Below, piece after piece: positions 1 through 64,000 of a stretch of DNA of 64,000 bases. A program made the position numbers and the translations under genes. The stretch comes from Eledone cirrhosa (taxonomy: Eukaryota), in the NCBI GenBank assembly GCA_964016885.1, contig OZ024741.1:117118001-117182000 (forward strand), given 5' to 3'. The first letter of the stretch is position 1; every line of letters begins with the position of its first letter. The notes under the pieces were generated by a model that was given only the letters and a program-made list of their open reading frames with translations, had not been told where the DNA came from and did no database searches.

Positions 1-841
1 TGTATGTTAGTAATTACGTGTGTGTATCTGTGCGTGTGCATGTGCGTGTGTGTGTGTGTGTGTGTACTCCTGTGCTTCCCCATGAAATATTCATATCTCC
101 TTGCAAATTTATTCGAGGTCAAATAGTTATCTCACATCACCACCATCATCACCACCACCGCCACCACAACACCACCCCAACCACACAACTCCCACCATCA
201 CCACACAACCACCACCACACAACCACCACCATCACCATTATAATTATTATATTCGTCATTATTATTGTGTCTTTTTCTTTTTAGTTACTTATAATACAGA
301 CTTAAATATCGGATTTTCTATTAAGCTTTTATTTAATTCATTTAGGTGGGGATGGAGGTTTACATATTTGTAAATTCTTTTAGGCATTTAGGAGCAACAA
401 GCTAATGTTCGGATTGTCTTATTCATATTTATGTAGACTTAAGTTCACATTAAATTAAATGCACTATGTTTCACATCCATAGAGAAGCAATTGCTGAAAC
501 AATTAACAGATGAAAAGCGGAGAGGATTACACAACAACGCTAACAGTTATGTCAATGTACCCTGGTGAATGTTGTCGTTATTGGTTTACAACTGTTTATT
601 AACCATCAAGTTGGTTTATTCGCAGATAACCTCTATATCTACTATCCACTGTTCGTGAAGACGTCCTATAGAAGTATGTATGGGACCTTAACTCCTAATG
701 AAGTAGTGGAGATATCGTCGTTACATCCGGCGTGTCGTAGGAATTGAAACCTGGCAAAGTCCATTCATCTCCAGGTCAGAACACATCCGGTTTGTTCTTG
801 AGGAATAGAAAGAAAGAAAGAGAGTGGGGAGGGGGGGGATA

Positions 842-928
<87 letters not shown>

Positions 929-1576
929 TAGGTACGAAAAACATAAAGAGGAACAATCGACCCCTGTATTGAACTTGTACTTTCATTTATCGATTTTGAA
1001 ATGACGAATGTCAAAGTTTTCCCACGACTCGAATTGACCTCAGAGTTCAGAGATCCGGAACAAATACCGCAAAGCATTATTAGCCAACGTTCTAACTTCC
1101 CTGCCAATTCCTCACCTTCATATACTATCATAACTCTACAAAGGTTTATCACTCTAATTTGCAAAAGATACATATTTTTCCTAAACCATTTCGTTTAGGT
1201 TATACTTTGAAATGTTTTACCCATTTCTAGGTTTCGGTCATTGAACTATGGCCATGGAGGGACACAGTCTTCAAGAGCTTTGGTCATTAATATGAACCCC
1301 CAGTAGATATTTTCCTCCGGTACTTGAATGGATAAGGTAACGCAAGGGACCTATCTCAACACAATGTTTTACATTGTTATATACAAACACAAATACAAAT
1401 ACACAAATATGTAGTATTGCTTTATGCCCTGTAACTAAGCAGCGCGGCAAACAGAAAACAATAAATTCAGTAGAAGACAGTAATAGGTTCTGGGGTCGAC
1501 ACGATCGACAAAACCTTTCAGTTGTGCTTCAGTATCGCCGTGTCCAATGAAACCAGTAAAACTATATATATATATA

Positions 1577-1770
1577 TAGGAACCAGTAAGACCCCGACAG
1601 CTGAGCTCAAGCCGTTTCGACGGCTAATTCTGGTCCAGAATTAGCCGTCGAAACGGCTTGAGCTCAGCTGTCGGGGTCTTACTGGTTCCTATTACCCACT
1701 CTACTACCTCAAGTATTGAGTACTTTGGTGCGTTATGGTCCACCTGGTTCCTTACCACATTTCCTTCGTT
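1577..1770 (+). mobile_element. 5'-truncated Penelope-type pLTR fragment with a perfect ~115-bp foldback, containing the 3' half of an HHR
   Basis: 1577-1691 is a perfect palindrome centred at ~1634. The sense arm reads GAAA-cggc-ttgagctca-gctg-UC-gggg. The tail carries actc...gagt. Flanked by (TA)n. A half copy lies at 30318-30375 and a tail-only copy at 44776-44858. Confidence 0.7.
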
Positions 1771-1785
1771 ATATATATATATATA

Positions 1786-1898
1786 TTGTTATACTTTGGG
1801 AGGGTCATGTTGCCAATAAGAAACACACACGCACCAGTTGTTTCACTTCAATTTATTATATATTTCAGATAAAAAATCTTGCTAAACAAATTCAGAAA

Positions 1899-1901
<3 letters not shown>
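1786..1901 (+). mobile_element. Short (TA)n-inserted repeat family (ttgttatactttgggagggtc...cagaaacg)
   Basis: Related copies at 44349-44703 (with long inverted arms), 46220-46340 and 51057-51570, all between (TA)n tracts. Confidence 0.7.
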
Positions 1902-1939
<38 letters not shown>

Positions 1940-2393
1940 TTAGAAACACACAGATACATGCGGACACACACATATACATGAATGCATCCACATCCAACTG
2001 TGAGTCAATGGTGCCAACCTTACCGATGTTGCTCAATGAATGACTGGGACAGACCAATCCGGTTGAACCAGACTGAACCAGTATCAGAGTTAAAAATACA
2101 TTATGTATCTGTGTGTTTCTAAATATATTGTTCATAACTCCCTCTGGTCGAGTAATCTTTGAAGTGTAGTGACTGCTGGAAAGCTGCCATTACTCAAACT
2201 TCTCGCCCCCTTTACCACCTCTTCTACGGCTTCGATATAAATACCCCCTCCGCCTCCGTGGTATTTTCTTCGGGGTTATAAGAGGCTTAGCTCTGTTTCT
2301 CGACCGTTATATCGCGTGACTATCTCCCCCTCCGCCTTTTGGGATTCTTTCTCACGTCGTGTAGACGCGTTCTTGAAGCTATAAAATGAGGTA

Positions 2394-2483
2394 TCCTCTT
2401 GATAAGTCGGCAGACCTCGCAAGGGCTCTTTATCTTTATGATGTACTGTTTTTGTTTATGCCACGAAACTACGTAGTCGGGGA
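2394..2483 (+). ncRNA. Type I hammerhead ribozyme, U3:A8 core variant
   Basis: tcctc-UUGAUAA-gtcggca...tgccac-GAAA-ctacgtag-UC-gggga. Lies inside a TA-flanked element (1933-2550) with an inverted repeat at 1933-1959/2103-2129. Confidence 0.65.
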
Positions 2484-2549
2484 ATCTAGGAGCAGTTTAG
2501 GTATGATACCTTTTATTACTAATTATATCTAAATGTTCCTTCTCTCTTC

Positions 2550-2628
<79 letters not shown>

Positions 2629-2632
<4 letters not shown>

Positions 2633-2800
2633 GTTTCTACTTTTAGCACAAGGCCAGCAATTATCCCAGTGTATTACTGGTACTTTATTTTATCGACCCC
2701 GTAAGGATGAAAGCAAAGTTAACCTCGGGGGATTTGAACTCAGATCATAAAGGGCCGTAACTCTTTGCTGCAAAGCATGGCGTCCAATCCTCTACCGATA
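2629..2800 (-). mobile_element. tRNA-derived SINE (octopus-type)
   Basis: Reverse complement has B-box gagttcaaatccc, central ttcatccttacggggtcgataaaataaagtaccag and tail ggccttgtgc..aaagtagaaacaatt. Confidence 0.85.
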
Positions 2801-2801
2801 C

Positions 2802-2833
<32 letters not shown>

Positions 2834-3188
2834 GAGAAGAAAGAAGAATACTGCGTGGTTGCACATGGGTTACATATGATAAAATTAATCCTTCGTCAGT
2901 GATTTGCCAACCATCATTGATATTTCGTCGCATTAAAAATCATATATCTTAGGTTGGTGCGAGCAATAACTAAAAAAAAGCTATTGGGACAAGTAAATCG
3001 CGTAAAGCGAGTGAGACAAGTAAACAACATAGAAGGATGAAAGCAACGCAAAGATGGGAATAAACAAGCAACATGGTTATCCGGTCAGCATAAGCTGGGT
3101 GGATTTCATGAGCGATCAACATACAGACCGTCCGACGTGAGTCAGATGTGAGCAAGAAGAGAACCCACTACTAGCCAAACGGGAGGAA

Positions 3189-3233
<45 letters not shown>

Positions 3234-3329
3234 ATAATAATAAATGTGAAGACTAAAATCCAAAGAGGGCTCGATAAGGATAAATATATATCAAATATAT
3301 AAGAACTTTGCTTAAACTTTAATCTGTTA

Positions 3330-3380
<51 letters not shown>

Positions 3381-3823
3381 CACATGCACATTTGAACATT
3401 ACCGGAACAATTTTCACATTGCATCCACAATACACTTCATAGAAACTGCTTTTCATACCCACGCATCTCTGTCTGCTTAATACCTGTATTGTATTATGTG
3501 ATACCTTTGCCATACTGTGATATATATGCTTAGAACCATTGCTTGTTTCTTAGCTGGTTATTCTGTACATACCTAATACCTCTGCACTCTTTCTATACGT
3601 TTGCCTATGTACTGCTAATGTCCTCATTTTGCGAGTAACTTTCTTCTTTAATTCCTCTATAATTGTTGTATTATTCTTTTATAATCTTTGTTGCATCCAC
3701 TGATACTGACCACATCATCTTCACTCTTTAAATATGATACTGTTAATGACAACACTAATATCTATGCATCTTTACAATTGTTCTGTGGAATAGGAGGTTA
3801 ATTATATGTCTAAACTTTGCTAG

Positions 3824-3870
3824 TGCTCCGATGAATCCAAACAAAAGTTTGGAAGAAACGATTGTCAGCA
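3824..3870 (+). ncRNA. Minimal type I hammerhead, degenerate core (CCGAUGA)
   Basis: tgct-CCGAUGA-a-tccaaac-aaaa-gtttgga-a-GAAA-cgattg-UC-agca. Confidence 0.6.
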
Positions 3871-4034
3871 ATAACATGTTTTGAACATAGTTTTGATTAT
3901 TCTGTAATTTGTATTCCGGCTCTGTAAAACATCTGATGTATTTACATTGAGCTATTTTTCTTACTGGTAATAAGGTGATAATGAATTACTGACCTTTCCT
4001 GTTTATAATTATATATAGTGTATATATAAGTATA

Positions 4035-4197
<163 letters not shown>

Positions 4198-4364
4198 TTT
4201 ATACTTATATATATATATATATATAAGTATTGGTGCTCTGAAATAGCGATGTATGCATGAATGCATGTATAGTATATTTGGCAATATACTATTTGTTTAA
4301 TTAAAAACATTTAGAAGACCATTCAGAATGTCACTTACTTATTCTCGGCAAAAAACAACAGAGA

Positions 4365-4414
4365 GCGGCCGACAGACAGTCTGTTTCTTGCTTGTGAACG
4401 TTTATCAAGACCAC
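4365..4414 (-). ncRNA. Type I hammerhead ribozyme, U3:A8 core variant
   Basis: Reverse complement: gtggtc-UUGAUAA-acgttcacaagcaa-GAAA-cagac-t-gtctg-UC-ggccgc. Stem II is weak. Confidence 0.6.
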
Positions 4415-4973
4415 ACACTCAGTTGCTTTTACCGAGAATTATAGAGGCTGGATTCTAATAGAATTCCAGTAATAATCAGGAGCTGAATAAACAGAGCGAT
4501 TGCCGGTCCAGCAAAAATTAGGTATTGTTTCAGAAGATCCCGTAAAAGAGTGAAAGCAGCGATTCTTTGATTAAACTTTAATCTGTACAAATAATACACA
4601 CACACACGCACTCACACACATATATATATGTATATTGTAGAATGATATTCCATTAAAGTACGGAAAGGTACCACAAATGAAGGAAAGTAATTAATATATC
4701 AGTAAAGGGTGTACTTATTTTTATTTCATTTAGAATTGGCTTCCCAATTCAAAAGCTCGCATTGGTCTTGTCATTGCTGTTACTAAATGCCGGTCGTAAA
4801 AAGAACCCGCCTTTTTCCTCTGACATGAGGCGGGATTTGAACTCAGAATAAATACTGCATCACATCTCGTCCAACTCTTTAACAATTCCACTAACCCACA
4901 ACCGCTGGACTCGTACTTTATTTAACGACCTAGAAAGAATGAAAGGCATAGTCAACCACCGGGGAGCCGGAAC

Positions 4974-5091
<118 letters not shown>

Positions 5092-5761
5092 TAAACTGAA
5101 AAGAAAAAGATTTATTATGTTACAAAATTCATTCCGTGAATGTTGGTTGGGGTATTTCTAGAGTTCTTTCTAAATAGTTATGTTTCAAGAGATCATTATT
5201 CCTATACGGAATAGTTGTAATATGACAAAGGTAACAGAATAGTTGTGGTATGGGTGAGGTAGCTTTAGCGAGATATAATTCTCGTGGTTTAAAGTCCTTA
5301 ACGCTGTTCAGATCTTGGGGTTCTAGTAGTTAAACCGTCCAGTTTCATTTCTTTTACAACACTAGTAATGAGTTTAATTCAATGATTGGTGGAATTTGAT
5401 CCCTTAACAGTTATTTAGTTCAGTAGTGTGTTCTAGTTATTACGGTTTGAGCCATGGTGGAACAATACCTTCATCGTGTATCACTGAACCTGGTCATATG
5501 TAGTCCTTTCTACTCGCCTGCTCACATTGTTCACCTGGATGGTTTCTCCCACAGTTCTAGGTGCTCGATTAACAGTGCTCCTCTGCCATCTTCCTCGATG
5601 AACTTTTGTTATGTTTCGTTTCACTACCAAAAATATGGTATAGTATAGTATATATGGTATAGTTTTACTTAGAAAATTAGAGTATGGTTTCAATAAGAGA
5701 AGTTGGATGTGGTTTTATGAAGCTCTAGATATTCTTTGATTGAGGCAAAAAAAATAATAAT

Positions 5762-6020
5762 ACAGGTTTGCGGTCGTACCCCTGGCAGTGGAGACTTCTG
5801 GTGTCCCCGGCCCCAGGGCTACCTCCTTACTCACCACCATAGGCACTGAGCTAGCCAGCCGCAGGTGTGAGCCCTGCGAGTTGGGGTGGCTTTTCCAGCG
5901 CGTCTCCCTTGCCGTCCTCCGGGGAAACGCCTTCTCCATTCTGTCCGCCGGGGCTGTGGGTGGGCTCCATCGTGTATCAGGCCGATAAATAAAGTACCAA
6001 TCCGACATTGGTGTCGATTC
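5762..6020 (+). mobile_element. 3' fragment of a CRE-clade (RLE) non-LTR retrotransposon
   Basis: Translation VVPLAVETSGVPGPRA...LFQRVSLAVLRGNA resembles the CRE C-terminal (E..G..G / QR.S.A..RGNA) motif. GC-rich island followed by AATAAA. Confidence 0.65.
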
Positions 6021-7010
6021 TCCACCCACATTTTCTCTCTATCCACACACATATATATTTCCTCCTAAAGAGCAAAGTAAACTATAGACTAAATACTAAT
6101 ACGTCATTATGTGGAGCGATGAGAACAATTACACGCAAAGACAAAACCACGTTTATGGTATAACTGAAGTCGAAGACTAAAATTCTATTTAGGAAACCGA
6201 ATGTTATGATTACGTTTGGAATATATTTGAACATTCTCGATTAGGGCTGAACCGAGGCTAAACAATCAAATTAAACCAGTATTTCGCCGCTCACTCTGCT
6301 AAATATAAGTTTTCCCCTCATATCGAACAATAACTCCTTTTTCAAGAAAATTGAAAGACATAGAATAATGAATGTATGTCTAGATACATTATGCCTGGTA
6401 TAAAGGAAAAGAAAGTGAGTGAATAAGAAAGTAAGTAAGAAAGAAAGAGAAAGAAAGAAAGAAAGAAGGAAAGAAAGAAATGAATAAATTAAGAGCAGCT
6501 TGTGTCAGGACTGGAAGGTCATGATTATTTGTCTACAAGATTTAGACTGACCTGGGGCGAAACAAGACCATCAACAACAATAGCAATAAGAAAATATATG
6601 GATATCTCGTAAGAGCAAGATGTAACACCAACAGCGGCAACATAAACACAAGAATTAGAACCAGGAAAACTGGAAAGGAGCAGTGAAACAATATTAGCGA
6701 ATATGAAAAGAAGGGAAACCATAAAAAAGGCGGTTTGCTTAGCAAGAACAACGTTATAAACACACAACAACAACACAATCTCGAGCTAGATAAACACTCA
6801 GATTTGAAACAACAATAATAATAGAAACAGTAACAAAAGTAAAAGCAATAACTAAATATGAAGAGACACGCTTCAATCAAGATTCGTCGAAAGTAAGGGC
6901 TGAAAAATCCCAGTCAGAAATCCGTATTTCCAGCAGTTATTGACAAGACACGCTATCGGTGTTGGAATGGCAGGGTTTGATAGGGCTAGCAGTTTACGTG
7001 TAAATGTATG

Positions 7011-7732
<722 letters not shown>

Positions 7733-7864
7733 TGTGTACAGAAACGAGGGGATAGCTAGATGGATGAATAGAAAGGTAGACAGGTGCATAAAAGCTAAAT
7801 AAATGAGAAGTAATAGGACGAGAGAGCCGAGTGAATGCTCATATAAATAGTGGATAATGTAGAA

Positions 7865-7896
<32 letters not shown>

Positions 7897-7899
7897 ATA

Positions 7900-8164
<265 letters not shown>

Positions 8165-8235
8165 AATCTACCAAAATATACGGTAGTGTCCAAAGCGACT
8201 ACTTGAAAAGAGTGCAAACCTTAATTTAAATAACA

Positions 8236-8355
<120 letters not shown>

Positions 8356-8357
8356 CA

Positions 8358-8407
<50 letters not shown>

Positions 8408-8409
8408 TG

Positions 8410-8452
<43 letters not shown>

Positions 8453-8457
<5 letters not shown>

Positions 8458-8956
8458 TATGTATGTATGTATACGTACATACATATATGTATACAGACGT
8501 ACAGTAGTATGTATATATATACATACATGCACATATATATATATATATATGCACGTATCGGTTTACCGAACATTTATTATAATGCTCGGTTTGTTTGTAA
8601 ACAAACAGCCCGGCTTACGCCGTACAGTGTTTAGGCAACAACGTCACCTTTTTGTTCAACACTGACACAGGAACGATGTACTAGTTTCAAGCTTATTAGC
8701 TATCATCAGCATCGTATACCTTCCTGCCAGAACACTGTAATTCGGGCTGTTTGTTTACAAACAAACAAACCAAGCATTATAGTAAATGTTCGGTAAACCG
8801 ATACGTGCATATATATATATATGCGTGCATGTATGTATATATATACATACTACTGTACGTCTGTATACATATATGTATGTACGTATACATACATACATAC
8901 TTACATTTAAGTGCCGTACTAAGAGTGAGAAATGAAATTTCGTTTCATTCTATTCC

Positions 8957-8960
<4 letters not shown>
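8453..8960. mobile_element. TA-flanked foldback element (arms ~8453-8628 / 8730-8903) with an HHR in the spacer
   Basis: Long inverted arms. Tail 8905-8960 is related to 58208-58282 in reverse orientation. Confidence 0.7.
8673..8715 (-). ncRNA. Minimal type I hammerhead ribozyme
   Basis: Reverse complement: acgatg-CUGAUGA-t-agct-aata-agct-t-GAAA-ctag-UA-catcgt. Palindromic mini stem III. Confidence 0.85.
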
Positions 8961-9018
<58 letters not shown>

Positions 9019-9074
9019 GACGTAAAATAAGAAAATTTTAAAAATTAAAAATTAACTTACTTACTAAAATTTTC

Positions 9075-9156
9075 ACTCCAACTAATTAGTTTCTGTAATG
9101 GGATAAATATAGTTACACAATATAACTATCGAGAATTCATTACGTCATCAGGGAGT
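9075..9156 (-). ncRNA. Type I hammerhead with extended stem II
   Basis: Reverse complement: actcc-CUGAUGA-c-gtaatg...cattac-a-GAAA-ctaattag-UU-ggagt. Confidence 0.85.
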
Positions 9157-9608
9157 CTATTCTCAGCTAAGTTCCCAGGCAATGCACGGACACTAGGAAC
9201 CCATATAAAAATAATAATTCAGTGGATGTAATAAGCTAGCGAGGACTAAATTCCATAGCACTGAAAAAGTTCACTGCCTCTGGTCAATGGCAGATTCTAA
9301 AGAATCAATCACGTGACACTGAGGTTAGTCAGTTAGGGGTGGGGTGGTATTATGACAAGAGCCTACTACTACTACTACTATGAATTAGCAGTAGATTTGG
9401 CAAGTTTGTTCAACAAATAATTTGGAGATAAATATGGAGAATTAGTACATCTACCAACATATGCGTACAGATGTACTCTAATGCTAGCAAATATATAAGT
9501 TATGTCAAAGTACCTAGGTGGTTCTATGCAGGGGGATGCAGAACAATTATATGAAAGACGTAAAATAAGAAAATTTTAAAAATTAAAAATTAACTTACTA
9601 AAATTTTC

Positions 9609-9690
9609 ACTCCAACTAATTAGTTTCTGTAATGGGATAAATATAGTTACACAATATAACTATCGAGAATTCATTACGTCATCAGGGAGT
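9609..9690 (-). ncRNA. Type I hammerhead (second copy)
   Basis: Same sequence as 9075-9156. Confidence 0.85.
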
Positions 9691-9897
9691 CTATTCTCAG
9701 CTAAGTTCCCAGGCAATGCGCGGACACTAGGAACCCATATAAAAATAATAATTCAGTGGATGTAATAAGCTAGCGAGGACTAAATTCCATATAATTGTTC
9801 TGCATCCTCCTGCATAGAACCACCTAGGTATTTTGACATAACTTATATATTTGCTAGCATTAGTGTACATCTGTACGCATATGTTGGTAGATGTACT

Positions 9898-10040
<143 letters not shown>

Positions 10041-10848
10041 TGTTATTTAAATTAAGGTATGCACTCTTTTCAAGAAGTCGCTTTTCATGACACAACTTCC
10101 ACAATAATTCGTTCCAACAATAAAACTCCAATAATACAATTCCTAATATAGCCTGCATATGGTTGCTCAACCTGCTAGAAATAGCAGCCATATTTCCCCA
10201 ATTCCGCATCCTGCCGTTTTTTTATAAAATATATATTGGGTAATGTGGTTCTTATACACCGTGCATAAAAAGGAAAGGTTGTCAGAGTGTGCAAAATTTC
10301 TTATATTATGTCATTTTTCTCGTGACAAAAGTATGAGTAACACAGAACATATATGTGTGTTTCCATATTTATATATATATCCATCTGTAACACTTTAAAA
10401 TTTAGTCAAATATAAACACATACACACCATGCATTTCCTAATCAGTCATGTTATTACAATAAGTTCATTTTCCGATCACAAGATTCTGCCATTTTTCTCC
10501 TGTAAATAATTCTTCTTCTAAAGTTTTACATACATTTAATTCTATATGTCATTCGTACATATATATCGAACATTTATGTAATTATATCCTAGAATATGTT
10601 ATTTTTGTCTTTAATCACTTACACGTGTCAGTAATAAACACAAACTATAGGATTTCTCTTATGCAAATAATAAATTTATCAAAATACAACTTTCCCCAGT
10701 TTGTATGATTGTAATCTTAGTATATATAGCATATATATATATAGCATATATAGCATATAGTATATACTAGACTCCAAAAATTAAATACTTTCAACGTTAT
10801 AGTCCTCTTTATTGACGGCACGGGTCCACTAGTAACAAATATAAATAA

Positions 10849-12499
10849 CTAGCAGTGGTACCCGGCGTTGCACGGGATAAGGTATTTTGGAACACGGCCG
10901 CCAATAGACTTAATCTTGGAGAAACTGCATGCCTGGACAATATGTTAAGAAAATAAACCGAATACTCTGATGGCTGGATAATTTTAAAGATTTTTCTCAA
11001 TGAAGCAGGAAAATGCAGGTTTTCACCTAATGAGCCCTGGGAGATCAAGAAAATGAATTTTTTTTATGTGCATAATATGCCTTGAAATCTCGGGAAAATC
11101 GGCTAGATGTAATGCCTCCAAAAAGCCGCAAGAAGCTGAAAAAATGAAGTTTTTCACCTAATGCGGGCCCTAGGCCATAAGGAAGTTGGATTTTCTTTGC
11201 TTACGGTATGAAGAAGAGACTGACTAATACATAGTTACAATTTTAAGGAAATCGGTCTGAGGTAACGCCTCAAAAAATCTCTAAAAAGCTTAAAAAAGGC
11301 AGTTTTTCGCCTAATGCGGGATAAAAAAGGAGATAAAAAAAGTTGAATTTATGTGCATAACACTCCCTCAAACATTAGTAATACACATGTAAAGTTTTAA
11401 AAAAATCGGTTGGGTACTTCTCTAGTTTTAGGGATTCGAACTCAGACACACACACACAGACAGACATCCTCAGGAAAGTGACGTAATGCTGACAGCCAGA
11501 CATACAGACAGATATCATAAGGGAACGGCGTTATATGTATGTATCTATCTAAAAAGAGATAGACTAAGAATTATAGAGCGAGATCGTTAAATCGCCTAAT
11601 GCGATCCCTAGGGCATTGAAAATTTGAATTTTTTTTTGCTCACAACAAAATGTGTAAAGTTTGAAAACAGTCGGTTTGGTGCTTCTCTGCAATACTAAGC
11701 GGTAAAATAGTAAATTTGTTCTCGTAAAGGCACGTAAGTAAACAAACTGAAGCTATTACAGCGATGTTTTTCTTTACCGGCTTTAATGTTTAGTGTTGTG
11801 TGAAATATATAACCTGCAGACCTGATTTTTGAATCGCAGCAGGGTCGACTTTATTTCACTCGCTCCACTAAAAGTTGGATTTTCTTTCCTCACGGTATGA
11901 AGAAGAGACTGACTAATACATAGTTACCGGCTTTCATGTTTAGTGTTGTGTGAAATATATAACCGCCTTAGCTAAGCTTAGTATTGCCACAACCACAGCT
12001 GACAAAGAAGTAAGCGCCTGGTGGTATGTAACTAAGCAACACTGGCTTAAAACGTGAGGAAGAAGTTGTGTGCACTTACCAACTGTTTGGGGAATGAGTG
12101 TGAGATTTGTCTTGAGCAAGGGTGGCGGAATAACCGGAGGCAGCAGACAGCTAGACATACAGACAGATATTATAAGGGCGCGTTCAGGACGCAGAGCGAA
12201 TTGTAGGAAGTGACGTAATGCAGAGTCAGAAATACAGACAGATATTATAAGGGCGCGACGTTATATGTATGTATCTATCTAAAAAAAGAAAGACTAAGAA
12301 TTACAGAGCGAGATCGCTAAATCGCCCAATGCAGTCCCTAGGGCATTGAAAATTTGAAATTTCTTTTGCTCAGAACACTCCCTGAAACATAAGTATTACA
12401 TGTGTAAAGTTTAAAAACAGTCGGTTTGGTGGTTCTCGGTTTTTAGGGATTCGAATTCACACACACACAGACAGACATACTCAGTTTTATATATATAGA
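10849..12499 (-). mobile_element. Non-autonomous Helitron 1
   Basis: Reverse complement begins TCtatatatataaaactgagtatgtctgtctg and ends with hairpin cccgtgcaacgccggg followed by CTAG. Contains internal duplications. Confidence 0.75.
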
Positions 12500-13095
12500 C
12501 TAGCAGAAAACCACCCGGTGGGCGGTTTTCTGCTAGCAAATCTAGTGTATATACTGATATTGTTGAGATTTGGATGAGAAATTGAACAAATCAAATGTAT
12601 TAATCAAATCTCGCAGCTCCAGACTGAGGTTATGGAACTGCGCAATCTGATTAATAAATTACCTCATCAGCAGCAACCTTCTTCAAATGGTCCTTATTAT
12701 CAGCAGCAACAACCACAAATTCAATGGCAACCTTCTTCAAACCACAAATTCAATGGCAACCTTCTTCAAATGGTCCTTGGCATGGTGTCAGGTCAGAACC
12801 GCCTCAAACTGGTTACTTCTGGCTCGTGCAAGGTGTCTCTATAGCAAACAGCGATTCCCTCGGCCTCAGTGACCAAAGTCAGTGGAGAGGGGAAGGTAAT
12901 GTTTCTATAGCGAGAGTGTTTCTCTTGGTAGTACCAAAGTGGAGAAAGAAAGGGGAAGGTAATATTTCTGTAGCACCTACATTTGAGTTTTAGGGACGGA
13001 CAGACAGACAGACAAACAGAGAAATACCCATATATTTCTGTGTGTGTATATATATATATATATATATTACACACACAGAAATGTATATATATTTC

Positions 13096-13126
<31 letters not shown>

Positions 13127-13398
13127 TACACACACAGAAATGTATATATATTTCTGTGTGTATATATATATATTTCTGTGTGTGTATATATATATATATT
13201 ACACACACAGAAATGTATATATATTTCTGTGTATATATATATATATATTACACACACAGAAATGTATATATATTTCTTAGAACAAAATTATTATTAACGT
13301 TTTGCTGTTCATAACAATTGGAATTGAAAAATTACTTTTGAAATTATTAGTTATTTTACTAATGCTTAGATATGTAAAATTGAAGCAATGTTTCTAAT

Positions 13399-13590
13399 AA
13401 TTGTTTCTACTTTTGGCACAAGGCCAGCTATTACCCAGTACATTACTGGTACTTTATTTTATCGACCCCGTGAGGATGAAAGGCAAAGTTAACCTCGGCG
13501 GTATTTGAACTCAGATCGTAAAGGGACGTAACTCCATGCTATGAAGCATGGTGTCCGACTCTCTACAGATACTGCCAATCTACCGCCCTA
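13399..13590 (-). mobile_element. tRNA-derived SINE
   Basis: Full copy of the family, A and B boxes visible on the minus strand. Confidence 0.85.
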
Positions 13591-13967
13591 ATGTCTGTAC
13601 GTAATGAGGGAGTGAGAGGGGAGAGAAAGAAAGGCAGAGGTGAAGTGACGAAGTGACTCTCTCCTCCTCCTCCTCCATCTCCCCATTTGTCACAGCAATA
13701 GAGGGGAGGAATGTTAGTGAGTTACAAAGAGAAAGAGTGAGAGTGAGAGAAACAGACAGACTAAAAGAGAGGGATAGCTGGAGAGAGAGAGAGAGATAGC
13801 AACAGATACAGTACAGTAGCTAAGGGATGTATATATATTTCTGTGTGTATATATATATACATTTCTGTGTGTGTAATATATATATATATATATACACACA
13901 GAAATATATATACATTTCTGTGTGTGTAATATATATATATATATACACACACGGAAATATATATATA

Positions 13968-14900
13968 TATACATTAATATATATGATAAACACAAAACGT
14001 GTTTGCATTGCAACAGACAAAGTTAGCTATCAATGAAATAAACTAATTAAAATGAATACAATTTGTCTGTCTGCGGAGCAGGTTTGGATTTTGAAATTTA
14101 AATTTGTCCAGGAATCTCGGCCTATGCCAATATAAGCTTGTCTTTATTGACTTATATCGAGACAGACAAATTGTATTCACTTTAATTAGTTTATTTCATT
14201 GATAGCTAACTTTGTCTGTTGCAATGCAAACACGTTTTGTGTTTATCATATATATTAATGTATTTAACTGCTCGGAAATGCCCCTTTCTTGGAGCTTATT
14301 AATTGTAAACGACTGAGAGTTTAATCTCAAAATATAATATAGTATATTGCTCCTTAACTGTAGAGCTGATCTTTAATCCCGCATAAACGGCTGTTATTTC
14401 TAGTACCGGGAATGCGGGACGGCTAGTTTGGCCTGGCTACACACACGTGTAATCAGACCTGCAAAATTTTTGATGGTGAAATGTACTAATTTTACTGGAT
14501 TCCTGTCGATAAGCACAGAAGATTTGGATATTTCACTTTTTATTTCAATTCCATTTCGATTCTCTTTATTTTTCAATTCATGTACCATCGTTGCGAAACA
14601 TATTTGGGTTTCGAAGTTCAAATTCATCTGCGGAGCAGGTTTGGATTTTGAAATTTAAATTTGTCCAGGAATCACGGCCTTTGCCAATATAAGCTTGTCT
14701 TTATTGACTTATATCGAGACAGACAAATTGTATTCACTTTAATTAGTTTATTTCATTGATAGCTAACTTTGTCTGTTGCAATGCAAACACGTTTTGTGTT
14801 TATCATATATATTATGTATTTAACTGCTCGGAAATGCCCCTTTCTTGGAGCTTATTAATTGTAAACGACTGAGAGTTTAATCTCAAAATATAATATAGTA
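13968..14900 (+). mobile_element. pLTR-type non-autonomous element (period 557) without a recognisable HHR
   Basis: 14071-14346 repeats at 14628-14900. 13968-14072 is an inverted copy of 14160-14263. Ends in (TA)n. Confidence 0.7.
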
Positions 14901-15407
14901 TATATATATATATATATATATATATTACACACACAGAAATGTATATATGTTTCTGTGTGTATATATATATATATATATATTACACACACAGAAATGTATA
15001 TATATTTCTGTGTGTATATATATATATTTCTGTGTGTGTATATATCTATATATATTACACACACAGAAATGTATATATGTTTCTGTAGCACTCCTCAATT
15101 CCCCCCTCTCTCCCTCCCGCTATCCCCCTCTTGTAGTCTGTCTCTTTCTTTCACTCTCACTCTCTCTCTACGCGTGCGCAAAAAACATTCGCACGCGCGC
15201 ACGTGTTTTAGCGTCTATTCCCTCTCTCTCTCTCCCTCTCTCCCTCCCGCTATCCCCCTCTCGTAGTCTGTCTCTTTCTTTCACTCTCACTCTCTCTCTA
15301 CGCGTGCGCAAAAAACATTCGCACGCGCGCACGTGTTTCCACTGTCGGACAGACAGACAGAGAAATTGTTGGTTATATATTATAAGGAGATAATTATTAT
15401 ATTATAT

Positions 15408-15590
15408 TGGCAGTATCGGTGGAGGGTCGGACGCCATGCTTTGACGGATAGAGTTACGGCCCTTGCCATTCTGAGTTCAAATCCCGCCGAGGTTAACTTT
15501 GCCTTTCATCCTTACGGGGTCGCTAAAATAAAGTACCAGTAATGCACTGGGTATTTGCTGGCCTTGTGCCAAAAGTAGAAACAATTATTT
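15408..15590 (+). mobile_element. tRNA-derived SINE
   Basis: A-box tggcagtatcgg, B-box gagttcaaatccc, family tail. Confidence 0.85.
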
Positions 15591-15683
15591 TATTATAGGA
15601 ACCAACTTTTTGTGCACTTATTAATTTCTTTTGTGGGCTGGTCGAAAAATGTGCAGAGCGCAGAACTTAGAGGGAATATTGTA

Positions 15684-16363
15684 GGGTAGGTAGGTAGGTA
15701 GGTAGGTAGGTAGGTAGGTAGGTAGGTTGGTTGGTGGGTAGGTAGGTAGGTAGGTAGGTTGGTGGGTAGGTAGGTAGGTAGGTAGGTAGGTAGGTAGGTT
15801 GGTAGGTAGGTAGGTAGGTAGGTAGGTAGGTAGCTAGGTAGGTAGGTAGATGGGTAGGTAGGTAGGTAGGTAGGTAGGTGGGTGGGTAGGTAGGTAGGTG
15901 GGTAGGTAGGTAGGTAGGTAGGTAGGTAGGTGGGTAGGTAGGTAGGTGGGTAGGTAGGTAGGTAGGTAGGTAGGTGGGTAGGTAGGTAGGTGGGTAGGTA
16001 GGTAGGTAGGTAGGTAAGTAGGTAGGTATGTAGGTAGGTAGGTAGATGGGTAGGTATGTAGGTAGGTGGGTAGGTAGGTAGGTGGGTAGGTAGGTAGGTA
16101 GGTAGATAGGTAGGTAGGTAGGGATGGAGGTAGGTAGGTAGGTAGGTAGGTAGGTAGGTAGATAGGTAGGTAGGTAGGTAGGTAGATAGGTAGGTAGGTA
16201 GATAGGTAGGTATGTAGGGATGGAGGTAGGTAGGTAGGTAGGTAGGTAGGTAGGTAGGTGGGTAGGTAGGTAGGTATGTAGGTAGGTGGGTAGGTATGTA
16301 GGTAGGTAGGTGGGTAGGTAGGTAGGTGGGTAGGTGGGTAGGTAGGTAGGTAGGTAGATAGGT
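15684..16363. repeat. (TAGG)n microsatellite array, continuing at 20453-21070 and 22069-22380
   Basis: Direct reading. Confidence 0.97.
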
Positions 16364-19300
16364 ATGTTTCTTTTATTTGCCACCAGGGCATCAAAAGTGG
16401 GACAAGTACAAAGGGGGGAGTTTACACAAAAAGGCGTCCTCAATAAGGAGGAGGCAATAACAAAATATAAAAATAAAATAAGATATAACAAAAAATAAAA
16501 TTTATAACAAAATCCTCAATAGAGAGGAGGCGCCTTGGGGGGTCGCACACACCCCCGAAAAAAGTGTGCAACCCTTTTCCTCAGGAGCACAGAGAGGGGG
16601 TGCTCCCTCGTTCCTTCCTCTTTTCCACCTACAGGCTTATGTAAAGAGAAGGCCCATTCACACGGGCCATTCTCGCCACTTTCACCCACCTTTCATAAAA
16701 ACGACTGGGGTGGAGCACCTCTCTCTCCATCCTGATCCTTCTTCCGAAATGATATCGGAAGAAACGGACCAGTTGTTGGCCAGAGAGAAAGGTGCCTGAC
16801 CTCAGTCCTTTCAGACGCGTCCACCATACAACCTCTTTCGCCATGGCTATTACGCACAGAAACACCGCCTCTGCTTCATCTTTGAAGGGGGGAGGCGGCT
16901 TGATCATTACAATAGACTCGGTGGTCAACCGGATCGGTCCCACCCTTGACAGCAGTTGTTCGACATAGCCCCACAGATCGGCTACGCCCGAGCAGTGTAC
17001 CAATGCGTGTGCAACGGTTTCCTCGTCGCACACGCATCTGGGACAGATTTTTTTGGCGGGGTCCCTACCCGGGCGCCCGTGTCTGTAGAGCCTTTCTCGA
17101 ACGGGTAAAGCCCCTCGGTAGCACTGCCAGGCCAGGGACTTCTGGAAGTTGTCCATAGGTCCCGGGCTGAATGTCCTACCGAACAGGCTGGCCAGTTCGT
17201 CCTCCTCCATGTCTAGGGCTTCTCCGAGGGCGTCGTCGCACCTGCTGCGTACCAGCCCTCTATAGAATGTTGCGGTGGAGTCTCCACTGATAACCGGATC
17301 CGCCTGCCAGAGGGCGGTGAGCGCCTGGGCACACTCAGTGTGCCAGGCGCCCAGTTTTCTCGGTCTTTGCTTGACCCAGGATTGCAGCTCGGTGAGTGAG
17401 ACGAGTCTGGGAAAGGTTCGTCTCACAAACGAGGCCCACACCGGTTGTCCGGTGAGGAATACGTAGAGGTGCCGTAGCCTTAATGCGTGTTTACGCATCA
17501 TTAGCCACGGCATCCCCAGCCCTCCTTTCGAAGGGTGTTGACAGCAGATGGATCTCCTCACCATAGGAGCCCGCCTCTTCCAAAGGAATTGGAAGAGCGC
17601 GCGCTCCATCTTGGTGAGGGTTTCCCTTGGGCAGGGCACTACGGTCAGGCGGTAGTAGATGACGGACGCTATGTAGGTGTTCGCCACCTCCGCCCGACCT
17701 TTCAGGGGTAGTTTGCAACTGGCCCACTTCTGGGTCAGTGCAAACACCCTGTTCGTAACCTCCGGCCAGTTTTTCTCCACCTGGAGGTCCGGTCCCAACC
17801 AGACCCCGAGCAACTTCACCGGGCCCTCCGTCCAGCGTCCGACGACGCCATCGGAGGGCATCGGTCTGCCCCTCCACATGCCGAGTTGCAAACCGATCGA
17901 CTTGTCCCGGTTCAGCTTAGCCCCTGTGAACTTTTCGTACTCCTCCAGTAAGGTGCCGACCGCCTCGATTTCGGAGGCCGTCGACACCATTACTGTCACG
18001 TCATCGGCGTAGGCCGACACCGCTTTCCGCAATCCCGTTTCCAAAGGGATGCCCTGCAACAACTCCAACTTCCGCAGTAGTGGCTCGAGAGTCAACACAT
18101 ACAGAAGGGAGGAGAGAGGGCACCCTTGTCGGATGGACCGCGCGATTTTGAACGGCTCCGAGAGGTAGCCGTTCACCTTGACCCTAGAGCAGATGCGGCT
18201 GCTGTGCATAGCAGTGATCCAGCCCCTGAAAACGGGTCCGAAGCCTGCCGCCGCTAGCACCGCATCCAGGTAACCATGGTCGACCCTATCGAACGCCTTA
18301 GATTGATCCAAGTTGATCAGAGCCCCACCAAAGCCGGGTTCGTTCCCAACCCTCTCTATGATGTATCGCACGAGGTGGAGGTTGTCATGGATGAACCTGG
18401 ACGGGATAGCGCATGTCTGCGCATCTCCCACCAGGTTGCCCACGACAAGCGCCAACCTCTTTGCTAGCACCTTGGCCAAAATCTGTAACTCTGTATTTAG
18501 CAGTGTTATGGGCCTGAAGTTACTTATTTCGTCCCCCTTGTTCTCGTCCTTCCTCACTAGCGTGACTACGCCCTTGGTCACAGTACAGGGAATTCTCCCG
18601 TTCTGTTGCCAGTTGCAGTAGACCGCCTCGAGGAGATCGGGGAACAAGTCAGGTATAGCTAGATATAATTCGTAAGGAAGACCATCGAGACCCGGGGATT
18701 TGCGTTTGCCGCATTGGCTCAGCACGTCCTCTATCTCAGCGGCCGAAATCGGCTCCTCGCAGGACTTCGCCTCCCTGTCCGAGAGGCGCGGCAGGCCGTC
18801 GAGGTATGGACCGAAGTCCACGTTCCCAACCGGCTCCCCGCCCCTCCCGAACAGTCGGGCAAAGTGCCTTTGAAAGGCCTCACACATCTGCTTAGGCTCA
18901 AGAATCGCCCGTCCATCCAGGTCTCGCAAAGACCGGATAGTGGATTTAGTTCCACTGTTGGCCTCCGTCACGCGGGCCCAGCTAACAGCTTTGGTCCCCT
19001 CGTTCCCTAGAGCACGTATTTTACTTCGGACAACGCAGCCTTCGTGCTTCGCGTCGAAAAACTGGCTCAAAGCCGTTCTCGACGCTAGCACTCTGGCCAC
19101 GTCGCCGCTTCTAATTGCCTCTTCTACTCTATCTATTAGCTCCCTTTCCTTCCTATTCCTATCCGCAGCTAGAACCTTACTAAATTCTATCGAGACTACT
19201 CTAATCTCTCTCTTTAGAGATACCCACCACCTGCTGTTGACGATCGCTCCAGTCAACCGTTCCTTAACTAACGTACTAATCCGATTCCTGTAGGCTCTAC

Positions 19301-20452
19301 TTGCCGGCAAGGACAAGTTGAGCTTCCAGTAACCGGGGCCCTGTCTATGAGTTCTGTCAAGGTTGACCATGCAGGTCACTAATTTGTGGTCTGAATAGCC
19401 AACCATGCGCATTTTTGGACAACTTAAAAAGTCCTTACCCTTAATTCTAACTAAGAACCTATCTAGGTACGACCTAGATGATCCGCTACGATTTGCCCAA
19501 GTCCAGGTTGGCGCAGTCGGAAAATCTAGTCGATATCTATCGGCCAGGTCAAATCGACCGATTAACCCTTTGAGGCTATTACACCCCTCTCTATCGGGGC
19601 AGGCCCCTACGTAGTCCCAGCGTGCATCTAGGATACCATTCCAGTCCCCCACTAATAGCAAGGAGCGGGACGTCCCTAGAAAAGTCTCCAGACGATGGAA
19701 GAAGTCCGGCCGCATTGACCCGAAAGGGCCGTAGGCGGCTACCAACCTAAACGCTCCGCCTTTACCACTGCCAAGGTCCAGAACCACTAGTCGACCCTCC
19801 GGGTCCAAATGTACCATCTGTGTTGCGAGACCCAGATGTTTTTGCAGCAGAACGACAACTCCACCCCCACCTCCGGGCTGACAGAGAGATGCGTGCATCT
19901 CAAAGTCATCAAAGGTGGGGGCCAGCTGTCGCACGTTGCTGATCCGGGCCTCGCAAATAACCATCACATCTATACGTTGTGACCTGAGGTCATTTAGAAG
20001 CATTGCTTGCTTCCAAGTTGAGCCCAGGCCACGCGCATTTAAACAGCCTACTCTTAGCATAGCCATGTTGGTGGTGAAGAGAAAAGGCACTTACCTCTCT
20101 GCGTCCCGGGTATCGGGCTGCACAATTTCCATTAGGGTGGGGGATGGGTTGTTGGGTGGGGTGGTGGTTTGTGGAAGTGTGGGGGCATCAGTGTGTTGTG
20201 TGGTTGGGGAGCTTGGAGTTGTGTGGGTGTTTGGGGAGGGGGTGGGATAGTTTTTTAGGAGGACGCGGTTAATGGGCCCGACGCAGGGGGGGACCCACGT
20301 CCTCTTTAAAATTGTTTTTTAAAGTTTTATAGGTGTCCTGTGGGGCCTTAATCATTTTGAGGTGGGGGAAATCCCCTGCCTGGGTGAAGTTAGGCCCTTG
20401 TGTTTTTATTAGATTGTTGTTGTACACAATGTTTAACAGTTTTTTGTTTCTT
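16364..20452 (-). mobile_element. Tx1/L1-clade non-LTR retrotransposon, 5'-truncated within ORF1
   Basis: Intact ORF2. 3' end aataaaagaaac. Flanked by a duplicated gtaggtaggtagataggt within the TAGG array. Confidence 0.9.
16629..20090 (-). CDS. ORF2: AP-endonuclease + reverse transcriptase + C-terminal zinc finger (probable ATG start near 20067)
   Basis: LNARGL, GDWN, LDRF, SDH (APE); KSPGLDG, FRPITLLN, KAFDRVDH, RQGCPLS, YADD (RT); CPRC..ETVAHALVHC. Confidence 0.95.
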   Translation of the reverse strand: MPFLFTTNMAMLRVGCLNARGLGSTWKQAMLLNDLRSQRIDVMVICEARISNVRQLAPTFDDFEMHASLCQPGGGGGVVVLLQKHLGLATQMVHLDPEGRLVVLDLGSGKGGAFRLVAAYGPFGSMRPDFFHRLETFLGTSRSLLLVGDWNGILDARWDYVGACPDREGCNSLKGLIGRFDLADRYRLDFPTAPTWTWANRSGSSRSYLDRFLVRIKGKDFLSCPKMRMVGYSDHKLVTCMVNLDRTHRQGPGYWKLNLSLPASRAYRNRISTLVKERLTGAIVNSRWWVSLKREIRVVSIEFSKVLAADRNRKERELIDRVEEAIRSGDVARVLASRTALSQFFDAKHEGCVVRSKIRALGNEGTKAVSWARVTEANSGTKSTIRSLRDLDGRAILEPKQMCEAFQRHFARLFGRGGEPVGNVDFGPYLDGLPRLSDREAKSCEEPISAAEIEDVLSQCGKRKSPGLDGLPYELYLAIPDLFPDLLEAVYCNWQQNGRIPCTVTKGVVTLVRKDENKGDEISNFRPITLLNTELQILAKVLAKRLALVVGNLVGDAQTCAIPSRFIHDNLHLVRYIIERVGNEPGFGGALINLDQSKAFDRVDHGYLDAVLAAAGFGPVFRGWITAMHSSRICSRVKVNGYLSEPFKIARSIRQGCPLSSLLYVLTLEPLLRKLELLQGIPLETGLRKAVSAYADDVTVMVSTASEIEAVGTLLEEYEKFTGAKLNRDKSIGLQLGMWRGRPMPSDGVVGRWTEGPVKLLGVWLGPDLQVEKNWPEVTNRVFALTQKWASCKLPLKGRAEVANTYIASVIYYRLTVVPCPRETLTKMERALFQFLWKRRAPMVRRSICCQHPSKGGLGMPWLMMRKHALRLRHLYVFLTGQPVWASFVRRTFPRLVSLTELQSWVKQRPRKLGAWHTECAQALTALWQADPVISGDSTATFYRGLVRSRCDDALGEALDMEEDELASLFGRTFSPGPMDNFQKSLAWQCYRGALPVRERLYRHGRPGRDPAKKICPRCVCDEETVAHALVHCSGVADLWGYVEQLLSRVGPIRLTTESIVMIKPPPPFKDEAEAVFLCVIAMAKEVVWWTRLKGLRSGTFLSGQQLVRFFRYHFGRRIRMEREVLHPSRFYERWVKVARMARVNGPSLYISL

Positions 20453-21070
20453 GTAGGTAGGTAGATAGGTAGGTAGGTAGGGATGGAGGTAGGTAGGTAG
20501 GTAGGTAGGTAGGTAGGTAGGTAGGTAGGTAGGTAGGTAGGTAGGTAGGTGGGTAGGTGGGTAGGTAGGTAGGTAGGTAAGGAGGGATGGAGGGAGGTAG
20601 ATAGGTAGGTAGATAAGTGGATAAGTAGGTAAGTAGGTAGATAGGTAGGTAAGTAGGTAGGTAGGTAGGTAGATAGGTAGGTAGGTAGGTAGGTGGGTAA
20701 GAGGGTAGGTAATTAGATAGGTAGGTATGTAAGTAGAAAAATAGGTAGGTAGGTAGGTAGGTAGGTAGGTAGGTGGGTAGATAGGGAGGTAGGTAGGTAG
20801 GTGGGTAGATAGGGAGGTAGGTAGGTGGGTAGGTAAGGAGGGAGGTAAGTAGGTGGGTAAGTAGATAGATAGGTTAGTAGGTAGGTAGGTTGCTGGTAGT
20901 GAGGTAGGTAGGTGCGTCGGTAGGTAGTTTGCTAGGTATGTAGGTAGGTGGGTGGGTAAGTAGGTAGTTAGGTAAGTAATTAGGTAGGTAGATAGGTATG
21001 TATGTAGATAGGTAGGTGGGTAGTAGGTAGGTAGGTAAGTAGTAGATAGGTAGGTGGGTAGGTAATAGAT

Positions 21071-22068
21071 ATGTTTCTTTTATTTGCCACCAGGGCATCA
21101 AAAGTGGGACAAGTACAAAGGGGGGAGTTTACATAACAAGGCGTCCTCAATAAGGAGGAGGCAATAACAATATATAAAAATAAAATAAAATATAACAAAA
21201 AATAAAATTTATAACAAAGTCCTCAATAGAGAGGAGGCGCCTTGGGGGGTCGCACACACCCCCGAAAAAAGTGTGCAACCCTTCTCCTCAGGAGCACAGA
21301 GAAGGGGTGCTCCCTTGGTCTTTCATCTTCCTCACCTATAGTCTGATGTAGAGTGAAGGCCCATTCACACGGGCCATTCTCGCCACTTTCACCCACCTTT
21401 CATAGAAACGGCTGGGGTGCAGCACCTCTCTCTCCATCCTGGTCCTTCTTTCGAAATGATATCGGAAGAAACGGACCAGTTGTTGGCCAGAGAGAAAGGT
21501 GTCTGACCTCAGTCCTTTCAGACGCGTCCACCATACAACCTCTTTCGCCATGGCTATTACGCACAGAAACACCGCCTCTCCTTCGTTTTTGAAGAGGGGA
21601 GGCGGCTTGATCGTTACAATAGACTCGGTGGTCAACCGGATCGGTCCCACCCTTGACAGCAGTTGTTCGACATAGCCCCACAGATCGGCAATGCCCGAGC
21701 AGTGTACCAATGCGTGTGCAACGGTTTCCTCGTCGCACACGCATCTGGGACAGACCTTTTTCGATCGGTCCCTACCCGGGCGCCCGTGTCTGTAGAGCCT
21801 TTCTCGAACGGGCAGAGCCCTTCTGTAGCATTGCCAGGCCAGGGACCTCTGGAAGTTATCCATGGGTCCCGGGCTGAATGTCCTACCGAACAGGTTGGCC
21901 AGTTCGTCTTCCTCCATGCCTAGGGCTTCTCCGAGGGCGTCGTCGCACCTGCTAACCACCAGCCCTCTATAGAATGACGAGGTGGATTCTCCACTGACAG
22001 CCGGGTCCGCCTGCCAGAGAGCCGTGAGCGCCTGGGCACACTCGGTGTGCCAGGCGCCCAGTTTTCTC
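21071..22068 (-). mobile_element. 5'-truncated sister Tx1 copy
   Basis: Highly similar to 16364-17363. ORF 21336-21959 encodes the C-terminus. TSD gggtaggtaatagat at 21056-21070 and 22069-22083. Confidence 0.9.
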
Positions 22069-22549
22069 GGGTAGGTAATAGATAGGTAGGTAGGAAGGTA
22101 GATAAGTAGGTAGGTGGGTAAGTAGGTAGGTAGGTGGGAAAGTAGGTATGTAGGTTGTTAGGTATAAGGTGGGTAGGTAGGTGGGTAAGTAGATAGGTTG
22201 GTAAGTAGGTAGGTAGGTGGGTAAGTAGGTATGTAAGTATGTAGGTAAGTAGGTAGGTAGATAGGTAGGTAGATGGTTAGGTAGGTAGGTGGGTAAGTAG
22301 GTTGGTACATAGGTAGGTTGGTAGTAGGTACGTAGGTTGGTAGGTATGTAGGGAAGTAGGTTGGCACGTAGGAAGGTAGGTGTGCACCCGTAACTCGTGA
22401 TGGAGTCATAGGGCCGCTGTAGTGACATATGGTGTGTCTTGAGCATTTTAAACATGGCGAAACCCATCGTCTCTGCAGGTCTGAACGCAGCTGATTTCTT
22501 CCAGCAAGAGAAAGAAAGAAAGTGGGTGAGAGAGAGAGAGAGAGTGAGA

Positions 22550-22633
<84 letters not shown>

Positions 22634-23724
22634 TATATATATATATATATATATATAAACATATATAAAATTAGAATTTCATTTCTCGCCCTAGCACAGC
22701 TGATACATAAATATAAGTAGACATACACCCATATATATATATATATTCACACTCACACACACACATTTGATTGGTACTTCTTTTATCGACCTCGAAAGGA
22801 TGAAAGGCAAAGTTGACCTCAGTGGGATTTAAAATGGTTGCCATATTTGTAAATTTGTAATAAAAGACATGACCCTTGATATTCAATTAACCTTTAAAGG
22901 AATCAAGAATTTAGCGGGATTTATTAAAAAAATAACATTTTCATGATTAAGATGGTGTTTAGAGCTTGAGTTCTTACAAAATTTAGATGGAAAGATCAAT
23001 TTACAAAAAAAAAAAACAAAAAAAAAAAAACAGTTCTGTATTTTAGAACCGGAATCGGTTTCAGAGGATTTGGTATTAAAAAGGTTAAGAGGAGAAGCCT
23101 AGTGTCTATGATCAATCTTACATTGGTGTGAGATGGGGAGGATTTTATTCTTAAACCAGAGGCCCGACCCAAATGCTTGCTACAGAGCGGACTCTGCTAA
23201 AGGTACCCAAGTGCCATAAGGTGGTGCTATATGGCCTACGGATTAAGTCTACTCGGAATGCAAAGACCCGAAACAAATATAGAAACATTTAATCCGAAAC
23301 CCTAACGACTCTGTCAAATCGCCGCCTCTCTGTACTAAAGATAACGGGTGAAAGGTTTATATCTCGGAGAGAAATAGGACGTTTAGTTTTGATAGGAGTC
23401 AATGAATGTTACAAAAGAGGAGGAACAATAGTTCCATGTATTTAATGTTATTGTTATTACTATTATATTTTTGTGCATGTAGGAAAATTAAGTGTGTGCC
23501 GATGTGCCGTGAGATCACTATAACGATGACCCCTTATAGGGGTCTGGTGGTCTGGTCCATATGCTTGCAACAGAGCGAACTAAAGCAAAAGATAACCATT
23601 GGTGAAGAGGGGACATACACCCCACTTTCCCATATATACAACTGGACTACATTACACTACAGCACTACATGGTGTTTAGGGTCAAACAACAACGTCTATA
23701 CACACACACACACGCACACACACA

Positions 23725-23809
<85 letters not shown>

Positions 23810-24108
23810 GCAAAAACTAAACGGAAACAGCAGGGCAAACTACGCAGTACAATGAAGAAATGTATCAATTTAACGAATTAGGAAAAGAGTTTTTGCGTTT
23901 CAGACAGAATGAGAGATAAAAAAATGAAAGATAAAGATAGAGAGTGAGTAGAGAAAGGAACGATATATATTGACTAGGTTAAAGGTGCACGTGTCTGTGG
24001 AATTCTAAGCCACATAATTTCAAGAGCAGGCAGTTCTGTTGATTGAATCAACTGGAGAACTCGTTGTCGGGAACGTCGATGGTCCAATAGAAATATATAT
24101 GAATATCT

Positions 24109-24160
<52 letters not shown>

Positions 24161-24610
24161 TTATTTATTTATACACGTGTATGTAACAATTTCCAGTGTG
24201 TAATTTCATATTTTTTCACTTGTTTCAGTCTGTAGACTGCGACTACGCTGGTACACCATCATAACTTAGTCGGTCGTATCGACTTCAGTGGTTATTTTTT
24301 CAAATCTGTTCCTTATTTAATCGATCGCTTTGTTGTCGATCTGTTAAGTTACGGGATTAAAACACAGAGAGATACAAAAGTAATCACACACATAGAAACA
24401 CACACACACACTGCTGATTTACACATCAATCGACATTCGGTGCAGGTGACATGATCTCGAACAGAGCAGGCTAGGATTCCTGACCGGACTTTGGTGTCAG
24501 ATCTTATCTCACAGAGGTGGGCTAAACGAGATTCCTCAAAGTTTTATTTTATACCTTTGGGGCAGACAGTTCTCTATATTTTATGGTTGGCAGTGATGGC
24601 TTCAAACGTC

Positions 24611-25875
<1,265 letters not shown>

Positions 25876-27213
25876 CTTGCGTATGTAATTAAGTTTTTCG
25901 TTAAGCTTATGAATGATATTAAGAAATCTAGGTCTTCCAATAACACTTTCGTTCTTTCTGACAACACCAATATATTTACGAAGTCGACAACACTACTTAC
26001 AGCCACTTGGCGCATAACGCTATTACTCCTAAATATAAGAAGGCTAATCCTATGGCCTACCACGACATCAATACAGAGGCCAAAGACCTTGCTGCCGCCC
26101 TTAAGGTAGATAAGAAGCCACAATGCTTAGCTAAGGGTGAGGCGTTTCTCACCCTGAAGGATCACAAGGTAGACTTTGCTTCTAATCCCACGTGCAGACT
26201 ACTAAACCCGATACGCACGGAAATGTGACTAGTCAGTAAGGCTATACTTAGAAACATAGTTAAGACCATTAGGACCAAGTCCACCTGTCCCAGTGGGAGA
26301 ACAGCTACTCCGTCATTAAGTGTTTTAACTCCTTCAACTCCAAAAAAGCGAAGTTCACGCAATTCGACATTGTAGATTTTTACTCGTCAATCTCAGAGAC
26401 CCTGTTAAACAAAGCGTTGCACTTTGCTACTTCTTACACTACCGTCCATGTTTTAGACAGGGAAATCATCGCTCACTGCCGGAAAACCCGCCTCTTCAAC
26501 AATGGAGCAGTCTGGGAAAAGAAGTCAACCACTTCAGAACTATTCGACGTCTCCATGGGATCGTTTGACAGTGCTGACGTATGCGACTTGGTTGACCTAT
26601 ATATTTCAGACATATTAGGTGTTAGATTCCCGGACTTCCACACGGGAATATACCGTGACGATGGATTGACTTTATTTAGCCATAAAAGTGGTCACGACCT
26701 CGACCGGTTTAAAAAAGACTTAGCTTCTACCTTCAATGAGTTAGGACTTAGGATAACAGTAGCTACCAACTTCTCTAGCGTAGATTTCTTAGACATTAAT
26801 TTAAACCTTCGCACACATACCTTCAGACCCTTCCATAAACTTAACGAAAGACTTAATTACATACACAAGGACTCATGCTACCCTCCTAATGTTTTTAGAA
26901 ACTTCGTAAATAATATCAGTACTAGAATCTCTAACCTCTCCTCTAATAAGGCTATCTTTGACAGAGAGGCACCCTACTATAACACGGCATTAGCTAACAC
27001 GGCTTCTCGCAACCAATTACTTACTCCCCACTAACAACAACAGCAATAAGAAAAGAAATCGTAACAATAGACAAATTATCTGGTTCTCTCCTCCCTTCTC
27101 ACTCAACGTTAAAACTAGGAATGTAGGGGAAAACATGTTAGCCCTCTTAGATAGACACTTTCCCACAGGCCACAAATACCGCTCCATCTTTAACAGACAA
27201 AGAGTAAAACTAG
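25876..27213 (+). pseudogene. Penelope-like (Naiad-type) reverse transcriptase, disrupted
   Basis: TLKDHK..F..NPTCRLLNP, FDIVDFY, FDVSMGSFDSADVCDLV, IYRDDGL, VDFLDINLNL, IWFSPPFS. Contains stops and frameshifts. Confidence 0.9.
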
Positions 27214-27216
27214 AGC

Positions 27217-27852
27217 GAAAAAATACTAACTACAGCAATATTGCTGTAGTTAGTATTTTTTCACCCTAGCAAATTTGGTCCTTACGATTCGAACACATGT
27301 ATGTTTATATTAGTGTTCATCTCTCTTGATTATTCAATTATATTGTACGGCTCGGAAAAGCTTTTTTCTTAGAGCTATTTAATTGTAAGAGACTACTCTT
27401 AGTTCTTAACTCAATATATATTTGTCGGCTCCATCATGTAGAGCTAATTTTTAATGTCCTGTCAGCCAGACTGCTATTTTTAGTGGCAGGGAATTTTGAG
27501 ACAAGCTGGGTTCCGAATAACACGTGCGATAATTCATATCGCACACAATTTATTCTCTAATATTTTTAGAAGTGAAAGGATCACTAATTTCTCAACAACT
27601 ACTGAGGAGCAGAGAAACGTGAGAACTTCACTTAATAAGATGTTGCGTAACAGTCTCCAATACTGTCTAGTTGTTACCAGGCATTTTGCCCAATATAGGT
27701 CTGTTATTTTTCTTAATTTTTCTTAATTTAATATTTAAAATTAAGGATAAGAAACCATATTGCTGTAGTTAGTATTTTTCACCCTAACAAATTTGGTCCT
27801 TACGATTCGAACACATGTATGTTATATTAGTGTACATCTCTCTTGTTTATTC

Positions 27853-27860
<8 letters not shown>
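27217..27860 (+). mobile_element. pLTR-type non-autonomous element (period ~519), homologous to 13968-14900
   Basis: Hairpin 27217-27262. 27238-27342 repeats at 27757-27858. Shared blocks gctcggaaa..gagct, aattgtaa, gctcc..tgtagagct. Confidence 0.65.
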
Positions 27861-27904
<44 letters not shown>

Positions 27905-28406
27905 GGCGGGCTTCTGCAGCTTCAGTCTACACAACCTCACACACAAGACATTAGTCAACTCGAGGCTATTGTGGGTGCAGCGCTGCAGGACTGAACAATT
28001 GTTATATTACTCTTTACCACAGCCACGACTTCATCGTCCCATGAGTGAAATTTGGCAAACGTAAACGGTGCGGAAGCCGCAGTTCACTATATATATATGG
28101 CTGTAGGTGTGTATTGTATGCACGCGTATTTCCGTATATATATATGAGGATTTTAGTGACATATACATAAATTTAAATGTGCATTCACACAGACACAGAA
28201 AAGTAAGCGCAGGCGATATGGACAGAAAGACACACAGACACACGTACACGCACACACACAAGTACACACACGCACACACAAACGCACATACACACACACA
28301 GAGTCACATTAATATATGCACAATGTAGTGTACATGTATATGAGTTAGTGTTACTGAGTGTACGGTTGCGTGGATGCATTGCTCTATATGGCTGAGTGTG
28401 TGCATG

Positions 28407-28453
<47 letters not shown>

Positions 28454-28602
28454 CCATGTGTGACAGTGTATACTTGTGCGTATATGTGTGTTTGTGTGTG
28501 TATTTGAGTGTGTGTGCATGTGTCTACGTGTGTATGTGTCTCTCTATATGTCTATCTATATTCTTGCCTGTGTGTATATGATTGTGCTGCTTGTGAGCAG
28601 GC

Positions 28603-28633
<31 letters not shown>

Positions 28634-28654
28634 GTAGCCCGCTCACAAGCACAC

Positions 28655-28704
<50 letters not shown>

Positions 28705-28868
28705 GTGTGTATGTGTGTGTGTGTCCGTATGTATGTGTGTATGTGTGGATATATATATATATAAATATATATGAGCGTGTGTGTATGTGCGTATGTATGT
28801 GTACGTGTGCACGCGTGCGCATGCGTGTGCTTGTGTGTGCTTGTGTGTGTGTGTGTGTGTGTGTGTAC

Positions 28869-28936
<68 letters not shown>

Positions 28937-29287
28937 ACGTGTGTGCGTGTATGTGTGTGTAATCCCATTACTTCTGCTCTATCCTTTTATAAAACTAAAA
29001 TACATTCCGCTTAAAATACATTATTCCAGTCAGTATAAGGTAAATAAACAAAAGCACGCGAACCACACAAAACTGAAACAGATTTCACTCATTAGATAAG
29101 ATTACATCTGCTAAATTCCAAAAACTCCAAGATTGGATTCAATGAGACGAGGTGATGGTGATGGTTGTGGTTTTGGTAGTAGTGGTGATGGTGGTGAGAG
29201 CCGTGGTGTATGAGGGTGGATAGGTGGTTAAGGGATTATAATCCAGAGAAAAATGGATTAAATGTCTACAGCGTGTTTATACATTTC

Positions 29288-29366
<79 letters not shown>

Positions 29367-29453
29367 ATATGTTTATATATATATGTGCATGTGTGCATAT
29401 ATATATATAATGTGTTTATACACACACACATATATATATATATATATAAATAC

Positions 29454-29558
<105 letters not shown>

Positions 29559-29606
29559 TATATTTGTGTGTGTGTATTTCGTGAACATATATATAATATA
29601 TATATA

Positions 29607-29670
<64 letters not shown>

Positions 29671-29738
29671 TATATTTGTGTGTGTGTATTTCGTGAACAA
29701 ACTATCAGATATGATAAATATATTTAATTATGCACATC

Positions 29739-29788
<50 letters not shown>

Positions 29789-29814
29789 TATATTTATATA
29801 TATATATATATATA

Positions 29815-30138
<324 letters not shown>

Positions 30139-30269
30139 GTGTGTATTTAGATATATGATTTACATGTTATGTGTGAATGTGTGTACACCCGTAGGTATCT
30201 GCTGGTTGCAAACTTGTGTCTTGTGTCATGGATATATATAACGTAGATAAATGCGGGCACATTTTTCGT

Positions 30270-30320
<51 letters not shown>

Positions 30321-30371
30321 AGAATTAGCCGTCGAAACGGCTTGAGCTCAGCCGTCGGGGTCTTACTTGTT

Positions 30372-30415
<44 letters not shown>

Positions 30416-30469
30416 TATATATATATACATATACGTCTGTGTTTGTGTGTGTTTGTATATGTGTGTGTT

Positions 30470-30529
<60 letters not shown>

Positions 30530-30585
30530 CGTGTGTGCGTGAGAGAGAAAGCGAGAGAGATTGTGTGTGCATACGTATTTGTGAT

Positions 30586-30623
<38 letters not shown>

Positions 30624-30784
30624 CGCGTGTTTGTGTGTGTGAGCGTGTGTGTGTGTGTGCGTGAGAGAGAAAGCGAGAGAGATTGTGTGTGCGTACGTAT
30701 TTGTGATTATATATATATATATATATATATGTACGTGTGTGTGTGCGAGTGTGTGTGTATATATATATATATATACATTCACAC

Positions 30785-30819
<35 letters not shown>

Positions 30820-31433
30820 TTGTGTGTGTGTGTATATGCACAAGTAGACATACATCTAGAGACTAGTACGTCATTGACAAACAAATATTAAGAAGAGGTT
30901 TGAATCTGTGACCGTCCAAAGTTTAAAGACCACAATTCTTTTACTTTTCCCTACTTTCAGTCTATTTAAGTGTATTGATATTTTATATAATTATAATAGC
31001 ACTAAAGTTCAATGTTTTTCTCTGACGAAATCAGTTTTTTTTCCCACACTAGTGATGTTGTGTCTGGTTAGAATGAAACCGACTTCCGTTGTGTAGGAGA
31101 ATTTATTTTTTTACGCCACCAAATCCCATCTCCGACCAATTGGTAAATGATATATATATATAAATATAGTAGAATAATCGAGTATCGAAAAATCGGCGCA
31201 CGAGTTCACGATAAACAAAATTCGAAATATATATATATATATTTATATACATATATATATACATATATACATATATATATACATATACATATATATATAC
31301 ATATATATATATATACATATATATATATATTTATTCCTAACGATCGACTTTCGTCAAATCGGACCGAGGAAACAGTGTTTCCATTGGTCTTTCCAATTGC
31401 TAATACTATCTATCGGTCGCAACTCCAGGTAGA

Positions 31434-31553
31434 AGGAGCAACGTGAAATAAAGTGTCTTGCTCAAGGACATAACGCATCGCCCGGTCCAGGAATCGAACT
31501 CACAACCTCACGATTGCGAATCCTGTTCTCTAACCACTCAGCCACACGCCTTC
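31434..31553 (-). mobile_element. tRNA-headed SINE fragment (second family)
   Basis: Reverse complement: tggctgagtggttag...gagttcgattcc...ccttgagcaagacact. Confidence 0.75.
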
Positions 31554-31652
31554 ACTATATATATATATATATATACATGTATATATATATACATATATAT
31601 ATATACATATATATATATACATACATATATATATATACATATATATATATAC

Positions 31653-31709
<57 letters not shown>

Positions 31710-31728
31710 CATATATATTTATATACAT

Positions 31729-31784
<56 letters not shown>

Positions 31785-31889
31785 TCAATCACACATACAA
31801 GAGCTAGAGAATTCGGGGTAAAAATGGAATATATACATTCTAATGTAATTCATGTATTGAGAGCAAATACACACGCGCGCATGCGTATA

Positions 31890-31920
<31 letters not shown>

Positions 31921-32338
31921 TAGTGGGGGGGGGGATGAGTGACTGTGGACGAGAGAGCGAGAGAGAAAGAAAGACGAAGACCACCTGCATTGCTAACATT
32001 ACCAAACTTCACTGCAACTGCTTCTACTATCACTGCCATCACTGTCGTCACTACCCCCACACTCCTCCTTCCCTACCCCACCAATTCCTGCACCATTCTC
32101 CTCTCCAACACCACCCCCACCACCCCCACCACCAATACCGTCACCAGCAACCAACCATGCCGACTTCACCAGCACCACCATCACCACCTCGGCCACCACC
32201 ACTGTCTTGTTATTTTTACATCGCATGTGAACAGCGATTAGCGGAGGATACATCCCTTTTAAGCCTCTTACCCGGTGGTAATCTTGGTCCTATCTATTCA
32301 TGTTAGCTAGGACCACTGGACTCTTTTGCTCTCACACA

Positions 32339-32396
<58 letters not shown>

Positions 32397-33017
32397 GTAT
32401 ATATATATTTACTACAGAGACCATTGATCGCTGTTAGTTAGCGAACTGTGCGATTCGAGAGCTTTTTAGAGGCGATTTAGGCGATGGAGTGGCCGTGCGC
32501 TTTGCAGGCGGGTTTTACGTTTTGGCTGTATGTATGTATGTATGTATGTATGTATGTATGTATGTATGTATGTATGTATGTATGTATGTATGTATGTATG
32601 TATGTATGTATGTGGTTGGATTGGTACGGTTTGGGGCGGATTGGTGCGGTTGTCGAGAGGGAGGATGGGAACGTGTAATGGTAGTTGGTTAATGTGGAGT
32701 TCATGGCTTGAATAGTTTGCTGGAAGAGGTGGTGGCGGTGGTAGTTATGGTGTTGGTGGTAGTGATGGTGTGGGTGGTTATGGTGGTTATGGTGGTTTTA
32801 GTAGCGGTGGTAATGTTGTGGTTGTTGTTGATGGTGGTGGTAAGAATTGTCTTTTGGTGGTTTGAACGGGTTTGGTGGAAGTCGATTTGAGATTTGAGCA
32901 GTCGGTCAACACATACAGAATGGAATTCATTGAAGCCCTCTTATTTTTTCTATGTGCACACGATCAAGTATCTATCTTTGTGTCAGAAATATGCACACAG
33001 ACACAAGACAAAAAGAA

Positions 33018-33060
<43 letters not shown>

Positions 33061-33063
<3 letters not shown>

Positions 33064-35888
33064 TTTAACAAACTATAAAGTAGGTGAACATGTTAAACAA
33101 ACTAAACTTAGAAAATTGAAAAAAAAGTACAGTATAAGATCAACATGTGACATAGACATGCTGATAGAAACAATCAAGCAAAAAGTGTCGGCCAAAGCTG
33201 CTCGTATAAGGCGCTTTGAAAAACGATCTAGATTCTATAAGGATAATAATATGTTCAAAAACAACCAAAGAAACTTCTACAGAAAAATTGGTAAGTCAAC
33301 AATAACTGCTAAATCAATACCACCCAAGGAGGAAGTGCAAGAATTCTGGGAAAAGATCTGGGCCGAAGAAAAAGTTCATAACATACATGCCCCATGGATA
33401 GACAGACAAATGAAAGAAACAGCTCACCTTGAAGAACAAACATGGGAAAATATAACAGTTGAACAGCTGCGCTTGGCTCTAAGAAAAACCAGCAAATGGA
33501 AATCCCCAGGAAAAGACAAAATACAAAACTTTTGGATAAATGCCTTCACAGAGTCTCATGAGCTGTTAGCCCAACTTTACAATGAAATAGTTAAGGAGCC
33601 AGAAAAGATACCATCATGGCTAGTCAACGGCATTACATTCCTGCTACCGAAGAATGATGAGACAAACAATCCCAAAAATTACAGACCGATAACCTGCTTG
33701 ACCACAATGTATAAAATTTTAACATCAGTCCTAACTGAATACACATATGACCACCTGATAACAAATGACCTATTTCCCATTGAGCAGAAAGGGTGTAAAC
33801 GAGGCTCATATGGCTGTAAGGATCAGCTTCTGGTTAACAAAATGATACTGGAAGATTGTCATAATAGACACAAAAATCTATCGATTGCTTGGATAGATTA
33901 TAAAAAAGCATTTGATAGTTTGCCACACAGTTGGATTGAAAAATGTTTAGAGATTTTCAAAATATCCCCCGTTGTCAGGAGGTTTTTGTCATTCAGTATG
34001 AGGACATGGAGAACGACACTCCTTTTGAATAGTGAAACAAAATCACTGGAAGCTGGAGAAGTTAACATTAATTGTGGAATTTTTCAGGGTGACTCTTTAT
34101 CACCGCTTTTATTCTGCATCGCACTTATACCATTAAGTAAAATGCTCAATGAAACAAAACATGGATATAGAGTCTATGACAAAACCATTAATCACCTGTT
34201 CTACATGGATGACCTGAAACTATTTGCAAAAAATGATGAACAATTGCAAGGGCTATTATCCACTGTGAAGCAGTTCAGTGATGACATTAAAATGGAGTTT
34301 GGACTGGATAAATGCGCCAAAGCAACGTTCACCAGAGGAAAGCTGCTGAAGAGTTCAGACATTAATCTTGATCGGGGGAACGTGATAAGAGAGCTTGATC
34401 AAGAACAAACTTACAAATATCTAGGTGTTTGTGAAGGAGACGGAATCAAGCACTCGACAATGAGGGAGAGGATAAGGAAGGAATGTTACCGCAGAGTCAG
34501 AGCAATCTTAAGAACGGAATTGAATGCAAGGAATAGGATCGATGCCATAAACACGCTTGCCATACCAGTAGTAACCTACAGTTACAATGTCATCAACTGG
34601 TCAAGCACAGAGATCCGTAGGCTCGATACAAAAATCCGAAAATTCTTAACCATGCACAGAATGCATCACCCTAAGGCAGACATAGATAGAATATATCTCC
34701 CTAGGAAAGAAGGAGGACGTGGGTTAATCCAGTTAGACATTGCGTTGAAAACTGCAACAATTGGATTATCCACATATCTAAGGGAATCACATGATTGGAT
34801 GATCAAACTCGTTTTGAAACACGAAAGCACCAAAAGATCATATTCCATTACAAAAGATGCACAAAGATACAGTAATGGACTACAAATTTCAGAAGTCCCA
34901 TTTACTGCTGAAATGGAAAACACAGAAAAAGCAAAGCAGGTAAAAGTAACTGCAAAGAAAGAACTGCTACAGAAACTGGCTAAGAAATGGCAAGAAAAGC
35001 CTCTGTATGGAAAATACCCAGAGCGAGCTAACAATCCTGATGTTGACAAAACTTTAACCCATCAGTGGTTGGCATCCTCTGGACTGAAATCGGAGACTGA
35101 AGGACTGATTATATCCGCACAAGATCAGTGTCTGCCAACAAAAAATTACCAAGCCAACATAATAAAAAATGGGTGCAGCCCACTATGCCGTGTATGCAAA
35201 AAACAACCAGAGACCATTGACCATATAATTTCAATGTGCAGTCCCATAGCTCCAACCGAATACCTAAACAGGCATGACAGAGCTGCACAATACATACATT
35301 GGATAATGTGTAAGCATTTTGACCTGCCCCATCAAAAGAATTGGTGGGAGCATCAACCACCTCCCATACTTGAAAAAGATCACATCTCAATCTTGTGGAA
35401 CTTTAGCATCCAAACAGACCGAAAAATAGATGCAAATAGACCTGATATAATATTGAAGGACTTTCAAAGGAGGGTATGCCTGCTAATTGATATGTCTGTT
35501 CCAATAGACAAGAATGTATCTATAAAAACATTTGAAAAATTGAGCAAGTATAAGGACCTGGAGATAGAAATTGGAAAAATGTGGAAATTGAGAACTAAAA
35601 CAATACCAGTGGTTGTAGGCGCTCTGGGAATGATACCTAAGGGGTCTAACGACTACTTATCGCAAATCCCAGGAAACCCGCGTATAGGAGAAATACAAAA
35701 GATAGTACTAATGGGAACTGCCCATATACTAAGGAAGATCCTGTCAATATAAGTACATCACAAGTCTAAACACTAAGGATGCATGTGTGAATATGTGTGT
35801 TCTTTCTTGAACATGGCGGACCTTGTTGTCTCTTGAGGTCACTGGTTGTGACTTGGTGATAACTCGTATATAAAGCAAGATAAATGCA

Positions 35889-35890
<2 letters not shown>
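33061..35890 (+). mobile_element. R4/Dong-clade non-LTR retrotransposon, 5'-truncated, in (TAA)n
   Basis: (AAT)n on both sides (33018-33060, 35888-35917). RT-RLE ORF. Confidence 0.9.
33116..35752 (+). CDS. Reverse transcriptase + CCHC + restriction-like endonuclease (N-terminally truncated)
   Basis: WKSPGKD, YRPITCL, DYKKAFDS, GIFQGDSLSP, YMDD, CRVC..ETIDHIISMC, RHD, RPDI...D...K..KY. Uninterrupted 878 aa. Confidence 0.93.
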   Translation: MKKKYSIRSTCDIDMLIETIKQKVSAKAARIRRFEKRSRFYKDNNMFKNNQRNFYRKIGKSTITAKSIPPKEEVQEFWEKIWAEEKVHNIHAPWIDRQMKETAHLEEQTWENITVEQLRLALRKTSKWKSPGKDKIQNFWINAFTESHELLAQLYNEIVKEPEKIPSWLVNGITFLLPKNDETNNPKNYRPITCLTTMYKILTSVLTEYTYDHLITNDLFPIEQKGCKRGSYGCKDQLLVNKMILEDCHNRHKNLSIAWIDYKKAFDSLPHSWIEKCLEIFKISPVVRRFLSFSMRTWRTTLLLNSETKSLEAGEVNINCGIFQGDSLSPLLFCIALIPLSKMLNETKHGYRVYDKTINHLFYMDDLKLFAKNDEQLQGLLSTVKQFSDDIKMEFGLDKCAKATFTRGKLLKSSDINLDRGNVIRELDQEQTYKYLGVCEGDGIKHSTMRERIRKECYRRVRAILRTELNARNRIDAINTLAIPVVTYSYNVINWSSTEIRRLDTKIRKFLTMHRMHHPKADIDRIYLPRKEGGRGLIQLDIALKTATIGLSTYLRESHDWMIKLVLKHESTKRSYSITKDAQRYSNGLQISEVPFTAEMENTEKAKQVKVTAKKELLQKLAKKWQEKPLYGKYPERANNPDVDKTLTHQWLASSGLKSETEGLIISAQDQCLPTKNYQANIIKNGCSPLCRVCKKQPETIDHIISMCSPIAPTEYLNRHDRAAQYIHWIMCKHFDLPHQKNWWEHQPPPILEKDHISILWNFSIQTDRKIDANRPDIILKDFQRRVCLLIDMSVPIDKNVSIKTFEKLSKYKDLEIEIGKMWKLRTKTIPVVVGALGMIPKGSNDYLSQIPGNPRIGEIQKIVLMGTAHILRKILSI

Positions 35891-35918
<28 letters not shown>

Positions 35919-35920
<2 letters not shown>

Positions 35921-38900
35921 TTTCTTTATTGGCCACAAGGGCTGACACGAAGAAAAACATTAGAGACGGCACAGAACAATACAAGACGATACAAAGTGAG
36001 TTTTGGTCGTGTAAACAGGTTATAACAAAATCGGGCTAGAAATCCAAAAAAATTCAAACAACAAAAATTCCCCAAGAAGGGGGAATCCTCCGAGGGTCAC
36101 TCGTGGTGAAAACCACACAAAAGACCACGGCCAGCCTGACCACCAGAGCAAGCGCCCTCTCTCACTTTTCCCACTCCTCGGTCTACAGGCGGATACTCCG
36201 TGGTGTAGAGCACCTCCGTGCCTGTAGAGCTTATCCCGAACCGGCAACGCTCCCCGGTAGCACTGCCAGGCCAGGAATTTCTGGAAGTTGTCCATAGGCC
36301 CGGTCTGAAAGTTCTCTTAAAGAGGGCGAACAGCTGATCGTCTTCGACGCCCAGGGTCTCCCTGAGAACATCGTCGCTCTTTCCCTCCACGAGTCCTCTA
36401 TAGAACGCCGAGGTGGATGTTCCACCGATACTAGTGCCCAGCCGGTAGAGGTCGGTGAGCGCTTGGAGACATTCCAGCTTCCAAGCGCTATCCCTCGGTC
36501 TTTTCCTGATCCAGGACTGCAGCTCCGAGCTGGGGAAAAGCGCGTCTGGCAAACGGCGACCACACCAGTTCACCGCCAAGGAAGCACCAGAGATGTCGCA
36601 GCCACAGCGCATGTTTGCGCATCATCAGCCACGGCATGCCTAGTCCTCCACGCAACGGGCGTTGACAGTAAATGGATCGCCTGACCATGCGAGCACGTCC
36701 CTTCCACAAAAAGCGGAAGAGAAGGCGCTCCATTTTGGTCAGAGTTGGGCGGGAGCAAGGTACGACGGTCAGGCGGTAGCAGATGACGGACGCTATGTAC
36801 GCATTCGCCACCTCCGCCCGACCTTTCAGAGACAGCCTCCTCTCGGCCCATTTCTGGGTGAGAGAGGCCACCCTGCTCGTCACCTCGCTCTAGTTTTTCT
36901 CTATCTGGAGATCCGGACCGAACCAGACCCCGAGCAATTTAACTGGTCCTTCCGTCCAGCGCCCCACGACGCTGTCGAACGGCATGGACTTGCCTATCCA
37001 GGTGCCGAGTTGAAAGCCCACCGACTTTCTTTGCTCCTGTCACCGCTTCGTATTCCTTGAGAACGGTGCCGAGCATCTGGACATGTTAGTGCTCGAGACC
37101 ACCACGGTGACGTCGTCGGCGTAAGCTGAGACGGATCTCTCGCATCCCAGTTCGCGTGGGACCCCCCTCATCGTCTCCAATTTATGTAGTAACGGCTCTA
37201 GGGCAAGTACGTACAAGAGGGACGAGAGGGGGAAACACTGGCGGACCGAGCGCATGATGCTGAAAGGCTGCGACAGGTGACCATTCAGCCTCACAATCGA
37301 GCAGATGTCGTTGTGCATCGCAACGATCCAGCCCCTAAAAACGGGACGGAACCCGGCTGCCTCGAGGACCGCAGCCAGATACCGATGGTCGACCCTATCA
37401 AATGTTTTACATTGATCCAAGTTGATCAGGGCCCCACCCGTGCCAGGTTCCTTAACCACCCTCTTTATGATGTATCGCATGAGATGGAGGTTGTCGTGGA
37501 TGGATCTGTCCGGGATGGCGCATGTCTGCGCCTCTCCCACCAGATCACCGACGACAAGCGCCAATCTCTTTGCTAACACCTTGGCCAAAATCTTAAACTC
37601 TGCGTTTAGCAGAGTTATGGGCCTGAAGTTGTCTAGAACGTCCCCCTTGTTCGGGTCTTTTCTCAGCAGTGCCACCGATCTCCGGCTCACAAAACTGGGA
37701 ATGCTCCCGTTCTGCTGCCAGTTGCAGTAGACATCTGCCAAGAGGTCACCGAACAAGTCTGGTATATACGCATAAAGCTCGTAGGGCAGACCATCCAAAC
37801 CTGGCGCTTTACTCCTCGTGAAGTCAGACATCACGCCCCGTATTTCACCTGTTGTTATCGGCTTTTCGCTGCACTGCTTTGCGGTCGTCGAGAGCCGCGG
37901 CAGTCCGTCGAAGTATGCACCGAAGTCCATACTCCAATCCGGCCCGCCGCCGCTCCCGAACAATTGAGCAAAGTGCTGTTGAACAGGCGCACACATCTGC
38001 TCGGGTTCGAACAACATGCGCCCGTTTTGATCAGGCAAAGACCGAATTGTGGTCTTGTTGCCACGTCGCGCCTCCACCATCCGGACCCATTGAACGGCTT
38101 TCGTCCCCTCGTGTCTTAGAGCACGCGTTCTAGCTCTGACAACGCAGGCTTCATGCTTTGCGTTGAAGAATTGGTCGAGCGCCAATCTCGCCGCAAGCAC
38201 GTCGGTTGAGATGCCTGTCCTAAACGCCTCTTCTAGCTTTATAACTAACTCTCCCTCTACTCTATTTTCCTCTATCACAACTCCTATCGATTCTACTCTA
38301 ATAGCCCTTTTCAGGGTAAACCACCACCTGTTGTTGACGATCGCACCCGTCAACGCACGCTTAACTAATTCGCTAATCCGGTCTCTGTAAGCTTTGTGCT
38401 CCGGGAACGACGTGTTCAGCTTCCAGTAGCCGGGCCTTTTCCTATGGAGTCTATCTAAGTCAACTTCACAGATCACGAATTTGTGGTCCGTGTAGTCGAC
38501 TACTTTAAATTGTGGACAACCTACACTAGCCTTATCTGTTTCCCTACAGAACACCCTATCTAAACACGATCTGGATGACCCGATGCGGTTTGCCCATGAC
38601 CACATTGGCACATTCGGATATTCCAGTCTATATCTGTCAGACAGTTCAAAACGTCTGAGCAGGTTGTTGAGGCTTTTACACCCTCCTGCCCTTTTGGACG
38701 GTGAAGCTAAGGGTTTTTTTTTGGTTTTTTTGTGGCAGACCGTTTGTCACTTTCCTCGCGCCTCATACTCTATGTCGGATTCCGTGGCGTCTGGGAGGGG
38801 TATGAGCTCCACTGCTGTTGGTGGTGGTAGTGGAGCCTGCTTCAGCGATTTTGTCGCCGGTGTAGCTACTGTGACTGTTGGTGTTGCCGCCACTGCTGCC

Positions 38901-40404
38901 GCTGCTTTAGTTGTCCGTGGCCTTGGTATGGGTGCCACGGACGTTGCCCTCCTACTCACCATGGAAGGGTCTTCTGCCTCTGTTGCCTACCCTGCTCTTG
39001 GTAGAAGCGGATCAGGCGTCGGAAGGAGGGGGGGGGCTCTTCTTGGCTGTCTTCTGCAGGCAGAAGGCCCTGAGGTAACCCTTCTGCCCACAGAGCTAGC
39101 ACTTTGGGCGCCTTCCTTCCATGCTTATAGGGAGTTAGAGTCCTTCCTTGAGGTCTATGATGTCTGGGATGGTCTTGATGCACTCCTGGTCTGTTTGTAT
39201 TAGCATTTGCATGCCTATTCCTGACCAGTTCTCTCTTCCCATTCTCTGTATTTGCAGTATGGTGGTCTTCTCCTCGATTCCAGCAAGTAGAGACGCGGCC
39301 AGCCAAGGTATGGACACATCGGGCGGGACCTGGGTCACTTTGACCCTCACAATTTTCTGCCCGCAGTAGGAGGGCACCATAACTATCTCCTCACTCTCTA
39401 GGGTTTCCAAAGAGTGAGACTTCACCTCTTGAGGGGGTGGCGAATAGTACGTCTGCTGTGGCGTACTTTTTGCCTCGGGTGATGTGGGTTTTTCGCGCCC
39501 AGATGCACCCCAAGGCCTTTTGGATTTGAGCCTCCGTGGCTCTCTCCACCCGATGTAACATTTTGCTTATGGTGCGGTAAGTCACCGTGCGCAGCTGCTG
39601 GTCTTTGAAGAAATCGGGTGGAGGTTTCAGGGAAACTCTATTGACGTTTTTCGTCACCATGGCTCTTGCGACTGCCATCTCCTCCTACGTGACTAGCACT
39701 GTCTCTATATTTCGGGTCACACCTGCGAAAGAAGTGGCCCTTTTTTCAGCGGCCCCCTTATTGCTGCCGCTACTGCCGCTACTGCTGCTACTGGTCTTGT
39801 TGTTGGTGCTGTTGCTGTTGCTACTGCTACAAACGGTGTTGTTGGTGTTGTTGCTGTTATCACTGTTGTAGTTGGTTGTGTTTTTAGTGTCACCGTTGTT
39901 GTTGTTTTCGGTGTAATTTGTATTGTTGCTGTTGGTGTTGTCGTTGTTTATTTTCTTGTTAGTGGTGTTAATATCGTTGTTGCATTTGTTGTAATTTTTT
40001 TCTGTTGTCTGTATTTTGGTTGTCGCTGTTGTAGTTGGTGTGGTAATTTTTTTAAATTAGTGTTCTCAGTGTTGTTGTCTTTGTTCACGTTGTTTGTGGT
40101 GGTGATTGTTGTATCAATTTCCGTAACCCTCCTCTCAACTTTTACGCCCTTGTCACACGACAGCAGAGATATTGTTGGGGGCGTGGCTCAGCCATGTTTT
40201 TTTTAACATTTTTAAAAGTAAAATGTTCAAATATTAAGCAAATATTTGGGCCAAAGGGCCCAACCAAATATTATACTTTCTCCTTCACAGGGCAAAGTCC
40301 AAGGGCTTATATCCCTTACACAACAAAAAAGTTTAACAACAAATAATTATAACAGGTAAATAAAGCGACTTACTGGGAGCGAGCAAAAAGCGTCCGAACA
40401 GACC
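35919..40404 (-). mobile_element. Degenerate near-full-length Tx1-clade element (ORF1 ~38750-40195, ORF2 fragments 36200-38690)
   Basis: ORFs 37040-38611, 36488-36883 and 36097-36612 are homologous to the 16629-20090 protein. Frameshifts and deletions. 3' end ggccaataaagaaa abuts (ATT)n. Confidence 0.88.
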
Positions 40405-40407
40405 AAT

Positions 40408-41230
40408 AATAATTGTTTCTACTTTTGGCACAAGGCCAGCAATTACCCAGTGCATTACTGATACTATATTTTATCGACCCCGTAAGGATGAAAGGCAAAG
40501 TTAACCTCGGCTGGATTTGAACTCAGAATGGCAAGGGCCGTAACCCTATGCGTCAAAGCATGGCGTCCGACCCTCTACCGATACTGCCAATGGTTTCTAT
40601 ATTTGGCACAAAGCCAGCAATTTGAAGAAAAGAGGGCAAAGTCGATTAAATAAACCCCAGAGCAATACTGGTGCTATAATTTATCGATCCCGTAAGGATG
40701 AAAGGCAAAGCTAACCTCTGCGTGATTTGAACTCAGAACGAAATGCTACTAACTATATGCCGCAATTTTACCCGACACTCTAACGATTCTGCTAATTCAC
40801 AATAATAATAATAGTTTCTCGTTTGGGCACAATTCTGTGGGAGGTGAAATTCGATTAAATTGACCCCAGTGTGTTACTGGTACTTTATTTCATCGACCCC
40901 TTAAGGATGAAAGGCAAAGTTAACCTCGGCTGGATTTGAGCTCAGAACGTAAAAGGACGTAACCACTGGCTGCAAATCATGTGCGAAACCCTATCGATAT
41001 TGTTACTCCACCGCCCAAAACAGATTCTGATTTAGACACAAAGCCAACAATTGGGGTGGAGGGGAAAGTCGATTACATCGATTCCAATGCATTATTGGTA
41101 ATTTATTTTATCGACCCCGTTATGGATGAAAGGCAAATATAACATCGGCGAGATTTGAACTCAGAATGTAAAGGGCCCTAACTTTATACTGCAAAGCATT
41201 TTGTCCAACGCTGTAATAATTCTACTAACG
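40408..41230 (-). mobile_element. Four head-to-tail SINE copies
   Basis: Units start near 40410, 40590, 40812 and 41022, each with atcga.ccc...ggatgaaaggcaaa...gatttga.ctcagaa. Confidence 0.85.
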
Positions 41231-41754
41231 GTTGTGTGGTTTGCTTGCTGTGAGATTTGATTGCTGGGTTGTTTAATGGTTTGGTGGTTGGTGATTTTGG
41301 TGGTTTCGATGGCTCAGTGGGTTGGTGTCAGGTTGACTGGTGATGGAGCTTTAATTAGCTTGGTGGCTTAGTGAGACAAGCATGTTCGAGTGGTTTGGTG
41401 GTTTGGTGATCTGGTGACTGGCTTATTTATGAGTTTGGCGGAGCGAAACCACACAGTTTCGGCTGTGACATAACACTTATTTACAATGACTTCCATGGAT
41501 GTTTTTTTCTTTTTATAAACATTTTCATTTATCGCATTACAGATGGCTATTACAAACGCATACATATATACATATATACATGCACACATGTATACATACA
41601 TAGATACAATCTTGCATGCATAAACACCCATAAACAGACAGGCACACACATACACACACACACATGATTACATATTTGTGTGTGTATGTGTGTGTTTGTT
41701 TGTGTGTGTGTGTTTATGTGAGTGTGTATTGTATGTATGTATATATATATATAT

Positions 41755-42285
41755 GTCAGGTCTCTCTCGAGTGCTACTGGTAACAGGCAACCAAGTACAA
41801 CCTGTCTCATGATCAGGTCGTCGGCGACTAAACCGGCAACCCCACCAAGCTTGCTTGGTAAGGAGGGTGATTTTTGGACACGCTGCAGGATTAAATACAA
41901 GCTCGACAAAGGGTGGAGGAACTCAGCAGAGTCAACGGCCATCCAAATAGTACTTTCTTTCTTTTTTACCTGGGAGTGAAAGGCCACCAGTTGTTGTCAC
42001 AACACCTTTCTAAGAGAAGGAAACTCTGAAAAAAAAAACAAAACTTCGGAAGCATCCGATGAAGTTGACCAGTCCTACTTTTCGGGTAGTTTTCGATGCT
42101 CAGAAAGTGGAATTGCTCGAGCGCACCCACTTTGAGGCCTTCCCCCACTTAAAAAACCTTCAAAGCACAGGCATTGCTTGTTCAGGTTATGTTACAGGTT
42201 CGTGTGGCTGGCCGTAGCCTAAAAGGTACACCATTTTCTGTAACCTGACAAGTGATTGCAATACTCTTAGCAGAGTTTGCAGCAT
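41755..42285 (+). mobile_element. Non-autonomous RTE-associated repeat (relatives at 60722-60910 and 61655-62175)
   Basis: Shared gagtgctactggtaaca...taaaccggcaaccccaccaag...ggccatccaaa. The 61655 copy ends in an RTE-like tail with (ATGT)n. Confidence 0.6.
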
Positions 42286-42298
42286 ATATATATATATA

Positions 42299-43430
42299 AC
42301 TTTGATAACTTTGATAGGTTTCGGCCCGTATTGGCCCCCAGGCCATTTCTAACTTAATAGCACCACCTGGCGAAGTCTTTCAAATCAGGATGGACACCAT
42401 ATCCCACTCAAGTAGAGAGTTATTGTTTACGGAAACATATCAGGGTGTAGGAGATTTATCCGAGGTTTCTTTAAGGAATTTGTCCACATAATTCTTGAAA
42501 TATATGGGGTTTGTTTCTGTTTTAACATGCTTTGGTGTAATGTTAAAGAGAGCGGGGCCAATTGAGGTGAAATAATTGCGCTGTATTGTTGTTATGAGAT
42601 ACGAGTTTAATTTTTGTCATGGGCGGATAGCATGGGGCCCAAGCCTTGGGTGTACCTTAAAAGTGATGACAACATCATTTGGATAATGCTGATGGAATAT
42701 TTTCCACATCATGACAGATAATGTAGCGCTCACGGCGACGTTTTAGTTTTTCTAGTCGACCCCAATAGACAAGCCTGATATGCCATATATCTTTTTTGTG
42801 ATTGACCTTTGAGGTGCATCAATTTTCATGATACTTTGTTTCGTGTGGGGAGACCACAGTGGACAACAGTATTCAAGGTGGGGTCGGGTAAAAGTGGAGA
42901 AGAGAAGGATAATAGTGTGGATATCTCTCGACTGGAAAGTTCTGAGAATCCAGGAACACATTCTGCGGGCCATGTCAACTTTGCTGTTTATATGAGTGGC
43001 TCAGCTTATGTTGTCTACAATTACATCCAAGTCTCTGGTGCTGTTGGATGCCATGAGAGTTTCACCTGACGGAAGGGAATATGGGAGTTTCAGTGCATCC
43101 TCTTTTCCAAAGTGGATTAACTCAAATTTATCCTCGTTCAGCAACATATTGTTCTTTTCCGCCCATTTGATAACAGCCAGTAGATCTAATTGAAGGCATG
43201 TTCGGTCACTCACTCCATTGATGACCTTCTGGAGCTTAGAATCCTCTGCAAAGATTCTTATGTTGCTGTGCTTGATTATGTCAGTAACGTCATTTATATA
43301 GATAATGAAAAGAAGTGGGTCCAACGCAGTACCTTGTAGAACGCCACCACTGACTTTGGCTGGCCTTGATTTTACTCCTTCGACTACAACATGTTGGGCT
43401 CTGTCTGTCAGGAAACACTTGATCCAGGGT
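42299..43430 (-). mobile_element. CR1-group LINE 3' fragment
   Basis: GVLQG..LDPLLFIIYINDV...IFAEDSKL, RPHLEYCCPLWSP. Degenerate. Confidence 0.8.
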
Positions 43431-43524
43431 GATTATTTCGAAGTGGAAACTAGTAGATTATAGTATCGATTTGAAATACTTTTTTTTTTGCCACTCCAGT
43501 CTTTTTTCTTTTCTGACACTCTTC

Positions 43525-43558
<34 letters not shown>

Positions 43559-43708
43559 AAAAAAAAATTCAAATCCTCCAAACTAGAATCTACAAGTTTC
43601 CCCCTCGAAATAATCCCCCTCGAGTCTTACGCATCCTCCCATCCTTCTCCGCCCCGCCTCCATTCACTCCTGGGCGGATTCAACCGGGATTTCCCGCAGC
43701 TCCGTCGT

Positions 43709-43820
43709 TACGGAAAATGGGTCGTATTTGAAGATCCATGACTCATCACCGGTGATGATTCTTCCTAGTAAGTCTGGTTCGATTTCATGCCGCCTGATAT
43801 CTTGACATACCTGCATGACC
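43709..43820 (-). pseudogene. Mariner transposase fragment
   Basis: Reverse complement translates EIEPDLLGRIITGDESWIFKYDP, the first catalytic Asp motif. Confidence 0.75.
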
Positions 43821-44023
43821 GGGAAAAACAGGGAAACGTAATGATGGAATAAAGTTTACCTTGTTAATTCGTTAATATGCCCAAATCCGAAGAGTTGTGT
43901 TCTGTTCAACTTCTAGCTGTACGATGTCATAACTATTGAATTATGATTATCACCAAAATATATATTGCAGCGAATATGAATAAACGAAGTTAATTTTAAC
44001 CTGTTGATTTACACTTCTTGTTT

Positions 44024-44114
<91 letters not shown>

Positions 44115-44297
44115 TTTTGAAAAGCATTTAGAAATGCGCAACCGGTAAAACTTAAAACCAAAACTGAATACTAACCAATACAATTACTAATTCTCATTTA
44201 TTCCTAATTAAACTATTTTTCACTGTGAACAATTTGTCAGCATTTTCTATTTCGTTTACCAATATATAATAACTTGTGTGTTACACCTCTATTCTTT

Positions 44298-44345
<48 letters not shown>

Positions 44346-44703
44346 TATATATTGTTATACTTTGGGAGGGTCATGTGTTGCCAATAAGAAACACACGCAC
44401 CATTTGCTTTCACTTCAATTTATTATATATTTATAAATTTATAAATTTACAAACTTATAAATTTCTGGTTGGTTGGTTGGTTCCACAACCAGATAGTTGT
44501 TTATATATAGTCATTGGAACCAACCAACCAACCAGAAATTTATAAGTTTGTAAATTTATAAATTTATAAATATATAATAAATTGAAGTGAAAGCAACTGG
44601 TGCGTGTGTTTCTTATTGGCAACATGACCCTCCCAAAGTATAACAATATCGGTTTCAACACACGATTTCAGATAAAGAATTTTGCTAAACAAATTCAGAA
44701 ACG

Positions 44704-44780
<77 letters not shown>

Positions 44781-44855
44781 ACCCACTCTACTACCCTAAG
44801 TATTGAGTAATTTGGTGCGTTATGGTCCACCTGGTTCCTTACCACATTTCCTTCG

Positions 44856-44936
<81 letters not shown>

Positions 44937-45230
44937 TATAACAGTGTGTTTGTGTGAGTGCGCGGGAGTGAGGGCTTATATGTGTGCGTGTGTGAGTGTG
45001 TTTTTAGACACCTGACCATAGCCATTGTTAGCTTAAGTGAAACTTAAAAACCAGGAGTGGCACCCCCAGTTTCAACTTCACTGTAGAATTCTTTCTGCCT
45101 TTGTTACTCTAAATATAGTTTTTAAAGAATTCCCTTTTCTTTAAACCCATCAACCAATGACCTCCACCCATCCCAATAACCACCCTCTCCTACCACCAGA
45201 AAAGATATAAATAACACCACATGACAGTCG

Positions 45231-45275
45231 GTATCCTGATGATTTCTCCCGAATGAAACAGTTCTAGTCCTATAG
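45231..45275 (+). ncRNA. Degenerate hammerhead remnant
   Basis: CUGAUGA-t-ttc-tccc-gaa-t-GAAA...GUC is present but stem I does not pair. Followed by a tactc...gagtac hairpin and (TA)n. Confidence 0.35.
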
Positions 45276-45360
45276 AAGCCTATTCTATATTAAATATTTA
45301 TACTCTGCTTTGTATTGAGTACCTTATTTACTGTGGTTACCCCCGATTGAACCCGGGATA

Positions 45361-45406
<46 letters not shown>

Positions 45407-45854
45407 TTGACAGACTGGGTCTAAAAATATTGGTTGCCAGGAGGAGACAAAGGGGCCCACACACAACTACAATACTATCATCTCATTTTTATATCGAATA
45501 AATAAAATTTTTTAAAAGATCCTTTCTATTTCTGTGCATGCAATTGACCGTAAAATTGTAAAGTAAAAATACGGATTATAGAATATATTAAACATTTCTC
45601 ACCTTCTCCAATAAAAAAGATCTTGTGAAGCCGAAGGACGCTATAGCCACAGATAGACCTTCTTCTACATTCTACCTTCTTCTAGTTAGCAAAACCAGAA
45701 ATGTGATAAATAATTAAGTATTGCATATGATTGAAAAATATGTATTGTAGTCAGCATATGTAGACGATTATAATAGACACGAAACATATGTTAAAGCAAA
45801 TAAATTCCTAATCTCCTTTCACGCCGATATTATATTTTTCTTGGTGCAATACTT

Positions 45855-45924
<70 letters not shown>

Positions 45925-46173
45925 TCGAACTCATGTAAAAGTCGACCCTAGTATGCTTAATTGTTGTATTTGTTTTTTTCCCTTAACTTTTTATTCTTTC
46001 TCTAGGACTTCTGATATTTTCTTTGAAAGCAATATTTTATGTATTGGACCCTAAAATACTACCGTGGTGGCCACTTGCCATCAGACACTGTATATATATA
46101 TATATATACATATAGTGGTAGAACACTGGAAGGTAATATCCGTAGTGGTAGAGCACTCAGTCCATGGGACGAG

Positions 46174-46225
<52 letters not shown>

Positions 46226-46495
46226 ATACTTTGGGAGGGTCATGTTGCCAATAAGAAACACACGCACCAGTTGCTTTCACAATATCGGTTTCAACACACG
46301 ATTTCAGATAAAGAATCTTGCTAAACAAATTCAGAAACGAAATATATATATATATATATATATGACGTAACTTCTAACGATCAGCGACTTTTAAACACAC
46401 CGAACTAATTAAATAATTGTTAATACTTTAAATAAACCCTATTGTACAGCCGACCATGTTATTCTTGATTCTTTTACTATATATATATATGTGTA

Positions 46496-46569
<74 letters not shown>

Positions 46570-47400
46570 GTATATAAATGTATACATAAGAAGTATAGCT
46601 GGATATAAAATGTTAGTTTTTAAATGTACATACACACACGGATGAATATGCAAATTTGTATATAGAAACACAGAATTTTAGATGTTTATAGAATAAATAC
46701 CGACATCACTTTTTTAAACACACTCACACGCAAACAAACACACAAAAACACATACACACGGGTGAATATGTGTGTGAACGAGCGTATTTATTATTTACAT
46801 ATCTATATCTAAGTCGAAATCCTTGTCTTTCTGTCTTAAGGGAAGCGATGAAAAGGTATTTAACACACCGTTATACTTACCAGCCTTCATTCCAAGTTAT
46901 TCTTATGGTTTGTCGGAGCAAGCCTCACGCGATCCAACGCCCAAAGTATATAAGATAGCAGAACAATCCTATTCCTTTGAAGTTTATATAATACGATAAA
47001 GCAAGAAAAACTAACGCAATAAAAAACAAAACGAATAAGCATGATATATAATATAATTTGAAAGGATCTTGATATGAATAATTTTTTACTACGTCCATGT
47101 AATGTATTTGCGTATATATATATATATACACACAGACACAGACACACATATTTATAAATATATATGTGTGTGTGTCTGTGTGTACACATATATGTATACA
47201 TATATATATATGTGTGTGTATGTATTATGTATGTATGTAATTCTGATGATGTAAATTCTTCAGTATTTCTTAAAGTACAGATACGTGCACATTAAGTACT
47301 GCGATAGATTTACTCGAATTTCCACTTCCCTAAGATTGGTGTCCTTACACAGAATATCTACCTCTCTCTCTCTCTTTCTCCCCCCCCCCTCTCTCTCTAC

Positions 47401-47438
<38 letters not shown>

Positions 47439-47551
47439 ATGTGTGTGTGTGTGTGTGTGTGTATGTAAAAGGTAAACAGAAATAACAACACAATCGGTAT
47501 GGTATATGGAAGGAATATATTAGGTTAATGCTTGAAATAGCAGGAAGAGGG

Positions 47552-47587
47552 TCTTAACGTTTCGGAAGCTAGTCCTTCATCAGAAGA
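47552..47587 (-). ncRNA. Minimal Penelope-type hammerhead
   Basis: Reverse complement: tctt-CUGAUGA-a-gga-ctagct-tcc-GAAA-cg-UU-aaga. Confidence 0.75.
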
Positions 47588-47918
47588 AAGAATGAGAAAT
47601 TAGATAGATTGAAAGGACGGGCGGTTGGAATTGGAAAAAATGTCTTTAGATAAATATAACAGGTCCATTCATGTTGACATCTCTTGGAAACATATATATA
47701 TATATATATATGTGCAAAAGTTGTATTTAATTTGTTGGGATTCAACAAGTTTAAAAGTTTTATAACTGATATAAAGCACTCAACAGTTTACTGGAGTAAA
47801 TATTCAATATATTAATAAAGCGAAACTATATTTATAAAACCATAATTATTGACGGAGAACCTTCAACCGTCAATGTTGTTTTTCTGCGGCTATGTCAACA
47901 TTTATAAAACAAATTTTG

Positions 47919-47984
47919 TATTTTATCTGATGAAAGCGCACCAAAATTTGCCTTGGTTGCCCTTGAAATATATATAATAAAATA
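47919..47984 (+). ncRNA. Type I hammerhead in TA-flanked element 47711-48027
   Basis: tattttat-CUGAUGA-aagcgcaccaa...ttggttgccctt-GAAA-tatata-UA-ataaaata. Confidence 0.8.
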
Positions 47985-48022
47985 ATTATGGTTTTATAAA
48001 TATAGTTTCCATTTATTAATAT

Positions 48023-48132
<110 letters not shown>

Positions 48133-48279
48133 GATAGATAAATATTTACGGGTGTGTATGATTGTGTATAGAAGATTATATTAATAAAAGGAATTCCAAC
48201 TTTGTCTGATTTACTCGTTTTATTTACAATCCTTTAAAATTTATAATGGTATTAGAATGAAATAGTATGAACAAGTAAT

Positions 48280-48318
48280 TGAACAAGTACTTTCATGCTT
48301 TCGCAATCTTCAGGTTCA
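48280..48318 (-). ncRNA. Minimal type I hammerhead
   Basis: Reverse complement: tgaac-CUGAAGA-t-tgc-gaaa-gca-t-GAAA-gtac-UU-gttca. Confidence 0.85.
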
Positions 48319-48458
48319 TAATGTGTGGTGACAGTCAAGTTTGCAATTTTCAACTATATATATATATATATATGCAAAGAGATATTTAATTTGTTGGTGA
48401 TTCAACAAATTTATTTATAACAGATTCGAAGCACTCTACAATTTTTCTGGAGTATAAT

Positions 48459-48809
48459 ATCAATGATATTAATTAATGGAAACTATATTTACAAAACCAT
48501 ATTTATTTTATTATATATATTTCAAGAGCACCAAAATTTTGGTACGCTTTCATCAGATAAAATACAAAATTTGTTTTATAAATGGTGACATACCCAAGAA
48601 ACCAGACCTTATTGCTTCAGGTTCAGTTTGGACTTTCCAAACTGAACCTGAACCAATAAGGTCTGGTTTCTTGGGTATGTCACCATTTATAAAACAAATT
48701 TTGTATTTTATCTGATGAAAGCGTACCAAAATTTTGGTGCCTTTGAAATATATATAATAAAATAAATATGCTTTTATAAATATAGTTTCCATTTATTAAT
48801 ATCATTGAT
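48459..48809. repeat. ~350-bp near-perfect palindrome (centre 48634) with HHRs at 48504-48564 (-) and 48704-48764 (+)
   Basis: Arms are reverse complements around a 3-nt loop. Each arm reads tattttat-CUGAUGA-...-GAAA-tatata-UA-ataaaata. Confidence 0.9.
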
Positions 48810-48827
48810 ATGTATATATATATATAT

Positions 48828-49586
48828 AATATAAGATCAAAAGATGGTTAAAAGAGTTCCATGTATTTTATTATGCGCATTTCAAAAACAAACATCATCA
48901 TGCAATAATACTTGTGTTTTCATCAGATAAAACAGGAGAACATGATATGAAGGCTAAAAAACACTTGTGGATAGTGCAGTTTTAAATCAACATATGAAAA
49001 GTGGTTTTAGATTGATGTGTGATATTGGGAAAAATATTTTATTTAGAGAGGGGGGGGGAAGGATGAAAAAGGGAAGGAGATGAGAGGGAGAGATGGGTGA
49101 TAGAGAGAAAGAGATAGTTTTTATAACTGAGAGAAGATATATTGTTTTACATAGAGAGGTTGAAAACCGTTGGAAGATAATGTATAAATTAAAAGAATTT
49201 GAAAATTAGCGAAGGGAAAGATATGTACGAGGAAAAAATATTTTATTTAGGGAGGGAGGGGGTGGAAAGGATGAAAAAAGGGGGAGATGAGAGTGAAGGT
49301 GGAGAGGGAGAGATGGGTGATAGAGAGAAAGAGATAGTTTTTATAACTGCACTATCCACAAGTGTTTTTTAGCCTTCATATCATGTTCTCCTGTTTTATC
49401 TGATGAAAACACAAGTATTATTGCATGATGATGTTTGTTTTTGAAATGCGCATAATAAAATACATGGAACTCCTTTAACCATCTTTTGATCTTATATTAT
49501 GTATACTCCAGTCCTACAAACTGTAGAGTGCTTCTTATCCGATATCTGCATTGCTTTATTGTACTACAATAAAACTCACCTCCTAC

Positions 49587-49590
<4 letters not shown>
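48828..49590 (+). mobile_element. Inverted-pLTR element with HHRs at 48864-48934 (-) and 49392-49462 (+)
   Basis: Arms 48828-48981 / 49345-49498. HHR tgttttat-CUGAUGA-aaac...tttt-GAAA-tgcgca-UA-ataaaata. Tail starts tactccag...gagtgctt. Confidence 0.8.
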
Positions 49591-49645
<55 letters not shown>

Positions 49646-49740
49646 GTAGAACACTGGAAGGTAATATCCGTATTGGTAGAGCACTCAGTCCATGGGACGA
49701 GTTAGGTAGAAGTGGTTACACAACAGTTAGTTCACCATAC

Positions 49741-49778
49741 CGAGAACAGTTGTTTCACCTTAGCGGATCCTCAGCTCG
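49741..49778 (-). ncRNA. Hammerhead in a solo Penelope pLTR (49641-49970, same family as 24768)
   Basis: Reverse complement: cgag-CUGAGGA-t-cc-gctaa-gg-t-GAAA-caactg-UU-ctcg. Confidence 0.75.
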
Positions 49779-50001
49779 TAATGGGCATGGTTATGCGGAA
49801 CAGGAAGGACAACCGTACGAACGCGCATGCGCAGAAACCCGTCACTTCACACATCCAATACTAAAATGCGTGCGGGAGGTGTAAGGGAGATAACTGCGAA
49901 AGTCCGAAAAGTGTTTAGTTGATAAGAAAAAATATTGATGTTACAATAATTCATTCAATCTGGAGCCTCCCCCATTTCCCCCTAACTCTTGTGTAACCAC
50001 T

Positions 50002-50052
<51 letters not shown>

Positions 50053-50968
50053 TATGTACACATGTATATGTACACATATATGTATGTGTGTGTGTATGTA
50101 TTATGAATAATCATAAACGGAATCATTTTCCTACACACACACACAATATATATATTCTCTTCATCTTAACATGCTAACCATACTCGCACACACACATAAC
50201 CCCCCCCACACACACACACAACTCCCTCCCCCATTTCTACTAATAAAATCACTTTTCTACACACATACACACACACAAAAAATATATATATTCTCTCCAT
50301 CTTAACATACTTACACACACATTAACACCCATACACACACACACAACTCCCTCCCCCATTTCTACTGAACCAGAACAATTCTCCCCATCCCATTTCTCTT
50401 GACCATTATCTTTTGTTTGTCATAAAATTCTCTAAAAGGCTACAAAATAAATTCCCAAATACGAGCGCTAAATTTAATGAATTTGTTCACGTGACAGTGA
50501 TAATTTCATTTAGAACCAATCAAATTACATTTATTAAAAAAAAAAGCCTACGTGAGCCACTTTTATTAAGTAAAAAGAAATTCAAACAAACTGGCGCGAA
50601 AGCTGATGTGCTTATTCACGTGACTGCATCAACCAACCAAACTTCACTCATATATGCAAAAACAACCTGCCCCCCCCCCCCCTTGTTTGAAGAACTTTGT
50701 AACGTGAACTGGCACGAAATTTATTATACTTATTCACCAACTAATAGAATTACTTCTCTAAAAATCTGGCGTTTCGAGCCTCTTTTTTCCATATAAAACA
50801 AGTAACATTCAAAGACCAACCAGTTGTGAGAAAAACCACCGACCCTCCATCTCAACTCTACTTTTGAAAAGCAGAAGAACTGCGAAACCGGTAAAGAAAC
50901 CAAATAAATATATATATATATATTTTAAATAAGACTCCAGTTGCATTTTCGATTTCATCTTTTTTCCT

Positions 50969-51058
<90 letters not shown>

Positions 51059-51568
51059 CTTCGGGAGGGTCATATTGTTGTAATATTATTGCCAGAAATA
51101 ATAACAGAACACACTCACTGTTTGGTTGGTTTTCGCTTCTGCATCTCCATAGTTAATTCATTTGGCCATCAATGTTTATCATTGATTGACCAACGGTCAA
51201 AAATATAGATATAAACACATATATATAGTTTAACAAAGTTCTTTCGTTGCACATCTACAACATCATCAGTGGTACTATCATGTTCCCTCCTGTTGTATTG
51301 TATGTCTACGCCATTTTTATTTTATCTGTTTATTTATTTATTTTGTTGTCTTCTCTGCACATGCGTTTGCGTATGTGTATAGTGTTTGGTGTGTGTGTTC
51401 GTGTTTTGGTTATTGTATTCTATGTTTGTTTATTAGTGTGTGTTTATATGTGTTTGTTGTTATTGTGCTTGTGTATATATTTATTTATTTATTTATTTAT
51501 ATTTCTCTTATCTGTTTCGACACACGATTTCATATCAAAAACCTAGCAAAACGAATTCACCGCCGTCA

Positions 51569-51725
<157 letters not shown>

Positions 51726-51983
51726 GAGAGAGAATTAGTATATTACCAACATATATATACAGATGCATACCTATGCTAGCAAATATATAGGTTTTGTCTT
51801 AGTAACTTTGTGGTTCAATGCAAGGGGATGCAGAACAATAATATGAAAGACGTAAAATAAGAAAATTGTGATTTTTTCAATGTCTTGGAACTTAGTCCAC
51901 GCTTTGCTTTTTTCCATGCACTGAATTATTTTTGTATAAGTTCCCTGTGTCCACGCATTGCCTGGGAACTTAGCTGAGAATAG

Positions 51984-52066
51984 ACTTCCCTGATGACGAA
52001 AGGATTTCTCCGTGGGTTTCTTCGGAAACCATGTTTATTCCCTTTCAGAAACTAATTAGTTGCAGT
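51984..52066 (+). ncRNA. Type I hammerhead in a divergent relative (51733-52116) of the 9011-9902 element
   Basis: CUGAUGA-c-gaaagg...cctttc-a-GAAA-ctaattag-UU. Stem I partly mismatched. Confidence 0.75.
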
Positions 52067-52110
52067 GAAATTTTAGTAAGTTAATTTTTATAATTTTCTA
52101 ATTTTACGTC

Positions 52111-52140
<30 letters not shown>

Positions 52141-52146
<6 letters not shown>

Positions 52147-55100
52147 GAGAGGTATAGAGATTGTTTTAGCAAGAAGCTAACGGCATTCTATAACATATAT
52201 GCGACTATAACGTCAAGATGGGAAAAGTAGTTAACGAAAGATTTAGGAAAAATAACTCAAACTCATCTCAAAAGAGAATCAGGATATAAATTCATCCACA
52301 GAATTTAGCAAAATCCAGGGAAAATCTATAGACCTTTAACTCATGATAAAATAAAGTTTGAAACACTTATCCTTCAATTTGGAATAACATCAAATGCTCT
52401 GTATAGTCTTAAAAGACTATTTCATGAAAACTTTCAGTGGAGATGGTCACGGTTGGAATTTCAATCATCAGCAGAGCTCAACAGAAAACCAGGGCTCTCA
52501 CAGTAATATAATCCGAAAAAGGGAATTCTAAAACTGGCTAGTTCGCCTTCATGTGTATTTATGAAAAAGCACATGAGGAAAAAACGGGGCTAGTGACGTC
52601 AGGATGGAAGTGAATGTTTATTTACAAGAAATAGCAGTCAAATACATTCTGAAAAAAACTCTACAAAGGAGTTCAGCAAAATAGCAATATTATCACAGTT
52701 TTTATGAAAAAAACCGGGATTAGTCACAGATAGTTTAAGCACTCTAGGAAAAGAATCCGAGTATAAATATAAATGAGAGGTATAGAGATTGTTTTAGCAA
52801 GAAGCTAACGGCATTCTATAACATATATGCGACTATAACGTCAAGATGGGAAAAGTAGTTAACGAAAGATTTAGGAAAAATAACTCAAACTCATCTCAAA
52901 AGAGAATCAGGATATAAATTCATCCACAGAATTTAGCAAAATCCAGGGAAAATCTATAGACCTTTAACTCATGATAAAATAAAGTTTGAAACACTTATCC
53001 TTCAATTTGGAATAACATCAAATGCTCTGTATAGTCTTAAAAGACTATTTCATGAAAACTTTCAGTGGAGATGGTCACGGTTGGAATTTCAATCATCAGC
53101 AGAGCTCAACAGAAAACCAGGGCTCTCACAGTAATATAATCCGAAAAAGGGAATTCTAAAACTGGCTAGTTCGCCTTCATGTGTATTTATGAAAAAGCAC
53201 ATGAGGAAAAAACGGGGCTAGTGACGTCAGGATGGAAGTGAATGTTTATTTATAAGAAATAGCAGTCAAATACATTCTGAAAAAAACTCTACAAAGGAGT
53301 TCAGCAAAATAGCAATATTATCACAGTTTTTATGAAAAAAACCGGGATTAGTCACAGATAGTTTAAGCACTCTAGGAAAAGAATCCGAGTATAAATATAA
53401 ATGAGAGGTATAGAGATTGTTTTAGCAAGAAGCTAACGGCATTCTATAACATATATGCGACTATAACGTCAAGATGGGAAAAGTAGTTAACGAAAGATTT
53501 AGGAAAAATAACTCAAACTCATCTCAAAAGAGAATCAGGATATAAATTCATCCACAGAATTTAGCAAAATCCAGGGAAAATCTATAGACCTTTAACTCAT
53601 GATAAAATAAAGTTTGAAACACTTATCCTTCAATTTGGAATAACATCAAATGCTCTGTATAGTCTTAAAAGACTATTTCATGAAAACTTTCAGTGGAGAT
53701 GGTCACGGTTGGAATTTCAATCATCAGCAGAGCTCAACAGAAAACCAGGGCTCTCACAGTAATATAATCCGAAAAAGGGAATTCTAAAACTGGCTAGTTC
53801 GCCTTCATGTGTATTTATGAAAAAGCACATGAGGAAAAAACGGGGCTAGTGACGTCAGGATGGAAGTGAATGTTTATTTACAAGAAATAGCAGTCAAATA
53901 CATTCTGAAAAAAACTCTACAAAGGAGTTCAGCAAAATAGCAATATTATCACAGTTTTTATGAAAAAAACCGGGATTAGTCACAGATAGTTTAAGCACTC
54001 TAGGAAAAGAATCCGAGTATAAATATAAATGAGAGGTATAGAGATTGTTTTAGCAAGAAGCTAACGGCATTCTATAACATATATGCGACTATAACGTCAA
54101 GATGGGAAAAGTAGTTAACGAAAGATTTAGGAAAAATAACTCAAACTCATCTCAAAAGAGAATCAGGATATAAATTCATCCACAGAATTTAGCAAAATCC
54201 AGGGAAAATCTATAGACCTTTAACTCATGATAAAATAAAGTTTGAAACACTTATCCTTCAATTTGGAATAACATCAAATGCTCTGTATAGTCTTAAAAGA
54301 CTATTTCATGAAAACTTTCAGTGGAGATGGTCACGGTTGGAATTTCAATCATCAGCAGAGCTCAACAGAAAACCAGGGCTCTCACAGTAATATAATCCGA
54401 AAAAGGGAATTCTAAAACTGGCTAGTTCGCCTTCATGTGTATTTATGAAAATGCACATGAGGAAAAAACGGGGCTAGTGACGTCAGGATGGAAGTGAATG
54501 TTTATTTACAAGAAATAGCAGTCAAATACATTCTGAAAAAAACTCTACAAAGGAGTTCAGCAAAATAGCAATATTATCACAGTTTTTATGAAAAAAACCG
54601 GGATTAGTCACAGATAGTTTAAGCACTCTAGGAAAAGAATCCGAGTATAAATATAAATGAGAGGTATAGAGATTGTTTTAGCAAGAAGCTAACGGCATTC
54701 TATAACATATATGCGACTATAACGTCAAGATGGGAAAAGTAGTTAACGAAAGATTTAGGAAAAATAACTCAAACTCATCTCAAAAGAGAATCAGGATATA
54801 AATTCATCCACAGAATTTAGCAAAATCCAGGGAAAATCTATAGACCTTTAACTCATGATAAAATAAAGTTTGAAACACTTATCCTTCAATTTGGAATAAC
54901 ATCAAATGCTCTGTATAGTCTTAAAAGACTATTTCATGAAAACTTTCAGTGGAGATGGTCACGGTTGGAATTTCAATCATCAGCAGAGCTCAACAGAAAA
55001 CCAGGGCTCTCACAGTAATATAATCCGAAAAAGGGAATTCTAAAACTGGCTAGTTCGCCTTCATGTGTATTTATGAAAAAGCACATGAGGAAAAAACGGG

Positions 55101-55312
55101 GCTAGTGACGTCAGGATGGAAGTGAATGTTTATTTACAAGAAATAGCAGTCAAATACATTCTGAAAAAAACTCTACAAAGGAGTTCAGCAAAATAGCAAT
55201 ATTATCACAGTTTTTATGAAAAAAACCGGGATTAGTCACAGATAGTTTAAGCACTCTAGGAAAAGAATCCGAGTATAAATATAAATGAGAGGTATAGAGA
55301 TTGTTTTAGCAA
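52141..55312 (-). mobile_element. Tandem array of 5 x 628-bp units plus ~30 bp; non-LTR retrozyme-like element
   Basis: aaatgagagg recurs at 52143, 52771, 53399, 54027, 54655 and 55283. One HHR per unit, no ORF of 60 aa or more, flanked by (TA)n. Confidence 0.9.
52396..52477 (-). ncRNA. Canonical type I hammerhead (also at 53024-53105, 53652-53733, 54280-54361, 54908-54989)
   Basis: Reverse complement: gctctg-CUGAUGA-t-tgaaa...tttca-t-GAAA-tagtctt-tt-aagacta-UA-cagagc. Confidence 0.92.
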
Positions 55313-55314
55313 TC

Positions 55315-58130
<2,816 letters not shown>

Positions 58131-58180
58131 GGGTTTGGGTATTTTTTTAATCCATTTCGTTTTCCATAATTATGTGGCAG

Positions 58181-58211
<31 letters not shown>

Positions 58212-58280
58212 GGAAAAAATGAAACGAAATTTCATTTCTCACTCTTAGTACGGCTTAGTACGGCTGTACGTATACATACT

Positions 58281-58312
<32 letters not shown>

Positions 58313-58360
58313 TATACATATATATATATACATATATATATATGTATATATATATATATT

Positions 58361-58417
<57 letters not shown>

Positions 58418-58664
58418 ATGTATCCCTAAAGAATATGCTAAAAGTGTGAGAGAGAAGTAGGAGAGGAAACAATTTTAAATGTTTCCAGAATCACTTATTC
58501 TTTTTCATTAAGGTTTTTTATCAATTCTGAAAATTTGGTGGAAGCCTGACAAAACGACCCTTTGCTACCTTTGGGTTTACTTGCTCGATTGCAAACATTT
58601 GGATCATATTTCGTGTTCATTGGGTTGGGTATTTTTTTAATCCATTTCGCTTTCCATCATTATG

Positions 58665-58848
58665 TGGCAGTATCGGTAGAGGATCGGACGCCATGCTTTG
58701 TAGCATAGAGTTACGCCCTTTTACGGTCTGAGTTCAAATCCCGCCGAGGTTAACTTTGCCTTTCATCCTCACAGGATCGATAAAATAAAGTACCATTAAT
58801 ACACTGGGATAATTACTGGCCTTGTGCCAAAAGTAGAAACTATTATTA
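58665..58848 (+). mobile_element. tRNA-derived SINE
   Basis: Full family copy. Confidence 0.85.
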
Positions 58849-58899
58849 TGGCTATTAACCAGAATTATGCTATTCTCTGAGTTGATCTCCATTCCGTAT

Positions 58900-59194
58900 A
58901 CTCCTGTTACGTTTTCCAGTCTCGTTGTGACTCCTGGAGTTCTGCTTCCCTGCTTCCTAATTTGTGAATGTCATTAGTAAAGCGCAAAATCGAAATGGAC
59001 CATCCTCCAATGGAAACAGAGGTGTGGAATTCTTGTAGTGTTTGTTGCATGATGATCTCCAGGAAAATGTTGAAAAGCACAAAAGAAAAGTCACATCTTT
59101 GTCGATTTCCCATTGTTGTCCAGAAGAATTCTCTGATGACGTCTCCAGCAGGAAAGGTCTTAGACCTAGCTATATTTATACTAGAGTTGAACAT
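58900..59194 (-). pseudogene. RTE-clade RT fragment
   Basis: G.RQ.C..S.VLFNIFLEIIM...SIGG..ISILRF.NDI. Confidence 0.7.
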
Positions 59195-60247
59195 TTGAGG
59201 TGCGAAGATGAACTCAGTTTGGTTGTGAGTCCAGCTACTAGGCGTATACCATATTGTTTTTCATGAGAGCTCATGTACGAACAGTGTGTTGGCTAGGGTC
59301 AGCTTTTGAGTACTTGCATATTCTAGGAGTCGGAGTCCTCAATTGTTGGTTCCTTCAATCTCAAATCGGACACAATCCACTATTTTATACACGTTTTTTT
59401 TTCATCCTACCCCGATTTTCCAAACCATATTACTCACTTACCCTCAATTCAATATATTATTCATGATTTTACTTGAAATTTTACCCACAAACCTACAAAC
59501 CAATTCTGCTCACTTTATTACCCACAATTTCTACCCAGGAATGTATCTGTCTATACTCACGATTTTAACAATTATTCAATATTCTGGCCACATTTTTACC
59601 AACAATTAACTCTCGATTTTAACCAGAATCTATTTGGCAGTGAATATTCAAAAAAATTGACATAGATAGAGATCCAGAATAATCCATTAACATGGAGTGT
59701 AAAATATTATACCCTCAGTTAGAAGGAAAGGTATGCGGATTTATACCATGGAGAGGAATGGGATCCGCCAGATGTTGACGCCCGAAACACGATGTATGTC
59801 AATGACGATGCCCTTACGCCTGTAATTAAGAGCTCAATGAAGGACGGAAGGAAATAAGGGAGATATGTGTATGTAGGCGTGTGTGTGTGGGATGAGGATA
59901 AGTTTGTGTGACTATGGGGTCTTTACTAATAGCAAAGTAACAAAGCAAAAATTGTTACGGTCATACAGCATACGTGAATATAACTATAAAAACTTCTATG
60001 AGTTAACCGGTCATTAATTTGGAGGGTTCGGGTGTTGAACGTTTTGCCAATAAAGATCCTTTCCGACCTAGTGTAAAGAGTGCGAACAACAGGCCATTAG
60101 AAAATGAAGCTCTAAAGGTCTCGAACTGTTAAGGATTAATGGATTAGGAACGCTAGCATTCCAAGCCAAACATAAACAACTAACAAGGAAATATGAAAAG
60201 TTCTAATTTAAAAAATTCAAACCGTAAAGCAGATTGTCTTTAATATA

Positions 60248-60715
60248 ACATACATACATGATGGTTACAAACTCTGCTCAAAGTATTGCAAACGCTTGTC
60301 AGATTCAGATATGTGACGCTCGGATATGGCTTTTCAAGCCTACTATAGACTTGCACTCCTTCCTCTGGTTTTGCACTCCTGGACTCAGGTCTTGCATCAG
60401 GTTGCCTGTGAACCCTTACAAAACCGTGGAGATAATAGTTCACTGGTTCTCTTTGAACATGGCTGCGACTGTAGCTCCTGAAACCAGATTTTCTCAAGCA
60501 AATCTTTCCACACTCAAGGCACACCAATTCAATGGAGACACCGATCCTTTTGAAAAATACTTCAGGGCATTGCTTATGCATATACCGTTTGATCTTCTCG
60601 TGCTCTATGCGTCTGTCCTCAAAATTATGGACCCCATAATTCACCATTCCCCGCCAAGTTTCTTTCAAGAGCTTCTATCTCCCAGTCAGTCACCATTAAA
60701 CCAGTTTTTTCAATG
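60248..60715 (-). mobile_element. RTE-clade 3' end with C2H2-like motif
   Basis: WRGMV..GVHNFEDRR...CLECGKIC..KSG..S..RSH and an (ATGT)n tail. A similar 3' end lies at ~61490-61652 (+). Confidence 0.65.
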
Positions 60716-61259
60716 AGTCCTTTACACAATCTCATGGTCGGGTCGTCGGCTAAACCGGCAACCCCACCAAGCTTGCTTGGTGGGGTTGCCGGTTTAGCCG
60801 ACGGACACCCTGCGGGATGAACACCCTGCGATTTGGACACCCTGCGGAATTAATTACAAGACCCGGCAAAGGGCGGTGGAACTCAGCAGAGTCAAAGGCC
60901 ATCCAAATAGTACATACATACATATACGCATATATACATACAGACATGAATACATATATAATCATATATATATATATACCTGTGTGTATGTAAAGGTATA
61001 TATGTCCGTGTGTGTGTGTCTGCTTGTAGGTATATGTACTTATATATCTGTGCATGGATGTGGGTGGAAGTGGGAGCTACTAGTTAAAGAAATGGACAGA
61101 AATAGAGATGACAAAATGAGGCATAAGCTTCATGTCCGTGACTTCCTGTATCAATATTGTAGCGAACTCTATCGAACTTTCCATAAACTATCGATTATCC
61201 TGCACTTGCAACCGAGCAGAAAACGAAACAAAGAAGATACATAGACATGTTATTCTTTA

Positions 61260-61290
<31 letters not shown>

Positions 61291-63084
61291 TGTATGTATG
61301 TATGTATGTATGTATGTATGTATGACTTGTTCTTCTTTTTGGTAAACATCATCTTGGTTAAGAGAGTGGGACTGGCTTTGTGCAGTGCCTTGTGCTCACT
61401 ATAAAAGCGTCACGGCACAGGCATTGCTTTATATCTGGAGATCTCTCTGCACTTGTCGTCACATGGTACCATGGGCCCAGCACTATGTGTCAATAATTGT
61501 CACAAGTGTAGTGTTTGTACCAGAGTTTTCAAGTCGCTGGCTGGACTAAAAAGTCACACTCGTTCAGCGCATCGGTAGGGTTTCTCCTACATGGATATAA
61601 AGTAGTGGCCGTACTCGAAAATGAGTTGGCAGCAACCATGTATGTATGTATGTCGGGTATCCCTTGAGTGCTACTGGTAACATGTAACCCAGTACAACCT
61701 GTCGTATGGTCGGGTCGTCGGAGACTAAACCGGCAACCCCACCAAGTTTACTTGGTGAGGAAGGTGATTTTGGACACCCTGCAGGACAAAAAACAAACCC
61801 GTTAAAGGGCAGAAGAACTCATAAGAGTCAACGGCCATCCAAAAGTGTGTAAATATGTATATACACATGTACCGCGCGGTTAAACCACTGGGAGTGAAGG
61901 ACCCTAACCTTTGTCAAGGCATTCTTCTAGAAGTCAACTGGGTTAACTCCGACATAAAACCTGCGGCTCAGTAATTACCGATGATGTTGATCTTTTCTTC
62001 TTTTCAGGTTATAGCTACTGTCGCTCAGAGAGTGGGATTGGCTCAATGGACAGCCTTTCCTCACTTTAAAAAATATCTTTACGCACAGGCATTGCACGAT
62101 AGAATTAATTAATAATTATTAATAATGGTATATCGTGCAATGGCTATACTCGATAACGAGGGGGCAGCCATCATGTAAGTATGTTTGTATGTATGTGCAT
62201 GTGTGTACAAATGTATGTAAGCATGCATGTATGTTTGTATGTTTATTTGCATGTATGTATTTATGTATGTGTGTATAAATGTATGTATATATATCTGAAT
62301 TTATGTATGTATGTATGTATGTATGTATGTATGTATGTATGTATGTATGCATGCATGTATGTATGTGTGTGTGTATGTATGTATGTACTAAGACATCTCT
62401 CTAGGAGAAAGTCACACTGATATAAAACCTTCGACTTCGTTTGCATCCAATGATGTAAACCAGCTCTTCTTTTTGGGTAAATGCATTCGATATTCAGAGA
62501 GTGTGATTGGCCCCGTAAAAAACCTTTCCTCAATTAAAAAAAGCTTCAAGCACAGGCATCGATTGATATGTGACATTTTTTGCAATGCATGGTATTGCTA
62601 GCCATAGGTAAGTCCCTTCCAGAACCAAAAAGGCACGTCTGTGATGTTCATAGTTAAGTATCAAGCGATGGTATAACGCGAAATCGAGTTGCAGCCATCA
62701 TCATGTATGTATGCATGCGGGTATGTATATATGTATGTGTGAATGTGTATGTGTATACACACATACACGCAAAGTTAACTGAAGAGAGATTGCCAGCCAA
62801 TAGTATATTTAAGCTCAATGTGTTTGAATCATTAGAGATAGAAATATAGAAAAATGTCATTTAAGAGCAGAAGAAAAGGTGACATATACAACACAGGGCA
62901 TACACTACACATTCAGACGATATGTAAACGTTCTTGAAACATTTAATGTCTTATATTTGTTTCAATGCATCACTTGCGAAAATACAAAGCCAGGATAAGA
63001 ATAATAAAAAAAAAATAAAATAAGAAAAATATATTGAACCTAACAATTATGATTCAGAAGCATATTGATAGCTTTCACTGTAGC

Positions 63085-63495
63085 CTTTAATCAAGAGCTT
63101 TGTGCTGCCGACAGTGCTTTACGCGAGCGAAACCTGGAAGAGCACGGAAAAGATAGAGAGAGGGCAGAACGCTTTCCACCAGCGGTGCCTGCGAATGATC
63201 CTTTGTGTGTCCTGGCGCGACCGAGTGCGAAACGGTTGTGGACTCTACAGAGAATGGTCACCGGTGCCGCCTGGCTGGCCATATTCTGCGCCTGCCCGAC
63301 GAACGACACTCGAAAACAGCGATGAACTGGACGGCACCTGGCGGCAAACGGGGGCGGGTTGCCCCAGGATCATCTGGCGACGAACGTTCTGAAAAGACCT
63401 CATTTCGAACGGACGTGAAAAAACTGCCACTGATCATGACAGTTGGCGACTACTAACTGCACGATTCGCCGAATGGCGCGGAAGAACCTAAGACT
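63085..63495 (+). pseudogene. RTE-like LINE C-terminal fragment
   Basis: LPTVLYASETW...AFHQRCLRMIL.VSWRDRVRN, RLAGHILR. Confidence 0.75.
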
Positions 63496-63519
63496 AAGAT
63501 ATATATATATATATTGGAA

Positions 63520-64000
63520 AATGCTTCTAATCCCACTTGTAGACTACTGAACCCGGCGCGTACAAAGATGGGGCAAATTAGTAAAGCTATACTTAGGAAT
63601 ATAGTTAAGACTATTAGAACTAAGTCCAACCTGTCCCAATGGGAGAACAGTGAGTCTTTCGTTAAGTGGTTCAACTCTTTCAGCTCCAAAAAATCAAAAT
63701 TCACTCAATTCGACATTGTGGATTTTTATCCGTCGATCTCGGCGACCCTGTTGAACAAAGCGTTGGATTTTGCTACAACTTACACCGTCGTCCATGATTT
63801 AGACAGGGAGATCATTGCACATTGACGGAAAACTCTCTTCTTCAACAACGGAGTAGCCTGGACAAAGAAATCAACTACTTCAGAACTATTCGACGTATCA
63901 ATGAGATCATTCTATAGTGCTGATATATGTTACTTGGATGGCTTATATATTTTAGATACGTTGCGAACTAGATTCCCGGACCTCCACACGGGCTTATACC
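63520..64000 (+). pseudogene. Penelope-like (Naiad-type) RT fragment, same family as 25876-27213, running off the window
   Basis: NPTCRLLNP...QWENS...KFTQFDIVDFYPSIS. In-frame TGA at 63823-63825. Confidence 0.88.

What the first reader, a model, noticed from the sequence alone, without database searches (positions are those of the whole stretch)
52141..55312. Very young 5 x 628-nt hammerhead tandem array: a large retrozyme / circular RNA replicon
Seen: five head-to-tail 628-bp units, with only two substitutions noticed by eye (near 53253 and 54452), ~30 bp terminal redundancy, (TA)n on both sides and no ORF. Each unit has a canonical type I HHR on the minus strand (6-bp stem I, 7-bp stem III, intact core, AUA site; predicted cut between 52402 and 52401, then every 628 nt). 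Established: animal non-LTR retrozymes are HHR tandem repeats processed to monomeric circular RNAs and linked to Penelope elements; those I recall are about 170-400 nt. Inference: a 628-nt monomer/circRNA was copied by rolling-circle reverse transcription into a (TA)n target, giving an unusually large, recently active, probably cephalopod retrozyme.
Basis: partly seen in the sequence, partly recalled or inferred. Interest (0 to 1): 0.92.

Follow-up and report, generated by a model that had tools for sequence, protein, structure and literature searches.

The report
Hammerhead retrozyme riding Hydra-type Penelope elements
This is one copy of a 628-base non-coding repeat that carries a predicted self-cutting RNA and sits in over 900 TA microsatellites of this genome; it likely spreads as an RNA circle copied by a Penelope-like retrotransposon, a known kind of element whose copying signal may be visible here.

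Summary
Observation confirmed: 5 x 628 bp plus 31 nt at 52142-55312, with a type I hammerhead on the minus strand of each unit. It is not a single locus: the genome has 924 exact starts in (TA)n and 281 junction matches. Insertions begin at one fixed base, end at random, and run through the predicted cut site (1 of 49 stop there). Rare variants are often shared by all units of one insertion; all five units here carry C168, seen once elsewhere. This fits rolling reverse transcription of a monomer circle, though long arrays also grow by local duplication. The class is known (animal non-LTR retrozyme), and 628 nt is inside the published 51-972 bp range. The '30-bp redundancy' is just where copying stopped. 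New: a short stem 6-9 nt 3' of the start site is shared with Hydra-clade Penelope-like elements, one family of which is intact and equally young; it is the likely mobiliser. The motif was defined post hoc, and cleavage, circles and host taxon are untested. The scan noted a similar TA-inserted tandem repeat without a hammerhead in another genome.

The parts
52142..55312 (-). Retrozyme insertion: five 628-bp units (52142-52769, 52770-53397, 53398-54025, 54026-54653, 54654-55281) plus 31 nt; the RNA strand is minus
52115..52143 (.). (TA)n target at the fixed end; inferred primer for cDNA synthesis
   Evidence: 924 exact (TA)|start matches genome-wide; priming is inferred
55313..55440 (.). 3 extra bases (TCG) and (TA)n at the variable end
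52396..52477 (-). Type I hammerhead, unit 1; predicted cut between 52402 and 52401; U10.1.U11.1
53024..53105 (-). Type I hammerhead, unit 2 (H17 at 53030)
53652..53733 (-). Type I hammerhead, unit 3 (H17 at 53658)
54280..54361 (-). Type I hammerhead, unit 4 (H17 at 54286)
54908..54989 (-). Type I hammerhead, unit 5 (H17 at 54914)
52762..52774 (-). Inferred reverse-transcription start site at the unit junction (repeats every 628 nt): 9 of 10 bases match (TA)5; predicted single-stranded in the circle
   Evidence: sequence
52738..52762 (-). Stem just 3' of the start site (ACUC-GGA..UCC-UA-GAGU, then GCU); the same closing motif follows the fixed ends of Hydra-clade elements; repeats every 628 nt
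   Evidence: function inferred, descriptor post hoc
52309..52309 (+). C168, shared by all five units (52309, 52937, 53565, 54193, 54821); the family has T
52713..52728 (-). 16-nt block conserved across subfamilies 80-99% alike; antisense to the 5' region of the young Hydra family (weak: 7 of 150 shuffles)
52594..52601 (.). TGACGTCA palindrome kept in 25 of 26 diverse units; candidate promoter element (CRE label recalled, untested)

Best explanation
This array is one insertion of a dispersed, non-coding, hammerhead-bearing repeat family that likely moves as a 628-nt RNA circle, likely reverse-transcribed into TA microsatellites by a Hydra-clade Penelope-like element. Steps: (1) inferred: insertions holding two whole ribozymes (about 963 nt or more; 10 of 91 sampled) are transcribed on the minus strand. 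(2) Predicted: the hammerheads cut out a 628-nt monomer that a host ligase closes. (3) Inferred: the Hydra protein binds a stem just 3' of the start site, nicks (TA)n, and the nicked end anneals to a 9-of-10 TA-complementary site 260 nt 3' of the cut. (4) Shown as a genomic pattern: copies begin at that one base, pass the cut site without stops or indels, and end at random (roughly exponential, mean about 500 nt), so most insertions are under one unit and about a fifth exceed one. (5) Shown: some long arrays later grew by local duplication, which may also have contributed here.
For: Dispersal: 924 starts, 281 junction matches, control 0. Fixed start: 49 of 51 insertions, including 12 of 12 new loci found by the ribozyme region. 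Lengths of the first 91 listed starts on contig C1: median 295, 20 over one unit, exponential fit p=0.72; 1 of 49 end within 5 nt of the cut, 0 of 12 at the second cut; 60 of 60 cut-site spans have no indel. One template per insertion: in 38 insertions of 1-2 units, subfamily markers are in both copies 31 times and in one copy 7 times; 10 rare variants are in both copies. C168: 5 matches here, 1 elsewhere. A122: 2 in one insertion, 1 elsewhere. Ribozyme maintained: 97.4% of cells paired, two compensatory pairs between families; core variation mostly at N7. Mobiliser: young Hydra family with an intact 710-aa ORF and RWK, DKT, CxCX5C, CxxC, CxH motifs, median 99.65% copy identity, (TA)n ends; one of its two ends reads TCATT|TATA like this family; shared stem after the start, found once in the unit, at +7 from the junction. 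Internal RT initiation is shown in vitro for another Penelope-like element (PMC11167929).
Against: No RNA, cleavage or circle was observed. In PMC11167929 the ribozyme was dispensable and uncut RNA was the main template; in Li et al. 8 of 9 retrozyme dimers did not cleave in vitro. This subfamily has U.U at 10.1-11.1, and stem II has only about 0.08 probability in the folded circle. No alignable homology to the ends of four Hydra families was found beyond short motifs; other Penelope clades were not searched. The stem descriptor was written after seeing these sequences; the 534-bp family and one Hydra family fit it only loosely. 41 rare variants are in one copy only, and gene conversion or a parent absent from this assembly could explain shared ones. 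Arrays of five or more units exceed the exponential expectation (about 2 by my calculation; at least 5 seen), and several carry duplicated units.
Confidence: 0.68

Rival explanations
1. Same mobiliser, but the template is linear: an uncut multimeric transcript, or cut monomers joined by precise template jumps; the hammerhead is then incidental.
For: Uncut RNA was the main substrate for the anole element; many retrozyme ribozymes were inactive in vitro; read-through of the cut site fits uncut RNA equally well.
Against: The stem lies 3' of the start and is not copied at the fixed end, so a linear template would give daughters at least one unit shorter than the parent (inference), yet the lineage kept about 628 nt across 20% divergence. 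No multi-unit parent carrying C168 or A122 is in the assembly. No indels at the cut. The ribozyme shows compensatory changes.
Confidence: 0.17
2. The family is mobile as described, but this five-unit array was built mostly by local DNA duplication of a shorter insertion (not exclusive of the best explanation).
For: Variants shared by subsets of units in L031, L040, L032, L166, L206 and repeated unit pairs in L052/L054; L168 and L169 share a flank and differ by one unit; excess of long arrays.
Against: Here both variants are singletons and none marks a subset; about 2 such arrays are expected from the length curve alone (calculated).
Confidence: 0.3
3. A viroid-like RNA replicon that copies itself RNA-to-RNA and is only occasionally integrated.
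For: Array-wide variants lack a genomic parent; mussel circles did not match database entries and RNA replication was raised there; the minus strand folds better than shuffles (z -4.4; plus strand -2.7).
Against: Ribozyme on one strand only; many insertions match the family majority exactly, unlike a quasispecies; transcription or RT error and unsampled parents suffice.
Confidence: 0.05
4. Assembly artefact or ordinary satellite at one locus.
For: The count of five units rests on this assembly alone.
Against: 924 dispersed starts on both strands; the 628-to-1 junction is in contigs of three public runs from two studies (one may be the source sample); two units are distinguishable.
Confidence: 0.03

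Closest known systems
Animal non-LTR retrozymes (Cervera and de la Pena 2020, PMC7229834; Li, Clavereau and Pollet 2026, 10.64898/2026.07.22.740005)
   Same: Tandem non-coding units, type I hammerhead in each unit, GC about 33%, dimers to multimers, coexistence with Penelope-like elements; length inside the reported 51-972 bp.
   Different: Here a fixed start, (TA)n targeting, length curve and a candidate recognition stem are mapped; PMC7761336 states that animal retrozymes show no motif pointing to their mobiliser. No pLTR homology was found, unlike 24 of 57 Xenopus families with TE matches. Circles and cleavage untested.
Hydra-clade Penelope-like elements (Craig et al. 2021, PMC8557442)
   Same: (TA)n insertion, type I hammerhead, fixed 3' end with 5' truncation, partial tandems, occasional inversions; shared stem after the start site.
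   Different: The repeat has no ORF and no alignable homology to four local Hydra families; it has one start site where the local Hydra families show two.
Poseidon element PAc of the green anole (Frangieh et al. 2024, PMC11167929)
   Same: Reverse transcription starts inside the RNA, downstream of the hammerhead, at AT-rich targets.
   Different: PAc starts at a site not homologous to the target; here the start has 9 of 10 bases matching (TA)n. PAc is autonomous and of another clade.
Non-autonomous Chlamys elements such as MRC1 (Craig et al. 2021)
   Same: Non-coding Penelope-type passengers with multicopy head-to-tail insertions in microsatellites.
   Different: Those generally resemble their partner at the 3' end, and most Chlamys lack canonical hammerheads.

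Membership tests
Animal non-LTR retrozyme | Tandem repeat with a complete type I hammerhead in two or more consecutive units | tested here: met
   5 of 5 units; 96-nt region folds at -18.1 kcal/mol, below the -5 cut-off of Li et al.
Animal non-LTR retrozyme | No protein coding, low GC, no LTR | tested here: met
   No frame of 100 aa or more; GC 0.32-0.34; ends are a fixed start and a random stop
Animal non-LTR retrozyme | Dispersed monomers, dimers and multimers; coexisting autonomous Penelope-like elements | tested here: met
Animal non-LTR retrozyme | Self-cleavage and accumulation of monomeric circular RNA | not testable with these tools
   Needs in vitro transcription and northern blot or divergent RT-PCR
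Type I hammerhead ribozyme | Core C3-A9, G12-A14, A15.1-U16.1, H17 with stems I-III, ends in stem I | tested here: met
   0 of 5000 shuffles
Type I hammerhead ribozyme | Watson-Crick pair at 10.1-11.1 | tested here: not met
   U.U in this subfamily, A-U in 31 of 36 aligned rows; U.U is a known natural variant (PMC3088659)
Type I hammerhead ribozyme | Match to an Rfam hammerhead model at gathering score | tested here: not met
   0 matches in the window; other descriptor-positive hammerheads in the window were missed as well
Type I hammerhead ribozyme | Loop 1-loop 2 tertiary contact | not tested
   Loop 2 is long and conserved; no contact was modelled
Penelope-type insertion | Fixed 3' end, 5' truncation, partial tandems, (TA)n target | tested here: met
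   TA within 6 nt of the far end in 74 of 91
Penelope-type insertion | Target-site duplication | tested here: inconclusive
   8 of 91 show a repeated interrupted tract; pure TA hides the rest
pLTR-derived non-autonomous Penelope element (Li et al. 2026) | Sequence homology to the pLTR of an autonomous family | tested here: inconclusive
   None with four Hydra families beyond short motifs; the searches scored only 61-150 of tens of thousands of candidates and no other clade was searched
Hydra clade (for the candidate mobiliser, L297) | C-terminal GIY-YIG-type nuclease, RWK, DKT, CxCX5C, CxxC and CxH, hammerhead, (TA)n ends | tested here: met
   by motifs only, no tree built; repeat unit about 4.1-4.3 kb, longer than the usual <3 kb
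Viroid-like replicon | Ribozymes in both polarities | tested here: not met
   Descriptor: 1 hit on minus, 0 on plus; only hammerheads and Rfam families were sought
Single-locus satellite DNA | Confined to one or a few arrays | tested here: not met
   924 dispersed starts

The most novel reading that the evidence does not exclude
A short stem closed by RCUC/GAGY, 6-9 nt 3' of a TA-complementary site, is the recognition signal that sets internal reverse-transcription starts for Hydra-clade Penelope elements. This 628-nt circle carries the signal and is copied in laps by the young intact Hydra family of the same genome. That would name the mobiliser and cis-signal of an animal retrozyme and give a minimal circle-to-genome insertion system.
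Probability: 0.4. Interest if true: 0.72.

Novelty: new member of a known kind. Interest (0 to 1): 0.5.

Why it matters
Retrozyme circles are known, but their reverse transcription and their mobiliser are hypotheses (PMC7229834 discussion; PMC7761336), and the mechanism of Penelope tandem formation is open (PMC8557442). This family supplies about 900 young insertions with one start base, a measurable read-length curve, an intact coeval enzyme and a candidate cis-signal. That makes a direct in vitro test possible. As a locus the array itself is ordinary: one of hundreds, of a published class and size.

Tried and rejected
No RNA holder listed for the unit; this says nothing on expression. Rfam scan: 0 matches. 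Pfam scan of four window Penelope fragments: 0 families; clade was assigned from motifs. Two older Hydra families and two young ones show no alignable homology to the unit, so direct pLTR derivation was not shown. The 80% hit beside a Hydra ORF in L098 is a sister-family insertion in a TA tract, not a pLTR. A suspected family lacking the cut site (loose ends) was not seen among the 30 loci read of 532 pattern matches. The first pair count used a mis-registered structure and is void; one search replaces it. The two compensatory pairs are probably one event each between related families, so the shuffle values are not probabilities. The antisense match to the Hydra 5' region is weak (7 of 150 shuffles). 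Far-end TA microhomology (3 nt or more in 25 of 91 against 42 of 628 positions) is inflated by alignment run-on and is not used. 'Unusually large' and 'terminal redundancy' were rejected. Host taxon was not tested. Earlier-note look-ups by place and by sequence gave nothing.

Full report
Observation. The array runs from 52142 to 55312: five 628-bp units plus 31 nt, differing only at 53253 and 54452, between (TA)n tracts, with no frame of 100 aa. Each unit has a minus-strand type I hammerhead with H17 at 52402 + 628n. A matching descriptor hits 0 of 5000 shuffled units and not the plus strand. Rfam gives no match at gathering score. The 10.1-11.1 position is U.U, a natural variant according to PMC3088659 (passages). 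In the folded circle stems I and III form with probability 0.8-1.0 and stem II with about 0.08; locally the full hammerhead fold lies 0.4 kcal/mol above the minimum.

A dispersed family. The unit search gave 2327 candidates, of which 40 were scored, yielding 112 matches on many contigs. Exact patterns give 924 (TA)|start matches and 281 junction-type matches, controls 0. In one search, 49 of 51 insertions begin at the same base in (TA)n (duplicate views of one array were dropped first; two begin mid-unit), including all 12 new loci found through the ribozyme region. Relatives at 85-91% and 77-80% identity keep the start, the junction and a unit of 623-636 nt. Across 36 ribozyme rows 97.4% of cells pair, with compensatory changes at the first pair of stem I and the second pair of stem II; these are probably single events between families. 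Core variation is mostly at N7. Contigs of four public runs under four organism codes hold the unit or a part of it; three hold the 628-to-1 junction, and all listed contigs read T at position 168 (contigs drop rare variants and one run may be the source).

How insertions end. I read the first 91 of the 100 listed starts on contig C1 (selection needs an exact 22-mer, and a few are segmental duplicates). Median length is 295 nt; 20 exceed one unit, 7 exceed two, 2 exceed three. Beyond 120 nt the lengths fit an exponential of mean 509 (p 0.72); the longest was censored at 3171. Only 1 of 49 insertions reaching the predicted cut ends within 5 nt of it, 0 of 12 at the second cut, and 60 of 60 cut-site spans have no indel. 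A cut linear monomer is therefore not the usual template, since copying from the start would run off after 260 nt (inference). The 31-nt redundancy is one such random end.

One template per insertion. In 38 insertions of between one and two units, subfamily markers occur in both copies 31 times and in one copy 7 times; rare variants occur in both copies 10 times and in one copy 41 times. All five window units carry C168, which matches once elsewhere, in one unit of another subfamily. A122 occurs in both copies of L011 and once elsewhere. L178 has a private deletion of about 29 nt in both full units. This fits one circle read more than once. Gene conversion or a parent missing from this assembly could mimic it. 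Against a pure one-step origin of long arrays, several show variants in subsets of units, and arrays of five or more units (at least 5 seen) exceed the roughly 2 that I calculate from the curve. The window array is too young to tell.

The mobiliser. The genome is rich in Penelope-like elements (39,130, 53,250 and 91,832 first-look candidates). A search with a distant homologue (61 scored under a stricter filter) found a family with a 710-aa intact ORF bearing the Hydra motifs listed in PMC8557442 section 11, median copy identity 99.65%, a hammerhead and two fixed ends in (TA)n; its second-end motif has 1494 matches. The retrozyme copies sampled have median divergence 0.43%, so the two are coeval. 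No alignable homology links them. But one Hydra end reads TCATT|TATA, as the retrozyme start does, and 6-9 nt 3' of the fixed ends in three Hydra families lies a stem closed by RCUC/GAGY followed by RCU. The retrozyme has it once, 7 nt after the junction; 154 of 5000 shuffles hold it anywhere, about 0.0005 for a given 8-nt window. It is kept in 19 of 26 diverse units. The descriptor is post hoc, a fourth Hydra family and the 534-bp repeat fit only loosely, and the closest sequence match is to an older family (median 94% identity), so the exact partner is open.

Mechanism. Shown: dispersal, fixed start, random ends, read-through of the cut, shared variants, maintained ribozyme structure, an intact coeval Hydra family. 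Inferred or predicted: transcription, cleavage, circularisation, binding of the stem, priming by annealing to 9 of 10 TA-complementary bases in a predicted single-stranded stretch. Because the stem lies outside the copied end, a linear template would shorten the lineage by a unit each round; a circle would not (inference). Against the circle: for the anole element the ribozyme was dispensable in vitro, and 8 of 9 Xenopus dimers did not cleave.

What is known. Li et al. 2026 (parts 1-3 of 5 read; supplements not seen, and they may list comparable families) give 51-972 bp units and tie retrozymes to pLTRs. PMC7229834 (passages and sections 14 and 17) shows circles in coral, mussel and axolotl and proposes Penelope-driven tandem cDNA. 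PMC7761336 (passages) says no motif points to the mobiliser. PMC8557442: passages, section 11 and a supplement search; its hammerhead file S2 was not read. PMC11167929: parts 1-2 of 4. PMC6962438: passages only. In seven searches and the texts I read I saw no report of this stem or of such an end analysis; most listed papers were seen only as listings, and subscription journals are not covered.

Verdict. A new member of a known kind, ordinary in class and size, with unusually clear genomic evidence on mechanism and a testable candidate signal. Interest 0.5.

Noticed in passing
window 9015-9900 and 51735-52114: A second hammerhead repeat family (period about 534-538 bp; ribozymes at 9151 and 9685, minus strand) starting in (TA)n, with an inverted piece; a degenerate relative (74-86% alike) sits directly left of the array. 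Its junction has a similar stem (GUUC/GAAC).
   Followed up: partly
window 47700-49500: Five further type I hammerheads (47927+, 48556-, 48712+, 48926-, 49400+) in inverted-repeat elements between TA tracts; two more candidates at 8709- and 48313-.
   Followed up: no
window 55441-58180 (minus); 25097-27034; 63457-63825: Broken Hydra-type Penelope elements. The family right of the array has two fixed ends, and no intact hammerhead of its own was found by my descriptor.
   Followed up: partly
L297-L316, L327-L342 (e.g. G000:C28:46942992-46945106): Very young, intact Hydra-clade family with about 2 kb of microsatellite-rich non-coding sequence that holds a second hammerhead-like core; a second young family (L319-L326, median 98.5% identity).
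   Followed up: partly
window 52713-52728 versus L298 5' region: One of the two longest conserved blocks of the unit is antisense to the young Hydra 5' region (17 of 18 pairs, -25.9 kcal/mol; 7 of 150 shuffles score as high). Possible RNA docking, shared DNA motif, or chance.
   Followed up: partly
window 16629-20090 (minus) and 33062-35752 (minus): Long open LINE-type ORFs (1153 aa and 896 aa); the first is flanked by (GGTA)n tracts. Class labels recalled, not tested.
   Followed up: no
L168 and L169 (G000:C1:205116703 and C1:205455418): Same far flank and end point but one unit different in length: copy-number change by recombination in a duplicated segment.
   Followed up: no
L208, L209, L213 (G000:C1:162565498-162568615): A sister-family insertion duplicated locally together with its flanks (period about 1.4 kb).
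   Followed up: no
one search runs X1, X3, X7: Contigs with 0-1 differences from the unit occur under three organism codes; close relatives or recent transfer, not resolved.
   Followed up: no
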